From Thermoplasmatales archaeon (lineage in GTDB: Archaea > Thermoplasmatota > Thermoplasmata > Thermoplasmatales > Thermoplasmataceae), in the NCBI GenBank assembly GCA_027310185.1, contig DAIDBH010000019.1:96001-160000 (forward strand): 64,000 bases of DNA. Direction: 5' to 3'. This document shows positions 1-64,000 of this stretch, one piece after another; positions within the stretch are counted from its first letter, which is position 1; each line of letters starts with the position of its first letter. A program made the position numbers and the translations under genes. The notes under the pieces are model-generated. The model worked only from the letters and a program-made list of their open reading frames with translations. It did no database searches and had not been told where the DNA came from.

Positions 1-348
1 AAGTTCTTGAGAAGGGCATATTCGAAAGTTAATGAGGATTGGGTGAAAGCCGCTCTGGAAATGGGTGAAAAGTGTTTTGCATGTGAGGTAGATAACCGGA
101 TCGTGGGCATGGGCTGGATTTCTTCATTCTTGAAGGTAGCAAGATTGCATAGCCTGTATGTTGACCCTGGATACAGGCATATTTCCATCGGAAAGGATCT
201 ATTGATATCCAGGTTGTATTATGCAGTTCAATGGGGCATGAATGCGGTCACATCAGAAATTCCTGAGCAAAGTATCTATTCACAGAAAATAGCAACTGAC
301 CAGGGCTTTAAAATAGAAGGCATTCTGTATAACTACCGGCGATCATAA
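1..348 (+). CDS. GNAT family N-acetyltransferase (probably 5'-truncated by window edge)
   Basis: Motif A-like LHSLYVDPGYRHISIGKDL and C-terminal SQKIATDQGF. Confidence 0.75.
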   Translation, partial: KFLRRAYSKVNEDWVKAALEMGEKCFACEVDNRIVGMGWISSFLKVARLHSLYVDPGYRHISIGKDLLISRLYYAVQWGMNAVTSEIPEQSIYSQKIATDQGFKIEGILYNYRRS

Positions 349-364
349 TATACAGAGTAAACCT

Positions 365-1408
365 TTAATTCCTTGGTGCCCCACAGTAAGGACACTTCTC
401 TGCCGTAGAGTCAATGAGTGCACCACAGTACTGACATTTGACCTTAACGACTTCCTTTATCACAACCTGTTCTGTTTCCTTGGATTCAGGGTTTAAGTGT
501 ATATCAGTTTTGTTTTTATCTTCATTGTTTTCAGTCATTCTTAAATTACCTCCACTGGTTGAATGTTTCTTTATCTTATTTTTATTTCCCTTATTGACAG
601 CCAATGCTATTATTACTATTACTGCAAGAATGAATACCAGAACTAAAGCAAGTTCCAAATATGGAAAGGGTGCCGATTTCTGGTTATTCACTGTTATTGG
701 AGAGATGCTGACACCATAGCTTGAATCCTTTACATACAGGGTATTCGTACAGGTGAATCCATCTCCATGTCCGTTTGAATCTACCTCCTTGTAATTATAA
801 GCGACTATGAATCCGGAAGATTTATCATAATAGGCGTTCCAGGTATAGGTTGCATTGAAGATACCAAAGGGATCATTCCTTACATACGTCCCGTTTCCCT
901 GTAGATATATAGTCGTAATATCGCCATTAGTTCCACCAGGTGAATAAGTGTAATCAGTGGAGACAACTTTCATTTCAGTGTTCAGGACCTCTTTTTCTCC
1001 ATTGACAGGAATGGACACATTTGTATAAAACCAAACATGTGGATTTACGTAACCTGTTTCGTTATCCGTCTCATATGTATAACTGCAGTTTTTGCTAGAA
1101 AATGTGAAATTTCCCCTGGCCATCTGGTTATTAAAATAATTGTAATCACTCGATCTCACTGCACAAGAATAATTATAATCCATTGATACTCTCTGCTCCT
1201 GTAGCAACTGAGTAACCGATTCTGTCCCATTTACCCATGCATTACAGTAATAGCCACTGTAATTTCCCTTGCCATCATTTACCTGGATATATTCATCATA
1301 ATTGAAAAATGCCCCCTTTTGCGGTTCCGTCTGCACATGCGCAACTGGAAGAACCAAACTTATGAATGCAATAAGGATAAACGCTGAAATAATGTGTGTT
1401 CGAATCAT
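365..1408 (-). CDS. Membrane-anchored protein: signal peptide, extracellular beta-rich domain, TM helix, cytoplasmic C-terminal zinc ribbon
   Basis: Start moved to ATG 1408 (ATGA overlap with upstream stop). Hydrophobic N-terminus, TM LELALVLVFILAVIVIIALAV, C-terminal CQYC...CPYC. Confidence 0.7.
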   Translation of the reverse strand: MIRTHIISAFILIAFISLVLPVAHVQTEPQKGAFFNYDEYIQVNDGKGNYSGYYCNAWVNGTESVTQLLQEQRVSMDYNYSCAVRSSDYNYFNNQMARGNFTFSSKNCSYTYETDNETGYVNPHVWFYTNVSIPVNGEKEVLNTEMKVVSTDYTYSPGGTNGDITTIYLQGNGTYVRNDPFGIFNATYTWNAYYDKSSGFIVAYNYKEVDSNGHGDGFTCTNTLYVKDSSYGVSISPITVNNQKSAPFPYLELALVLVFILAVIVIIALAVNKGNKNKIKKHSTSGGNLRMTENNEDKNKTDIHLNPESKETEQVVIKEVVKVKCQYCGALIDSTAEKCPYCGAPRN

Positions 1409-2895
1409 CCTGAAAATCCACCAACTGAGTGTATATGTGCTGGATGAACTCCACCTATACCACTGAATGTGGAATAGTAGCAACCCTGTACCATCAGCAT
1501 TGGCAAAAAGAATGGGAACAGGAATGGGGAAGGCATATAGTAGAAATGATAGGGCGTATTTGTAACGGTTGCCTTTGAGTCTACGTTAGTAATCAGCTCA
1601 TTCCTTATTCCATGCACCAGGCTCACTGCAGCTGCCATTATTTCTGATCTTTCAAATCCTGCAACATTATTTTCAAGAATGTTATATGCCTTTGAAAGAA
1701 GATCTAGCGTCTCGTTTGATTCCATGACAGGTACTGTGGCCACAACCGTAGAGGCTACCAGCGGATACTCCAGATAGTTTTTAATTGCATCAATTATCAC
1801 CGAGAGTTTATCCTTTATTTCATCGGGCTGTAATTCTGATATGGCAACATACGCAGAGGACAATTCCATATCTTCCGATTCATCATAGCCCCACTGTGAA
1901 AAAATTGCCTTCATTTTCACAAATTTATCTCTGGTATCGTTTACATCCTTGTTGATTGAAGCCATGATTGCAGCAGACTCATATGAAGGCGTTATTTTTC
2001 TGAACTCATCCAGATTATCAAATGGATATGTTCCATCATATCGCCTGGATAAATAGATTATTGCTGCGACTGCTGTTGCTGATTCTCTCGGAATATGGCT
2101 CTCATGTCTTACTTTTTTGAACACTTCCGTGAACTCATCCATGTCGGATGCGATGTCCTTTCCTGATCCCGTCAGTATTTCAGTAGCCATCAGTCGGTTC
2201 TCCACGTTTTTTGTGAAAGAGCCCATATTTTCATAGACAGTGTGAAACTTATTCTCCATAACTGCAATATCATCCCTGAATTTAGCGAGACCAATTGCTG
2301 TGCTCAGAAGCGTTGATTTCTGCTCAACGTCGGGAATAGTGCCTTCAAGATATTCATAATAAATCTTGGCTGTCTTGACTATATCATTAAGCTGGTTCAT
2401 TGTTGTTGATATGTCCTTTTCATAATTCGTAAAATCCTCGTCAGAGAATCTATACAATCTTAATGCAAGATCGTGGACACACAATTTACCCTTGTCTGTC
2501 AGAAATATGTACATCTGATTGTATGGAACAAGACTATTGAGGAGTGATTTCTTAGACATCAATTGATTAAGTCTGTCTTCCTCTGACTTTTCTGTCTTAT
2601 ATACATCCTGAACCTCTGTTTCCTGCTTCTGGACCTCTCCCTCAAGTTCCTCTTTCTTAGCTTTTTTCTCCAGATGGAACTTTATTGAATGCTCCTTCTG
2701 CTCCTCTTCTTCCAGTTCTGCTCTTTCTTTCTGAAATTCTTCCTTTTCAGTTGAAATCTGTTTGGATAACTCTTCCATTTGAGAGATCTCACTTTTCAAT
2801 TCATCATAATCATCCTTGCTGTATATGTTCAGGTAATTCTGTTCCTTCAGATAATTCAAGCTCTGTGTATCAATTGTTGTGTCCAGCTTTCCCAT
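1405..2895 (-). CDS. Hypothetical helical protein (N-terminal coiled coil, DUF4003-like helical repeats)
   Basis: 496 aa ORF; E/K-rich coiled coil at about aa 28-118; repeated helices ending in small-residue motifs such as AVAAIIYLS, SAAIMAS, SSAYVAIS. Confidence 0.55.
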   Translation of the reverse strand: MGKLDTTIDTQSLNYLKEQNYLNIYSKDDYDELKSEISQMEELSKQISTEKEEFQKERAELEEEEQKEHSIKFHLEKKAKKEELEGEVQKQETEVQDVYKTEKSEEDRLNQLMSKKSLLNSLVPYNQMYIFLTDKGKLCVHDLALRLYRFSDEDFTNYEKDISTTMNQLNDIVKTAKIYYEYLEGTIPDVEQKSTLLSTAIGLAKFRDDIAVMENKFHTVYENMGSFTKNVENRLMATEILTGSGKDIASDMDEFTEVFKKVRHESHIPRESATAVAAIIYLSRRYDGTYPFDNLDEFRKITPSYESAAIMASINKDVNDTRDKFVKMKAIFSQWGYDESEDMELSSAYVAISELQPDEIKDKLSVIIDAIKNYLEYPLVASTVVATVPVMESNETLDLLSKAYNILENNVAGFERSEIMAAAVSLVHGIRNELITNVDSKATVTNTPYHFYYMPSPFLFPFFLPMLMVQGCYYSTFSGIGGVHPAHIHSVGGFSG

Positions 2896-2937
2896 GGACG
2901 TTTCTTTCAGAAAGTTGTAAATATCAAGAGATTTAAT

Positions 2938-4113
2938 CTATTTCACCTTATTTAGCATTGTAAAACTGCTATTTAAATTATCATTTTTTAGGTCATTTCT
3001 AATTATAAGGTCAACTCTTCCATTGTTTTCATCCAGTTCTATGTATTTGTCATTTTCTGTTGCCCTCTCCAGAATCGTTTGCAACTGTGTTCTTCTCTCT
3101 ATGGGCGTACCGAATCTCCTGATCCTTTCCTCGTCAATTCTGGCATAGGCATACATCAGCTCATAGAGCGATCTATAAAATTGATCTGTTATGGTTTCCC
3201 TTATCTTTTCTTCCAGCACATACCTTCTCTCAACGCCTTCAAGATCAACAAAGAAGATTGTGCCATCACCTGAAAGAACTGCATCTTTGTCCAGCCAAAC
3301 GTCAAAGAAATCAAGTCCTGAATAGATCCTGTCATCTTCTTTCTTAAGCGTTCTTGAAAACGCTGTAAGAGCTGCCAGTCCAGATTTCATGAAATTCACC
3401 ATGAATTCCGTGGAAGTACTGTTATCCTTAATATTGAAAATTTCAAAGACCTTGTTGATATTATTTCCCACAGTACTTGAAGAATGAAAATACAGTCTTA
3501 TGTTTGAAGGCAGCAACCTTAGTTCCTGAACTATGTCGCCATCATATTTTCTGTACCAGTAAAGTTCTCTTGTTCTTTCCTGGAGTTCTTTCTCCATTGA
3601 TACTATTCCGATCAAGGGAGCTATCCTGAACCCGTTTATTGAGGTTGGATCAGCCATTTCAGAAGTATTCATTGCAATTCTGGCAAGTTCTAGACCCTGA
3701 CCACCGTATGGGGAACCTCTGAGCCATGTTTCGCCGGTAATGAACCTGTTTCCACGATACCCGGAGCCTTCTATCTTCTTCCTGAACTCAGGATCATCCG
3801 TAAGATCACCCACATTATAAATGTTGAGTGGTTCTAGGGAATATGGATCAACCGTTGATCCAACACCCTTGATTGAAAGAAAGAAATCTGTCTGGTCGAT
3901 GGTGCAAACAGGTCCGGGTCTTATGGCACCTCTATTATCATCTTCTACAAATGAGATTGGGGTCATATTCTTATACTGTTCAATATTGATTATTGACTCT
4001 GGTAAATAAAATCTGTCAATGTCACCAAGATCATAATTCAAAAATTTTTTGCTCCTTATTTTATACGAGGGTTCCTGGGGATACAGAATCAGCTCTTTTC
4101 CCAATATGTTCAT
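2938..4113 (-). CDS. Hypothetical protein with SelO/protein-kinase-like motifs
   Basis: 391 aa ORF; DNRGAI, SIKGVGSTVDPYS, DKDAVLSGDGTIFFVDLE. Confidence 0.5.
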   Translation of the reverse strand: MNILGKELILYPQEPSYKIRSKKFLNYDLGDIDRFYLPESIINIEQYKNMTPISFVEDDNRGAIRPGPVCTIDQTDFFLSIKGVGSTVDPYSLEPLNIYNVGDLTDDPEFRKKIEGSGYRGNRFITGETWLRGSPYGGQGLELARIAMNTSEMADPTSINGFRIAPLIGIVSMEKELQERTRELYWYRKYDGDIVQELRLLPSNIRLYFHSSSTVGNNINKVFEIFNIKDNSTSTEFMVNFMKSGLAALTAFSRTLKKEDDRIYSGLDFFDVWLDKDAVLSGDGTIFFVDLEGVERRYVLEEKIRETITDQFYRSLYELMYAYARIDEERIRRFGTPIERRTQLQTILERATENDKYIELDENNGRVDLIIRNDLKNDNLNSSFTMLNKVK

Positions 4114-4289
4114 GACTGATATGATGCTCGAATTGCTTAAAAATATTCCATAACCTTATCTTAAGCATTAACCACTGATGAATTATTTCATGAATTAACA
4201 ATCAATGTTATGGTTTAGTGAATTCCTTTCAACAGCTTCTTTCAAAAAGTCTTAAATTGTGAGTAAATATAACCGCCTGAGAAATAAGA

Positions 4290-4374
4290 GCGGAGGTTGC
4301 CGAGCTAGGTCAAAGGCGGCAGACTCAAGATCTGCTTCCGTAGGGGTTCGCCGGTTCGAATCCGGCCCTCCGCA
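4290..4374 (+). tRNA. tRNA-Leu(CAA)
   Basis: Acceptor GCGGAGG/CCTCCGC, anticodon arm GCAGA-CTCAAGA-TCTGC, long variable arm, GGTTCGAATCC T-loop. Confidence 0.95.
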
Positions 4375-4747
4375 TATCTGTAGACGGGTAATTGTGAAAG
4401 AATAATTTTACTTTCATCTCCGGATGAATTCTTCAATACATGCGAGCGAGAAGTCTCCTTTGTTGGAATGGGGAGGAGGTCACTTCCAATCTAGAGGAAT
4501 TTTTTTTGGTTAACAGGGCTTGGACACAGAGCCGATAAGATGACCGTTAAGCAGTATTCATATTCAACGTTGTTCATGTTTTGCTGTCTTTGTGTACATT
4601 GAAATGGCTTGGAATTTTACACTGATTGAGACATATTGCGGAGATAATATCATCGATGACAAGATTTCTAACAATTTTGTCAACACTTTTCTCAATTTTG
4701 GTGAATTTAATCTAACTATGACTAATTATGGCAATAAGGGTTTAATA

Positions 4748-4758
4748 TTTATATAAAA
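4748..4758 (+). promoter_or_regulatory. Putative TATA box of the lysW operon
   Basis: TTTATATAAAA about 95 nt upstream of the lysW start. Confidence 0.4.
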
Positions 4759-4850
4759 TAGACGCGATACAACAGAACAAATCTCAATGAATAACTGCAT
4801 CTCAGTAGAACTATTCATCAGGATTTTGTTTGGACTATGAGGTAATGAAA

Positions 4851-5024
4851 ATGGATATGGAATGTAAGATGTGCGGTGGAAAAGTTATAGCACCTGATGA
4901 TGCACTGAAGGGCGAGATCGTCAGCTGCGGGGATTGTGGACTGGACTATGAGATACAGGAGTTAGACAATGGAAACTTTTTCCTGAAAGTTGCAGAAAAT
5001 GTTAAAGAGGATTGGGGTGAATGA
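4851..5024 (+). CDS. lysW: Amino-group carrier protein LysW
   Basis: CKMC...CGDC zinc ribbon and C-terminal EDWGE; GAGGT SD 7 nt before ATG 4851. Confidence 0.95.
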   Translation: MDMECKMCGGKVIAPDDALKGEIVSCGDCGLDYEIQELDNGNFFLKVAENVKEDWGE

Positions 5025-5106
5025 ATCATTTCAATCCTGTTTTTCTTGGATCTCTTGTCCTTAGAAAAGTGAATGAAGCCTGCTGTTTTGAGTGAGGAAA
5101 TAGTAA

Positions 5107-6159
5107 TTGAAAACAGCAGGCATTGTAGGAGCATCTGGATATGTTGGTGGAGAGCTATTACGATTGCTTCTGATGCATAATGATATCCAGGTAAAGATAG
5201 CAACTTCCCAGCAACATTCTGGAGAGTTTGTTTTCAAGGTGCATCCAAACCTCAGGGGATTGACTGATCTGAGATTTTCTAACGAAACTCCGGAAGAGGC
5301 TGCATCAAAAGTGGACATTATTTTCATGGCTGTACCTCACGGTTCGTCCATCAAGCATGTTCCAGCAATGTCAGAGATGGGAACAAAAATTGTAGATATG
5401 AGCGCTGATTTCAGGTTCAGGAATCAAGCAGACTACCCCATCTGGTACGGGTGGGAACATCCAGCTCCAGACTTGCTAACAAAATTTGTCTATGGAATGC
5501 CAGAACTTCACAGGAAAGAACTGAAATCAGCACATTTTATTTCTGTTCCCGGGTGCATAGCGAGTTCATCGATTTACAGCCTTGCACCACTGGCAAAGGC
5601 CGGTCTTATAAATGGTGTGATAATAGTTGATGCTAAAATAGGTTCCTCAGGTTCTGGCAATAAACCATCGATGGCGACTCATTTCTCGGAAAGGTACAAT
5701 TCTGTCAGGATATACAGTCCCTCAGGCCACAGACACATTGGAGAAATTGAACAGGAACTTTCCATTGTTTCAGGTAACAGAATCACAGCCACCATGTCAG
5801 CTCACTCAGTTAACATGATTAGGGGAATTTTAACAACAAGCAATATATTTGTTGAAGGAGAGTTAAAAAATCAGGACCTGTGGAAAGCATACCGATCCAT
5901 GTATGGAGAGGAACCATTTGTCAGATTCGTTATGGATCCAACTGGGATTTACAAGTATCCAGATCCAAAGCTCGTGGTGGGCTCAAATTTCATAGATCTT
6001 GGATTCGTCATTGATCAGCATGTAAAGAGAATTGTTGCCATCGGATCAATAGACAATCTTATTAAGGGTGCAGCTGGAAATGCGATTCAATCAATGAACA
6101 TCATGGAAGGTTTCAATGAAAGAGAAGGATTAAGGATGTCTCCCATGCGGTTGGTGTGA
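5107..6159 (+). CDS. lysY: LysW-gamma-(aminoadipyl/glutamyl)-phosphate reductase (LysY/ArgC)
   Basis: GASGYVGGE, DMSADFR, catalytic VPGC, DNLIKGAAG. Confidence 0.92.
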   Translation: MKTAGIVGASGYVGGELLRLLLMHNDIQVKIATSQQHSGEFVFKVHPNLRGLTDLRFSNETPEEAASKVDIIFMAVPHGSSIKHVPAMSEMGTKIVDMSADFRFRNQADYPIWYGWEHPAPDLLTKFVYGMPELHRKELKSAHFISVPGCIASSSIYSLAPLAKAGLINGVIIVDAKIGSSGSGNKPSMATHFSERYNSVRIYSPSGHRHIGEIEQELSIVSGNRITATMSAHSVNMIRGILTTSNIFVEGELKNQDLWKAYRSMYGEEPFVRFVMDPTGIYKYPDPKLVVGSNFIDLGFVIDQHVKRIVAIGSIDNLIKGAAGNAIQSMNIMEGFNEREGLRMSPMRLV

Positions 6160-6162
6160 ATT

Positions 6163-6966
6163 ATGGTAACTGTCCTGAAACTGGGTGGAAGTCTTATGAA
6201 ATATGGCATTTCTGAGAGTTTGATCAACGATATTGCAGGGCAGAAGGATGACCAGTATATAGTAGTTCATGGTGGAGGTCCCGCAGTCACTGATCTCTGT
6301 AATAGATTAAACATGGAAACAAAATTTATCACCTCACCAGGTGGAATAAGGAGCAGATACACTGATGCCCAAACGATGCAGGCATACATGATGGCTATGC
6401 GTGGAAACATAAACGCATCGATAGTTATTGCACTTCAGAAAGCTGGAATGAATTCCTTCGGAATGTCTGGCATAGATGGACCTACTATTATTGCCGAGAG
6501 AAAAAAAAGACTGATAACAATAAATGAGAAGGGTAGAAGAATGTATATTGATGGTGGATACACAGGTAAGATACTCTCAGTGGATGGGAGATTCGTAAAG
6601 CATCTTCTTTCTGAAAAAGTGACTCCTGTAATCGCTCCAATTGCTGCTGGACTTGAACATGAATCTCTCAACGTTGATGGAGACAGAGCTGCATCTGCAA
6701 TTTCAGGGGAGCTGAAAGCCAACCGGATGATCCTTCTGACTGACGTTGATGGCATATTGTCCAATGGCAAATTGATCGATAAGCTGGACATTACAAAGGC
6801 TATGGAAATGCTGAAAATGGTTGGGAACGGAATGGATAAAAAGATCATGGCTGCGATTGAGTCCATAGTGGCTGGCACTTCTGAGGTGATTATTGCAAAT
6901 GGAAATGGACAGTTTCCGGTATCTAGTGCAATACATACAGATAAAAGGACGGTGATTACAAGATGA
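6163..6966 (+). CDS. lysZ: LysW-aminoadipate/glutamate kinase (LysZ/ArgB)
   Basis: VLKLGGS, VHGGG, SRYTD, LNVDGD, LTDVDG. Confidence 0.92.
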   Translation: MVTVLKLGGSLMKYGISESLINDIAGQKDDQYIVVHGGGPAVTDLCNRLNMETKFITSPGGIRSRYTDAQTMQAYMMAMRGNINASIVIALQKAGMNSFGMSGIDGPTIIAERKKRLITINEKGRRMYIDGGYTGKILSVDGRFVKHLLSEKVTPVIAPIAAGLEHESLNVDGDRAASAISGELKANRMILLTDVDGILSNGKLIDKLDITKAMEMLKMVGNGMDKKIMAAIESIVAGTSEVIIANGNGQFPVSSAIHTDKRTVITR

Positions 6967-8159
6967 TGAAAAATAGATATACTGAAGAAATTGAAGATCG
7001 TTACCTTGCAGGAACGTATCAGAAAATACAGGTTGTTGCTGCCAGAGCAATGGGTACAAAAATATGGGATCTGAATGGAAAGGAATACCTTGATTTCATG
7101 AGTGGATATGGAGTTGCAATTTTTGGGCATTCAAATGCTGCCATAAGAGAGGCAATACTAAAACAGCTGGATGAAGTTTACATTACACATTCATCGGTTT
7201 ACAGTCCAGCGAGGGCCAGATTTCTTAAGGAACTGATGAGTGTCACTCCCGCAGGACTGAACATGGCATATCTTTCAAACAGCGGGGCAGAAGCCGTTGA
7301 GGCTGCATTGAAGATTGCGGTGAAATCCACCGGGAGAAAGAAAATTATTAGCATGGAAAAAGCCTACCATGGCAAAACGATGGGTGCCCTATCAATAACC
7401 CATTCGACAAAATACAGGAAATCTTTTGAAGAAATGCTGATCCCTGGAGTTGAATTCGTAAAATTTGGTGACTATGAAGGTGTAAATGCACTGCTGAAAA
7501 AGGAGGATATTGCAGCTGTATTCATGGAACCAATTCAGGGGGAAGGAGGTATCAACCTCCCAGATCCTCAATTCCTCAGATCAGTCAGGGAATCAACATC
7601 CAGCTATGGAACACTCCTCGTCATGGATGAAATTCAATCAGGCCTTGGAAGAACTGGAAAAATGTGGGCCCATGAAAACTGGGATGTAACACCTGATATA
7701 ATGACCATAGGTAAAGGCATTGGAGGAGGTATACCAATGGGAGTCACGGTTGGAAAAAAAGAGTTTGTAGAAGTAATGGGAATTGGAGAGCAAAGCTCAA
7801 CAACAGGAGGAAACCCCTTATCATGTGCTGCTGGTGAAGTGGTCATAAAAGAATTAAAAAATGGGATGATGAAACAGGCTGGGGAAATGGGAAAATATAT
7901 ACTTCAAAGAATCAGGGAAGAGACCGATTCTCACCGTCTAGTGTCACAATCCCGAGGAATCGGGATGATGCTTGCAATGGAACTCAGGGTTAGATTTGTT
8001 CCGTTACTTATGGATATGATTGACAGGGGCCTTATCACTCTCTACTCAGGAATCAACACCATAAGGATGCTCCCACCTTACACCGTATCGAGGGATGAGG
8101 TCGATAGTGCTATAGAAATAATGAAGAAGGCACTGGATCATTCCATAAAGAATCAATAA
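6963..8159 (+). CDS. lysJ: Class III aminotransferase LysJ/ArgD
   Basis: NSGAEAVEAALK, YHGKT, DEIQSGLGRTG, GKGIGGG. Confidence 0.92.
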   Translation: MMKNRYTEEIEDRYLAGTYQKIQVVAARAMGTKIWDLNGKEYLDFMSGYGVAIFGHSNAAIREAILKQLDEVYITHSSVYSPARARFLKELMSVTPAGLNMAYLSNSGAEAVEAALKIAVKSTGRKKIISMEKAYHGKTMGALSITHSTKYRKSFEEMLIPGVEFVKFGDYEGVNALLKKEDIAAVFMEPIQGEGGINLPDPQFLRSVRESTSSYGTLLVMDEIQSGLGRTGKMWAHENWDVTPDIMTIGKGIGGGIPMGVTVGKKEFVEVMGIGEQSSTTGGNPLSCAAGEVVIKELKNGMMKQAGEMGKYILQRIREETDSHRLVSQSRGIGMMLAMELRVRFVPLLMDMIDRGLITLYSGINTIRMLPPYTVSRDEVDSAIEIMKKALDHSIKNQ

Positions 8160-8162
8160 AGA

Positions 8163-9020
8163 GTGATAAAAATGAAGATTTCAATGATATATGATACAGT
8201 TAGGTGGGAAGAAAAGTCGATCCATAAGGCTGCAGAACAGAAGGGAATAGAACTGAGCATGATAAATGTTAAGGAGATGGATATGGACTTCGATAGGCCT
8301 GTTCCTGATAGTTATGGAAATGTCACTCTGCAACGATGTACTTCATATTATCGCGGACTCCACTCAACAGCCTTTCTGGAATATAAGAAGCAAATGGTTG
8401 TGAATGATCTCAGAACAATAATCAACGCAGGAAACAAGATGTTAACATCCCTTGCTCTCGAAGCAAATGGCGTACCATCACCCTCAACATCAGTCTCAAC
8501 CAGTTACGAAACCGCAATGAAACAGTTTTCTGAAAAATTCAAAGGCAGAGCGGTTCTCAAACCTGTAACGGGTAGTTGGGGGAGGATGATTGCCCTGATG
8601 AATGACCCCGAAGCTGCAATGGCAATTCTTGAGGATAGGGAATACATGTATCCACTGTATTCAATCTTCTATATGCAGGAATATGTTAAAAGACCTCCAA
8701 GGGACATAAGAACTTTCGTCATAGGCAACAGGGTAGTAGGTGGAATGTACAGATATCAACCAGAAGGGGACTGGAGGACGAATGCAGCCATAGGAGGAAG
8801 GGCTGAAAAATGTGAAATTACTCCAGAAATTGAGAGCATTTCAATTAAGGCTGCACAGAGTGTTGGAAGTGGGATACTCGGGATAGACATAATGGAATCT
8901 GATCGTGGTTACCTGGTTCATGAAGTTAATAGCACAACTGAGTTCAAAACTATTGCAAGGGTTACGCAGATCGATATACCAGGTGAAATACTGGACTATC
9001 TCGTTGAGGTGGGAAGATGA
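8163..9020 (+). CDS. lysX: ATP-grasp LysW ligase (LysX/ArgX)
   Basis: KPVTGSWGR, QEYV, RDIR, WRTN, EVN..EFK; operon context. Confidence 0.9.
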   Translation: MIKMKISMIYDTVRWEEKSIHKAAEQKGIELSMINVKEMDMDFDRPVPDSYGNVTLQRCTSYYRGLHSTAFLEYKKQMVVNDLRTIINAGNKMLTSLALEANGVPSPSTSVSTSYETAMKQFSEKFKGRAVLKPVTGSWGRMIALMNDPEAAMAILEDREYMYPLYSIFYMQEYVKRPPRDIRTFVIGNRVVGGMYRYQPEGDWRTNAAIGGRAEKCEITPEIESISIKAAQSVGSGILGIDIMESDRGYLVHEVNSTTEFKTIARVTQIDIPGEILDYLVEVGR

Positions 9021-10096
9021 TTGATGATATTGATAAAACACTCATACAGCTTGTGAAAACATACTCTCCCACTGGAAAGGAGAAACTGGCCGTTTCATTA
9101 TTCAATTCATACCTTGAGAAATCAGGTGCGGTAGAAATTGGAACTGATAGTGCCGGAAACGGTTTCGGGACATTCGATGGAGATGGTATATCTGTTACGC
9201 TATGTGGGCACATCGATACAGTACCTGGCAAACTCCCGGTTTTGGTCAAGAATGGCATACTTTATGGAAGAGGAGCTGTGGATGCCAAGTCATCACTCGT
9301 ATCACTTCTCTATGGTGCAATGATAGCAAAGGAGTCTGGATTCAGGGGAACACTGAAGGTGATAGCTGCGGTAGGTGAAGAGGGATCAGGAAAAGGAATA
9401 GTTGAAATTGTTAGGGCAAATATGCAGAGTAATTATGCAATATTCGGTGAGCCCAGCGATGTTAGTGGAATTACCGTTGGATATAGAGGTAGATTGCTGA
9501 TAGAGGTAGCGTTCCGCACAGAACCTTTTCATGCAAGTGCCCCATGGATAGGAGGAAGTTCCATTGAGGCTGCCATGCTGGCATGGTCAAAAATTAAGGA
9601 ACATTATTCCGGAAGAACAGAGTTTTTCGAAACGTCCGTCGCACTGACAGGAATACACGGAGGAAGATCGGATAATGTTATCCCCTCGAATTCAAGAATC
9701 ACGCTCGATTTTAGGTTCCCTCCTCATAGAGAAAGTAATGATATCCTGAAGGAAGTGTCAGGAATATGCGGAACATTAAATCTCCCCATTCCGGCAACGA
9801 TAAAAATAATAAATGAGGTAAAACCATATGTTTCAAACACCAAAAGCCCTCTTGCCATTGCGTTTCGTTCCGCCATAGATAAAAAAACTGGTAACAGGGC
9901 AAATCTCGTATTCAAAAGTGGAAGTGGTGACATGAATATTCTTGGAAACTCATGGAATATACCGGTAATAACGTACGGACCAGGAAATACAATGTTATCG
10001 CACACAAATAGTGAGTACATAAATCTGGATGACGTGAGGAAAAGTGCAGAAATCGTATCAGAATCCCTGATCATGCTGGAAAAGGTATCAAAGTAA
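9017..10096 (+). CDS. lysK: LysW-lysine/ornithine hydrolase (LysK/ArgE, M20 family)
   Basis: GHIDTVPG, GRGAVDAK, GEE, GEP, YGPG...HT..E. Confidence 0.9.
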   Translation: MIDDIDKTLIQLVKTYSPTGKEKLAVSLFNSYLEKSGAVEIGTDSAGNGFGTFDGDGISVTLCGHIDTVPGKLPVLVKNGILYGRGAVDAKSSLVSLLYGAMIAKESGFRGTLKVIAAVGEEGSGKGIVEIVRANMQSNYAIFGEPSDVSGITVGYRGRLLIEVAFRTEPFHASAPWIGGSSIEAAMLAWSKIKEHYSGRTEFFETSVALTGIHGGRSDNVIPSNSRITLDFRFPPHRESNDILKEVSGICGTLNLPIPATIKIINEVKPYVSNTKSPLAIAFRSAIDKKTGNRANLVFKSGSGDMNILGNSWNIPVITYGPGNTMLSHTNSEYINLDDVRKSAEIVSESLIMLEKVSK

Positions 10097-10249
10097 ATAT
10101 TCAATTTATCAATATTAGAAATATAAAAGTTGAATATATCATTGTGGAGATATATCTGAGTGGACAAAAATTGAATGCCCTGCATATACATACAGCCAAT
10201 GAAATGACCAATGAACAAAATTCTAACTCGTCATCTCTAACTTATTTCC

Positions 10250-10846
10250 TTATGTCATTGTCAATATTTCGTATGCCAGCGTGGAGTCCTTTTTGTTAAG
10301 TATTATTATTGTTTCATTTGAGCATGAGATAAGTTGAAGGATATTGACCCCTCTGGCAAAAAGTTTGTTTGTTATTCTCATCACGAAACCAGGAGTCTTC
10401 TCAATCTCCTTTGATGAGAGTATATGAATCATGCTGACGTCCGCCTCTATTGTAACGCTCTGGGACATCTGCGGTATTTTGCTTTTGATTTCATCTACAA
10501 TATATACTATATTATCCTGCAGATAAGTTGCAGATATATATTTCATGGTTTGTGGAATTTTTGACGTCACCACACATATTTTGTCCTGCAATGAGATCTT
10601 ACTCTTCTTCAGGAGATCATCCGCCCTGCTTTTCCCTGTTTCGCCATTTTCTCTGTTCTTAAATCTGTTAAGTGCAGCCCGGACAGATATGGGATTCAGA
10701 TCGGCGTTTTCCCTCAAAATGAGCTGGGCCAGCTTACTGACATTCACAACACCAAATTTCAATGAAAGCATATAATCAGGGTTTTCTGTAAGAAATCCAG
10801 CAACTCTGCTTTCTACAGTAACCTTTTCCTTAACATTCTTTTTCAT
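10250..10846 (-). CDS. ACT-domain-containing putative amino-acid-responsive regulator
   Basis: N-terminal helical GVVNVSKLAQLI...SVRAALNR; C-terminal ACT-like TPGFVMRITNKLFARGVNILQLISCSNE; divergent from argG; start at ATG 10846 preferred. Confidence 0.7.
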   Translation of the reverse strand: MKKNVKEKVTVESRVAGFLTENPDYMLSLKFGVVNVSKLAQLILRENADLNPISVRAALNRFKNRENGETGKSRADDLLKKSKISLQDKICVVTSKIPQTMKYISATYLQDNIVYIVDEIKSKIPQMSQSVTIEADVSMIHILSSKEIEKTPGFVMRITNKLFARGVNILQLISCSNETIIILNKKDSTLAYEILTMT

Positions 10847-10961
10847 TAAATCGATATATTGAATGTATATTTTAACATTATTCATTATAGTAAATCAATA
10901 ATTACATTAAAAATGATATAACTTCTAACTAATTTAATAAACTAATGGTAAATTACAGTTT

Positions 10962-12179
10962 ATGAAGGAAAAAGCACTTCTTTTGTATTCTGGTGGGTTG
11001 GACACATCTGTTATGATAAAGTGGTTACAGGAACAGATGAATCTTGATGTTGTAACGCTAACGCTTGATGTTGGTCAGGAAAAAAATGACCTGAAACGAA
11101 TATCAGATAAGGCAAAGAAACTGGGAGCAATAAAGACAATCACGGAAGATGTGAGAGGAAAGTTTTCCGAAGAGTTCGTGGCACAGGGGATACTGAATGA
11201 TGGGCTTTATCAGGATAAATACCCGCTCTCCACTAGTCTTGCCAGGCCATTGATGTCCCTTGAAGCTGTGAAATTTGCAGAACAGAATGATTGTACAACT
11301 GTTGTTCACGGTTCTACAGGAAAAGGGAACGATCAGGTGAGGTTTGAAGTCTCCATCAAGGCGCTGAATGAAAATCTATCAGTTATTGCTCCAGTAAGGG
11401 AAATGAACATGAACAGGGACGAAGAGATAGAGTATGCTAAATTGAGGAACATTGAGATACCATACGGAGGGAAATACTCTGTAGACGAGAATTTGTGGGG
11501 AAGATCTGTTGAAGGCTCAAGCATAGAATTCATTGACGAAGGAGTTCCGGAAGATGCATACAGGTGGGTCTTGCCTGTTGAAAAATCAGGAGAGAAACCA
11601 GAGGTCATATCCATTACATTCAAGGATGGATTGCCAGTTAAACTCAATGGTAAGCAATTGTTGCTTGCCGACCTGATTTCTGAACTGAACTATATAGCAG
11701 GTCAGTGTGGAGTCGGGGCCATTGACATGATAGAGGACAGGGTAGTAGGCATTAAGAGCCATGAGTTTTATGAATGCCCAGCTGCCATCACGATAATAAA
11801 TGGGCATAAATATCTGGAATCGCTGGTTTTGAACAAGAAGGAAAGTCAGTTGAAAAAGAACATGGATCAGCAGTTTGCGGACATGGTATATAGTGGATTA
11901 TGGTTCGATCCTGCAATGGATCATATAAAAGCATTCCAGCGCAGTATAAACGCCATTGTAAACGGCACGGTCAAACTCAAGTTATACAAGGGGAATGTTA
12001 TTCCGGTAGGCGTTGAAAGCTCAAACTCACTTTATGACATGTTTATGTCTACCTATGGGAAAAACCAGACTTTTGACCAGAGCAAGGCACCAGGATTCAT
12101 TTATGTATTTGGGAGCCAGACAATCACGACAAGCAAGGTAAGAAAGAGGCAACTTGATAAAATAATTATTGAAGAGTGA
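10962..12179 (+). CDS. argG: Argininosuccinate synthase
   Basis: LYSGGLDTS, HGSTGKGNDQVRF, SVDENLWGRS. Confidence 0.96.
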   Translation: MKEKALLLYSGGLDTSVMIKWLQEQMNLDVVTLTLDVGQEKNDLKRISDKAKKLGAIKTITEDVRGKFSEEFVAQGILNDGLYQDKYPLSTSLARPLMSLEAVKFAEQNDCTTVVHGSTGKGNDQVRFEVSIKALNENLSVIAPVREMNMNRDEEIEYAKLRNIEIPYGGKYSVDENLWGRSVEGSSIEFIDEGVPEDAYRWVLPVEKSGEKPEVISITFKDGLPVKLNGKQLLLADLISELNYIAGQCGVGAIDMIEDRVVGIKSHEFYECPAAITIINGHKYLESLVLNKKESQLKKNMDQQFADMVYSGLWFDPAMDHIKAFQRSINAIVNGTVKLKLYKGNVIPVGVESSNSLYDMFMSTYGKNQTFDQSKAPGFIYVFGSQTITTSKVRKRQLDKIIIEE

Positions 12180-12183
12180 ATCG

Positions 12184-13518
12184 ATGGCAAAAATATGGAG
12201 TGGTGGAGCTTCAGAAGATGTGGGAGAAGATATCTCTGACATAATGACAGTAGAAGATGTAAGGATAGATTCCATGCTGCTAGACTATGAAGTAGTTACA
12301 CTTATTGCCTACCAGATACAGTTGAGAAATGAATCCATCATTTCTAAAGAAGATAGCGATTCTATACTTTCCGGTCTCCTGGATTTGATTGGAAAGGAGG
12401 AAACAATAGATCCAATTATTGAAGATGTCCACGGGTTTGTAGAGGAGAAAATAAAGGGAAGTGCTGGTAATGCCTATAAGAACCTCCGAATATTCCTTTC
12501 AAGAAATGAACAAAGCCACATTGACATAAGGTCCTTCTATATAGATCATCTTTTCAAAATTTCGCAATATCTAGTTAACCTATCAGAAACTATGCTGAAT
12601 CGAAAAGCAGACTTCAAGGGAGTAATGCCAGGATATACACACAATCGACAGGCGATGCCGATCATGATTTCAACATATTTCGATTATATTTCCAGGATAT
12701 TCCTTGATATGTCACTTGATTCTCTGGATTTATCGGAAAAGTTCTCACTCATTTCACCACTTGGTTATGGCTCAGGCTTTGGCTCATATTCTCCCGTAGA
12801 TTTTGCCAAGGTGGCCAGGAGTCTTGGATTTAATTCAAACCCTAAAAATCCAATGGCTGGAAGCTTTTACCGGGGAATTGACGATCTGGATATGTCAAAT
12901 TTGATCATGAAAATAATGATTCTCTTATCCAAAATATCGCAGGATTTCATAAATTTCAGTGCTGGAAACTCGTCCTTCATAATTCTGCCGGATGGTTTTT
13001 ACACGGGCAGTTCACTGATGCCAAACAAAAGAAATCCCGATTTTCTGGAAATGGTTCAGGGCTATGCATCAGAAGCAATAGGGCATTGTGTTTCAACCGC
13101 TTCTATATTGGTGAATAAATCCTCTGGTTATCACAGGGAATTCCAGATATCAAAGGACAAAACTATAGAATCTGTATTGTTATGCGAGAATATCCTGAAC
13201 CACTTCCTGGAGTTCATGCTGAAATTCAGGCTCAACGAGCAAAAAGCCATGGAATCCATGGAAAACTCAATAAATGCAACTTCAGAAGCATTTTCAATCT
13301 TTCAATCTGGTAAGACATGGAAGGATTCATACTTGATTGTAGGCGAGAAGATAAGAAAAGATATACCTCTTGATTACCACAAACCAGATGAATATGAATC
13401 CGTAACCAGTAATGAAATTTCCAGTGCAAAAGAAAGATGGAAAAATCTTTTTAATTCATGGCATGAACCAAGGGCAGAAATACTGATCCGCGCTAAAAGT
13501 GAAGTATCTGACAAATGA
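12184..13518 (+). CDS. argH: Argininosuccinate lyase
   Basis: MAKIWSGG start, EDVH, SRNEQ, MPGYTH, GSSLMPNKRNPD; follows argG. Confidence 0.9.
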   Translation: MAKIWSGGASEDVGEDISDIMTVEDVRIDSMLLDYEVVTLIAYQIQLRNESIISKEDSDSILSGLLDLIGKEETIDPIIEDVHGFVEEKIKGSAGNAYKNLRIFLSRNEQSHIDIRSFYIDHLFKISQYLVNLSETMLNRKADFKGVMPGYTHNRQAMPIMISTYFDYISRIFLDMSLDSLDLSEKFSLISPLGYGSGFGSYSPVDFAKVARSLGFNSNPKNPMAGSFYRGIDDLDMSNLIMKIMILLSKISQDFINFSAGNSSFIILPDGFYTGSSLMPNKRNPDFLEMVQGYASEAIGHCVSTASILVNKSSGYHREFQISKDKTIESVLLCENILNHFLEFMLKFRLNEQKAMESMENSINATSEAFSIFQSGKTWKDSYLIVGEKIRKDIPLDYHKPDEYESVTSNEISSAKERWKNLFNSWHEPRAEILIRAKSEVSDK

Positions 13519-13692
13519 CTGGAATAGGGATTGTTTATTTCCTTGTCATACATTGACTGATAATATACAACATACTGGATCATGAACCTCTGAATTCACG
13601 TAGGAAGGTTTCACGGGGAGAAGACAGGAAAAAGATACACTTTTTCTGTAGAAATTTGCGTCCAGAAGACCAACGCATCTCAAAGAATGAGT

Positions 13693-14727
13693 TCATTTTT
13701 TCTGAAATATAAATATATACTCATGTTTGAAGACATAGAATCCACCTTTCAATGCACGGTATCTCCAGAGGTCTTTCTGTTCCCTCTTCCCCTTTGTAAC
13801 ATCGAAATTCTTTACAACGATGGACTTAAGGGTGAATCCTGAATCAATGACCTTATCCATAGAATGAAAGCCGAGTGGAATCCAGGTACCCTTGCTGTAT
13901 TTATCTCCGATGATAAGTGCCAGGTATCTATTCTTTTCAAGGAATCTTGAAAGATTATTCACAACTTTTGTGAGCATGTTCAGGAAGGCAGATTCATCGG
14001 GGGCATTTGATAGATCATCTTGCGAGAACCCAAATCGTATTATATCCCAGTATGGAGGGTGAAGAATGATCAACTGGGCACGGGACACTTCATGGGATGC
14101 CAGTATGCCGGAGATATCATACGTTTGGCTATCTCCAACAGCAATTTCCTGAAAATTATCTCCTGTTTGTCCGGCTTTAGCTATATTCTCCATGGCCATG
14201 TTTGCCACGTCACTGGAAATTTCTATACCTATTCCATTTCTTCCCAGTCTTTTGCATTCAATGAGGGTTGTTCCACTTCCAAGAAATCCATCGATTACTG
14301 TATCCCCTGCCTTCGTATATCTTCTGAGAAGCTGATATGGGATCTGTGGCACGAAATTCCCCCAGTATGATGCATTATGTGGACCACTACTGTCCCTTTT
14401 CTTAAAGATCCATAAACTGTCAGTTATAATATCGCTGTACAGTTTCCATCTACTCAGGTTAATGTCGTTTACCCTGGAGAATTCAGGTTCTAACAGGTTC
14501 CTGATGAATCTATTAATATAATATACAGCACGCTCCCTTGTTCTCGAATCGCGTATCTGTCTTATGTCTGAAATCATGATTTCCCTGATAAACTCAGGAT
14601 TGATTGATTCCCCTGAGTCATCTATAAGACCGAATATTTCTGTTTCTGTTTTTTCTAGAATATTTAGTACTTTATCCATTTCGTTCCTTATCTCTTCTAG
14701 TTTCTCCATGTTTCTGGATAAAGTCAT
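13693..14727 (-). CDS. Orphan amino-DNA methyltransferase (N6-A/N4-C type)
   Basis: Motif I DGFLGSGTT and motif IV HPPYW; no restriction endonuclease adjacent. Confidence 0.8.
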   Translation of the reverse strand: MTLSRNMEKLEEIRNEMDKVLNILEKTETEIFGLIDDSGESINPEFIREIMISDIRQIRDSRTRERAVYYINRFIRNLLEPEFSRVNDINLSRWKLYSDIITDSLWIFKKRDSSGPHNASYWGNFVPQIPYQLLRRYTKAGDTVIDGFLGSGTTLIECKRLGRNGIGIEISSDVANMAMENIAKAGQTGDNFQEIAVGDSQTYDISGILASHEVSRAQLIILHPPYWDIIRFGFSQDDLSNAPDESAFLNMLTKVVNNLSRFLEKNRYLALIIGDKYSKGTWIPLGFHSMDKVIDSGFTLKSIVVKNFDVTKGKREQKDLWRYRALKGGFYVFKHEYIFIFQKK

Positions 14728-14888
14728 TACCCGGGTTAAGTTCCCGATCCATTCCTTAAATTCTTCAGTCTCATTATTCAGAATTATGGAATTAAGAGTC
14801 TTATATTATAATTTTCCATTTGAAATAACAAACGCAACATCCTATATTAAAAAAGAAAAAGCTATTGCTATAAACGAAATTCAAAATC

Positions 14889-15176
14889 ATGTCATGGGTT
14901 CCTATTAATGCAGCTGAAAGAACTGTGCTAAATTTCCTTTCAAAGATAGACGAAGATCAAGAACTGACTATTTTAAGCTTCAAGAAGGATCGGGCTGTAA
15001 CATTCACTAAACATGGGAACGAAGTACTGATCAGGGAGGAAGGATTCAAGAAGGAAAGTTTTAGCGTAAATGTGGATGATCTGAAGAAGAACGTTAAGGA
15101 AATCATTTCAAAGGAATTTCCAAGGAGTCACAGGGTTCAAATTTCAATGAAGAAGTCGCATAACAATAAAATATAG
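14889..15176 (+). CDS. Small hypothetical protein
   Basis: 95 aa ORF with coding-like composition, divergent from the MTase. Confidence 0.6.
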   Translation: MSWVPINAAERTVLNFLSKIDEDQELTILSFKKDRAVTFTKHGNEVLIREEGFKKESFSVNVDDLKKNVKEIISKEFPRSHRVQISMKKSHNNKI

Positions 15177-15216
15177 CATTGCATAAGATTATCTTTATAA
15201 GTAACAAATAAATTGC

Positions 15217-16272
15217 ATGGTATTGAAGCATGTAAGATACAGGAATGATAGGGCGGTATCAGAACTCATAGGCACACTGTTGCTGATAGCAATAACAGTG
15301 ATTCTGATGACGACGCTAGGTCTCTTCCTCTTTCAAAATGCTCCAAAGGGAAATCCTCAGGTTCCACGAATGGAAATCCTGCTAACTAGGGACGATACGA
15401 GTTATGATAATGAATACCTGATGATCGTGCAGAGTGTCACGAAGAAGATACCGATCAACCAAATAGATCTTGAATTTGTAGTGAGCAACATAAATAGTCC
15501 TGTAATCATACCATTAAACAGTGGCTCAACCTATTACAGTTATCCCGTGATGATGAAGATGAGTTATTCCTTTGAACAGGGAAAAAATTATGGAATATCT
15601 CAATTTAACAGTTCAGTGCAGATACAAATATACGTAACTCCCAACCTGAATCTTTCATATGTCTCTGTGGTCGATATGAGCACAGATTCAATAATTGCAG
15701 GATCGCCAGTGACAGAAACATCAGTATATGGAAGTTCCAATTCATTCGAACCATTCGTGGCAAAAGAGATTATTGGAAATGATCAAACATACAATCAGTT
15801 GAATAAATCAAATCCTACAGGAATTACCTATACAAATGAGACATTATTTTTCCCTCATGATTCGAACAATAGTACATTTGAATTCAATTCCAGTAATTTT
15901 GCACCGGTCATTCCCGAAAATCAGAATTTCTGGAAGTATAATACACCGTTTCCATATGCTCAGTTAAACTGTAGCACCATTAAGAGCTATGGATTCTATG
16001 CCACATCGAGCTTCCATATTTCTCGCACAACTGACATTAAATTAAATCTTACTTTCTCAGAACCAACTTATGTCAGAATTTCCCAGGTTGGTAATTTATC
16101 AAATACAATAATTCCATTGAACAGGACAGAATTCAATTATAACTACACTGGTGGTAGCCAGAAAACATTCCAGAGCATAAATGAGTCACTTAAACTTGTA
16201 AATGGCTATTATATCATCCAAATTTATTATCTGTACAGGTACAGCAATGGGATAATAGCAGTGGAGTTCTGA
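15217..16272 (+). CDS. Archaeal type IV pilin-like protein with long C-terminal domain
   Basis: Class III signal peptide RNDRA/VSELIGTLLLIAITVILM; N/S/T-rich C-terminus. Confidence 0.85.
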   Translation: MVLKHVRYRNDRAVSELIGTLLLIAITVILMTTLGLFLFQNAPKGNPQVPRMEILLTRDDTSYDNEYLMIVQSVTKKIPINQIDLEFVVSNINSPVIIPLNSGSTYYSYPVMMKMSYSFEQGKNYGISQFNSSVQIQIYVTPNLNLSYVSVVDMSTDSIIAGSPVTETSVYGSSNSFEPFVAKEIIGNDQTYNQLNKSNPTGITYTNETLFFPHDSNNSTFEFNSSNFAPVIPENQNFWKYNTPFPYAQLNCSTIKSYGFYATSSFHISRTTDIKLNLTFSEPTYVRISQVGNLSNTIIPLNRTEFNYNYTGGSQKTFQSINESLKLVNGYYIIQIYYLYRYSNGIIAVEF

Positions 16273-16341
16273 AAATGCTGGTTTTTAAACAGGAGGATTG
16301 AAAATAAGAAAATTTTTAACTACTGACAATATAACAGACCC

Positions 16342-17688
16342 GTGACCATCTCTCCCATTGAAGAACGTTATGGAAGGCCCATTGTCAAGTCAATTTTTGA
16401 GCAGAGCTACAGATTAAATTGCATGCTAAGAGTTGAGATTGCTGTTGCCGAGGCCCAGATGAAAAATGATGTAATACCAAGAACTGACATAGAACCGCTT
16501 AGGAAGGTACTTCAGGTTGGGGTAGATGAGACAAGAATGAAGGAGATAGAAAAGGAAACAAAGCATGATATCATGGCATTCATTCGAACGGTGGAAGAGC
16601 AGTCAAATCATTCATTTAAATTCCTGCATTTTGGCATGACCTCAAACGATGCCATTGACACTGCTACTGCATTACAGTTAAAAGAATATTATTCATACCT
16701 AATGGAAGATCTCAAGGACATACAGTTTGCCCTTATGGAAAAAGTCAGGAAGTATAAAAATACAGCGATGCTGGGAAGAACACATGGACAGCATGCAAGT
16801 CCCATTACATTTGGATTGAAGATGGCAACTTATTTATCAGAGTTCAACAGGCACACGGAAAGATTGATTGAAGTCAGGGGAAGAATACTGACTGGAAAGG
16901 CAATGGGACCTGTGGGAACAGGAGCATCAATGGGAAGGAACGCAATGAAGGTCAATAAAGATGCAATGACTTCACTCGGTCTAAATTATGAGATTGCAAC
17001 AGGCCAGCTTGTTGACAGAGACAGATATGTTGAATTCATACAGATATTGGCAAACATTGCAATGACATGTGAGAAAATTGGAACTGAGATTAGAAACCTT
17101 CAGAGGCCAGAGATATTTGAAGTAATGGAGTATTTTGAATCAACTAACCAGGTTGGCTCATCATCCATGCCAAGCAAGAGGAATCCCATTGAGTCAGAGA
17201 ATGTCTGCAGTCTATCAAGAATGATAAGGTCATTTGCAGTACCAGAGATAGAAGGGGCTATCACATGGCATGAGAGGGACTTAACGAACAGTGCCCTGGA
17301 GAGATTTACCATACCCTATGCCTGCATTCTTACAGATTTTGTCCTGAACAAGCTCTCCAAAATTATCAGGAACCTTTTTGTAAATGAGGTAAGGATGAAG
17401 GACAATCTGCTGGCATCACCCCTATGCATCTCAGAGAACCTGACGACACAGTTGACCCTAAAGGGAATAGGAAGGACAGATTCCCATGAGCTCGTAAGGA
17501 AGGTCTCAATGAATTACTACGAGTCAGGAGATAAGTTGCAGGATATTCTTATGAAATCAGAATTCGGAGAATTATTTACTAAAAGTGAACTTGAAAAAAT
17601 GGCAAACCCCCTTGAATTCACCGGGTCTTCCAGTGAATTATGTGAACTTGTAATTGAGGCTACTGAAAAACTGACTGGAGGGATATGA
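16342..17688 (+). CDS. purB: Adenylosuccinate lyase
   Basis: TKHDI, HFGMTSND, GRTHGQHA, GSSSMPSKRNP, WHERDL. Confidence 0.95.
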   Translation: MTISPIEERYGRPIVKSIFEQSYRLNCMLRVEIAVAEAQMKNDVIPRTDIEPLRKVLQVGVDETRMKEIEKETKHDIMAFIRTVEEQSNHSFKFLHFGMTSNDAIDTATALQLKEYYSYLMEDLKDIQFALMEKVRKYKNTAMLGRTHGQHASPITFGLKMATYLSEFNRHTERLIEVRGRILTGKAMGPVGTGASMGRNAMKVNKDAMTSLGLNYEIATGQLVDRDRYVEFIQILANIAMTCEKIGTEIRNLQRPEIFEVMEYFESTNQVGSSSMPSKRNPIESENVCSLSRMIRSFAVPEIEGAITWHERDLTNSALERFTIPYACILTDFVLNKLSKIIRNLFVNEVRMKDNLLASPLCISENLTTQLTLKGIGRTDSHELVRKVSMNYYESGDKLQDILMKSEFGELFTKSELEKMANPLEFTGSSSELCELVIEATEKLTGGI

Positions 17689-18263
17689 TGAACCAGTCAA
17701 TTCAGGGACAGATAATCCAGATTCTGAAGAAGGATGAGCAATCAATTTCCGGGATAAAAAAGGAGCTTGACCAGGTGGGCTTAAAACTTCACAGGCTTAC
17801 TCTTGCAGGTTATTTGAGTGCAATGGTAGATTCTGAAATACTCAAGGTAAAGGAGATAAAACCTGCGAAGGTTTATTCTTTGAACCAGAAAGGTACGGTA
17901 TCCCTTTATCGTAAAATAGGAAAGGCTATCAAGGATACATATAATGAAAATCATGGGGATATATGCCTCTCCTTTCTTTACTATACCTTTCAGAGACCAA
18001 TTTTCATAAGAGAATTTGAGCTTTGCGATATAGATCTCCCAAAGAATTACAGGAAATCATTCTCCACTAAGAAGCTTAATTATATAAAATCTTTCCAGGA
18101 GGCTGGAATAGAAATACCCGAGAACGAAATGATAATTGAGCCTGAAAGCACGAACAACACACAGCTATTGAGGATAATGAGAATATTATTGCTTTCTCAG
18201 AACAACCTGCTGGTAGAATCTTCCCTTATTGATATGGAGCAAAAAACCCTGGAAGACATATAA
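17685..18263 (+). CDS. Hypothetical protein with N-terminal winged-helix-like domain
   Basis: SISGIKKEL...LHRLTLAGYLSAMVD..ILKVKEIKPAKVYSL; overlaps purB stop. Confidence 0.6.
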   Translation: MMNQSIQGQIIQILKKDEQSISGIKKELDQVGLKLHRLTLAGYLSAMVDSEILKVKEIKPAKVYSLNQKGTVSLYRKIGKAIKDTYNENHGDICLSFLYYTFQRPIFIREFELCDIDLPKNYRKSFSTKKLNYIKSFQEAGIEIPENEMIIEPESTNNTQLLRIMRILLLSQNNLLVESSLIDMEQKTLEDI

Positions 18264-18331
18264 TGTTAATTTTTCATTTTTGGTTCTAAATAAAATGTAA
18301 TGTTTTAATATGCATCTAACATTGAGTTTCA

Positions 18332-19390
18332 ATGAAGAGCCTTCCGGGAAAATCAGTATATAATGGTCACCTACCTCTGGGTTGCACCATGTGTGCAAAA
18401 GGGGCAAAAATGGTACTTTTCGTATCAGGGATATGCGATGCGAAATGTTTCTACTGCCCATTATCAGAGCAAAAGAAGATGAATGACGTTATGTTTGCCG
18501 ACGAAATGCCACTTGCAAACATGAAAGATGCCATTTTTGAGGCGAAGATGATCCAGGCAACAGGTACTGGGATTACTGGTGGAGATCCCCTGAAGTTCTA
18601 CGAGAGAACTGCAGAATATATTAAGATACTAAAGGAGGAATTCGGCGATTCACATCATATACACCTCTATACAATCAGTGGATCGAAGGAGGCCATAGAA
18701 ACAGTTGCAAAAGCTGGTCTTGATGAAATTAGATTTCATCCACCAGAAGAAATATGGCGCGTAATGGATCGATCAATATTCAAGGACAGAATAAAATGGT
18801 CAAGGGATATGGGCATGAACGTTGGTATTGAAGTCCCCAGTCTACCTGGAAGATTCGAGGATACAAGAGCACTCATAGATTTCAGCAGAAAGATGGACCT
18901 GGACTTCATAAATCTTAATGAACTTGAATTCTCTGAGACAAATTATGGTAACCTTCTCGGAAGGAATTATGAGATCAAGAATGATGTAGAATCTGGAGCG
19001 AAAGATTCACAGAAACTTGCAATAGATATGGTAAGGGAGAACCCCGACTTTACCGTTCATTACTGCTCAGCCTCATTCAAGGATGGGGTCCAGTTAAAGA
19101 ATAGACTGAAGAGGAGGGCAAAAAACGTTGCCAAGCCCTATGACGTGGTTACAAAGGACGGAACCATCATTAGAGGCATAATTCAGGGTGGACCTGTTGA
19201 GGAGATGGCCGAGGCACTGATGAATATTGGAATTCCGAAGACTGAAATGCAGATAAATAAGATAAAGAGAAGAGTGGAGATTGCCCCATGGATTGTTGAC
19301 GATCTTAAGGGAAAGCTTGACTATGAAATATACCAGATAGAAGAATACCCAACATGGGATGCCATAGAAGTAGAAAGGGTTAAAATATAA
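18332..19390 (+). CDS. Radical SAM protein (uncharacterised archaeal family)
   Basis: CDAKCFYC cluster motif, upstream GCTMC, ITGGDP. Confidence 0.88.
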   Translation: MKSLPGKSVYNGHLPLGCTMCAKGAKMVLFVSGICDAKCFYCPLSEQKKMNDVMFADEMPLANMKDAIFEAKMIQATGTGITGGDPLKFYERTAEYIKILKEEFGDSHHIHLYTISGSKEAIETVAKAGLDEIRFHPPEEIWRVMDRSIFKDRIKWSRDMGMNVGIEVPSLPGRFEDTRALIDFSRKMDLDFINLNELEFSETNYGNLLGRNYEIKNDVESGAKDSQKLAIDMVRENPDFTVHYCSASFKDGVQLKNRLKRRAKNVAKPYDVVTKDGTIIRGIIQGGPVEEMAEALMNIGIPKTEMQINKIKRRVEIAPWIVDDLKGKLDYEIYQIEEYPTWDAIEVERVKI

Positions 19391-19410
19391 TTTTCTAAAC
19401 TTGGTTAAAT

Positions 19411-20058
19411 TCAACCTGCAAGTTCTATTTTATTTATTTTTCTGTAAGCCTGGGAGCCGTCTTCCACATCTTCAAACTCCTCAATTTTTAGCATTTTATT
19501 CTTATAGCCAACAACAAGAGATTCATACTCTCCCCCCTCTCCGGCCATGTTAATTCCCAATCTGGTTTTGAGTCCCTTGAATTCTGATATCATCTTCTCA
19601 TCAATCTGTCTACCAAGAAGTTCCTTCTCTAGTCCCTCCGCTGACACACTCACAATTATGGGTTTTATTCCAGACAAAATGACAGTTCTTAACTCCTTTT
19701 CCTGATCCATGAGCCATAATGGAGAATAGGATAAAAGACCATTTTCCGTGCAGAATCTTTCTATTCGTGTCTTCTGGAAGTTGGAGGCTATGGCCCCACT
19801 AATTATGGCTTCAGCATTTAATTTCTTGGTCAAGTTCAACAAATCAGTGAAAAAATTGTTTTCCCATATAAACACCGTATCAAGCCCAATTAGATTTGCC
19901 ACATATCTGGCAATTTTATAGTTTGGTACATGAAACATTTCAGAATACTTTTCAGGTTCAACAGTTACACAGGTCACAACTTCAAGTCCCTGTTCCTGTG
20001 CTATAATTGTTGAAAGAAATGAATCCTTTCCACCTGACAGTAAGGAGATCGCTCTCAT
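19411..20058 (-). CDS. dph6: Diphthine--ammonia ligase (Dph6, PP-loop ATPase)
   Basis: [26 protein letters not shown]. Confidence 0.88.
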
Positions 20059-20101
20059 ATTAAACTTAAATATCATTCTCATATATCATATTGGTGAGAA
20101 A

Positions 20102-20575
20102 ATGGTAGTAAAAGTTGGAGATATGGCACCAGATTTCGAATTGCCCGATACAAAAAATAAGGTAAGGAAGTTATCAGAATTCAGGGGAGGAAATGTTGTA
20201 CTGGCATTTTTCCCGGGGGCCTTTACAGGTGTATGTACAAAGGAAATGTGCTCATTCAGGGACTCCATGGCAGCTTTCAATGATATGAAGGCTAAGGTTC
20301 TTGGTATAAGCGTTGATACGCCCTTTTCGCTTGCAAAATTTGCAGAAGTAAACAATTTGAATTTCGATCTTCTGAGTGATCATGGAAAGCATGTAATTAC
20401 TGAATATGGAATCGTCCACAAGAACTTTATAGGACTTCCAAAGCTTGACGTTTCAAAGAGATCTGTGTTCATAGTAGACAAGACTGGAAAGGTAGCATAC
20501 GCATGGGTTTCAGAAGATCCTGGAAAGGAACCAGATTACCAGGCAATCAAGGACAAATTAAAAACAATGAACTAA
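20102..20575 (+). CDS. Peroxiredoxin (Bcp/PrxQ type)
   Basis: [21 protein letters not shown]. Confidence 0.9.
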
Positions 20576-20938
20576 TTTTTATTTTCTTCATTAATGTAGA
20601 CAAATATTTTATAATTAGGTATCAGACTTAAGAAATATCAACAGGAAACATTCTAGCAAGAAGTAGTGGATGTAAGTTGACCATACCTTTCCTTTCAACC
20701 TCCTTATTTTATTCTTCAACTAAAGTTGAAGGTGCAATAGCAAAATCTTTAACTGGGTTATTCTAATGGTATCATTCAGGATAGGTCATTCTAATCAAGG
20801 AGAATTGAGTATTTGTGGAATCTGAATATTTATTTAATTTTGTAATTTACTTTGAATCATTGAGATGTATAATTTCATCTAAAGAAAAAGAAATTAAAAC
20901 TTTTTTCTATTATTAAAATGTAAGAAAATATAGAAATT

Positions 20939-23900
20939 TTAGGGTTTGTCTGATAATTTTGATGGCCACCAGTTGTACTTTTTAATAATGGTCATTATTG
21001 CTGGAATGAAGAATGGCCAGCTTATGAATGTGTCTATCAGAACTCCAAGTCCCACACCTATACCTATCTCCTGTACGAGAGGAATTGCGCTGAAATACAG
21101 TGCAGCAAATGTCACAAACAGTAGAGTACCAAGGAGCATTATGACACTTCCATTTTCTGTTACGCTCGTGACTACGGCATCCCTTAGTCCGGAACCCTTC
21201 ATAACTTCTTCTCTTACTCTCGTTATCATGAAAATATCATAATCAAGTCCAACAGCAAGCAATGTTATAAAGACGAACACAGGCATAAATATGACAACTG
21301 GGAATCCCTGGAGATAGTGGAAAATAATATAAGAGACAGAAAGAGAAGCAAGAACGACTGCCATGACCATTATTATGAGTCTGAGTGGCGTAAGAACTGA
21401 GGAAAGTTGGATTAGGAGGATTATGAATATTGTTATTGCAAGAATCGGAAGGATTTCTGCAAACGAGGCTTGAGTTGTGTGTAAGGCATCTGATAAACTC
21501 TGTGTCAAGCCACCAACAGCTACACCGTAGGTTGACTTTGCGTTCGGAACAGCCCTTATGTTTCCATAAAGATTTGTCACAGTCGTGATTGCCTTATCAC
21601 CCCATCCTATGTTATAAGTCTGGAATACTATCTCTACGTAATTTGGGTTCGTAGTGCTTATGAAGGTATTGGTCTGGTTAACATAGATGGCAGCTGCTGC
21701 AGATGGAACATTGGATGGTATGTAACCGGTGTAATATCCATATGGCCTACCCGGGCCAAGTACTTCAGAAACACCTTTTGTATTTATGGTTGCGTTTTCT
21801 ATCTGAAGAACGGTTGACATTTCCGCACTATTAACCACCCCGTTAGACACTAAGGGTTGTGGGAGCTGAACTATTTCAAAGTCCCTATCAAAGAAATCAC
21901 CATTGAAACTATCATTGACGACCTGGATAGCGGATGTTGCAGGACTCTGTGGTAATAATTTCAGTATATCAATTCCCGAAGGTGTAACTTCATAAACTGT
22001 CAAACCAACAATTGATACCACTACGAAAATCGCCACCATTGTTTTGATGTATTTCGTTGAGAACAGTCCTATGGCATGGAGATGCTTATGGCTTCCTTCA
22101 TGAAATTCTCCAGTAGCGGTTTTCCTGAATATTTTAGTTCCGTATCTGTGAAGTATGGAAAGAAGGAGAGTGTTGGCTACCAGGAGAGTAATTGATACCC
22201 CTATTGCATTTGCAAAGCCAGAGTCACTGAAAAATGGAATATTTGCAAGCCAGAGAACAACCTCAGATAGTATCACTGTAAGACCAGACGTGAAAACGGC
22301 GTGACCAGCCCATCTTGCGGACATAACCGTTGGCCTCTCTGTTTTCTTTCGGAGTTCTGATCTGTACCTGGCCATAATATAGACCGTATAGTCGCTACTG
22401 AGTCCGAGTATGAAGATCAATAGCAAAGTTGGAGTTATGAAAGATGCTTCTGTGTGCAAAACGTATGTATAAAGATATCCTACAATCCCGAGAGATACTA
22501 TGGTTGACACCATGAACATGAGGATAGGAATAAAAGCTGCCTTTACGGACCGGAAGAATAGTCCAACTATAACAATTGAAATAAGTATTCCAGCACCAAG
22601 TGCTTTAATAAGACCTGACGTAACCTCTCCAGATAACTGACTTGCAAGTTCATTTGATCCTGCAACAAGAAACTTACTTCCCTTATATAGAGACGTAGCA
22701 TTGTTTGCAATTGACTGAATTCTGTCTCCAACCTGTGCCGAATAATTCCCCCGGAATGTGTAGATGAATATGGATGTACTGTGATTATAGCCTACAAAAT
22801 TGTGGTAAAGGTATGGAGTGGGAACCAGTGGCATATCCTGCAGTGGGTAGTTAGACATAAACTCGTTCACAACTTTGGATACAGATGATGAATTCCTGGC
22901 TGAACTTAGATATGTTGGAAGGAATTGTGCGTTTGCCTCAAATAGTGGGTTGCCTGCAAAATCTTTCATTGTAGATCTAACTGACAGTAGAGTTGATAAC
23001 GAATCAAGCTGGAGATCAGTTGCTGGCTGGCTCAAATTATATGAAAGACTGGCAAACTGAACCATGGAAGTGTTATCGGTTGAAACAATCAGGGTCCTTA
23101 TGCTGGAAAAGGATGCCCCTGATTCCTCTTCAAGAAGCTGAATGGAAAGGTTTACGTTTTCCTGCAGACTATCTGTTAAATATGAGCTCAGGTTCTGGTG
23201 GAGAATTAAAAATTGACCAATGGGGTAAAGCCCATATTCTTTGAATGATGTATTGAAAGAGTTATCTTCCAAACTAAACTTTGAACCATTCTGTACTATG
23301 CCAACAAAATGAATTATGTTCTTTATACTTAGGGTTTGATTCACGTAATCGGAAAAGAGCCCTGTATATGTGCGCTGTAAATCATAGACTGGACTTCCCG
23401 ACGGTAGGTCATGGATTACCTCCTCATAGGCGGCTGACTCTGACTCACTTATATTTTTATAAATACTGTAATACTTCTCAAATGAGAGATAATAGATCTC
23501 TTCTGGACCCAGGAAAACAGGATTTGTATGGTTAACTCCAGATTCAACCAGATTCATTGTTTTGGTTATATTATAGTTTGCCGACATCAATTTAAGCATT
23601 CCATCAGTATAGTTCTGTAGTGTATCCTTTTCGGTAACAACAATATTTTCCGTTCCAGTATAATTCTTGATCGTTTTCAGGTATTTATTCATCTCACTTT
23701 GAAAACTTATAAGTGCATTCATTCCCTGAGAGGTTGTTGTTGTAATGTTCTGAGAAACTATTATTAACTCAGACGTGTTTGTTGCCTGACCGGCGGCTGA
23801 TGGATTGAAATACTTAGATACTTCGGAGGTAGCATTACCTGACATTGTTTTACTGGAGCCAAACCCACTAGTGATGTCAAAGCTCGTGTGTGAAAATACC

Positions 23901-24010
23901 AGTAGTGCACCGTAACCCATCAAAACGATCAACACTATCCAGATAACGATTATTTTTCCGCTGTTCTTTGATACTCCTTTGCCGATCCTCTCAAAGACGG
24001 ATTCAAACAT
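20939..24010 (-). CDS. MMPL/RND-superfamily membrane transporter
   Basis: Two TM blocks with GLSSDYTVYIMARY and GLDYDIFMITRVREE motifs, each with a large extracytoplasmic loop. Confidence 0.88.
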   Translation of the reverse strand: MFESVFERIGKGVSKNSGKIIVIWIVLIVLMGYGALLVFSHTSFDITSGFGSSKTMSGNATSEVSKYFNPSAAGQATNTSELIIVSQNITTTTSQGMNALISFQSEMNKYLKTIKNYTGTENIVVTEKDTLQNYTDGMLKLMSANYNITKTMNLVESGVNHTNPVFLGPEEIYYLSFEKYYSIYKNISESESAAYEEVIHDLPSGSPVYDLQRTYTGLFSDYVNQTLSIKNIIHFVGIVQNGSKFSLEDNSFNTSFKEYGLYPIGQFLILHQNLSSYLTDSLQENVNLSIQLLEEESGASFSSIRTLIVSTDNTSMVQFASLSYNLSQPATDLQLDSLSTLLSVRSTMKDFAGNPLFEANAQFLPTYLSSARNSSSVSKVVNEFMSNYPLQDMPLVPTPYLYHNFVGYNHSTSIFIYTFRGNYSAQVGDRIQSIANNATSLYKGSKFLVAGSNELASQLSGEVTSGLIKALGAGILISIVIVGLFFRSVKAAFIPILMFMVSTIVSLGIVGYLYTYVLHTEASFITPTLLLIFILGLSSDYTVYIMARYRSELRKKTERPTVMSARWAGHAVFTSGLTVILSEVVLWLANIPFFSDSGFANAIGVSITLLVANTLLLSILHRYGTKIFRKTATGEFHEGSHKHLHAIGLFSTKYIKTMVAIFVVVSIVGLTVYEVTPSGIDILKLLPQSPATSAIQVVNDSFNGDFFDRDFEIVQLPQPLVSNGVVNSAEMSTVLQIENATINTKGVSEVLGPGRPYGYYTGYIPSNVPSAAAAIYVNQTNTFISTTNPNYVEIVFQTYNIGWGDKAITTVTNLYGNIRAVPNAKSTYGVAVGGLTQSLSDALHTTQASFAEILPILAITIFIILLIQLSSVLTPLRLIIMVMAVVLASLSVSYIIFHYLQGFPVVIFMPVFVFITLLAVGLDYDIFMITRVREEVMKGSGLRDAVVTSVTENGSVIMLLGTLLFVTFAALYFSAIPLVQEIGIGVGLGVLIDTFISWPFFIPAIMTIIKKYNWWPSKLSDKP

Positions 24011-24208
24011 AGACCCTGATTTTATTAAGATATTAATGATTTACCAATTAAAGAAAATAATTAGGAATCAAGTACTATAATTTTACTGCCACATAAAATG
24101 CAATTGCATATTGAATATCAGTAAAGCTAAAATTTTTCCCCTAGCAATGAATTGAATCCTAAAATACATTAATAAGCATCCAATTACCAGATTGAACGCG
24201 AACAGAAA

Positions 24209-24293
24209 GCGGAGGTTGTCGAGCATGGTCAAAGGCGATGGATTCAGGGTCCATTCCTGCAGGGGTTCGCCGGTTCAAATCCGGCTCTCCGCA
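24209..24293 (+). tRNA. tRNA-Leu(CAG)
   Basis: GCGGAGG/TCTCCGC acceptor, ATGGA-TTCAGGG-TCCAT anticodon arm, long variable arm, GGTTCAAATCC. Confidence 0.93.
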
Positions 24294-24350
24294 TCGTATT
24301 ATTTTTAATCGCGAGATGAAAATTGTGTAAATATCAGGTTCATTTTGACA

Positions 24351-27300
24351 TTACCAATCTCGGAAGGAATCCTTTAATTGCCTTCTCCGTCTTCTTCCTC
24401 TGACGTAAGAAATCATTGCATAAATGTAGAATAAAATTCCCATGTAGATCAGTATATTTAAGAAAAGGTATACAGGGGATTCATATGAAATGGTTCTCAC
24501 GTTTGAGTTTACAGTCGCACCCCCATCCAGTACCGCTATAACCTTGAAATAATACATTGAATCAGGATAAATCCCGTTGACAAATGCAATATCATTTGAA
24601 TGTGCCCCTATCCTCACCCTGTTCCAATTTGCCTGATTTGATGTTCTGTATTCTACAAGGTAGTAAGAAACGGTCGAGGATGAAAAAGAGATAGACCATG
24701 ATATAAATGAAGTGAAGAAAAATAATGGGATTAACCTGTCAATAGAGATTGACAGGACGGATTCAAGCAGGGAACTTATATTTGGTTGAAGTAGTATTAG
24801 CTGGCCAGTCTGATTCTGTTCCATAGTATAATTTGTTTTTGTAGTGTAAAAATATGTTGCCCCTGATGTTACGTGATCCTTTCCAGACGGTAGCCAGATA
24901 GAAAAATAACCAAAATTATCGGAAAAAGCACTGATATTGCCGTAAGATATTTTTGCTGATGAGATCGGTATTACGATGCTGTATTCTGCATCATAATAAC
25001 CGTTTGCAACTGATCCATTGAGGTAGTAACCCTTTCCAATTCCAGCAAGTGAATAGGGGAGATAGGTTACATTTACACCAGGTTTTAATATCAGGGAACC
25101 TGACGTGCCCTTGAAATTTTTGTTATCCGAACTCAGAGTAAAATTAACAAACTGTGGAATGACAGAATAAACTATTATACCATCGTGATCTGATATTTCT
25201 GTACCGTTTGAAAGCTTCAATTCTGATCCAACCGGTGAAATATCAAAGGAGAGATTGACAGGAATTTCGCTTTCTTTTATCATAAGATCTGTATTTACAA
25301 AATGAAATATATCCGTTCTGAAGCCCATCGAACTGGTAGTTAAATTTGTACAGGAACCCAGGGAGGAAAATCCAGTATTATCGTTTAACATAAGAACAGA
25401 TGTATAGTCAACTATTGATGTAAAATTGCTGCTGTAGTTGGAATCGGCAGGGTAAGAGAAATATAAATATATGGAATTTACAGTTGGTACATCTATATAA
25501 AATTCGAATACTGTTTTTAGTTGATGATATAACCTTATCCTCAAGGTTTCTCCTGAATTCACCTGAATGCTTCTTGAATTTTCAATTTTACCATTAATAG
25601 TTACAGTATCACCTCCGGCATTTGATATATATAGATACATGGGGCTAGACTGGTTTAACTGTATTGGAGGGTAAAAGCCTGAACTTTTCTGGAACGAACC
25701 TGAAGGATGTGTTATGTTGTAACTGAATCCCATTGAATTGCTACTATTTTTAATCTGTATTGTAGAACATGCTGATTCATTGAATGGATAAATTGGGGTG
25801 CCTGAAACAGGGGCACTTTCTGATGAAAAACCATTGTTGAATACGGTACCTGATACTGAAGCACTTCCTCCGGTGAAAGGCATCCCATCTCCACTGCTGA
25901 CCACAAAGATAAAACTGGCATTGGTTCCATAAATAAACTGGGGAAAAATCTGTAACTCCTTTGTGGTATTACCGACTGTGATTACCAGTTTATCCACATT
26001 GAATTCAATTACAACTTTCTTGGTCAATATTTTTCCTGTACTTATTCCTCTCCGATAAACATAATTTCCGGCTTTGAAGATCTCGTAAAATGAAATACCA
26101 TCCTGGCAAATTCCAGCCTTGATATTGGAAATCTGGGAACCTAAGGTCAGTCCTGCGAAGGAATTATAAGAATTATCTGTAGTGGTAAAGGGCGTCAATG
26201 AAACGTTTGCCTCAAAATGAAAAGAGGATGTGTTGAGCTGACTGTAGGTAACACTGTATCCATAAGATGAATAGATCCGTGATATGTCTTTTGCAAGTAA
26301 TCCAGCATTAATTGATCCTAGGCCTGTTACCGGGTTCCAACCATATGTTGCAGTATAATACCCATTGCTCCCACCAATGACTGGAACTATTGCCTTTCCA
26401 TACTGGTTCGTTCGTGAAAGGTTATAAAGAACAGGATTTATGAATCCCAATTTTCCATGCAATGATTGGTCGATTAAAATGAAGGAACCTGCTGTTATAG
26501 GTGTTGCAAGACTTGTCCCACCAAGTGTTATTGCATTTCCCCTCGAAAAAACTGTAACGCCCCCATCATCTGGATTTGCCACAGCAGAAATATCTGGCAC
26601 CCCTAGAGATTGTCCATGAAATCCAGTAGCATTCTGATATGATGGTGCTGAAAATGCTGTACTGTATCCCCCACCACTTCCGCTCCATGATGTCTGTGTG
26701 TATTTCCCATTTGCATAGTTCAGCGTTGTACCACCAACTGAGGTAACGTATGGATCACCTGCTGGAAAATTAACAGTTAAGGCTTTGGTTGCATCATAAG
26801 CCCCCTGATCACCAGACGCTGCAAATATATGGATATCCTTTTTATTGGCGTCAAGGAAAGCCTGATTATAATCATATATCAGTCCATTTGAAAGAGAGGA
26901 CTCTGCTATACCCCAACTCATGCTGAGTCCGTTGACGTTACTGAGATTATTAATGGTATCATTCACACCACCCTGGAGATAACCAACTTCTGCATTTGGT
27001 ACTATTACAAGATCTATATGAGCCCTTGGAGCTATTGCATGGAACCATTCAACATCAGTTGCAGTTTCAAGTGACCAGCTGGAATTCAGGTTCTTCGGGG
27101 CACCATAGGGATAATAGAAGGATATGTTGGCAGAAGGCAGATTATATAGTGAATCGAAGGACTGAAGGTCATAGTTTATGGATGGGTCTCCAAAAGCATC
27201 TATTATTGCAATTGTGAAACCCTGGCCACAGGTATTGTTTTTGTAAAAACCTGTTAGGTTATATGCATGTCTTATCTGGGAAACATTATATGGGAATCCC

Positions 27301-27518
27301 TGACCCAGTAATTCTGGTTTCTGTTTCATGACAGCGAGTTGTGGTGAAGCGTCGACATTCCACGCAAGACCACTATGACTTATGTTAGTTGTATTTGTAA
27401 GGTCAGCGTAATCATTCCCGATTTTATTTTCATGGGAAGAGCTTATTGAAGAAAGATATGTAAATCCTGAAGCAATCATCAGGAATATTATGGCTATGAC
27501 AATTAATTTCTTGAACAT
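24351..27518 (-). CDS. Membrane-anchored S53 (sedolisin) family serine-carboxyl protease with C-terminal beta/FN3-like domains
   Basis: ETATDVE (E/D dyad), ASGDQG, GGTSLATP, GWNPVTGLG; N-terminal signal and C-terminal TM followed by RRRRR. Confidence 0.88.
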   Translation of the reverse strand: MFKKLIVIAIIFLMIASGFTYLSSISSSHENKIGNDYADLTNTTNISHSGLAWNVDASPQLAVMKQKPELLGQGFPYNVSQIRHAYNLTGFYKNNTCGQGFTIAIIDAFGDPSINYDLQSFDSLYNLPSANISFYYPYGAPKNLNSSWSLETATDVEWFHAIAPRAHIDLVIVPNAEVGYLQGGVNDTINNLSNVNGLSMSWGIAESSLSNGLIYDYNQAFLDANKKDIHIFAASGDQGAYDATKALTVNFPAGDPYVTSVGGTTLNYANGKYTQTSWSGSGGGYSTAFSAPSYQNATGFHGQSLGVPDISAVANPDDGGVTVFSRGNAITLGGTSLATPITAGSFILIDQSLHGKLGFINPVLYNLSRTNQYGKAIVPVIGGSNGYYTATYGWNPVTGLGSINAGLLAKDISRIYSSYGYSVTYSQLNTSSFHFEANVSLTPFTTTDNSYNSFAGLTLGSQISNIKAGICQDGISFYEIFKAGNYVYRRGISTGKILTKKVVIEFNVDKLVITVGNTTKELQIFPQFIYGTNASFIFVVSSGDGMPFTGGSASVSGTVFNNGFSSESAPVSGTPIYPFNESACSTIQIKNSSNSMGFSYNITHPSGSFQKSSGFYPPIQLNQSSPMYLYISNAGGDTVTINGKIENSRSIQVNSGETLRIRLYHQLKTVFEFYIDVPTVNSIYLYFSYPADSNYSSNFTSIVDYTSVLMLNDNTGFSSLGSCTNLTTSSMGFRTDIFHFVNTDLMIKESEIPVNLSFDISPVGSELKLSNGTEISDHDGIIVYSVIPQFVNFTLSSDNKNFKGTSGSLILKPGVNVTYLPYSLAGIGKGYYLNGSVANGYYDAEYSIVIPISSAKISYGNISAFSDNFGYFSIWLPSGKDHVTSGATYFYTTKTNYTMEQNQTGQLILLQPNISSLLESVLSISIDRLIPLFFFTSFISWSISFSSSTVSYYLVEYRTSNQANWNRVRIGAHSNDIAFVNGIYPDSMYYFKVIAVLDGGATVNSNVRTISYESPVYLFLNILIYMGILFYIYAMISYVRGRRRRRQLKDSFRDW

Positions 27519-27568
27519 GATTTTTCCGTATTGGAAATTTTATTAATATATGTATCACTTTCTGTATA

Positions 27569-28699
27569 TTGGACGAAAAAAAATTCTTGGTTGAGAAATT
27601 CAGGAAATATTATTATGCGAATAAACAGGTATATACTGAACGGTTAAATAGTAGAGAAATTGGATTTATCCCATTCGAAGGAACAATGATCAGACATAGA
27701 AAGGTCGAGAATGAACAGGATTTACAGTATTTTCTTATGGATAATGTCCCCCGGCATCTATATCACTCCGTTGCATACTATAAGTATCCTGACAAAAGAT
27801 CAATGCAAGAAAAGGACTGGAATGGGGCAGAGTATGTATTTGATCTTGATGCCGATCATATTCCAGGTGCAGATAAAATGACATATGAACAGATACTCAC
27901 GGAAGTTAAATCCCATACAATGAGGCTACTGAATAAATTCCTTCTTGGGTATCTAGAGCTGGATCCCGATAACCTGAATCTTTATTTTTCAGGAGCAAGG
28001 GGATATCATATCCATATTAAAAGTGATAAAATTTACGAGATGAATTCAGATCAGAGGAGAGAAATTTCAAACCTGGTTAGAGGTGAGGGGATATCCACCA
28101 AATCATTTCTGTCAATCGCCTCAAAATCACCCATCACAGGAAAAGGATGGATCTCGGATATTAACAGAGAGTTGATAGACACCATAAGGAAAATTGACAA
28201 TCATGAAAAGACGGAATACCTGGATAATGCAGGGGAGGATAAAATAAGAGAATTACTTGATAGGCCAATATCCACAAAAGATAGGAGGAAATACAGGCAG
28301 ATCCTAGTGGAACAGGGAGTTGAAAAATACAGTAGTACCAACATAAAGATGATTGAAAACCTGCTGGATAAGATTGTAAATAATTACACCCGCAGAAATT
28401 CAGTAGAAATAGATGAGCCGGTTTCGACCGATGTTCACAGGCTTATCAGGTTTCCATATAGCCTGCATGGAAAGACTGGCCTCATGGTGAGGAAAATTGA
28501 ACTGGACGAACTTAAAACTTTCGAACCACTGATCGAAGCAGTTCCCAAGAAATTTGGCGATGAACCCATCAGGGTAAAGATGAAAAATACATTTGAAATC
28601 AATTTTAATGGTAACCACTATAAATTGGAGGGTGAAGAGACAGTTTCTTCTGATTTTGCAATATTTCTATCCCTTTCAGGTAGAGCTAATATATATTGA
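27569..28699 (+). CDS. priS: DNA primase small (catalytic) subunit
   Basis: REIGF, FDLDAD, FSGARGYH, DEPVSTDVHRLIRFPYSLHGKTG. Confidence 0.95.
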   Translation: MDEKKFLVEKFRKYYYANKQVYTERLNSREIGFIPFEGTMIRHRKVENEQDLQYFLMDNVPRHLYHSVAYYKYPDKRSMQEKDWNGAEYVFDLDADHIPGADKMTYEQILTEVKSHTMRLLNKFLLGYLELDPDNLNLYFSGARGYHIHIKSDKIYEMNSDQRREISNLVRGEGISTKSFLSIASKSPITGKGWISDINRELIDTIRKIDNHEKTEYLDNAGEDKIRELLDRPISTKDRRKYRQILVEQGVEKYSSTNIKMIENLLDKIVNNYTRRNSVEIDEPVSTDVHRLIRFPYSLHGKTGLMVRKIELDELKTFEPLIEAVPKKFGDEPIRVKMKNTFEINFNGNHYKLEGEETVSSDFAIFLSLSGRANIY

Positions 28700-28766
28700 T
28701 TATTATTTGATAATAAATTAAAGAAAAATAAATATACATAAAGTCAATGTAGAAAATGGTGAAAAA

Positions 28767-29192
28767 ATGGAACTAAAAAACACAAAGACTCTGGAGAATT
28801 TAAAGGCCGGTTTTGCTGGAGAGAGCCAGGCAAACAGGAGATACCTGTATTTTGCCCTTAAGGCAGATGAGGAAGGACAGCAGGAAATAGCACAGGTTTT
28901 CAGGTCAACAGCAGATGGCGAGACTGCACATGCTTTTGGTCATCTCAAATATCTGGCACTTGTAGGAGACCCAGTTACGAATGAACCAATAGGAACAACC
29001 GAACAGAACTTGAAATCAGCCATAGCTGGGGAAACATATGAATACAGCCAAATGTACCCAGGATTCGCAAAGGATGCAAGAGATGAACACTTTGACGAAA
29101 TCGCTCACTGGTTTGAGATACTTTCTAAGGCAGAGAAGTCACACGCCACAAAGTATGAAAAGACACTTGCTGAAATGAAGAAGAACCAGTGA
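28767..29192 (+). CDS. Rubrerythrin/sulerythrin-like di-iron protein (no rubredoxin domain)
   Basis: AFAGESQANRRY, ETAH, GETYE, EKSH. Confidence 0.9.
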   Translation: MELKNTKTLENLKAGFAGESQANRRYLYFALKADEEGQQEIAQVFRSTADGETAHAFGHLKYLALVGDPVTNEPIGTTEQNLKSAIAGETYEYSQMYPGFAKDARDEHFDEIAHWFEILSKAEKSHATKYEKTLAEMKKNQ

Positions 29193-29764
29193 TCAGCATG
29201 CAAAAAATTACTGAAGGGGAAGTTATCCCCCCTGAGGAATTTTCAAATATTTTAGAAGAAGAAAGAAGAAAAATCATTGCAATAAAAAAACACAGAAGAA
29301 TCTCAAGCAGGACTTTCAGCTATTTATTTGAGAACAGGGATACAATACTTAACCAGATCAATGAAATGATCATGATTGAGAATGTCCACGACAAGAAGGA
29401 AATAGATCACATATTAACAACTTATAACGAACTTATCCCGGGAAATCTGGAATTCAGTGTCTCAATGTTCATAGAGATCAGCGATGAGAGAAAATTGTTG
29501 CAGGAGATGCCAAGATTGACGGGAATAGAAAACAACGTTTACCTTGTGTTTGGCGATATGGAGATTAGAGGGACTCCGGAAGAAGGGCGGTCTACTGAAA
29601 CACTGGAATCAACCTTACAGTATTTGAGATTCAAATTTGACGGGAAGAAAGCTGATGATTTTAAGAAGGCAAGAACTGCATTCATTGTAACAAGGCATTC
29701 TATCTATAAGGAAAGTGCTGAAATTAATGAGAAGTTGCTTTCAGACCTGAAGAAAGAACTTTAA
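29189..29764 (+). CDS. DUF3501-like protein
   Basis: LFENRDTILNQINEM..IE, YNELIP; overlaps rubrerythrin as in known rubrerythrin clusters. Confidence 0.8.
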   Translation: MISMQKITEGEVIPPEEFSNILEEERRKIIAIKKHRRISSRTFSYLFENRDTILNQINEMIMIENVHDKKEIDHILTTYNELIPGNLEFSVSMFIEISDERKLLQEMPRLTGIENNVYLVFGDMEIRGTPEEGRSTETLESTLQYLRFKFDGKKADDFKKARTAFIVTRHSIYKESAEINEKLLSDLKKEL

Positions 29765-29863
29765 TTTTCTCTATTTCCAAATTTTTAAAGAATAAGAAGA
29801 GCTCAATGGAATGAAGGGAATGACCCGATAAGTTTTAAATAGGCATTAAAATTATCAATTCTT

Positions 29864-30763
29864 ATGATAGATGTGAATGGGGTCTTTTATTCATATAAGA
29901 AAAATGTAATCACATTAAGAAACATAACTAAAACTTTCGATCAGGGCAAGATATATGGCATCGTTGGTCCAAATGGTGCGGGAAAAACCACTCTATTGAA
30001 TCTAATGTCTGGAGTTCACACTCCGGGAGCCGGCAGGATACTAGTGGACAGTTATGATATAGTAAATGATAGGGAAGATTCCATAAAAAAAATAGGTCTT
30101 ATGCCGGACGGGTCATTTCTCGATCCTGACGAAAAGATAATTAACCAGATGGTACACTTTGCCTCCTATTATGATTTAACACTGAAAGAGGCCAGGGAAA
30201 GAGGGTTGAAGCTGATGGCAAAATTTGGTCTTCCTGAAGAATTTTCAAGAAAGTCCATGAGAAATCTGTCTCTTGGTCAGAGGAGACGGGTGGGACTGAC
30301 CATGGCTCTTCTTCATGATCCTGACAATATATTGATGGATGAACCTTACAATGGTTTCGATCCCTTTGGCATAAAGATGGTAACCGATATTATGCTGGAA
30401 GCAAGGAATAATGGTAAAACGGTTATAGTATCGTCTCACATACTCAAGGAGGTTCAGGCCATTGCAGATGAATTTGTATACCTGGAAAATGGGCAACTGC
30501 TTAAATCCATAGACATAGAAACCATGTCGAAAAATATTGGAAAAATATGGGTAAAGGTGTTAAATCCTGATGATAACCTGCTAAGACTCCTTCAGACATT
30601 TGGAACTGTCAGGAGAATAAACCAGGCCTATGAGATAACTACACCCTCGGACAATAAAGTCGAGACATCAGATATCAATAGTGCTCTCGTAAAGGAGAAC
30701 TACAGGGTAGATTCGATCTATTATGAAAAGAGGACAGTAGAGGACGAATTCTTCTCAAAATAA
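29864..30763 (+). CDS. ABC transporter ATP-binding protein (ABC-2 type), no adjacent permease
   Basis: GPNGAGKTT, LSLGQ, MDEP, SSH. Confidence 0.9.
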   Translation: MIDVNGVFYSYKKNVITLRNITKTFDQGKIYGIVGPNGAGKTTLLNLMSGVHTPGAGRILVDSYDIVNDREDSIKKIGLMPDGSFLDPDEKIINQMVHFASYYDLTLKEARERGLKLMAKFGLPEEFSRKSMRNLSLGQRRRVGLTMALLHDPDNILMDEPYNGFDPFGIKMVTDIMLEARNNGKTVIVSSHILKEVQAIADEFVYLENGQLLKSIDIETMSKNIGKIWVKVLNPDDNLLRLLQTFGTVRRINQAYEITTPSDNKVETSDINSALVKENYRVDSIYYEKRTVEDEFFSK

Positions 30764-30774
30764 CAAAATTATAG

Positions 30775-30846
30775 CAGGTCCACCGGGAATCGAACCCGGA
30801 TCATGGGCTCCGGAGGCCCATATGATATCCTTTACACCACGGACCT
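30775..30846 (-). tRNA. tRNA-Arg(CCG)
   Basis: AGGTCCG/TGGACCT acceptor, TGGGC-CTCCGGA-GCCCA anticodon arm, CCGGG-TTCGATT-CCCGG T arm, A20 in D-loop. Confidence 0.92.
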
Positions 30847-31330
30847 ATCTTTTGTAACCTATATTTCTCAGAAATTCTCTTCTTTTTCTCTTATCAGGTT
30901 CTGTTTCAACTCCAAGGGGAGAAAAACCATCTATAACACCGAGGATTGAACCACCGTTTTCTCCCCTGAAGACAACCGCAGAAATAGGATTGGCAGTTGC
31001 AGCAAATATCGTCCCAACTTCCTGGCAACCCTTGATCGCATTTAAAACTGTGATTGGAAACGCATCTCTTATCAATATCAGAAAGGTATGTCCGCATTTT
31101 AGATTTAACATATTCCTGATGCCTGCCTGTTCCAGCTCTGAATCGTTTGATTCAAACCTTACAAGCCTGTCTCCTGAAGCTTCGGAAAAAGTTATGGAAT
31201 ATGATGCTTTAGGAACATATGTTTTCATTATTTCCTCAAGGTCTTCAACAGTCTTTATGAAATGTGAATATCCCAGTATGAGATTACAACCCTTAGGGTT
31301 TTCCAGTTTTACTTCTTCGATATTGTCCAT
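30845..31330 (-). CDS. Adenosine-specific kinase-like protein (DUF355)
   Basis: NLILGYSHFIKTVEDL, FSEASG, GHTF, ATANP, GVIDG, IGYKR. Confidence 0.85.
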   Translation of the reverse strand: MDNIEEVKLENPKGCNLILGYSHFIKTVEDLEEIMKTYVPKASYSITFSEASGDRLVRFESNDSELEQAGIRNMLNLKCGHTFLILIRDAFPITVLNAIKGCQEVGTIFAATANPISAVVFRGENGGSILGVIDGFSPLGVETEPDKRKRREFLRNIGYKR

Positions 31331-31378
31331 AAATAACCATGCCATCCTGAGTTTAATATTTTTCTAAATTATACATTA

Positions 31379-32041
31379 TCAGTTGAGCAGTTTTAATACG
31401 ATACTGCCGTAAATTATAAGAACAAAAACAACAAGAACATCCAGTAAACTGTCAGGTACTATATACACCAGCATAAGCAGTCCTATGAAGAGTGCAGAGG
31501 TTGGCTCTTTTTTGTAGTAGTCACTTAATGTTGATATTATACTGGTCATGTTCCTTACCAGACCTTTCCTGTTCAGATTGATAAGAATCACTGAAACATA
31601 TGCAACTATTGTGAAAAGTGCGCTGATGTAGCCCCCAACAAATGGAATATAGGCAAAAATTAGTGAAATAAATGAAATGAAAGCAGCAATGAGGAATATT
31701 TCTCCTTTGGATGATAATGAATCCGAAAGTGATGTTCTTATTGAAAAAGAACCCTTATCTACTAGATCAGAAACCGAGAAGGTTTGCCAGAATATTGCAA
31801 GGACCAGGAAAAAATCCACTATTATATCACCGACAAATTCCACAAGGAATAGGTCCACATGGTAAAGCGGGGTTGCTGATTTCAAATAGACGGATATTAT
31901 ATCAAACTCACTGGCGTCCACAAGGACACCAAATACAGCCAGAATTATGTATCCAAATATAAAAGGCAAAACGATTGATGGCTCTTTTTCAATGAAATCC
32001 ATTGCCTTCTTCAGCGAATAAGATTCATCAGGCATATTCAA
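31379..32041 (-). CDS. Hypothetical multi-pass membrane protein
   Basis: 220 aa with about 6 hydrophobic segments. Confidence 0.7.
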   Translation of the reverse strand: MNMPDESYSLKKAMDFIEKEPSIVLPFIFGYIILAVFGVLVDASEFDIISVYLKSATPLYHVDLFLVEFVGDIIVDFFLVLAIFWQTFSVSDLVDKGSFSIRTSLSDSLSSKGEIFLIAAFISFISLIFAYIPFVGGYISALFTIVAYVSVILINLNRKGLVRNMTSIISTLSDYYKKEPTSALFIGLLMLVYIVPDSLLDVLVVFVLIIYGSIVLKLLN

Positions 32042-32169
32042 CTACATTTTGATCTTTGATATATATTTTTATACAAATTTTTTCTTTTTTCCCAATAAAT
32101 ATCTTAATAATTTATACGTATAGATATTAAATTAGGATAATTTTTTAAACTATTTCGCATAACAAGGTA

Positions 32170-33216
32170 GTGGATGCAGATTTTGACTACGAAACCGTTG
32201 TAATTGGGGCGGGCACTGGTGGTTTATCAGCTGGTTGCGTTTTAAAAAATCAGAAAAGAGATTATGTAATTCTTGACAAGAAGGATGACATAGGACTACC
32301 TGTAAGGTCTACGGGGGCCGTATCACTTGAATGGGTTAAGAAAATCGGCATGCCAACTGCAGAGGAAGTAGTGGCTTCTAACATTTACAATATGTCATTC
32401 AGAACAGTTAAAGGTAAAAGAATTGATCTTAATTTTGATCATCCAGTTGGCATGGTATACGACTTCACAAAATATGAAAAATATCTTTCTTCTGGTTTTG
32501 CAGGACAGCTCAATATCAAGATGAAAACAACCGTGAACGAAGTTAATGGAAATAAGATTAACACTAGCGATGGAATTTTAACTGCAAAAAATATCATAAT
32601 GGCTGCCGGACCGCAATCTAATCTTGGCTCAAAACTAACCAAGACACAGGCACTTGTAGCATATGAGGAAACCAGGGCACTTGAAGAGAGAAATGACTTT
32701 CAGATGATACTGTGGTTTAGTGATCTTGCCCCTGGCGGTTACTTCTGGGACTTTGCTGACTCAAAAAATACCAGAAAGATTGGTGTTTGTTATTACCCGC
32801 TTAACGGGGAGGCACCAAAAAGTGTACTGAAAAAATTTACCGATAAATTCCCAGAGGTTGACGGAGAGGTAGTTCATACCATGGCTCATCAGATCCCGTT
32901 GACAAAGCCATCAGATCAGGTGGTAAGGGAAAATCAGCTGTGGGTAGGTGATATGGTTAATGCTGTCCTCAACACAACTGCTGGAGGTCTTCAGGGTGCG
33001 TTCTGGTCAGGAAAGGAAGCAGCCTTAGCAATTGCCAATAACGATCTTGAGCAGTACCAGAAAATATGGGATAGCCAGATAAGGCCATGGCTAATGAAGC
33101 ACAACCAATTACACTCTAAGATTCACGCAAAAGGAGAAAAAAGTGTAGGTAGATATATTACTCTGGCAAAGATCATGCCAAAGTCAATTAAGATGAAGGT
33201 TTTTGGAGGTTTATAA
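32170..33216 (+). CDS. Geranylgeranyl reductase family FAD oxidoreductase
   Basis: VIGAGTGG, APGGYFWDF (PxxYxWxF), VGD...TTAGG. Confidence 0.82.
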   Translation: MDADFDYETVVIGAGTGGLSAGCVLKNQKRDYVILDKKDDIGLPVRSTGAVSLEWVKKIGMPTAEEVVASNIYNMSFRTVKGKRIDLNFDHPVGMVYDFTKYEKYLSSGFAGQLNIKMKTTVNEVNGNKINTSDGILTAKNIIMAAGPQSNLGSKLTKTQALVAYEETRALEERNDFQMILWFSDLAPGGYFWDFADSKNTRKIGVCYYPLNGEAPKSVLKKFTDKFPEVDGEVVHTMAHQIPLTKPSDQVVRENQLWVGDMVNAVLNTTAGGLQGAFWSGKEAALAIANNDLEQYQKIWDSQIRPWLMKHNQLHSKIHAKGEKSVGRYITLAKIMPKSIKMKVFGGL

Positions 33217-33338
33217 TTTTATATAATAAATATAACCTTAATGCGCACTCTTTTTATTTGTTAAATTGTCACAAAAAAGCAGCTTTCCTTCTGTAGTCTT
33301 TAAAAAATGTTTATAAACAATACCTGCATTTTGAACAT

Positions 33339-34385
33339 ATGGATGCGAAAGGATATGCGGCACAGGAAGCTGGAGGAAAATTATCACCATTTGAGTTCGA
33401 AAGACGTGGACTTCGAGATAAGGATGTTTTAATCGATATAAAGTACTGTGGAATCTGCCATTCAGACATTCATCAGGTAAATAATGATTGGGGAGGAGCA
33501 TCATATCCGATGGTTCCAGGACATGAAATAGTTGGGATTGTAAACAGCGTTGGCAACGGTGTTACAAAATTTAAACCTGGAGATAGGGTTGGCGTAGGGT
33601 GCATGGTTGATTCATGTGGTCAGTGCGAACCATGTAAGATGGGACTACAGCAATACTGTGAAAATGGTGCAACATTTACCTATAGTTCAAAAGATAAAGT
33701 AAGCGGTGGGGTCACTTACGGAGGATACTCGGATAAGATAGTTGTTGTTGAGAATTTTGTTCTTAAAGTTTCGGAGAAACTTGATTTTGCAGCTACTGCT
33801 CCTTTACTATGCGCAGGTATTACGACATATTCTCCATTGAAACACTGGAAAGTTAAACCTGGTCAGACAGTTGGCGTTGCAGGGTTAGGAGGACTTGGTC
33901 ATATGGCTGTTAAGTTAGCTAAATCTATGGGAGCAAACGTTGTTGTTTTAACAACTTCGGAAAAGAAGAAGGATGAGGCAAAGAGACTTGGAGCGGATAA
34001 AGTGATCATGTCCAGGGATATGGAAGAAATGAAGAAAAACAGAATGTCAATGGATCTCATAATTGATACTATACCTGCACCACACGATATGAATCTCTAT
34101 ATATCACTTCTGAAGATTGATGGCAGCATTGTTCTTGTTGGATTGCCGGAAAAGGAATCTCAACATGTTATTTCTGCAGGTTCACTGATAAATGGAAGAA
34201 GGTCGGTCAGCGGATCAAATATAGGTGGGATAGAAGAAACGCAGGAGATGTTAGATTATTGCGATCAGCACAATATTGTTTCAGACATAGAGCTCATACC
34301 AATGTCAATGGTCAATGAAGCGTATATACGAACAGTGAATTCAGATGTAAAGTACCGGTTTGTTATTGACATGAGTACACTATAG
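33339..34385 (+). CDS. Zn-dependent NADP alcohol dehydrogenase (cinnamyl-ADH type)
   Basis: CGICHSD, GHEIVG, CxxCxxC...C, APLLCAG, GLGGLG, YRFVID. Confidence 0.92.
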   Translation: MDAKGYAAQEAGGKLSPFEFERRGLRDKDVLIDIKYCGICHSDIHQVNNDWGGASYPMVPGHEIVGIVNSVGNGVTKFKPGDRVGVGCMVDSCGQCEPCKMGLQQYCENGATFTYSSKDKVSGGVTYGGYSDKIVVVENFVLKVSEKLDFAATAPLLCAGITTYSPLKHWKVKPGQTVGVAGLGGLGHMAVKLAKSMGANVVVLTTSEKKKDEAKRLGADKVIMSRDMEEMKKNRMSMDLIIDTIPAPHDMNLYISLLKIDGSIVLVGLPEKESQHVISAGSLINGRRSVSGSNIGGIEETQEMLDYCDQHNIVSDIELIPMSMVNEAYIRTVNSDVKYRFVIDMSTL

Positions 34386-34495
34386 TCAATATAAATAAAT
34401 ATCCAGAAGTCTACTACTATCTACCAATTTTTCCTTATTTGAACACGTACTTCTAAAGAAAGGTAAATATGCAATATTCCATTACGGAAATTTGT

Positions 34496-34567
34496 GGATA
34501 GGTGGCAGAGAGGTTATGCGTAAGACTGCAGATCTTATTTATTAGGGTTCAAATCCCTACCTATCCT
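34496..34567 (+). tRNA. tRNA-Cys(GCA)
   Basis: GGATAGG/CCTATCC acceptor with U73, TAAGA-CTGCAGA-TCTTA anticodon arm, TAGGG-TTCAAAT-CCCTA T arm. Confidence 0.92.
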
Positions 34568-34643
34568 TATAATGTTGCTTAGTATCATACATGCGTTAAT
34601 TATCTCCCCGCACCTTTTATTACACAATAGATGGCAACTGCTT

Positions 34644-35216
34644 TCAAATATTTTCGGCAGAACCCGTTGGCATTAATTCTAATACTTGTATTTTCTGATA
34701 TTTGTTTTCGAGTAATTTATATACTCTCAGCGACTTAACAATGAACGGCTGAAAGTCAGGAAAATATTTGTTGGCCAACTTCATCATTTCTGACAACTCA
34801 ATTTCACTCATCCCATATTCTTTAGACCCTAGAGTCAAATGTGGTTCGTAAAGATCAAGTTCGTAGTATCTCTTACTAATTTCCGGATTGGGGTGAATTG
34901 CTTCCACAATCTTGCGATGCAGCTCATTAATTCTATGGGGTTCCACGCCAAGGTAAACAACAGAATTTCCGAAAGATTTTACTCCCTTTATGGACAAGTT
35001 AAAGATAGGGAAGGTACTGCAAATGGCTTTGATAGAATCTATCCAGCATTCATCTTCATTCAGACAAGCCTGCGATTTGACGGTTACGTGAGGTTCTACA
35101 AAATCTGGTAAGGTATTACTTGACCACTTTCTTTGGAATTCCGTTATTTCTTCAGCATATTTCTTTGGTGGTACGATAGCAATAAAATATTCCACACTCA
35201 CTGATGTATATGACAA
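34644..35216 (-). CDS. 2H phosphoesterase (2'-5' RNA ligase superfamily)
   Basis: Two HxT motifs: EPHVTVK and EPHLTLG. Confidence 0.82.
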   Translation of the reverse strand: MSYTSVSVEYFIAIVPPKKYAEEITEFQRKWSSNTLPDFVEPHVTVKSQACLNEDECWIDSIKAICSTFPIFNLSIKGVKSFGNSVVYLGVEPHRINELHRKIVEAIHPNPEISKRYYELDLYEPHLTLGSKEYGMSEIELSEMMKLANKYFPDFQPFIVKSLRVYKLLENKYQKIQVLELMPTGSAENI

Positions 35217-35419
35217 TAGTTGCTATAAAGCTATTTTCATAAAACCAATATAGATATCCTCAGGGAAGGCAAACAACACAACTTTTTTTGTGTGGTTACG
35301 CTGTTTCCAAAGTACGATCTGCAAAATCCAAAAATACCTTTTATGGGAGACTAAATCATTCCAGTTAACAATTTATTCCCTTACAAAATACTTAAATCAG
35401 TATTTATAGTTCATGTTTA

Positions 35420-35596
35420 GTGAAATTTACAATTATATTTGAACAACAAGATGATGTCGGGTTTAATGTGTCCGTACCGGCACTTCCAGGTTGCATATCT
35501 GAAGGTAAGGAAAGAGAAGAGGCTCTCAAAAATATCAAGGAAGCAATAGAACTGTATCTGGAAGTTTTAAAGGAAGATGGAAAAACTACGCCTTAG
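35420..35596 (+). pseudogene. HicB-family antitoxin, short or prematurely stopped (not in ORF track)
   Basis: GTG start reads MKFTIIFEQQDDVGFNVSVPALPGCISEGKEREEALKNIKEAIELYLEVLKEDGKTTP*; no intact hicA. Confidence 0.75.
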
Positions 35597-35739
35597 GTAG
35601 TTAGCAAGGAAGTTACCCCGTATTCCAAAATTTGTGGTAGAATTCTCACAAAAACATCATTGAAATGTTCTTACAATCTTCCTCTTATCAATCTCATGTA
35701 GTAAGCATCACTAAGTTACACTTAGCAGCGGTTACAATA

Positions 35740-36000
35740 TCAATTATAAACTTCGCCCTTTTGTTCAAATCTCAATAAAATAATGGAATTTCCATTTATT
35801 GCATATATTAACCTAAACAGGGCTATTCTGATGGTGCTCTCACCCTTCAAAGCATATTTGAGTGGCTTTCCAATTTCTGGGTTTTCTATTATTCTTTTAA
35901 TTTTCTTCTCCAGTCTCCCTTTGATTTTCTTATCCATCACTTTCTTTACTTCGTGTTCAAATTTAGAAGTGTAGACAATACTGTTTATACGTATTACCAT
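35740..36000 (-). CDS. RelE/ParE-family toxin
   Basis: IVYTSKF...IIENPEIGKPLKYALKG..RIALFRLIY; overlaps antitoxin stop. Confidence 0.8.
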   Translation of the reverse strand: MVIRINSIVYTSKFEHEVKKVMDKKIKGRLEKKIKRIIENPEIGKPLKYALKGESTIRIALFRLIYAINGNSIILLRFEQKGEVYN

Positions 36001-36287
36001 TCTTTTAACTCTTCGAAGAAATCATCTTTGGAAAGGACCTTATACTTCCCTTTATCAATGTCCTCCCATGCTTCCTCAATGAGTCTTAGTGTTTTAATAT
36101 CTTCAGGAGATACGCTTGAGCTAACTCTTTTCAAGACAATCAAATCATCTTGTGCAGTAACTGCAAGAAAGCTTCCCATGCCAATATGGAGTTTCTTGCG
36201 TATATTAGATGGAATAACGATCTGCCCCTTTGAACTAGTTTTAATGAACTCAGTTTCGATTTTTTCTTTGCTCAAGATTGTAATCAT
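35994..36287 (-). CDS. AbrB/MazE/SpoVT-family antitoxin
   Basis: SSKGQIVIPSNIRKKLHI..G; acidic C-terminus EEAWEDIDKG. Confidence 0.85.
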   Translation of the reverse strand: MITILSKEKIETEFIKTSSKGQIVIPSNIRKKLHIGMGSFLAVTAQDDLIVLKRVSSSVSPEDIKTLRLIEEAWEDIDKGKYKVLSKDDFFEELKEW

Positions 36288-36721
36288 TTCTTACTTTCAA
36301 ATAAACATTTTTATTTGACTCTTGGCAATATACAAATTCTTAACATATAACATTGGGAGAAAGATCACACACCTTGAATAACCATCCTAATTCTACAAAC
36401 AATAATACTGAATTTCAAACCAAGAAAAGACAAATCCTTTTTTTGGAAACAATTTTTGGCCATTGAAAAATTCAAAAAAAAATGATCTTAGAATCACAGT
36501 CCTGATTCGTGAGTAGAATTCAAGTAAGAAACATTTTTCTTAATGTTCAAAGGAAGGGGTTCATTGAACTTGTTCATTTAGTATCCACTGAATTAAATAA
36601 CCGAATTCCTACTTATCCTTAGAAACTTGTTTAATCACTTTTTGCTTAAATAAATACGCTTGCTGAAGATCTATATATAGTAAATGCTTGTAAATTAAGT
36701 CAATATGAGGTGGATATTGGA

Positions 36722-37362
36722 TTGAAAAGTCGCTATGGTAGCTGGAGCATTAAGAGGAGCAGGACGCGGTATAGCAATAGAAATGTGTAGAGTGGTTGAG
36801 TATGTGTATCAAACAGGAAGAAGTTCAAAATTATCGGGAAGATCTGAAATAGGTTGCCCAGAGACTATTGAGAATACCGGTTGGATTGATGATAGAGAAT
36901 GTAGGAATGGATGAAGCCCTTAAGGTGGATCATCTCGACATTGAAGCAATCAGGGTCCTTGTTAATAAGGTTGAAAGAGATAATAAAAAACTTGACATTC
37001 TCATAAACGACATTTATGGTGGAGGTCGATACATGGAGCTGGACAGGAAACTATGGGAACATGATATAATGGGCAGATTTAGAACGCTCTGAATAGAGAT
37101 TGAGACCCATCTCATAACAGATACAATAGTCAATTCACTAATTCCTCAAACTGGTTATGGAACCGTAGTGGAGATGACAGGCGGCAATTTTGAATATAAC
37201 AAGAATTACCGTAAGGATGACGGGTTTTATTATGACATGGGCAAAGCTGCAGTAGGTAGAATAGTAACCGGACTCAGTGTAGAACTTAAGGACAGGACTT
37301 GCACAACAATAGGGGTGACTACTGGGTGGTTACGTTCAGAAGCAATGCTTGAAAACCTGTAA
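36722..37362 (+). pseudogene. Short-chain dehydrogenase (SDR) pseudogene
   Basis: KVAMVAGALRGAGRGIA...YQTGRS, LDILINDIYGG, YYDMGKAAV (YxxxK) and GWLRSE spread over several frames. Confidence 0.8.
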
Positions 37363-37541
37363 GAATTATATGAGAAGATCTTGTCTAGAATCGGTCAAAC
37401 CGAGGAATATTATATCCTTCATTACGTATCATTTTTAACAATTGTTGATAGTTTTTACCAAAAGCAAAATGATAATAAAAATAATAACAGGTAATGAACC
37501 GAACGCATAGTATATATCTGTGATATGCCATACAGTAGTGT

Positions 37542-37769
37542 ATGACACGACTTGTAAGTATACGTGTGGATGATAAGATACTGGCAGAAGCTAGGAGATT
37601 GAAGATAAATTACTCAGAGGTTATGAGAGAATCACTGAAGAAAGAAATAGAGAGAAGAAATGACAAAGACTTCTTAGAAAGTCTTTCTAGGATACATGAA
37701 ATACTAAAGAACGTTGACCGCAACCAGCTTCTAAGTGATTTGAGAAAAGATAGAGATCAAAGGCAATAG
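37542..37769 (+). CDS. VapB-like RHH antitoxin
   Basis: VSIRVDDK...INYSEVMRESL; directly upstream of PIN gene. Confidence 0.8.
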   Translation: MTRLVSIRVDDKILAEARRLKINYSEVMRESLKKEIERRNDKDFLESLSRIHEILKNVDRNQLLSDLRKDRDQRQ

Positions 37770-37771
37770 AG

Positions 37772-38197
37772 TTGGATTCGAGCTATATTTTGGATTCGAG
37801 TTCACTCTTCACCCTATTCTTCATGGATTCGAAGGAAGGCGTCCGAGAAATTATGAAAGAATCATATGTGCTGGATCTGACTGGATATGAGATCGGAAGC
37901 ATCCTGACAAAGGGAAATGATGGCCACATAAAAGGGCTTGAAAGAAAACTAATATTAGATTTAACAAAAGAAATTGAGAAGGTGGTTGCCAAAATCAGAG
38001 TGATCAAGCTTGAACCCTTGGATATCGCAGAGATAATGAAACTTTCACTCTCAACAGGACTTACATTTTATGACGCATCATATGTTTTCTACTGCAAATT
38101 ACATCAAGTGGCTTTACTGACTGATGACAAAGAAATGTATAGAGAGGCTTTAAAGCTGGGATTGAAGGTAAAGAAGATTGAAGAGGTTTTCAGTTGA
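37772..38197 (+). CDS. VapC/PIN-domain toxin
   Basis: YILDSS, YEIG, LTFYDASY, LLTDD acidic PIN residues. Confidence 0.85.
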   Translation: MDSSYILDSSSLFTLFFMDSKEGVREIMKESYVLDLTGYEIGSILTKGNDGHIKGLERKLILDLTKEIEKVVAKIRVIKLEPLDIAEIMKLSLSTGLTFYDASYVFYCKLHQVALLTDDKEMYREALKLGLKVKKIEEVFS

Positions 38198-38289
38198 GGC
38201 GGGTACAATTTCAGATTAACAGAAAATCAACTATGAAGAGACAATGTCTTGCAAGTTTTCAATATCTACTTAATTGGATAAACAACGCG

Positions 38290-38300
38290 CTACCTATCCT
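38290..38300 (+). repeat. 11-bp direct repeat of the tRNA-Cys 3' end (candidate att remnant)
   Basis: CTACCTATCCT identical to 34557-34567. Confidence 0.45.
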
Positions 38301-38373
38301 CTTTCACTTGATTCAGCCGGTTCAAACGTAAAATTCCTGGTCAATACGTTTTTATAAAACCTATTTATAAAGA

Positions 38374-38874
38374 ATGATGACTGCAGAACTTTTGCTGAGA
38401 AAGCCTGTAGAAGCAGACATTGAAAGTATGTACATTATGCTGAAAAATTCACTAAGTCCGTATCTGACGGTTAACAACTATTCTTCTAAAAATCTCCAAT
38501 TGATCATTGATAGAAATATAGTTGAGGATTATGTGAAAAAGGATGTTTATCTGTGCATGGTCGCTGAGATCAATTTAGAAATTGCAGGATGGCTGGCTGG
38601 AAGCAGCAAGACCGACATTCTCTCTGAGCATAGCTGTTCATTAGGGGATTTTTATATCGAAGAGATAGTAGTCGGTTCTCACTACAGAAGAAAAGGCATC
38701 GGTAGCTTTCTGTTAAGAGGAATACCAAAGGATCAGTTGAAAGCTATTGTCGTAGATACGCCACTGATTAATAAACAAGCTATTGAATTTTACGAGAAAA
38801 GCGGATTCGTAAAGGTTCTCGGACTATCAGAAGAATTCCATAGGACATGGACCAGAATGTCAAAACCTGTCTGA
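38374..38874 (+). CDS. GNAT family N-acetyltransferase
   Basis: IEEIVVGSHYRRKGIGSFLL, NKQAIEFYEKSGF. Confidence 0.85.
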   Translation: MMTAELLLRKPVEADIESMYIMLKNSLSPYLTVNNYSSKNLQLIIDRNIVEDYVKKDVYLCMVAEINLEIAGWLAGSSKTDILSEHSCSLGDFYIEEIVVGSHYRRKGIGSFLLRGIPKDQLKAIVVDTPLINKQAIEFYEKSGFVKVLGLSEEFHRTWTRMSKPV

Positions 38875-38891
38875 ACGCATTTGCCTGGGAT

Positions 38892-39151
38892 TTACAAGTC
38901 ATCATAATCATTCTTTCTGTTTCCCACATCAATGAAAAGTATTACGAGTTTCTCCCTTTATATACTCATGATTACCCCTTACTTTCCTGTTCTCAGGCTA
39001 TAAAGTGGGACCCCCTTGAGACTTTTAATGTAATGAAACGGATTCTTGCTGACAAACTTCATCTTTTCCAAAATTCTTTCGGCGTCAATCCATTCCATTT
39101 CTCCAAGAACCGGGCAGTTGTTTCTGTCCATTTGACCTCATAATCAGGCAA
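38892..39151 (-). pseudogene. RelE-family toxin pseudogene (frameshift plus two internal stops)
   Basis: MPDYEVKWTETTARFLEK / IDAERILEKMKFVSKNPFHYIKSLKGVPLYSLRTGK*GVIMSI*REKLVILFIDVGNRKNDYDDL. Confidence 0.8.
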
Positions 39152-39374
39152 TTTTTAGCCTCTTCCTCACTTCATCAGTTGTATATACCCTACTCTCTTT
39201 AATGTCTTTCAGTGACATTTCTATCATCTCAATTGTATCTTTAGAAAGGGGTTCCTGGTCCTCTGCCTGTTCTGAAAGTCTTCTTATGACTGAATCGTAA
39301 GACTCGTTTGGGTAGAGTCTCAAAGCATTGAGCCTTTCCTTAAGGTCCTTTTTAATTTGAATAGTTGTCTCCAC
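39144..39374 (-). CDS. RHH-type antitoxin partner of the RelE pseudogene
   Basis: GTG start METTIQIKKDLKERLNAL...ESYDSVIRRL...YTTDEVRKRL; overlaps toxin start. Confidence 0.78.
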   Translation of the reverse strand: METTIQIKKDLKERLNALRLYPNESYDSVIRRLSEQAEDQEPLSKDTIEMIEMSLKDIKESRVYTTDEVRKRLKIA

Positions 39375-39708
39375 ATTAATATAATTATACGTATATAGAT
39401 AATGTTTACTACAGGTAGTTATAACAAGACGAAGCAGCTTATGGGTACTATCCACGTAATTAAATAATCGAATCACTATCTATTCTCTGTTCTATCGTAA
39501 TATGTTTTTGAATATATCTCTAGGAACGAAAATTTGATTGGGGTGAGCTTCACTAAATAAAACAGTTGATTGCATGCATTTGTGACCTATTGTAATAGTA
39601 TTTTTCTGCTCAATCAAAAGTAATCAAGACATTTGTAGCAATTAAACATCACTCGCAAAATTTATTTGCGTCTAATTTACCTTTCGCATTAATTTTGGAT
39701 TTATCATT

Positions 39709-39940
39709 CTATTTCATGATCTTAACATTCCCACTTCTAAGGTAGGCGAGAGCTTTGTACTGATTAATTAGGACTTCATCGTTGGCCACACTTATTCCAA
39801 ATATTAGGAGATCACTATCACTTATCATCTCTCCACTTGACTTTAACTTTTTCGATAGGCATTCGCCCTTGCCTTAGCTGACGAGTCGTTAGAATGATAT
39901 ACTCGAAGGTTTTGTATCACATCTTCCATGATTTTTCTAC
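39709..39940 (-). pseudogene. VapC/PIN toxin remnant (C-terminal half, frameshifted)
   Basis: MEDVIQNLRVYHSNDSSAKARANAYR / KLKSSGEMISDSDLLIFGISVANDEVLI, resembling the PIN C-terminal G..I...DLLIA...N..L pattern. Confidence 0.6.
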
Positions 39941-39952
39941 TAGTTTACCAGA

Positions 39953-40321
39953 TTATTTTGTACCTTTAATCGATCTTAAGACATGAAAGCGTATGCAATC
40001 CATTATGCGATCATGATGATTAGAACGATGTAGGGCCACGTAATCTAGAATTTTACCCTGTAAGGGAATAACATTTGGATTTGATATGATTGCTTCAAAT
40101 ACCGATTTTGGGTCGGGGACCTTCTGTAACTTATGGCCCGAGACTGACTCTTCTATGAATTTATCGGTATCAATAATCCATTGTGCTATAGTTCGCTCTA
40201 TGTCATCTCTATTTATTGAAAGCTTTTTGCTAATAAATTTCACTGACTTATTTTCGCACCTTAGACGTGCAATCTCTTCTTCTCGTTTAGGATTCATGCC
40301 TGCAAAGTCTATGGCAAACAA
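39953..40321 (-). CDS. Hypothetical protein with N-terminal HTH-like segment
   Basis: EIARLR...SVKFISKKLSINRDDIER. Confidence 0.55.
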   Translation of the reverse strand: MFAIDFAGMNPKREEEIARLRCENKSVKFISKKLSINRDDIERTIAQWIIDTDKFIEESVSGHKLQKVPDPKSVFEAIISNPNVIPLQGKILDYVALHRSNHHDRIMDCIRFHVLRSIKGTK

Positions 40322-40495
40322 CTAGTATAAAATGATCCAATGATACTGAATATGTTGTTATGCTCTATCGATTTTGGATGTGAAGGAAATTATCTTACTA
40401 CCATTGATTATCACGATTTCTTATAAAATTTATAATTTCAACATAAACTTATTAGCAAATCTACAGGTTATTAAGCCAAGGAAGCAACCTATGTA

Positions 40496-41755
40496 TTACG
40501 AAGTTTTACGTGCTAAATAAAGTATGGCTGCACCTATCAAATAGAATATTCCAGAAAGAGTGAATAAAGCAGTGAAACCATCCGCTGAAGTTTGACCAAA
40601 AAATAGCAGGGCACTTCCATAAATTAATGGGGAGAATGAGGAAGCTCCAGCAATGGATAGATAAAACAGTGACATGTATTTTCCAGACTCATTTTCAGGT
40701 ATTAGATCACTTGCGACGGCAAATGAAACGCTGTAAAATGTACCGTAGGTTGCTCCAATTATTGACCCTAATATAAGAAAGATATAAAACGATCTAAAAT
40801 ATGGGATCATGAATGTTGGGATAGATGCTGCAACTGCATCAACTATTATGATATTCCATCTACCCAATCTGGTTGAGAAATGACCAAGTAGCATTGCAGA
40901 TGCGGATGATACAATGATTACAACGATTCCAGCAATTCCAACGTAAATTGCAGGATTTGAGAAATTGAGTACTTCCTTGAAGAAATACAATTCGAAGTAG
41001 GTAAGGCCGGTGATTCCAGAGAAAACAAAGAAACTTCCTGCTATCAATTTCGCGAACTTCCTCAGGTTAATTGGAAACTTTCTAATGCTGGAAATATGCG
41101 GTAGAGATATACCGGTATGGCTGTAATGAGCATCTAGAATTACCGTCCTCCTGCCATGCAATGCAAGTAATGTCCCTGTTCCAGTAATTGCGATGCCAGC
41201 TGCAATAGTGTAAAAATCATAACCTACAAATGGTGATGATATCAGGTAAGATGTAAGACCAAACCCAAGTCCAGTTCCCATAAGCGAAAAGAGACCATTT
41301 ATCCCTGCTGAAGTTCCACGCTGTTCCTTGTTCTGAATTTCTGCTAGGACTGGTTGCGTTGCTCCAATTGCCATATTTGAAAATGCCTGGAGCAGGATGT
41401 AACCTGATAGAATTCCCACTAAGGATCCAGATATAAATGGCTCTACAGAGAGGGTAAGAATTACAACAACAATACCTGCGATTATGTACGGATATCTAGA
41501 AGTCTTTCCATTCCTCAATCGATCGCTCAGTATCCCTGCGAGAAGATTTCCCATCATTCCGAATGCATTTCCAACGGATGCGGTTACTCCTAGAATAAAA
41601 CCAACCTGACGTGGATCCACAACTGCTCCTATTTGAGTCGGAAGTATAAGGGATTCAAGGGAAATCCACAGATAATTGGACCCAAGATATAGCATATTAT
41701 AGCCGAATAAAAATCGATTTTTGACTCTCTGTGATGAGTCCATTTTACAAAACAA
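40496..41755 (-). CDS. MFS transporter
   Basis: About 12 TM segments; motif-A-like GILSDRL and GHFSTRLGR. Confidence 0.88.
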   Translation of the reverse strand: MFCKMDSSQRVKNRFLFGYNMLYLGSNYLWISLESLILPTQIGAVVDPRQVGFILGVTASVGNAFGMMGNLLAGILSDRLRNGKTSRYPYIIAGIVVVILTLSVEPFISGSLVGILSGYILLQAFSNMAIGATQPVLAEIQNKEQRGTSAGINGLFSLMGTGLGFGLTSYLISSPFVGYDFYTIAAGIAITGTGTLLALHGRRTVILDAHYSHTGISLPHISSIRKFPINLRKFAKLIAGSFFVFSGITGLTYFELYFFKEVLNFSNPAIYVGIAGIVVIIVSSASAMLLGHFSTRLGRWNIIIVDAVAASIPTFMIPYFRSFYIFLILGSIIGATYGTFYSVSFAVASDLIPENESGKYMSLFYLSIAGASSFSPLIYGSALLFFGQTSADGFTALFTLSGIFYLIGAAILYLARKTS

Positions 41756-42054
41756 TATATTACACGTCTATTAAACATTTTTAAGCCAATTCGCTCTGAT
41801 AGATAGTCACAGACTACATCATTAGATTCAAGGGTTTATGCCTTATTACTTTAAAAAGTAACAATGTTAAAGATATACGTCAATTAACAGTGTGTAATAT
41901 ATCATAAAAATCATGTTAAAGCTTATCTAGACTAGTGATATTAGTACTGGACTAATGAAATGTTAACGAATATAATTATATATGACCTTAGAAGAAATGA
42001 AGTAAGAAGTGGGAAATTTAGAGATAATGATCTAAATTTATTTTATAAGGTGAG

Positions 42055-43020
42055 ATGATAATGATTAATCTATGGAATCCTTTATATGATGGCTTAATTT
42101 CTGCCCTTATAATTTCATATCTATTAGGTATTGTACATGGTATCACTCCGGATGAACACACATGGCCAATCACCTTTTCATATTCTGTAGGAAGTTACAG
42201 TACAAGAGGGGGATTTAAAGCTGGAGCAATGTTTTCGGCTGGATTTACCTTACAGAGATCAATAATGTCAGAAATAGCATACTTTGCACTTGCAGGCATT
42301 TTCATGACTGCATTAGCTTTTGGAATAACATATGTCCTAGTTGGAATAGCTATGGCCGCAGCCGGCCTCTACATAGCAAGTAGGGGTAAGTATGTTCATT
42401 TTCACTGGATAGAAGAAAATCTTGGAAAACTCTTTCATATTCACTCTAACAATGGAGCTCAGGAAGCAGAGGAAATGCAGCATGAAGCAAATCCGGTTAT
42501 TCACAATCTCAAACCAATTCCAATGAAACTCGCCTTCGCACATGGACTTATAGCAGGCTTTGGTTTTGGAGCTTTCGCGTTAATAATTTATACGGTCCTT
42601 GCACCAGCAATGCCATCACCCTGGCTTGGATTTGCTCCAGGCTTCCTGTTTGGATTGGGAACGATGACGATGCAGATCTTATTTGGAATGGGGTTCGGTA
42701 AATGGATGCAGGCAAAGAAGGATCTATCAAAAGAGGGTATTGCTTATGTGGCAAAAAGTGTTAGTAGATACGTCCTAACCTATGGCGGATATGCATTCAT
42801 AATTGTCGGTGCTGCTATCCTCGCACACCCAAACCTGATGAATTATGGAATAAACACAGGAATAAAGGTGCATAACCTTGATAGTCTGGGAGTAGGATTC
42901 TTCCTGGTGGTTTTCTCCGTCATTATAATAGGCTATATCGGATACAGAAAATCTGTAAAGGAAGCTCAGAAAACTTTCAGGTTAGGCAGGTTGAATGAAG
43001 GCAGTCCCGGTAAAACATAG
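42055..43020 (+). CDS. NiCoT/UreH-like metal transporter-type membrane protein
   Basis: LLGIVHGITPDEH, His-containing central loop, HGLIAG, GFLFGLGT. Confidence 0.6.
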   Translation: MIMINLWNPLYDGLISALIISYLLGIVHGITPDEHTWPITFSYSVGSYSTRGGFKAGAMFSAGFTLQRSIMSEIAYFALAGIFMTALAFGITYVLVGIAMAAAGLYIASRGKYVHFHWIEENLGKLFHIHSNNGAQEAEEMQHEANPVIHNLKPIPMKLAFAHGLIAGFGFGAFALIIYTVLAPAMPSPWLGFAPGFLFGLGTMTMQILFGMGFGKWMQAKKDLSKEGIAYVAKSVSRYVLTYGGYAFIIVGAAILAHPNLMNYGINTGIKVHNLDSLGVGFFLVVFSVIIIGYIGYRKSVKEAQKTFRLGRLNEGSPGKT

Positions 43021-43215
43021 GAATATAACTTCAGAGATATGTGACAGAATTTTTAGAAATATATTTCCCGGGTGAGAAAGTAATCTCACTTTATCAAAAT
43101 AAATATTAAATTCTTTTGTATTTATCCAATAAAAGACTTCTACGGCGAAGCATTGTTGTATGGGCATTTGATTAAAAAATATTTAAATATGAAGTATAAT
43201 TCTTTCTTGACAGCA

Positions 43216-44136
43216 TTACGTAGGTCTATGCCCCGATACAAACCTTCTCTTTTCAATAGCTTTTTTAATACAATATGGTGCATAGTATTCAAATAGTTTT
43301 ACCGCTTTGGTCTTTAATGATAAAGAAATCTCATCTCTTTTAAATAAGAATCTTAACAATTCACTCAAGGATAATTTTTCTGGTTTCTTCTGTTTTGCAA
43401 TTATAGAATAAATGTTTAGATTCAACCTAAATTTTATGGACATATTTAATAGAATCTCCTTAACATGTTCTGTTTTTACTCTTTCTGAGAAGGTCTTTAT
43501 GTTATCTAAAAATTCCTGAGAATCCTGGCCATAATGAAGAATTGTTTCATCAAATGTGCCCTTGAATACTGAACTGCTGACATGTAACATATAAATAGTC
43601 AACGGCCTCTTGTCTACAGCAATTTTCCCTCCAGTATCAAGACATGCAAGGTACATGAACGTATCCAGTCCAACAGAAGAATCTAAAATTAAGTCTTGAT
43701 CGATAGAACTTTTTCTAATAGATATTGAAGAGAGGTTAAAGTCTGGTCCAAATCCCCCATACTTGAGGAATTTTCCATCCTCATCAATAAACTTACAGGC
43801 ATTATGAAAATATACCAGGTTTTTATTATCTGAAAATTCCTGCAATACTGTTTTTAATTTTTCATCATAGAAAGCATCATCATCTTCAAGAAATGAAATA
43901 ATATCATACTTTGACAGCATTACTGCTTCTTTTATCTTCCTGCTAAGTGACTTATTCTCACTGTATACATTTTTATCGCAATTCTGATCAATATATTCGT
44001 CTATTTCCTGGTCTTTGTAGTTCTTTATTACGATGATCTCAAATTCTTTCCTATTAAGTGACTGACTTATCACACTATTGATTGCTTTCTTTATATATTT
44101 TCTTCTATCATAGGCAATTATTATTACTGATATCAT
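43216..44136 (-). CDS. Glycosyltransferase family 2
   Basis: ISVIIIAYDR, FEIIVI, SFLEDDD. Confidence 0.85.
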   Translation of the reverse strand: MISVIIIAYDRRKYIKKAINSVISQSLNRKEFEIIVIKNYKDQEIDEYIDQNCDKNVYSENKSLSRKIKEAVMLSKYDIISFLEDDDAFYDEKLKTVLQEFSDNKNLVYFHNACKFIDEDGKFLKYGGFGPDFNLSSISIRKSSIDQDLILDSSVGLDTFMYLACLDTGGKIAVDKRPLTIYMLHVSSSVFKGTFDETILHYGQDSQEFLDNIKTFSERVKTEHVKEILLNMSIKFRLNLNIYSIIAKQKKPEKLSLSELLRFLFKRDEISLSLKTKAVKLFEYYAPYCIKKAIEKRRFVSGHRPT

Positions 44137-44319
44137 GGCGTTCGCTCTCAACCTGATTGGCATAAATTATGGTAATAAAGTCTTTTCAGTTTTCAATTCA
44201 GATTGAGCTACAGTTTATTTATTATTGCGATTCCACTATCGAATTACGGTCTATGTATGTATATCATGGGTAAAATTAAGGCTGGAAAACATTAAACCTT
44301 TAACTGTAATGCTACCTAA

Positions 44320-45264
44320 ATGATCTCAGCGTTCATGGTAATTAGAAATGGCATCTCCCAGGGATATCCGTTTATAGAATCTATAAAATCTGCTCTACCC
44401 ATAGTCGATGAATTCCTCATTTCTGACGGGTACTCAGATGATAATACCTATGAAACTCTTTTAAAATGCTTTGGAAACGAAAAAAAAATAAAACTTTATA
44501 GGGATAAGTGGGATAAAAAAAGTATCAACGGTTCTCCCATAAGAAATGCACTTAATAAGGTGCGATATAGATGTTCATTTGAATATATTTTAGAAATTGA
44601 TGCAAATGAAGTCATTCCGAAAGAGGATATAGAATTTATAAGAGGACTTCCTGCACTCTTTCCCAAAGAGGAGTTGTTTGGATTTCCATACTACCAGATT
44701 TTAGGTAGTAGCATACTGTTCCATGAAGAATTTCGATATAGAATGGCAAGGAACCTCAGTGATATTTGCGTACTTTACGACGGCTATACCATGGGATACA
44801 GATATACAATAAAAGAACTAATCAACAGGAGAACATTGAGGAGGTTGAAAAGTAGATTTACAACAATGATTGCTGAGGGGAGGCAAGTAGGGCTGTCAAT
44901 TCCGCAGGTTACTATATATTTAAGCAAACCTATATTTCGTTATTATTCATTATTTCCATATAATTTTTTTGAGAAAATGAAATCAAAGCAATTCTTGCAG
45001 CCTTTAAAAAATTATAAAATTATAGGGAATAAGGATGGCAATTCACCATTTAAGGCGCCTTATGATCAGTACCTGATCGATAATAACTATGAAAAATTTT
45101 GGGAAGACGTGTACGAAATCCATAAGGACCTAAAGAAAGAGGGCGTTAAGTTCAACAAAGAGTTTATTGAAAAGAGGATTATTGATGAAATTGAGCAACC
45201 TGAGATTATCAGACATCAGTTCGGAAAGGACAGGTATGAACCAAATTGTGAGATTCAAAAATAA
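44320..45264 (+). CDS. Glycosyltransferase family 2-like protein
   Basis: VIRNG...YPFIESI, SDGYSDDNT, IDANE. Confidence 0.78.
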   Translation: MISAFMVIRNGISQGYPFIESIKSALPIVDEFLISDGYSDDNTYETLLKCFGNEKKIKLYRDKWDKKSINGSPIRNALNKVRYRCSFEYILEIDANEVIPKEDIEFIRGLPALFPKEELFGFPYYQILGSSILFHEEFRYRMARNLSDICVLYDGYTMGYRYTIKELINRRTLRRLKSRFTTMIAEGRQVGLSIPQVTIYLSKPIFRYYSLFPYNFFEKMKSKQFLQPLKNYKIIGNKDGNSPFKAPYDQYLIDNNYEKFWEDVYEIHKDLKKEGVKFNKEFIEKRIIDEIEQPEIIRHQFGKDRYEPNCEIQK

Positions 45265-45372
45265 AACTGGCATAAAGGATTTTATCCTATCGTCACGGTC
45301 ATAATAAAATCTAAAAGGAGTTATGAGGATTACCCTGCAAGAATACTGATAAATCAATAAATATATATTACC

Positions 45373-45822
45373 ATGACATACATTCAGGTGAATCTAAAAG
45401 AATCTCTAAGTAACGATCACAAGGACGTATTTGTTACATTGTATAAAATAGAAGAAGGATTGAAAAATGGAGAACTTGATCTGGATTTATTCGAGGAGTT
45501 TGAAAGGAAACTTAAAGATCATATCTATACTGAAGAAACTTTGGTCTTCCCCATGTTATTGACAGAGTTAGACTTAAGAAAGGAAGTTTCTGGATTTGAG
45601 ATGGAACACGCGGCTATGTGGAGATTAATTGATCTTATAAATAAAGAAATTGATGAGAAAAAGTTTGAAAAGACTCTCAAATATTTTGACGAAATAGATA
45701 GAATACTAAAGAATCATAACGAAAGAGAGGAGGAATACATCTATTCTAAAATAGAGGAAGGTTCGGTACAGAAGAAATCAAAGAGACCTGAAAACTGGAA
45801 GTGCACAAAATTCTCGAAGTAG
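45373..45822 (+). CDS. Hemerythrin-like (HHE) domain protein
   Basis: DH, HIYTEE, EH, HNEREE. Confidence 0.85.
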   Translation: MTYIQVNLKESLSNDHKDVFVTLYKIEEGLKNGELDLDLFEEFERKLKDHIYTEETLVFPMLLTELDLRKEVSGFEMEHAAMWRLIDLINKEIDEKKFEKTLKYFDEIDRILKNHNEREEEYIYSKIEEGSVQKKSKRPENWKCTKFSK

Positions 45823-45924
45823 ATCAATTATTTTTTTCACTAAGTTCTATGAACTTTTGGCTTTACAGGTTCTCTGCTTAATAAAAAGGTTAAAGCATAT
45901 ATCCATTAATTAAATTATCTCATC

Positions 45925-47643
45925 ATGACCCAGATAGATAATTTCTACAAAAAGAAATTTGAAGAAGCTGAAAAGAGGGCCAGTAAACCTGAGGATTCAA
46001 AAGAGAAGAGATGGAGAAACTCTACACTGGAAACATGGAACAGTAAAACCGGTTACAGTGAGAAAGAATATGTTAATTCATCCAGCATAAGAATTAAAGA
46101 ACTTTACACATCTGATGACCTTCCCGGCAATGAAGAAACCATGCTGGGATATCCTGGCGAGTATCCATTCACCCGGGGAGTGTATCCTAACATGTACCGA
46201 GGAAAATACTGGACGATGAGGATGTTTTCAGGTTTTGGCACCCCAGAAGATACCAATACTAGATTAAAATACCTTATTTCTCATGGAGAAACAGGCCTAA
46301 GTATAGCATTTGACATGCCAACTCTGTATGCGTATGACTGTGATAACATCCGGGCAGAAGGGGAAATTGGTAAGTGTGGTGTAAATGTAACATCGCTAAA
46401 GGACATGGAAGTAGTTTTTGACGGAATAGATCTTTCTAAGGTAACAACGTCAATGACCATAAATGCCCCTGCAGCCGTTCTTACCGCTATGTATTTTGCA
46501 ATAGCGCAGAAGCAGGGAATAAGCCTTGATAAAATAGGTGGAACTGTACAGGCCGATATATTGAAGGAATATATAGCCCAGAAAGAATGGATATATCCAC
46601 CAGAAGCCCACCTGAGAATTATAAAAGATATGATGGTTTACTGCACAGAAAATGCTCCAAAATGGAACTACATAAGTATTTCTGGATACCACATAAGGGA
46701 GGCTGGAGCAAGTGCTGTTCAGGAACTTGCATTCACACTTGCCGACGGATTTTATTACGTGGACATGGGGATAAAGGCAGGGCTTGATCCAAATAAATTT
46801 GCACCGAGACTGTCATTCTTCTTTAATTCTTCCATTAATCTCTTTGAAGAGATAGCTAAAATGAGGGCAGCAAGAAGAATATGGGCAACAGTTCTGAAGG
46901 AGAAATTTGGAGTGACTGACCCGAGGGCACAGATGCTTCGTTTTCACACCCAAACATCCGGATATACATTAACATGGCAGCAACCGCTCAATAACATCGT
47001 CAGAACAACTGTTGAAGCTATGGCAGCTGTTCTGGGGGGAACTCAAAGTTTGCACACCAATTCATATGATGAAGCAATGGCACTGCCATCTGAAGATGCT
47101 GTGAAGATAGCACTCAGAACGCAGCAGATTCTGGCAGAGGAAACTGGAATAGCCGATACCATTGACCCACTCGCAGGTTCATACTACATGGAAGCATTAA
47201 CAAACAAGATAGAAGAGGAAGCCTACAGGTATTTTGACAAGATTGAATCAATGGGTGGAATCCTCAACGCAGTAAAGAATGGGTATATACAGAGGGAAAT
47301 AGCTGCAACATCCTACAGGAGACAGAAAAGACTGGAATCCGGAGAGGAAATAATGGTTGGAGTGAATAAGTATGTTGAAGAGAATGAGAAACCAATCAAT
47401 ATCCTGAAGATATCAAGGGAAGCAGAGCAAATACAGATTGCGAGATTGAAAAAGGTTAAGGAGTCGAGGAATGAGGAAAAAGTTAAGAAAACACTGGATG
47501 AATTGAAGAATGCATTCAGAAACGAGAGTGAAAATATAATGCCCTATCTTATTGAAGCTGCAAAGGCATATGCTACGATAGAGGAAATATCAAACGTTGG
47601 GAGGGAAATATATGGTGGATGGAAAGAACCAGTCATTGTTTAA
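45925..47643 (+). CDS. B12-dependent acyl-CoA mutase large subunit (isobutyryl-CoA-mutase-type residues)
   Basis: PGEYPFTRG, WTMRMFSGF, QADILKEYIAQKEW, SGYHIREAG, SLHTNSYDEA. Confidence 0.92.
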   Translation: MTQIDNFYKKKFEEAEKRASKPEDSKEKRWRNSTLETWNSKTGYSEKEYVNSSSIRIKELYTSDDLPGNEETMLGYPGEYPFTRGVYPNMYRGKYWTMRMFSGFGTPEDTNTRLKYLISHGETGLSIAFDMPTLYAYDCDNIRAEGEIGKCGVNVTSLKDMEVVFDGIDLSKVTTSMTINAPAAVLTAMYFAIAQKQGISLDKIGGTVQADILKEYIAQKEWIYPPEAHLRIIKDMMVYCTENAPKWNYISISGYHIREAGASAVQELAFTLADGFYYVDMGIKAGLDPNKFAPRLSFFFNSSINLFEEIAKMRAARRIWATVLKEKFGVTDPRAQMLRFHTQTSGYTLTWQQPLNNIVRTTVEAMAAVLGGTQSLHTNSYDEAMALPSEDAVKIALRTQQILAEETGIADTIDPLAGSYYMEALTNKIEEEAYRYFDKIESMGGILNAVKNGYIQREIAATSYRRQKRLESGEEIMVGVNKYVEENEKPINILKISREAEQIQIARLKKVKESRNEEKVKKTLDELKNAFRNESENIMPYLIEAAKAYATIEEISNVGREIYGGWKEPVIV

Positions 47644-48058
47644 GGATAAACCGATAAAAATACTACTCGCCAAACCAGGGATTGATGGGCATGACAGGGG
47701 GATACTTGTCCTCGCTAAGGCTTTCAGGGATGCCGGAATGGAAGTACTTTATGCTGGGCTTCTTCCAACACCTGAAGAGGTGATAGATACTGCGGTTAAT
47801 GAAGATGTAGATGTTGTTGCATTGAGCTTATTGAACGGGGCCCATATGACAGTTTTCAAGAAGGTAGCTGAAATAATGAAATCAAGAAATATAGATGATA
47901 TAGCACTTGTTGGGGGAGGAACAATACCGGATGAGGATAAGCCCGAGCTCGAAAAAATGGGGATAACTGGTAATTACGGACCCGGTACGCCACTATCAGT
48001 TATTATCGATCATGTGACTAAAAGGGCAAATGAAGCAAGGGAAAGGAAGCTCAGGTGA
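47612..48058 (+). CDS. Acyl-CoA mutase cobalamin-binding small subunit
   Basis: KPGIDGHDRG (DxHxxG), VGGGTIP; exact start uncertain. Confidence 0.9.
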   Translation: MVDGKNQSLFKDKPIKILLAKPGIDGHDRGILVLAKAFRDAGMEVLYAGLLPTPEEVIDTAVNEDVDVVALSLLNGAHMTVFKKVAEIMKSRNIDDIALVGGGTIPDEDKPELEKMGITGNYGPGTPLSVIIDHVTKRANEARERKLR

Positions 48059-49007
48059 TTTCACGGATATAGATGATCTGATCAGAAGGATTAGAACTGG
48101 AGATAAGCAGGCAATAGCGAGGTCCATTTCACTTGTTGAAGGAGCGAATACAGTTCTCAAGAAGGAACTTCTTACTAAACTTTACCCATACACGGGTCAT
48201 TCTCAGGTAGTAGGTATTACGGGCCCTCCTGGAATAGGTAAAAGCACTCTTATCGGGAATGTATCCTCACTGATCACGAATTCTGGAAAGACTGTTGCAG
48301 TACTTGCTATTGACGCCTCAAGTCCATATACGGGTGGTTCGTTATTAGGAAACAGGATCAGAATGCAGGATCATCTATGGGAAAATAAGATTTACATGAG
48401 GAGTCTGGCAAATAGGGGTTCAAAGGGTGGGCTTGCTGATGCAGCTCTCGGTTCTGTGAGTATTCTTGATGCATCTGGTTTTGATTACATAATTATAGAA
48501 ACTGTTGGTGCCGGTCAGGCTGATCTTGACATAATGAATCTTGCTGATACAACTGTACTTGTCCTCGCACCTGGACTTGGAGATCAGGTACAGGCTATTA
48601 AAGCTGGAATAATGGAAATTGCAGACATTTTTGACATAAATAAGATGGACAGGGATGGTGCCTATTTTGCAATGAAAGACATAGAGGAAACGCTGTCACT
48701 TGATGAGAATAGGGGATTTGCTAGAGAGGTGGTCGGTTCAACTAACACGAGCCCTGAAAGTTACAAAGGGCTTCTTGAAGCCATCAATAGACACAGAAAA
48801 TATCTCGAAGATATGGAATCTCTGGGAAAGAAAAGGCTTGATTTCGGATTGAAGTGGGTACTAGAATCGGAGCTCAAGGAAAAACTGATAGACCCTATCA
48901 TTCAGAAATTTCACCAGAGGGAAAACGAAAAAAATGTCAATTATTATAAAGAGGTAGATTTCTTAATTGCGAGTATGGATATAAGAAATCTATTAGAAAA
49001 AATATAG
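48030..49007 (+). CDS. meaB: MeaB/ArgK-family mutase chaperone GTPase
   Basis: GITGPPGIGKST, GGSLLGNRIRM, ETVGAGQ, KAGIME, NKMD. Confidence 0.9.
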   Translation: MKQGKGSSGDFTDIDDLIRRIRTGDKQAIARSISLVEGANTVLKKELLTKLYPYTGHSQVVGITGPPGIGKSTLIGNVSSLITNSGKTVAVLAIDASSPYTGGSLLGNRIRMQDHLWENKIYMRSLANRGSKGGLADAALGSVSILDASGFDYIIIETVGAGQADLDIMNLADTTVLVLAPGLGDQVQAIKAGIMEIADIFDINKMDRDGAYFAMKDIEETLSLDENRGFAREVVGSTNTSPESYKGLLEAINRHRKYLEDMESLGKKRLDFGLKWVLESELKEKLIDPIIQKFHQRENEKNVNYYKEVDFLIASMDIRNLLEKI

Positions 49008-49319
49008 TATCTAAGAACATCATTATCTTTCTTACATTAAATTTCCTGCATAAACCACTTTTTCCGGAAATAGTTGGCAGAACTTTCACCATCGATAAAT
49101 ATCTGGTATATTTTAAAAACCTAGGTAAACCATTTTTGTACGGTAGCGATATAAAAAATTTACATAGATAGCTTTTTAACGTTGCTTAATAGTTCATATA
49201 GCTTGAGAAATTAAAGAAAACTTAAGTCATGTTAAGATCCTTCTAATGACTCAAATTAATTTTTTCTGTATTTATTTTCCTTAATAAAGCTTTAAATAAG
49301 TTATTGAAATATTTAGTTT

Positions 49320-49709
49320 ATGACTACAATTTATGGACCGTTGAAATTTATGGCTGATGAATTCATGAAGAATGTGAATGAAAGGGCGAAAGAAGTTCTT
49401 ACCTATCTTTATCCACCAGTTAGAATGTATGAAGAGAATGGGGAGATTGTAATTGAGGCAGATATGCCTGGATTCGACAAGAAAGATATAAAGGTAACTT
49501 CAAGCAAGATGTCCATAGAGATTTCAGCATCAAGAAAATCTCCAGAAAATGTCAACATGCTACTTGACCAAAGACCCGATAAACTCTGGAAATCGGTAAG
49601 GCTTCCTGTTGAGCTTGATCACGATGCTGCGGTTTCTGCGAAATACACATCAGGAGTTCTTTACATAAGGGCGCCAATTAAGGGCTTAAAGACAGTAAAG
49701 ATAGAATGA
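49320..49709 (+). CDS. Small heat shock protein (Hsp20/alpha-crystallin)
   Basis: PPVRMYE, EADMPGFDKKDIKV, AKYTSGVL. Confidence 0.9.
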   Translation: MTTIYGPLKFMADEFMKNVNERAKEVLTYLYPPVRMYEENGEIVIEADMPGFDKKDIKVTSSKMSIEISASRKSPENVNMLLDQRPDKLWKSVRLPVELDHDAAVSAKYTSGVLYIRAPIKGLKTVKIE

Positions 49710-49788
49710 GAATTCTATTATTCTTTTATTTTTATTTTAAGCAGTAACTTTATACATAGTTATTTAAAGTCTGACAATATATACTATT

Positions 49789-50169
49789 ATGGATTTATTA
49801 GGAATGCTTAGCGTTGCCACAATGACGGCTACGAGCTCGACAGGTTCCCTTACTCTGTCATCGGTTCTAAGTAATCCGCTGGTTGAACTGGCACTAATAT
49901 TCATAGATGGATTACTGTTTGGATTGGGAATTAAGAAGGGTGTATGGTCGGTCATCCTTATAGTAGTTGCAGTGCTCTTATCAGAATACATCAACTATTC
50001 AGTATTGCCAAAAGCTTCCCTGTCTACATTCTATGACGATGTAAAAGCTCACATAGATTACATAATTGCAAATATTAACAAGATAATCCCGTTTTCCAAT
50101 TTGGGTGCGGTTTCAATATCGCTGATACTGTTCATCGTGGGTTTTATAGTCGGATATCTTAAAGGATGA
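49789..50169 (+). CDS. Small membrane protein, FUN14-like
   Basis: GLLFGLGIKKG helix, second TM, amphipathic segment, C-terminal GFIVGYLKG. Confidence 0.55.
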   Translation: MDLLGMLSVATMTATSSTGSLTLSSVLSNPLVELALIFIDGLLFGLGIKKGVWSVILIVVAVLLSEYINYSVLPKASLSTFYDDVKAHIDYIIANINKIIPFSNLGAVSISLILFIVGFIVGYLKG

Positions 50170-50268
50170 GAAAATTCTTGTATCCAACTAGATTACGTTT
50201 GAAATTTTTCTTTTTCAGTCAAACAAAGGAAAACCTTTTATTCTAATTTAAATTGATTTGATGATCAT

Positions 50269-50871
50269 ATGCCTTTATTTAATAGTAGAAAACCGAAAGG
50301 TCTCGAAAGCCTTTCTCCCGATGAACTTGAAAATTTGATTCAGCAGACGAGGACTGAGATTTCCCTTATAGAGAAGGATAATGAGAGAAAACAGGAAAAG
50401 TTTAATTCACTAATGAAAGAGGGTAGCAAGGTTTCTGGTTCAAAAAGAGTTCAGATTGCACAGGAACTTGAGTTACTGGAAAGGAAAATTCACTCCAATG
50501 AGAACCAGATCATGAACCATACAAAGAGAATTGAGCTGATGCAGGAGGTAAAGGAATCAAAGACTTCCGTTTCATCAAGCAGTATAGATACAATCATTTC
50601 GAGGACTGATTCCAATGCAATTAAAACGAACATTCTTCAATCCAAAACAAAAAGTAAGGTGGCCCTTCAGAAGACGGATGATCTCCTGAACACAGTAAGA
50701 GACCTCCAAATTGAAGATGATCAGGGTGCCTCTGTCATGGGTAGCAAGTATATGGAGATGTTCAAGGAAATGGACAGGAATGATAACTCACTTAAGCCTG
50801 GAAAAGTTAAGAAATCAGATGTGGAAGAAAACACCGGAGAAGATACAGAAGGTGATGTAAAAGGGGAGTGA
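50269..50871 (+). CDS. ESCRT-III/Snf7-like coiled-coil protein 1
   Basis: N-terminal MPLFNSRK, long helical hairpin (about aa 17-97), acidic tail; directly upstream of Vps4-like ATPase. Confidence 0.6.
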   Translation: MPLFNSRKPKGLESLSPDELENLIQQTRTEISLIEKDNERKQEKFNSLMKEGSKVSGSKRVQIAQELELLERKIHSNENQIMNHTKRIELMQEVKESKTSVSSSSIDTIISRTDSNAIKTNILQSKTKSKVALQKTDDLLNTVRDLQIEDDQGASVMGSKYMEMFKEMDRNDNSLKPGKVKKSDVEENTGEDTEGDVKGE

Positions 50872-50876
50872 AATAA

Positions 50877-52070
50877 TTGGATTCGGACTACCTGCAGATT
50901 GGAGGCTTAAAGAAGATAATAGCTGATGATATAAAGATGGAAACTACCCTGGAGGAGAAGGGGAAGATCAGGGAAAGTATCACAATGTGTGATAAAATTA
51001 TAAGTAACCTAAAAATGCTGAAAAAACTTGATGGGAACAGTGTATCATATGATTCACTGATAAAATCATGGGAGAAAAGGAAGGAAGAAATTTCTAATTC
51101 CAATCCTGATACTCTGAAGAAACAGGAAAAGAGGGTTGAAAACAGGAAGACGAGCAAAGGTCTTATAGGACAGATGGAACAGGAATTCAGGAGCAGGATA
51201 ATTGCTCTCATCAGTGACTCTAACGTGAAGTGGTCTGAGATCGGTGGTTTGGAGGAGCAGAAGGAGCTTATCAAGGAGGCCGTTTTTTTTTCCATGGCTC
51301 AACCTGATCTTGATGTTAAGGTACCAAACCTGAGAAACATATTATTATTCGGTCCACCGGGAACTGGCAAGACTACCATTGCAAAGGCTATCAGTTCAAA
51401 TATAGATGCAACCTTTTTCAATGTGCCTGTTTCGGAATTAATTTCCCGCTATGTCGGTGATTCCGAGAGGATAGTTTCTGCACTTTACTCGGTTGCGAAG
51501 GAGAAGGCACCATCAGTGGTATTCCTCGATGAAATTGAATCACTCCTGAGACAGAGAGGTGATGGGAACAAGAATGCTGGTGCCGTTCTGCAACAATTTC
51601 TGTCACAGCTTGACGGCTTCTCTACAGATGATAGTTTTATAATGACTGTTGCTGCTACAAATGTACCGTGGGAACTTGACCAGGCTATCTTATCGAGGTT
51701 TGAGAAGAGAATATACATCGGGTTGCCTGATGCTGAGACAAGAAGAAAGATAATAAATATACATACAACAGGAAAGGGTTATCAGGTGGAAGAATCTCTT
51801 GACAATATCGTAGATAGTACAGACGGTTTTTCAGGGCGGGACCTATTTTACCTTTGCTCTGAGGCGATAAGGAATATGTTGAGGAGAACAAACAGGGGAA
51901 TCATGGAAGACAAGGACAGGGTTATAGGCGGTTCTGAAAAGGTAACCTATAGAGTTAACCCGATAACAAAACAAGACTTTGATGCTGCGCTGTCCAAGAT
52001 AAAGCCTGCGGTAAATGAGGAAATGAGCAAAAAATATTATAAATGGAAGGAGGAATACGCAAATAACTGA
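50877..52070 (+). CDS. Vps4/CdvC-like AAA ATPase with N-terminal MIT-like helical domain
   Basis: GPPGTGKT, SRYVGDSE pore loop, VVFLDEIE, AATNVPWELDQAILSRFEKRIYIGLPD, Vps4_C-like PITKQDFDAALSKIKPAV...YYKW. Confidence 0.82.
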   Translation: MDSDYLQIGGLKKIIADDIKMETTLEEKGKIRESITMCDKIISNLKMLKKLDGNSVSYDSLIKSWEKRKEEISNSNPDTLKKQEKRVENRKTSKGLIGQMEQEFRSRIIALISDSNVKWSEIGGLEEQKELIKEAVFFSMAQPDLDVKVPNLRNILLFGPPGTGKTTIAKAISSNIDATFFNVPVSELISRYVGDSERIVSALYSVAKEKAPSVVFLDEIESLLRQRGDGNKNAGAVLQQFLSQLDGFSTDDSFIMTVAATNVPWELDQAILSRFEKRIYIGLPDAETRRKIINIHTTGKGYQVEESLDNIVDSTDGFSGRDLFYLCSEAIRNMLRRTNRGIMEDKDRVIGGSEKVTYRVNPITKQDFDAALSKIKPAVNEEMSKKYYKWKEEYANN

Positions 52071-52735
52071 TGATATTTATGGGAAAAAATGATGATTTTC
52101 AGTCCCTCATTGAGAGTCTTGCATATTACAGGGGTGATTCAGCCAGATCAGAGGGATTAATGAAGAAATTTATTGGATTGTGGTCTTCCTACGGCGATAA
52201 AAAATTCCTCGGTAAAAAGGGTAAGAAAGTGGTGGGAAAGAGTCTTCAGGAATTGTACGTCATGATCGATGTTTCCAGGGAGCATATCGCAGAATTGCAG
52301 AATTTGATTGATCATATGGAAGATGAAAACGAGGAAATGAACAGGATCAAGAAAATAAGGGCAAAGGATTCCCTGAATGCCGAACTTGTAAAGTTTAATC
52401 ACATGGAGGAGAAATACAAATTCATGTCTATGCTTCAGGCAGTGAATGAGTTGATGTCCGCGAAAGATTCAAAGTTCATGAAGAAACTGGATAAAACTCT
52501 CAAGAATCGCCAGATGATAAGAGAATTCCAGAATTCAATAAAGGAAGAAATCAATGATCACGGAAGAATAATGGAAGATATGGATAATATTGAACTGTAT
52601 TTCGAAACGCTTACTGGAAAAACAGTCAAGCCAGAACCTGAGAGCAAGCTCAACAAACCAGATGAGGTGAGAACTGATTCAGAGAATGAAAAAGATGACA
52701 GCGATAACGAGGATGAAAACCCGCAGGTGATATGA
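52070..52735 (+). CDS. Helical coiled-coil protein with acidic tail (possible divergent ESCRT-III)
   Basis: 221 aa, basic N-terminal patch, heptad helices, very acidic C-terminus; translationally coupled. Confidence 0.5.
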   Translation: MIFMGKNDDFQSLIESLAYYRGDSARSEGLMKKFIGLWSSYGDKKFLGKKGKKVVGKSLQELYVMIDVSREHIAELQNLIDHMEDENEEMNRIKKIRAKDSLNAELVKFNHMEEKYKFMSMLQAVNELMSAKDSKFMKKLDKTLKNRQMIREFQNSIKEEINDHGRIMEDMDNIELYFETLTGKTVKPEPESKLNKPDEVRTDSENEKDDSDNEDENPQVI

Positions 52736-52736
52736 C

Positions 52737-53339
52737 ATGAGTGTTTTCAACAGAAAAACAAAGGAAGAGCTTGAAGTTGAAACCCAGATGAACATCAAGC
52801 TACTCAAGAAGAAAGCAGAGGATTATGCTGGAAAATGTGATACAATGGCACAGAAATATGACTCCCAGAAGGAGGCTGCAAGAACAATAGGGAATAAGAG
52901 CCTTGAGCAGGCATTTGAGGAAAAGGCTAAAAATTTACGTGTCCAGGCATCGAAAATAAGGTCTTTTGTTCTTATTGTGGATGATATTGGAATGATGAAG
53001 GATCAGTCCGCATTGATGAATAGCTTTGCAGAAACAATGAAGACATATGTAAAAACCATCGGTAAGGGTCAGGCCAATGCACAGTGGATGTCCCAGATGG
53101 AATCACAGCTTGATAAGGCAGTGGATGAGAGTGAACGTGTGGGCGATCTTTTCGGTGGATTGTTGCAGGACGTTGGTCTTAACCTGAATTTTGAACTTGA
53201 CTCCATAGGTGGAAGAGAGAAGAAACCAGATGCAAACACAAAGAATGAAGAAAAGGTTGAAGAAGTGAATGTTGATGAAATGGAAAAAAAGTTAAGAGAT
53301 AAACTCAGGGATCTGGATAAGACAGATGTGAAGGAATAA
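52737..53339 (+). CDS. ESCRT-III/Snf7(CdvB)-like protein 2
   Basis: MSVFNRK N-terminus, hairpin turning at AARTIGNK, 200 aa, C-terminal MIM1-like DEMEKKLRDKLRDLDK. Confidence 0.7.
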   Translation: MSVFNRKTKEELEVETQMNIKLLKKKAEDYAGKCDTMAQKYDSQKEAARTIGNKSLEQAFEEKAKNLRVQASKIRSFVLIVDDIGMMKDQSALMNSFAETMKTYVKTIGKGQANAQWMSQMESQLDKAVDESERVGDLFGGLLQDVGLNLNFELDSIGGREKKPDANTKNEEKVEEVNVDEMEKKLRDKLRDLDKTDVKE

Positions 53340-53340
53340 T

Positions 53341-54467
53341 ATGCAGGAAACGGAAAGCCTGAAAAGTTATAGAGAAAAACTGGAAAGAATTAAAAAATCA
53401 GACAGTGAGAGAGAGGCGAAGATTTCTAACTGAAAATTCTTGCTGAAGACATAATTACTAATTCGAAGAATAAGGATGACACAGTAAGGATCGAGTTCCT
53501 TAAGATTGCAGATCAGTGTATCAGTGTTATTGATGGATTCAGGAATAACCCTTCCATAAATATTACTCACAGGGACTCCAGTGCTCAGGAAGGAAAATCA
53601 TTGACTGTTAATGATTCTGCTGACTATTTCAGGAGACTCCATCCTGCAATTTCGTCAACATCATTTGAAGATATTGCTGGACTTACGGATGTGAAGAAGA
53701 TAGTGATGAATCAGATCATTAAAGCCAGGGAGAATCAGGAAATAGCCAGGATGTATGGGATTACTGGAAGGAATATTCTCCTGTTCGGTCCACCTGGAAC
53801 TGGAAAAACAAGTATTGCGCAGGCAATCTCTAATAAGGTGCAGTATCCAATAGTTACCATAACACCTTCAGACATCCTTGATAATAAATTTGGTGAATTC
53901 GAAAAGAATATAAGATCACTCTTTCAGGGCGCAGTGGCGAACAAACCCGTAATATTATTCTTTGATGAATTTGAATCCCTCGCAACAAGGCGTACGAGCA
54001 GTAATTCTTCATATATGAAACGTGGCGTTCCCGAGATGTTGCGGCAAATGACGGATATAAGGAAGCAGCTTGATGGGAAGATAATGATAATAGCTGCAAC
54101 AAACAACCCCTGGGATGTTGACGATGCCATGCTTAATCCTGAAAGATTTGACACGAAGATATTTGTTCCCCCACCAGATGAAACTGCCAGATCAGAGCTT
54201 TTCAGGACTTTTCTAAGGGACCTCAAGGTGTCAGATACAATTGATTACGATGAACTTGGACGGAAGTCAGAAGGATTCACTGGAGCAGATATAAAATATA
54301 TCTGCAAAAGGGCAGCTGAAGAAGTATTTTCTGAGGTCATCGATAGGAATGAGATCAGAGAGATCAATCAGGACGATATTATGAGGTCGCTGGAAAAAAG
54401 TTCCAAATCCATAACATCTGATCTTCTTTCAAGGTATTCCCGATTCATGGAAAAATATCACATTTAG
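53341..54467 (+). CDS. Second Vps4-like AAA ATPase; N-terminal helical domain split by a one-base frameshift near 53427-53430
   Basis: ATG 53341 frame stops at 53433, but the frame from 53430 is open into the AAA domain (GPPGTGKT, ILFFDEFE, AATNNPWDVD, RFDTKIFVPPPD). Confidence 0.78.
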
Positions 54468-54469
54468 CT

Positions 54470-56626
54470 TCATTTTCTTTTCTTCCTGTGTCTAATCATG
54501 ATTCCAGCAGCAGCTGATATTAACACTATGCCTATTCCAAATGAGGCAATTATAACTGTGTCATTTTCTGATGTCTTTGGTTCCTTATTTATGGGAATGA
54601 TGTGGGAGGTGTTAAAAGAGGAAATTAAGGAAATTGACCCTGACCTGAGATTGCTCACATAGAGTAGTTTGTTTAAGGAGTCATAGCCAATCCTGAATGG
54701 GGAGTTTCCTGCTGGTATTCTACCGACAATTCCATTATTCATGGAATTTACAACTGCAATGGAATTATCGCCCTCATCTGCAATATAGACATAACCATTC
54801 TGGGGATCGTAGCAAATTCCTTCTGGTTCTGAACCAATGTAAACTTTCTTAATGATCTCATTCGTGGTGGAATTTAACACTACTAAATTTCCAGAATTAA
54901 AATTTATGACGTATAACTCATTGTTATAAGGATCGCACAGAACACCCTGTGGTCCTGATCCAACGCTAACATTTTTAATAACATTGTTGCTGGAAGTATT
55001 TATTACCGAAAGACTATCACTGGCAAAATTGCCAGTGTATATGTATTTATTTTCCTCGTCAAACGCTATTGAAAGTGGACTTTTCCCAATATTTAAGTTC
55101 GCAATAACCTTATTGTCGTTAGAACTAATTATTGAAAGATTATTCGACTTTTCATTTACTACATATATATCATGATTTATAGGATCATAAGATGCCGCTG
55201 ACGGTCCAAAGCCTACATTTATGGATAAAACATCAGCCTGAGTAGAAGAATTGATAACAGAAATATTATTAGAGTCGTAGTTTGTGACATATAAATTGTT
55301 GTTATATTCATCAAAGGTAACTGAGGATGGTCCAACTCCAACGCCAATGCGAGTTGATATGGTGTTTGTTGTAGAATTAATTACATATACAATATTTGAA
55401 AATGCATCAGAAACGTAATAAAAACCGTTGTACGGATCATAGGTTCCGCCCTGTGGGCCTGACCCGGTACTTATTGATTTTACTACCGATTCAGTTAATG
55501 GATTTAATATTGATATATTTGCACTATATTCGTTCATGACATAGACCTCGTTGTTGAAAGGGTTGTATGTGACACCATAAGGATTTAACCCAGCATTCAC
55601 AATTTTAGTTATAAGGTATGAGGAGGAATTTACAATATATACGTTATCCGAACAGAAGTTAGCAACATAGATCTTCCCATTCCTGGAATTATATGATATA
55701 CCGAATGGGGTAAGGCCAAGAGATATTGTTTTTAATATCTTATTTGAAATGGTACTCACCACACTCATATTGTTTGATTGCTCATTAACGACAAAAAGAT
55801 TGTGACTGCTGGGATCGATAGCCAGTTTTGCTGGACCGTGTCCGACGTTAATCACGAATTCCTCGGTTAGATTTAGATTGTATATTGTTATACTGTTTTT
55901 AGCGTAATTTGCAACATAAATTTCACTGTTACCAGAATCAAAGGCAACTGCCGAAGGAGAACTGGTGATTATGGTGTCAACAACCTGATTTGTGGTAGCA
56001 TTAATCACAGATAGTGTATTCGAGTATGAGTTTGCAACCAGGATATAATTTTTGGATGGCACATATGTAAGTGAATCTGGTCCACTTCCTACATTTATGG
56101 ATCTGACAACCCGGTTCTCTACAGTATTGATTACTGTTACATTTGCAGAACCTTTGTTAGCAACGTATACATCCGAATTTTTAGAATCAAAGGTGATTGC
56201 CTGTGGTGCATCTCCGACACTGAACCAGTTAACGGGTGAGTTAGTTGTTGAATTCAGGCTTAGTACATTATTTGTACAGCAATTGGTCACATACATTTCC
56301 TTGTCATAATTGTCAAAGACTGAACAAGTGGGAACTAAACCGTTGTATCCTCCTGAGATATTTCCTTTAGTCAGCTTTTCACTGAATAGGTTCAGAGTGC
56401 AATTTACCTCACCGGGATTTGTAGAATCTAGTGGAACCCTGGAATCAACCTGAATAGATTTTCCGTAAAGATCCAATCCTGATTGAGCTGGGTTCAAGGA
56501 CGACACACTCCTATATAAACCAGGATTTTGGTATGATTCTGATATTATTGGAATTATGAAGAGCAATATAAGAAAAATTACTATGGTTCTGAGTATAATA
56601 TCTCGGTGCCAAAATGCAATTTTCAT
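54470..56626 (-). CDS. YVTN/YncE beta-propeller repeat surface protein, membrane anchored
   Basis: Many roughly 42-aa repeats of the form I.VG..P..I..D......YV.N..S..ISVI; N-terminal signal and C-terminal TM followed by RHRKKRK. Confidence 0.88.
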   Translation of the reverse strand: MKIAFWHRDIILRTIVIFLILLFIIPIISESYQNPGLYRSVSSLNPAQSGLDLYGKSIQVDSRVPLDSTNPGEVNCTLNLFSEKLTKGNISGGYNGLVPTCSVFDNYDKEMYVTNCCTNNVLSLNSTTNSPVNWFSVGDAPQAITFDSKNSDVYVANKGSANVTVINTVENRVVRSINVGSGPDSLTYVPSKNYILVANSYSNTLSVINATTNQVVDTIITSSPSAVAFDSGNSEIYVANYAKNSITIYNLNLTEEFVINVGHGPAKLAIDPSSHNLFVVNEQSNNMSVVSTISNKILKTISLGLTPFGISYNSRNGKIYVANFCSDNVYIVNSSSYLITKIVNAGLNPYGVTYNPFNNEVYVMNEYSANISILNPLTESVVKSISTGSGPQGGTYDPYNGFYYVSDAFSNIVYVINSTTNTISTRIGVGVGPSSVTFDEYNNNLYVTNYDSNNISVINSSTQADVLSINVGFGPSAASYDPINHDIYVVNEKSNNLSIISSNDNKVIANLNIGKSPLSIAFDEENKYIYTGNFASDSLSVINTSSNNVIKNVSVGSGPQGVLCDPYNNELYVINFNSGNLVVLNSTTNEIIKKVYIGSEPEGICYDPQNGYVYIADEGDNSIAVVNSMNNGIVGRIPAGNSPFRIGYDSLNKLLYVSNLRSGSISLISSFNTSHIIPINKEPKTSENDTVIIASFGIGIVLISAAAGIMIRHRKKRK

Positions 56627-56880
56627 TCCGGATCTATACCAATTTGTTACTTAATTCTATCCATCTAAGGATTTGATAGGCATAAAAAAAATTGAGTAAA
56701 GCACTTTATCAATAAAATTGTGTTTCGTAAATAAAGTTATAATTTAAATACTAAAATTAGAACTGGTGATGCAAAATAGTATAAAAACCCCATGAATTAC
56801 AGGTTTTAAAGATTTTACTAAATATGTTAGTAAGAGGAAACAGATTAAATTTAAATAGGGAATTACAACTAGTAAGCGTT

Positions 56881-58743
56881 ATGAATGACAATTATAGAAA
56901 AAGAAAAATACTGATTGCATTGGGATTAAGTGCCCTTATGATGCTATCCGGGCTATCAGTATTTTCCATGGTAAGCAATGGAAATCACACTAATTTGCTG
57001 GGAACACCAGCAACTAGTTCGAGTACAAATGGTAATAATAGTACTTTGTATCTTTCACCAGGCGCAACGCCTGAGTTCACTGACAATTTTAATCCATATA
57101 ACATTTGGACAGAACCTACAGGTATGATGGGAATGATTTATGAACCCTTATTGCAGGTAAACACGTATAATGGAACAGTTATTCCATGGCTTGCAACTGG
57201 CTATTCATTCAGTAAAAGTGGTTTATATCTTAACATGACACTAAGGCACAATGTAACTTTCTCCAATGGGCAGCCTTTCAACTCATATGACGTTGTTTAT
57301 ACTTTTGATATTGCAAAGAAGGCAGTCAATGGCTGGGGGGCAGTTGAGAATATAAGTGCACCAAGTCTCTATTCAGTATCTTTTAAATTTTACACTCCAC
57401 AAACCAACTATCTCTTTTATATCGGATGTACTGCCATTATGCCAACAAATCAGTCATGGGAACAACAGACAACCAGTACTGGAACTCCAGATCCACAGAG
57501 TGCTGTGGTAACTGATCCAATAGGAACTGGGCCATATGTACTTTCTAGCTTCAGCCCACAGAAGGTTGTCCTGGTAAAGAATCCACATTACTGGCAGAAA
57601 GGACTACCAAGAATAGATAAATTAGTTTATGTTGACTATACAAGTAACAGTGCTCTGAGTCTTGCACTTGCTGAGGGAAAAGTACAATGGGCCTCGGTCT
57701 TTGAACCCAATGTGACTTCTCTCTTTGTACAAAATAATCCAAAAACTAATCATTACTGGTATCCAGCTGGACAGCCAGTGACTATGATGGTAAATGATCT
57801 ATCTCCATTCTTGAACGAAAGTTATGTCAGACAGGCAATAAGTCTGGCCATAAACAGGACCGCAATATGCCAGATTGGAGAATATGGTTATGAAAAGCCT
57901 GCAAATGCAGCTAATATACTGCAGCAACAACTTACTTATCTCAACAAGACCAACCTCAACGAAGCTAATGCCCTTTCGCAATTTAATCCATCTAAAGCGC
58001 TTTCGTTGCTTGAAGATCATGGATTTAAACTTAACAGCAAGAAACAACTTGAATACTCAAACGGTACTCTTGTGCCTACCATATCACTGATGTCAGTCGC
58101 AGGATATTCTGACTGGGATACAGACATAACAATCATTGCCGCAGATCTGCAGGCTATTGGATTAAAAGTTGTTACTACAACACCAACTGCCAGTGATCTA
58201 GCTAGTAACATTGCCGATGGCAACTATCAAATGGCTGTAGATACAGTTTCAGGTATCGGTCCCAACCCATGGTATGATTACAGTGGCTTAGTGGGAAGTG
58301 TAACTCCTATAGGGCAGACAGCATATGTAAATGAGGAGAGATGGAATGCTACAGGCACAGATTTCATGAGTGCTTATGTAAATTTCACCTTAACTGGTAA
58401 CCTGACACTTCAGGATAAATACACAAATGAAATGGTTAACGTAATGTTAAACCAGATGCCAATAATTCCGCTCGTATATTCTGGAGACTGGTATGAATAT
58501 GTGAACAACACCATAGGAGGATGGCCAAACCAGAACAACTCATTCTGGATCCCAATGCCTTGGTATCCTCACCCATCTGAAGTGGTTGTTCTGCATCTTT
58601 ACCCGCTGACAAACGCAAAAGCAATAAAGACAACATCCTTTGTTACCTACGAATATATAGGGGTAGCAATTGTTGTATTAATAGTTGCAGCAGTCGCAGG
58701 AGTTACATTAGTCAACAAAAGGCAGAAGAAAAGAAATGATTAA
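56881..58743 (+). CDS. ABC transporter substrate-binding protein (family 5, Dpp/Opp fold)
   Basis: NFNPY, IYEPL, PWLA, TFSNG..F...DVVYTF, PIGTGPY, NPHYW; C-terminal TM anchor. Confidence 0.9.
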   Translation: MNDNYRKRKILIALGLSALMMLSGLSVFSMVSNGNHTNLLGTPATSSSTNGNNSTLYLSPGATPEFTDNFNPYNIWTEPTGMMGMIYEPLLQVNTYNGTVIPWLATGYSFSKSGLYLNMTLRHNVTFSNGQPFNSYDVVYTFDIAKKAVNGWGAVENISAPSLYSVSFKFYTPQTNYLFYIGCTAIMPTNQSWEQQTTSTGTPDPQSAVVTDPIGTGPYVLSSFSPQKVVLVKNPHYWQKGLPRIDKLVYVDYTSNSALSLALAEGKVQWASVFEPNVTSLFVQNNPKTNHYWYPAGQPVTMMVNDLSPFLNESYVRQAISLAINRTAICQIGEYGYEKPANAANILQQQLTYLNKTNLNEANALSQFNPSKALSLLEDHGFKLNSKKQLEYSNGTLVPTISLMSVAGYSDWDTDITIIAADLQAIGLKVVTTTPTASDLASNIADGNYQMAVDTVSGIGPNPWYDYSGLVGSVTPIGQTAYVNEERWNATGTDFMSAYVNFTLTGNLTLQDKYTNEMVNVMLNQMPIIPLVYSGDWYEYVNNTIGGWPNQNNSFWIPMPWYPHPSEVVVLHLYPLTNAKAIKTTSFVTYEYIGVAIVVLIVAAVAGVTLVNKRQKKRND

Positions 58744-58761
58744 ACATCATTTCCTTCCCTG

Positions 58762-59778
58762 GTGATTTTAACGGCTATACCTGTAAAATATATTATTAAA
58801 CGACTTATAATTTTTGTAAGTGTATTTTTTGGAGCTCTCACTTTAAACTTTGTATTACCACGATTGATGCCAGGAGATCCCGCTGAAATCGTTTATGAAG
58901 ATTTGTTGAAAGACTCTGGAGGCACGATCAATATTGCATATCTACACCAGCTAGAAGCTGAATATGGAATTTCAACCAGTAAGCCAATTTATTTGCAATA
59001 TATTTCTTATCTTAATGACCTATTTCATGGCAATCTTGGTATTTCAATATCCTTTTATCCCGATCCAGTTTCATCAATATTAGCTGAAGCATTACCATGG
59101 ACTTTATTCCTGGTAATATCTGCGGTCACTATTTCATTCTTCATCGGTAACAGGCTCGGTAGATATGCTGGTATCAATAGGAATACTGGAAAAGACCTGA
59201 TAATTGATTTATTCTCCATGTTCATGGCGGCTTTTCCTGCTTTCGTTCTTGCATTTATTATGCTTGACATATTCTCCGTATATGGAAAGTTATTCCCTAT
59301 TGGTGGAGCATACTCCGAATCTGTGAACATGGGTTTCAATATCCCATTCATTATCAGTACATTGTATCACGCAGTCCTGCCTGTAGCAACCATAATCCTG
59401 ACGTCACTAGGCGGATGGGTTCTTGGCATGAGGAATAACATTATACCAAACGTGAATAGTGATTATATCAGCTTCTCCCAGAATTTAGGTATGAAGGATT
59501 ACCAGATAAAAAGCATTGCTTACAGGAATGCCCTTTTGCCAAATCTAACCGGCTTCTCCATGTCAATAGGATTATCTGTAAGCGGTGTTATTATTGAGGA
59601 ATCCATATTCTCTTACCCTGGAGTTGGAATGTACATGATTACGGCCATAGATAACCTTGATTATCCTTTGTTGCAGGGAATATTCCTAATGGTGATAATT
59701 GCAGTTCTTGTTGGAAATCTGATTGTGGATATTCTACTGGGATTCCTTGACCCAAGAATAAAGCAGGAAGGTGAGTAA
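58762..59778 (+). CDS. ABC transporter permease (DppB/OppB type)
   Basis: RLMPGDP, GNLGIS, RNALLP, ESIFSYPG, LDPR. Confidence 0.9.
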   Translation: MILTAIPVKYIIKRLIIFVSVFFGALTLNFVLPRLMPGDPAEIVYEDLLKDSGGTINIAYLHQLEAEYGISTSKPIYLQYISYLNDLFHGNLGISISFYPDPVSSILAEALPWTLFLVISAVTISFFIGNRLGRYAGINRNTGKDLIIDLFSMFMAAFPAFVLAFIMLDIFSVYGKLFPIGGAYSESVNMGFNIPFIISTLYHAVLPVATIILTSLGGWVLGMRNNIIPNVNSDYISFSQNLGMKDYQIKSIAYRNALLPNLTGFSMSIGLSVSGVIIEESIFSYPGVGMYMITAIDNLDYPLLQGIFLMVIIAVLVGNLIVDILLGFLDPRIKQEGE

Positions 59779-60733
59779 TATTCAGGAAAATAAGACGAAA
59801 GAGGGAATAATTTCCAATCTTAGAGAAAACAGGGCATTTGATATACTATTGAAACTCATCAAGCCTCTTGGAGTACTTCTTCAAAATAATAAGGCAAAGG
59901 CAGGCTTTATTCTATTGCTTTCCATAATCATCTTTGCAGTAATAGGTATTTTTTATACTCCTTACCCTCCTAATGCCTATCTATTCAAAAAAAGTATTCC
60001 GCCATCGTACACCCACCTTCTTGGTACAACAGGGTATGGTCAGGACGTGTTCTCGCAACTCATAGGAGGTGCAGCTCCCACGCTGCTTATTGGGTTTTCA
60101 GTTGGCATACTTGGAACACTAATATCAGTTTTCGTTGGAGTTTTATCTGGATTTGCATCGAAGGGAGCTAACGAGGTAATCAATGCCATAGTGAATGTGT
60201 TCCTGGTTATCCCAGGTGTACTACTTATCATGCTCTTTGGAGCATACTTCCTGGGAATTCATCAGAACCTTGGATATTTTCCTACCATTCTAATTCTTGT
60301 CGTAACAGGCTGGGCATTTGGGGCGAGGACCTTCAGATCTGTGACTCTTTCTGTTGCGAAGAGAGATTATATCCTATCTTCCATCCTTATTGGCGAAAAG
60401 AAAATGAGCATTATTTTCAGGCAAATTATCAAATCAATAATGCCTGTAATTGTATCAAATTTCTTCTTCACAGCCATGTATGGTACCATGGGACTCACAT
60501 TTGTTGAATATCTTGGTGTCGGTAACTTGCAGCAGGTTAACTGGGGAACGATGCTTTACTGGGCAATAAATAATGAGGCATACTTGGTTGGGGAATGGTG
60601 GTGGATATTGCCTCCGGCAATCCTTATTGCAGTGTTGATGTTTTCATTTATATTACTAAACTTTGGAATGGATGAAATCGCAAATCCAGCGTTGAGAGTT
60701 TTCAAGATCAAGAAAAATAAGGTGAAAACATGA
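59771..60733 (+). CDS. ABC transporter permease (DppC/OppC type)
   Basis: HLLGTTGYGQDV, EAA-like RDYILSSILIG, NWGTML, WWW. Confidence 0.9.
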   Translation: MSNIQENKTKEGIISNLRENRAFDILLKLIKPLGVLLQNNKAKAGFILLLSIIIFAVIGIFYTPYPPNAYLFKKSIPPSYTHLLGTTGYGQDVFSQLIGGAAPTLLIGFSVGILGTLISVFVGVLSGFASKGANEVINAIVNVFLVIPGVLLIMLFGAYFLGIHQNLGYFPTILILVVTGWAFGARTFRSVTLSVAKRDYILSSILIGEKKMSIIFRQIIKSIMPVIVSNFFFTAMYGTMGLTFVEYLGVGNLQQVNWGTMLYWAINNEAYLVGEWWWILPPAILIAVLMFSFILLNFGMDEIANPALRVFKIKKNKVKT

Positions 60734-61527
60734 GTTTGCTTACAATTCAGGATGTTACAAAGGAATTTACAGTCAGGAAGAGTCTTACAAAAGGGGATAT
60801 AGTCAGAGCACTGGATGATGTGACTTTGGAATTGAGAGAAAAGGAGCTTCTGGGTATAGTAGGAGCGAGTGGAAGCGGTAAGAGTACGCTGGCCAGGTTA
60901 ATGGTACTATTATACAGACCCACATCAGGAAAGATTATTTTTGATAATGAGGATGTTTCAGGGTTCAAGGGTAAAAGACTTAAGAATTACAGGAAAAATA
61001 TACAGATGGTATTTCAGGACCCATATGCATCACTTGATCCATTCCACAATGTGGAGTGGCATATAAAGAGACCACTGTTAATAAATCATTACAAGGGAAA
61101 CGTGAACGATAGGGTCCAGGAACTCCTGACGCAGGTAAAACTTGATCCACCTTCCCAGTTCCTTGACAAGTTCCCTCATCAGATTTCCGGGGGACAGAGA
61201 CAGAGAGTATACATGGCCAGGGCACTGGCAACTGAACCTAAAGTTCTGATTGCTGATGAGCCTGTGTCCATGCTTGATGTTTCTTTGAGGATCGAAATAC
61301 TTGAACTCCTCCTTTCTCTGAGGGAAAATCTGGGAATAAGTATCATTTATATAACTCATGATCTCAACACAGTCAGCATGATCACTGACAGGATATATGT
61401 TCTCAATAAGGGAAAAGTTGTAGAATCTGGAGACACAAAACAGGTAATTGAAAATCCCGTTGACGAGTATACGAGAAGGTTGATAAAGGCTGCCCCAGAT
61501 CCATTCAAGAAAATCGAGGTGGACTGA
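60730..61527 (+). CDS. ABC transporter ATP-binding protein (DppF/OppF type)
   Basis: GASGSGKST, QMVFQDP, ISGGQRQR, ADEP. Confidence 0.92.
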   Translation: MSLLTIQDVTKEFTVRKSLTKGDIVRALDDVTLELREKELLGIVGASGSGKSTLARLMVLLYRPTSGKIIFDNEDVSGFKGKRLKNYRKNIQMVFQDPYASLDPFHNVEWHIKRPLLINHYKGNVNDRVQELLTQVKLDPPSQFLDKFPHQISGGQRQRVYMARALATEPKVLIADEPVSMLDVSLRIEILELLLSLRENLGISIIYITHDLNTVSMITDRIYVLNKGKVVESGDTKQVIENPVDEYTRRLIKAAPDPFKKIEVD

Positions 61528-62505
61528 GTGTCAAATGCCATTCAGATTGAAAATCTAACAGTCGGCTACCACTGGGAAAACGGTTTTTCGATAATTATAA
61601 ATGACTTAAATTTGTCCATAGAGGAGGGTATCATATTTGGAATAGCTGGTGAATCAGGGTCTGGAAAGAGTACCTTTGCACAATCGATCTATAACTCGCT
61701 TAGATATCCGGGAGAAATTATGTCAGGTAAGGTTTTTTTTAAAGGTAAAGACCTGCTGCAAATGCCAAAGCATGAATTGCGACGAATTAGAGCCGTTGAT
61801 ATGACATTCATACCACAGGCTGCTATGAATGCCTTAAACCCTGTAAAGCGAATAGGTGACCAGTTTAAAGATGTTCTTGAGGCTCACGGAAAGGATTTAG
61901 TGGAATATGAGCAAAATGTACAGGATGTTTTGAAGATGGTCAGACTCCCTCAGGAGATATTGCATAACTATCCTCATGAACTCAGTGGAGGCATGAGACA
62001 GAGAACGGTTATTGCCATGGCGCTTGTTCTTTCTCCAGAACTTGTTATCCTGGACGAACCTACTACCGGGCTTGACGTCCTTGTTGAACATGACATACTC
62101 GTGGATCTTAAAAAAATACAGAGAAAAAAAGGCTTTACAATGATAATGATCACCCATGATTTATCTATTCTCTACGAAATATCTGATCAGCTTGGGATGA
62201 TGTACGCTGGTGAATTAACAGAATATGGAGATAGGGAATCCATGATTAACTCTTCAGCTCACCCTTATAATTATCTTCTTCTCAAGAGTATACCACGAAT
62301 AGGTGTAAAAAAATATAATGGAATAAGATTGACAGGTAACCCATCTAATTACAATGAGAACTACAAGGGATGCCAGTTCAGTACAAGGTGTCCCTACAAA
62401 ACCTATGAATGCGAACTAACTCATCCACTTTTGAAGAAGATTCCAAATGAAAACCACTATTATCGTTGTATTAGATATCCTGACTGGGTCAAGGACGAAA
62501 ACTAG
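61528..62505 (+). CDS. ABC transporter ATP-binding protein (DppD/OppD type, C-terminal Cys cluster)
   Basis: GESGSGKST, LSGGMRQR, LDEPT, HPY, GCQFSTRCP. Confidence 0.92.
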   Translation: MSNAIQIENLTVGYHWENGFSIIINDLNLSIEEGIIFGIAGESGSGKSTFAQSIYNSLRYPGEIMSGKVFFKGKDLLQMPKHELRRIRAVDMTFIPQAAMNALNPVKRIGDQFKDVLEAHGKDLVEYEQNVQDVLKMVRLPQEILHNYPHELSGGMRQRTVIAMALVLSPELVILDEPTTGLDVLVEHDILVDLKKIQRKKGFTMIMITHDLSILYEISDQLGMMYAGELTEYGDRESMINSSAHPYNYLLLKSIPRIGVKKYNGIRLTGNPSNYNENYKGCQFSTRCPYKTYECELTHPLLKKIPNENHYYRCIRYPDWVKDEN

Positions 62506-62581
62506 TCAATATTTTTATATTTTGGTTTAGTTTTTAAGTATTAATCGATTATATTTATAAACTGAAATAACATGAGATAAT

Positions 62582-63598
62582 GTGGAGGAAAAAATTTTTG
62601 ATGGTCTATCTAAGTTTGGCCTCACGGCTTACGAGATAAAAATTTACGAAGTTTTAATCCTGAGAGGTCCAATGACTTCCACGAGTATTGTCAAGGAAAC
62701 AGGCATACCACAGCCGAGAGTTTATGATTTATTTGGGTCACTGGAGAGAAAGGGTTTCATTGAAAGCAGCTTTGGAAAGCGGAAAACATACAAGGCAATA
62801 CCTGTTTCAACCATTATGGAAAGAGAGAAAAAATGGCTAGATTCGTATAGTTTTAATCTTGAGCATTTTGTCCAGAATAAGAGGATATACAATCAAAGTA
62901 ATGGGTCATTTCTTTCACTGCTTGAAGGCAATACGCAGGTAACTGAAAAAATGGCCTCCCTCATTTCTCATACTGAAGACGAGCTTATTCTATCTACCAG
63001 TTACGAAAGATTCAAAGAGCTCTATCCATACATAGAAAAATTAAGCGCCGCGAATGTAACAATGTGCATAATCATTTTCAAGGAACAGAGGCAAAGACTA
63101 ACCGAAAGGATTGAGGGAAACTGTTTTATCCGTACTATGACAGGAAAACCTGTTGAAGTTTTGATCTCGGACAGGAAAAGCTGTACAATGAAGATAGAGA
63201 CAAGGGAACGAAAGGACGATGTAGCACTATATTTTGAGGAGGATAACTTCATTCACGTTATTTCGTATTATTTCAACCAGTCCCTGTGGAAATATGCCGA
63301 TATATATACTGACCAGATAAATGATGACTGCATCAGATTCCGGACCATATGGCTTGCATGTGATATAATTGAGTATTACCTTAACAATGGTGCTAAACTC
63401 ACGTCCCATCTTGAATGCTATTACAAGGATGATTACAGGGAAATCGATGGTGAAATATTTAGAGTAGAAAAGATCCCGTTTGTCAGAAATACTTTTTTTA
63501 TCAGGTCAGGCAATGAAGAATACTCAGTTGGTGGCAAAACATCTTCAATTGAGAAGTTGAGGATGTTATTCCTGAAGATCAAACCCGAATTACTATAG
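62582..63598 (+). CDS. TrmB-family sugar-responsive transcriptional regulator
   Basis: FGLTAYEIKIY...GIPQPRVYDL..SLERKGFI wHTH; C-terminal effector domain ending YSVGG. Confidence 0.88.
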   Translation: MEEKIFDGLSKFGLTAYEIKIYEVLILRGPMTSTSIVKETGIPQPRVYDLFGSLERKGFIESSFGKRKTYKAIPVSTIMEREKKWLDSYSFNLEHFVQNKRIYNQSNGSFLSLLEGNTQVTEKMASLISHTEDELILSTSYERFKELYPYIEKLSAANVTMCIIIFKEQRQRLTERIEGNCFIRTMTGKPVEVLISDRKSCTMKIETRERKDDVALYFEEDNFIHVISYYFNQSLWKYADIYTDQINDDCIRFRTIWLACDIIEYYLNNGAKLTSHLECYYKDDYREIDGEIFRVEKIPFVRNTFFIRSGNEEYSVGGKTSSIEKLRMLFLKIKPELL

Positions 63599-63652
63599 AA
63601 TAGAGTATAGGCTTTAAAAAAACCTTAAAATAACAATTCAAAATGGTAACAA

Positions 63653-64000
63653 ATGTTTCCAAAAAATTTTAAATTTGGCTTTTCAGAAGCAGGATTTCAA
63701 TTCGAAATGGGTGTCAGTGATACTGATACAAAAACAGACTGGTATAAATGGAGTCACGATCCTGAAAACATTAAAAATCACGTCGTTTCTGGAGACAGAC
63801 CGGAGAATGGAGTTGCCTACTGGGATTTATATTCCAGGGACCATGATCTTGCACAATACATTGGAATGAATGCAGCGAGAATAGGTATAGAATGGTCAAG
63901 AATCTTCCCTGTCTCCACAGAAAGTGTCAGAGTAGATGTCAGCGAACAAAATGGAGATATTACTGAAGTTATCATCACAGAGGCAACCATAAGGGAACTG
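63653..64000 (+). CDS. Glycoside hydrolase family 1 beta-glycosidase (3'-truncated by window edge; not in ORF track)
   Basis: MFPKNFKFGFSEAGFQFEMG...TDWYKW..D...VSGDRPENGVAYW...MNAARIGIEWSRIFP. Confidence 0.92.
   Translation, partial: MFPKNFKFGFSEAGFQFEMGVSDTDTKTDWYKWSHDPENIKNHVVSGDRPENGVAYWDLYSRDHDLAQYIGMNAARIGIEWSRIFPVSTESVRVDVSEQNGDITEVIITEATIREL

Follow-up and report, generated by a model that had tools for sequence, protein, structure and literature searches.

A five-gene operon of a Cuniculiplasma-group archaeon as a probable accessory ESCRT-III/Vps4-type membrane-remodelling module

In the portion of Makarova et al. 2024 (PMC10936438) available to us, the ESCRT system of Thermoplasmata is described as minimal, consisting of Vps4, ESCRT-III and the beta-barrel protein arCOG07400. 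As that survey includes Cuniculiplasma, an earlier note on the present DNA went too far in knowing of no characterisation of such an architecture; the expanded five-gene operon considered here is not mentioned in that portion. For several bacterial lineages, the accessible part of an mSystems 2024 paper (PMC11237479) describes Vps4-like ATPases; it also associates Snf7-clade proteins with AAA ATPases, places DO-GTPases near PspA, and has cases in which a TPR-6TM gene takes the place of snf7 or two AAA domains are present in the ATPase. PspA systems, according to the part of PMC7619361 at hand, are without a Vps4-type partner.

The operon lies on the + strand at 50269-54467 of the window, i.e., of the whole analysed stretch of 64,000 nucleotides, in a Cuniculiplasma-group acid-mine archaeon. 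Its five tightly packed genes and their upstream neighbourhood are as follows.

49320..49709, + strand: hsp20, 129 aa, Pfam HSP20 E 1.1e-11, upstream of the operon
49789..50169, + strand: small hydrophobic protein, 126 aa, directly upstream of H1
50236..50253, + strand: A/T-rich TATA-like stretch, TTTTATTC...TTTAAA, 16-33 nt upstream of the H1 start
50269..50871, + strand: H1, 200-aa helical protein, possibly ESCRT-III-like
50877..52070, + strand: A1, 397-aa single-domain AAA ATPase with TTG start
52070..52735, + strand: H2, 221-aa helical protein, no family assignment
52737..53339, + strand: H3, 200 aa, a divergent ESCRT-III paralogue
53341..53433, + strand: A2, 5' fragment, ATG start and 30 codons, then TGA; matches the N-terminus of intact 378-aa orthologues
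53429..53430, + strand: site of a 1-nt deletion in A2, AAC-CTG to AACTG
53430..54467, + strand: A2, remainder, in the -1 frame, with the rest of the N-terminal domain, AAA domain, lid and C-terminal helix

The reading frames and coordinates bear out the tight cluster, and of the gaps previously given (5, 0, 1 and 1 nt) only the second needs revision, the junctions being a 5-nt gap, a 1-nt overlap (TGATG) and two 1-nt gaps. The A/T-rich stretch is a possible archaeal promoter; the sigma-70 promoter scan is inapplicable to archaea. A single RNA-library contig, which covers the region from the hsp20 3' part to 54098, gives a weak hint of expression. The 126-aa protein, to which no Pfam family was matched, reads as a putative membrane protein.

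What had been taken for one open ATPase gene at the end of the operon is interrupted by the deletion at 53429/53430, which the first reading overlooked. The frame that opens with ATG at 53341 closes at TGA 53431-53433, and in the frame of the remainder the first start after a stop is TTG 53601, from which 288 aa are encoded. Intact A2 orthologues of 378, 378 and 396 aa are present in three related genomes, two closely related strains also have the gene unbroken, and the remainder is 76-79% identical to the intact orthologue of genome G091. In contigs of runs X8 and X9 one more C follows 53429 and restores the frame, and contigs of runs X3 and X5 have the same allele as the window. The deletion is real, and A2 is broken by it in this strain lineage.

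The relation of the operon to ESCRT-III goes by way of a protein encoded elsewhere in the genome, H4 (contig C13, 55106-55702). Pfam Snf7 is matched at E<=1 by 7 of 7 H4 family members (best E 1.5e-11), and the H4 profile matches CHMP3 with E 2.3e-5 over residues 18-171 and also CHMP2A; judged by these profiles, H4 is a true ESCRT-III protein. A direct Pfam Snf7 search matches none of five H3 family members, and the H3 profile merged with bacterial proteins finds only CHMP1B rows in the PDB, all non-significant (E 0.24-0.85). When H3 is compared with H4 by hhalign, the families reach a probability of 93.4%, and 96.7% (E 3.5e-10, 196 columns) with a larger sequence set, and H3 reaches 96.9% against bacterial Snf7-like proteins. 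Such profile-profile comparison, with shallow alignments, shows H3 as a paralogue of H4, by which relation it is also related to ESCRT-III. The H3 C-terminus, KLRDKLRDL, has the spacing L-x3-L-x2-L, which we take to be that of the MIM1 motif, and the C-termini of both H3 and H4 look MIM1-like in this sense. N-termini of the MxxF-basic kind are typical ESCRT-III membrane anchors, and the motif is seen in H1 (MPLFNSRK) and H3 (MSVFNRK).

H1 is only weakly ESCRT-III-like. Its AF2 model (pLDDT 75.8; helices 17-54, 58-100, 104-112, 115-146 and 160-175) finds nothing at E<=0.001 in Foldseek, and 20 of the 44 weak rows listed are ESCRT-III, Vipp1 or PspA. Pfam Snf7 matches 0 of 10 H1 family members, and there are matches below threshold in 2 of 10 remote relatives. 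Against a merged profile of H3, H4 and bacterial Snf7-like proteins, H1 aligns over 147 collinear columns (hhalign 35%, E 4e-4). The H2 model (pLDDT 73.3) has seven helices and an acidic disordered tail, and the protein is recognised by a conserved motif, W..[YF]G.KK..GKKG, and a C-terminal end GV[IL]. It matches no Pfam or PDB profile, reaches at most 1.5% against H1, H3 and H4 in hhalign, and in Foldseek finds generic coiled coils only, with no row at E<=0.001 and ESCRT-III in 0 of the 46 rows listed. The proposal that all three helical proteins belong to ESCRT-III and both ATPases to Vps4/CdvC can be kept for H3, through H4, and for the ATPases, which stand beside CdvC; it is weak for H1, and H2 has no detectable similarity.

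Each ATPase has, as claimed from the start, a single AAA domain (by Pfam, with a lid) and the ATNxPW motif, read directly as AATNVPW in A1 and AATNNPW in A2. A Vps4_C-like end had been ascribed to both; A1 (AAA E 2.5e-37, AAA_lid_3) has it at 24.1 bits, and at 26.6 bits in a second run, above the Pfam cut-off of 21.3, while A2 (AAA E 5e-34 and AAA_lid_3 E 6e-10 in the remainder) reaches 13.6 bits, less than the genome's own Cdc48 at 16.4. Pfam MIT, suggested for the N-termini, is not found in A1 or A2, but profile-profile comparison links the ATPase N-terminal domains to CdvC N-termini (74-91%; for A1 73.8%, E 2.9e-5) and to one another (up to 93%). The NCBIfam CdvC model aligns with A1 over 26-395, and the CdvC, PAN and Cdc48 scores are tied at about 190 bits for the ATPases. 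A third Vps4-like ATPase, V3 (contig C13, 43907-45004), does have an MIT match. The relations were further studied in a tree of 52 rows, rooted on the genome's own Cdc48 and without eukaryotic Vps4, katanin, spastin, PAN or FtsH. Here the two ATPases belong to different AAA clades, both well supported, which are separated from Cdc48 and stand beside crenarchaeal CdvC (100/100). The A1-type clade (100/97) is cross-domain and separate, and consists of single-domain AAA ATPases that go together with an H1-type protein; its position as sister to CdvC is weakly supported (89/79). A2 groups with the V3-type Thermoplasmata Vps4 and a bacterial second ATPase (100/99), and is the sister paralogue of V3, the known Thermoplasmata Vps4.

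Contrary to the earlier note, the operon is not self-contained, a third Vps4-like gene (V3) and a fourth ESCRT-III-like gene (H4) being encoded on C13; taken as a whole, that first observation stands for the genes and their motifs, and falls for an intact A2 and for self-containment. The genome has the Vps4 (V3) and the ESCRT-III (H4) of the minimal Thermoplasmata system, to which A2 and H3 are the paralogues, and the order small protein, Vps4, ESCRT-III recurs at loci of two other genera of the same GTDB family, g4 and g3, taken for Thermoplasma- and Ferroplasma-type. The two small upstream proteins of these genera have no homologue in the present genome by tblastn (best E 0.29). The window operon differs from the minimal system in being a further and larger locus, where A1 adds a type of ATPase and H1 and H2 add two helical families. 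With Cdv of Crenarchaeota and Thaumarchaeota it shares an ESCRT-III-type protein and a single-domain AAA ATPase with a helical N-terminal domain, but the NCBIfam CdvC model scores 194 bits against a cut-off of 650, H1-H4 have no winged-helix end (sequence reading, no family match), and the genome has FtsZ and, as claimed, no CdvA (PF18822, no match at E<=1 in a genome 99.5% complete). Eukaryotic and Asgard ESCRT likewise combine several ESCRT-III paralogues with a Vps4-type ATPase, and Vps4_C on A1, the CHMP matches of H4 and the MIM1-like ends are further likenesses; here, however, there are two or three ATPase paralogues rather than one, A1 and A2 have no Pfam-recognised MIT, and no ESCRT-I or ESCRT-II parts are seen within the loci. 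PspA/Vipp1 is similar in its helical-hairpin fold class, its presence among the weak H1 rows and its link to stress genes, but PspA (PF04012) has no match in the genome at E<=1.

Among 15 Cuniculiplasmataceae-like loci, H1 and A1 are adjacent in all, H2 follows A1 in 14, and 13 have H3 as well, after which comes an A2-type gene in nine, directly H4 in two (G195 and G183, loci L051 and L054) and neither in two. V3 and H4, on C13 here, stand beside the operon in relatives. An hsp20 homologue, the neighbour pointed out earlier, is kept upstream in 12 of the 15 and a homologue of the 126-aa protein directly upstream of H1 in 14. In the own genome the genes flanking H4 are DO-GTPase1/2 and GAP1-N2-like, and ORFs resembling these in size and end sequences flank H4 in G195, G183 and G083. 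In Anaerolineae, Planctomycetota and Verrucomicrobiota, too, the H1-A1 pair occurs, and in 8 of 9 bacterial loci the two are adjacent. A Snf7-like protein (at L056 with Pfam Snf7 E 2.1e-4) and a second Vps4-like ATPase often accompany the pair. These loci retain H1-like and Snf7-like proteins and two single-domain ATPases in nearly the order of the window, unlike the displaced or two-domain arrangements in the accessible part of PMC11237479. In L059 (Anaerolineae) the H1-like protein carries a fused staphylococcal-nuclease domain (Pfam SNase E 1.9e-11), a layout found by HMM also in L057, L060 and L064, and bacterial loci have an HTH_17 protein upstream.

The nuclease fusion could point to another kind of function. 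Together with the HTH_17 protein, the GTPase and GAP-like genes beside H4, the patchy cross-domain distribution and the repeated loss of A2, it speaks for a conflict or defence module, whose AAA ATPases and coiled-coil proteins would act as sensors or effectors of an abortive response. We consider this unlikely: no nuclease gene belongs to the archaeal operon, homology to ESCRT-III is seen in H3 and H4, and the site beside hsp20 is stable in the Cuniculiplasmataceae loci, unlike that of a mobile defence island; furthermore, none of H1, H2 and H3 is covered by a PADLOC family, and the generic AAA match that PADLOC gives for the ATPases (IetA, 113-139 bits) is weaker than the scores for CdvC, PAN and Cdc48. 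Those scores are equal among themselves, which suits instead a protein quality control unrelated to membranes, where A1 and A2 are unfoldases and H1, H2 and perhaps H3 adaptors or substrates co-regulated with hsp20. That hsp20 is a conserved neighbour, that neither H1 nor H2 matches ESCRT-III significantly, and that tblastn finds no PAN in the genome, with A1, A2, V3 and Cdc48 as the only matches, would fit as well. Yet the relation of H3 to H4, the Vps4_C-type C-terminus of A1, the anchor motifs of H1 and H3 and the separation of both ATPases from Cdc48 make this distinctly improbable.

Sulfolobus divides by ESCRT-III with Vps4, and the operon might similarly be a cell-division machine. For Thermoplasmata that lack FtsZ, the available portion of Makarova et al. 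2024 (PMC10936438) proposes such a role of the reduced ESCRT. In the present genome, however, FtsZ, which the earlier note expected, is encoded twice above the Pfam cut-off, which argues against a division role; CdvA is absent, single-protein queries find the operon in just 2 of the 76 genera that were sampled from the class, and A2 is disrupted in this genome and lacking in relatives, so that division is very unlikely to be the task.

We think it reasonably probable that this operon adds an accessory membrane-remodelling module of the ESCRT-III/Vps4 type to the minimal pair, H4 and V3, encoded elsewhere. To outline how it may work, H1 and H3, with H4 and perhaps H2, would form polymers at the cytoplasmic side of the membrane, using their basic-hydrophobic N-termini, while A1 and A2 would assemble as hexamers, whose MIT-like N-terminal domains would bind the helical proteins at their C-terminal tails. 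The ATPases would then extract subunits, by which the polymer is remodelled or dismantled, H1 being likely paired with A1 and H3 with A2, and V3 may replace A2 where A2 has been lost. Since A2 is repeatedly lost or broken, the two-ATPase design is non-essential. Because the genome has two FtsZ genes, and hsp20 and the putative small membrane protein are kept as neighbours, the job of the operon is most likely membrane repair, stress remodelling or vesicle release, rather than cell division.

The operon comprises three helical proteins (H1, H2 and H3) and two AAA ATPases (A1 and A2), and its five open reading frames lie on the forward strand at the positions that the earlier note had claimed for them:

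50269-50871, forward strand: H1, helical protein of 200 aa
50877-52070, forward strand: A1, AAA ATPase of 397 aa with a TTG start
52070-52735, forward strand: H2, helical protein of 221 aa
52737-53339, forward strand: H3, helical protein of 200 aa
ATG at 53341, remainder to 54467, forward strand: A2, AAA ATPase, frame interrupted after 30 codons

H1 is separated from A1 by 5 nt, A1 overlaps H2 by 1 nt, and single nucleotides lie between H2 and H3 and between H3 and A2. The host genome, with the window at G000:C4:96001-160000, is 1.88 Mb and 99.5% complete, and its genus label, Cuniculiplasma, is taken from the names of the close homologues P0010, P0026 and P0036 ('Cuniculiplasma sp.') and from the titles of loci L044 and L053. 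A sigma-70 promoter and terminator scan returned 16 sites against 17.5 expected, with a model that does not apply to archaea. Upstream of the neighbouring hsp20 gene, at 45925-49007 on the forward strand, three ORFs resemble, by their translations, the large and B12-binding subunits of methylmalonyl-CoA mutase and a MeaB-like GTPase. Convergent with the end of A2, at 54470-56626 on the reverse strand, is a gene for a 718-aa membrane-anchored protein with many YVTN/YVAN-type repeats, which has homologues at the same position in loci L040 and L041.

The second ATPase had been described as one open frame, and this description fails: A2 reads for 30 codons from its ATG into a TGA at 53431-53433, and the rest is in the -1 frame. 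Intact orthologues exist in the comparison genomes G091 (378 aa), G141 (378 aa) and G083 (396 aa), and their alignment spans the break site. The break was checked by comparing the Logan contigs of four sequencing runs over 50200-54500. Two other studies supplied runs X8 and X9, whose sequence is about 99% identical to the window; each gives one contig with an extra C behind 53429, which changes AACTG to AAC-CTG and restores the frame. The window allele is found in a 4682-nt contig of X3, an RNA library, with zero differences over 50200-54098, and in a contig of X5 with zero differences over 53220-54500; the studies behind X3 and X5 may include the source of the window, so that the two runs count as independent evidence on the assembly, though perhaps not on the population. 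An error of a single assembly was rejected because the same allele occurs in the contigs of X3 and X5, and programmed frameshifting was dropped because a slippery heptamer was not seen at the break and the sister strains have one more C. The break is a real allele. It looks recent, since the catalytic motifs downstream of it (GPPGTGKT, FFDEFE and AATNNPW) are unbroken. In a second Cuniculiplasma-titled metagenome-assembled genome (MAG), A2 falls into two ORFs, one of 225 and one of 152 aa (L053:6472-7670), which is possibly a second, independent disruption or possibly an assembly error.

All three helical proteins had been assigned to ESCRT-III (Snf7/CdvB), and the assignment is supported indirectly for H3, by way of a fourth protein, while H1 gave no significant fold or profile match and for H2 no search supports it. 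Pfam and NCBIfam scans returned no family for H1, H2 or H3, and the Pfam Snf7 model (PF03357) matched 0/10 members of the H1 family, 0/7 of the H2 family and 0/5 of the H3 family. The fourth protein, H4 (198 aa, C13:55106-55702), is encoded on another contig of the same genome and was found there through a weak Snf7 match. Judged by sequence it is a bona fide ESCRT-III protein, because each of the seven family members scanned has a Pfam Snf7 match with E<=1 (best E 1.5e-11) and its profile matches human CHMP3 over residues 18-171 with E 2.3e-5. When the H3 and H4 families are compared by hhalign, the profile-profile probability is 93.4%, end to end, with small alignments, and 96.7% (E 3.5e-10, 196 columns) with more sequences. 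Against PDB, neither the H3 profile by itself nor the one merged with the bacterial proteins found a significant ESCRT-III chain, CHMP1B appearing at E 0.24-0.85 with the merged one. Through its link to the H4 family we take H3 to be a divergent ESCRT-III paralogue.

Structure models made with AF2 cover H1 and H2. An ESCRT-III protein has a long alpha1-alpha2 hairpin, then three helices that are shorter, and a flexible tail. The H1 model (pLDDT 75.8) fits this layout with a long hairpin (residues 17-54 and 58-100), three helices and a disordered acidic tail, and the H2 model (pLDDT 73.3), with two short helices, a hairpin and three more helices, fits it past the two N-terminal helices. Foldseek against PDB gave nothing at E<=0.001 for either model; among the weak matches listed, ESCRT-III, Vipp1 or PspA make up 20/44 for H1 and 0/46 for H2. 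When 1.84 billion representatives were searched with the H1 profile, 16 proteins came up at E<=0.001, and of ten remote relatives scanned, two match Snf7 below threshold, over most of the length of the model. Comparison of H1 with the merged family of H3, H4 and their bacterial relatives gives an hhalign probability of 35% (E 4e-4) over 147 collinear columns. BLASTP finds no similarity between H1 and H3, neither the H1 profile (wide alignment) nor the H2 profile finds a significant ESCRT-III chain in PDB, and hhalign of H1 or H2 with H4 stays at or below 10%. Taken together, sequence and model are suggestive, but not conclusive, of an ESCRT-III-like H1. The H2 model could hold an ESCRT-III core preceded by an extra N-terminal segment, an assignment unsupported by any sequence or fold search run.

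How much weight the misses deserve is seen when the helical families are compared with the CdvB-like neighbours of CdvC, where hhalign gives at most 18% and the true ESCRT-III protein H4 itself scores 0.7%. Misses for H1 and H2 with these profiles, built from shallow alignments of H1-H4, therefore mean little. Snf7-tagged ESM Atlas clusters, which serve as leads only, occur in 14/30 matches of H3 and 2/30 of H1. The N-termini of H1 (MPLFNSRKPK), H3 (MSVFNRKTK) and H4 (MAIKLRKSE) are basic-hydrophobic and conserved in the alignments, and such a motif binds membrane in other ESCRT-III proteins.

In Pfam, A1 and A2 have one AAA domain and lid each. A Vps4_C-like C-terminus had been ascribed to both, and it stands for A1 (24.1 and 26.6 bits, above the cut-off of 21.3) but not for A2, which at 13.6 bits is below both the cut-off and the Cdc48 of the same genome (16.4 bits). 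A1 has the pore-loop SRYVGDSER, and RFEKRIYI where Cdc48 and PAN have RPGRFD; we take both motifs to be typical of the Vps4/katanin group. Pfam MIT has no match in the N-termini of A1 from the window or of A2 from its relatives, and the sole match in the whole genome, at 25.6 bits under a cut-off of 30, is in a third Vps4-like ATPase, V3. Profile-profile comparison of the Cuniculiplasmataceae A1 N-termini with those of CdvC gives 73.8%, and a wider set of A1-type N-termini gives 91.4% against CdvC and 93.1% against A2. With tblastn, the genome is seen to have five AAA modules of this class, namely A1, A2, V3 and the D1 and D2 domains of Cdc48; one Cdc48/VAT gene is present, and a PAN-type proteasome ATPase was not found by tblastn with A1. 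The third ATPase is encoded on the same contig as H4:

C13:43907-45004 (= L039:1907-3004), reverse strand: V3, single-domain ATPase of 365 aa

V3 is an orthologue of the Thermoplasma/Ferroplasma-type Vps4, and a 282-aa protein without family match is encoded directly upstream of it.

The NCBIfam models for CdvC, PAN and Cdc48 give tied scores for these ATPases and cannot separate the three families. A tree of 52 rows was built (LG+C20 by PMSF), rooted on Cdc48 D1 and D2 from the same genome, in which the CdvC label follows our own reading of cdvA- and cdvB-like neighbours in loci L071, L073 and L081 and, for other rows, clade membership. Three clades result (support as ultrafast bootstrap/SH-aLRT): CdvC with 8 rows (100/100); A2 with the V3-type Vps4 of Thermoplasmata and the second ATPase of bacterial operons, 16 rows (100/99); and an A1-type clade of 26 rows (100/97), which holds the Cuniculiplasmataceae A1, the bacterial first ATPase, records titled Micrarchaeota, Aenigmatarchaeota, Nitrosotalea, Argoarchaeum and Methanophagales, and a Thermoplasmatota MAG. 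CdvC and the A1-type clade are joined weakly (89/79). In this tree, composed without PAN, FtsH, katanin, spastin and eukaryotic Vps4, the A1-type and A2/V3-type clades split from Cdc48 D1/D2 (100/98) and stand beside CdvC, which is compatible with the expected grouping of the ATPases with the Vps4 type. In the DPANN-type and Nitrosotalea loci L067-L070, a long protein of 308-588 aa is encoded 3' of the A1-type ATPase (e.g., L069:3188-4945, L068:4910-5836). Its N-terminus is ESCRT-III-like (MILKF..., MGLFRRQ...), the HMMs of H1-H4 do not match it, and it may be another partner family.

The range of the operon in archaea is narrow. Single-protein queries of a class sample that includes the window genome found H1 in 5/201 genomes and 2/76 genera, H3 in 6/201 genomes and 2/76 genera, and H4 in 14/201 genomes and 6/76 genera, where two of the 14 are weak matches inside long ORFs. 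A pattern scan with the A1 alignment, using two peptide patterns and one genome per GTDB species, gave 66 loci, and gene content was read with HMMs for H1-H4 and A1. The survey of synteny confirms the arrangement for its first four genes: in the 15 loci titled Thermoplasmata or Cuniculiplasma (L040-L054), H1-A1 is always present, H2 follows A1 in 14 (L052 ends at a contig edge) and H3 follows H2 in 13 (L048 and L052 end at contig edges). The fifth place is less constant, since the gene after H3 is of A2 type in only nine loci, the split L053 included, H4 in two (L051, L054) and neither in two (L046, L047). Upstream, hsp20 is found in 12/15 and a small hydrophobic protein in 14/15. In a family sample of 61 genomes, which spans 20 genera, five have full-length A2 orthologues and roughly half have V3-type genes (at least 31/61 among the matches listed). 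V3 lies within a few kb of the operon in L048, G242, G229, G195 and G083, and about 240 kb from it in the complete genome G091. Since H1-A1-H2-H3 is conserved across loci while A2, V3 and H4 vary in position and presence, H1-A1-H2-H3 is the stable core, and A2, V3 and H4 move or get lost.

This arrangement should be compared with the minimal ESCRT system of a Thermoplasmata Vps4 clade, the function of which is left open in the available text of Makarova et al. 2024 (PMC10936438), where Cuniculiplasma is named as having the minimal system together with a complete FtsZ machinery. Two genera of the GTDB family (g4 and g3, taken as Thermoplasma- and Ferroplasma-type) have the order small protein, Vps4 (365-375 aa), ESCRT-III, which fits the system as that text describes it; the window genome has the pair, V3 and H4, about 10 kb apart on contig C13. 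The minimal system has Vps4, ESCRT-III and the arCOG07400 beta-barrel in one locus, whereas the window operon is without such a small protein. The small proteins upstream of Vps4 in G099 and G113, assumed from their position to be arCOG07400, have no tblastn homologue in the window genome (best E 0.29). Because the minimal pair V3 and H4 is already on C13, the window operon is an addition to the known minimal system and not the system itself, and the earlier description of the operon as self-contained has to be abandoned. The text of PMC10936438 makes no mention of extra ATPase paralogues or an expanded operon, and its supplementary Tables S1 and S2 may list the genes. It was the only relevant work that literature searches on such an operon in Cuniculiplasma or in Thermoplasmatales brought up, and for neither domain did they yield an account of the five-gene layout.

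Beside H4, four genes at C13:48134-55101 on the forward strand (= L039:6134-13101) converge on it: two encode membrane proteins, of 491 and 798 aa, that match DO-GTPase1/2, one a 556-aa protein with a weak GAP1-N2 match and one a 476-aa protein without clear match. H4 is flanked by ORFs similar in size and end sequences in G195, G183 and G083. Since DO-GTPases near PspA are noted in the available text of a 2024 mSystems paper (PMC11237479), a link between the ESCRT-III superfamily and DO-GTPases may be general.

The same pattern scan found A1-type ATPases with 36-41% identity in nine bacterial loci:

L055: Leptolinea tardivitalis YMTK-2, isolate, 724-kb contig
L056, L057, L059, L060, L064: Chloroflexota/Anaerolineae MAGs
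L058, L063: Planctomycetota MAGs
L066: Verrucomicrobiota MAG

By HMMs at E<=1e-3, an H1-like gene adjoins the ATPase in 8/9 loci, an H3/H4-related protein occurs in 7/9 and a second single-domain ATPase in 6/9; these counts are a biased lower bound, because the scan used two peptide patterns, and all loci but one are from MAGs. The usual order is an HTH_17 gene, then H1-like, ATPase 1, Snf7-like, H1-like-nuclease and ATPase 2, and whole-genome checks of Leptolinea and Verrucomicrobiota found the H1-A1 pair only. The bacterial H3/H4-like set has hhalign probabilities of 97.7% to H4 and 96.9% to H3, its member in L056 matches Pfam Snf7 below the cut-off (E 2.1e-4), and the second ATPase of L059 has Vps4_C at 31.5 bits. 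Four loci (L057, L059, L060, L064) encode a protein of about 300 aa with an H1-like N-terminus, and in L059 (6219-7154), the one of the four in which this protein was run against Pfam, its C-terminal end is a staphylococcal-nuclease domain (SNase E 1.9e-11). Since each ATPase type forms one cross-domain clade in the 52-row tree, the two-ATPase layout is either old or has moved as a unit. A Vps4-like ATPase 'appears absent in bacteria' according to the available text of a 2025 review (PMC7619361), and that of PMC11237479 reports transfers of VPS4-like ATPases to bacteria, accompanied by displacement of snf7, as well as some associations of Snf7/PspA with AAA proteins; searches on bacterial Vps4/Snf7 operons found no paper that describes the Anaerolineae-type operon. 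As far as these texts go, the minimal Thermoplasmata ESCRT and VPS4-like transfers to bacteria are known already, and the window operon expands a known kind of system.

Homologies and gene order make it rather probable that the operon is an ESCRT-III/Vps4-type module, the working of which may be pictured as follows. H1 and H3, with H4 and perhaps H2, would polymerise in the manner of ESCRT-III at the inner side of the membrane, where their MxxF-basic N-termini would hold them, and hexamers of A1 and A2 would bind the C-terminal tails through MIT-like N-terminal domains and pull subunits out. As docking sites the candidates are KLRDKLRDL (MIM1-like) in H3, EIDDLI in H4 and, in H1, a conserved helix with KYMEMF...L.P. 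A complex prediction that paired residues 1-100 of A1 with residues 101-200 of H1, each given as an alignment, had a score of 0.00 ('no answer'), which is evidence neither way. The constancy of their pairing suggests that H1 and A1 are a private pair. The H3-A2 couple resembles a second copy of H4-V3, and V3 could therefore act on H3 in genomes with a broken A2, the window genome among them.

For the cellular role, membrane repair, stress remodelling or vesicle release is favoured over division, with less confidence than the assignment itself, since the genome has two FtsZ genes and hsp20 is a fixed neighbour. Use as a cell-division machine is argued against by the presence of FtsZ and by the operon's narrow range. 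The absence of CdvA noted earlier is borne out: PF18822 has no match at E<=1 in the 99.5%-complete genome, with a Sulfolobus control above cut-off, and the combination of CdvA with CdvB/CdvC that marks a Cdv system is not encoded; PspA, too, was not found there. A chaperone-like role without membranes would fit in part, given the hsp20 neighbour and a genome without PAN by tblastn, yet it leaves the link between H3 and H4 unaccounted for. Hints of a defence or conflict module come from the nuclease fusion in bacterial loci and from the DO-GTPase and GAP1-like genes beside H4 with their counterparts in three other genomes, but PADLOC gives H1, H2 and H3 no family at E<=0.01 and the ATPases generic AAA matches only.

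ESCRT-III and Vps4 form a membrane-scission machine common to archaea and eukaryotes, and the operon addresses the question of how many times this machine has been duplicated, reduced and re-purposed. A lineage described as 'minimal' encodes as many as four ESCRT-III-like proteins and three ATPases of Vps4-like type, with one of the latter, A2, visibly being lost: broken here, split in L053 and missing at four related loci. Bacteria, too, have the A1-H1 pair, often within the complete helical-ATPase-helical-helical-ATPase layout. We tentatively propose, as a reading that may well prove wrong, that the operons of Cuniculiplasmataceae and of Anaerolineae, Planctomycetota and Verrucomicrobiota are one two-motor ESCRT-III/Vps4 family, shared either through ancient descent or because the whole unit was transferred. 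If that holds, Bacteria would have Snf7-type ESCRT-III filaments served by Vps4-type disassembly ATPases of their own, the machine would be coupled to a nuclease there, and H1, perhaps with H2, would found a new ESCRT-III superfamily branch that has A1 as its private ATPase. With the cultured Leptolinea tardivitalis among the bacterial carriers, there would be tractable organisms for asking whether bacteria have true Vps4-driven ESCRT-III.
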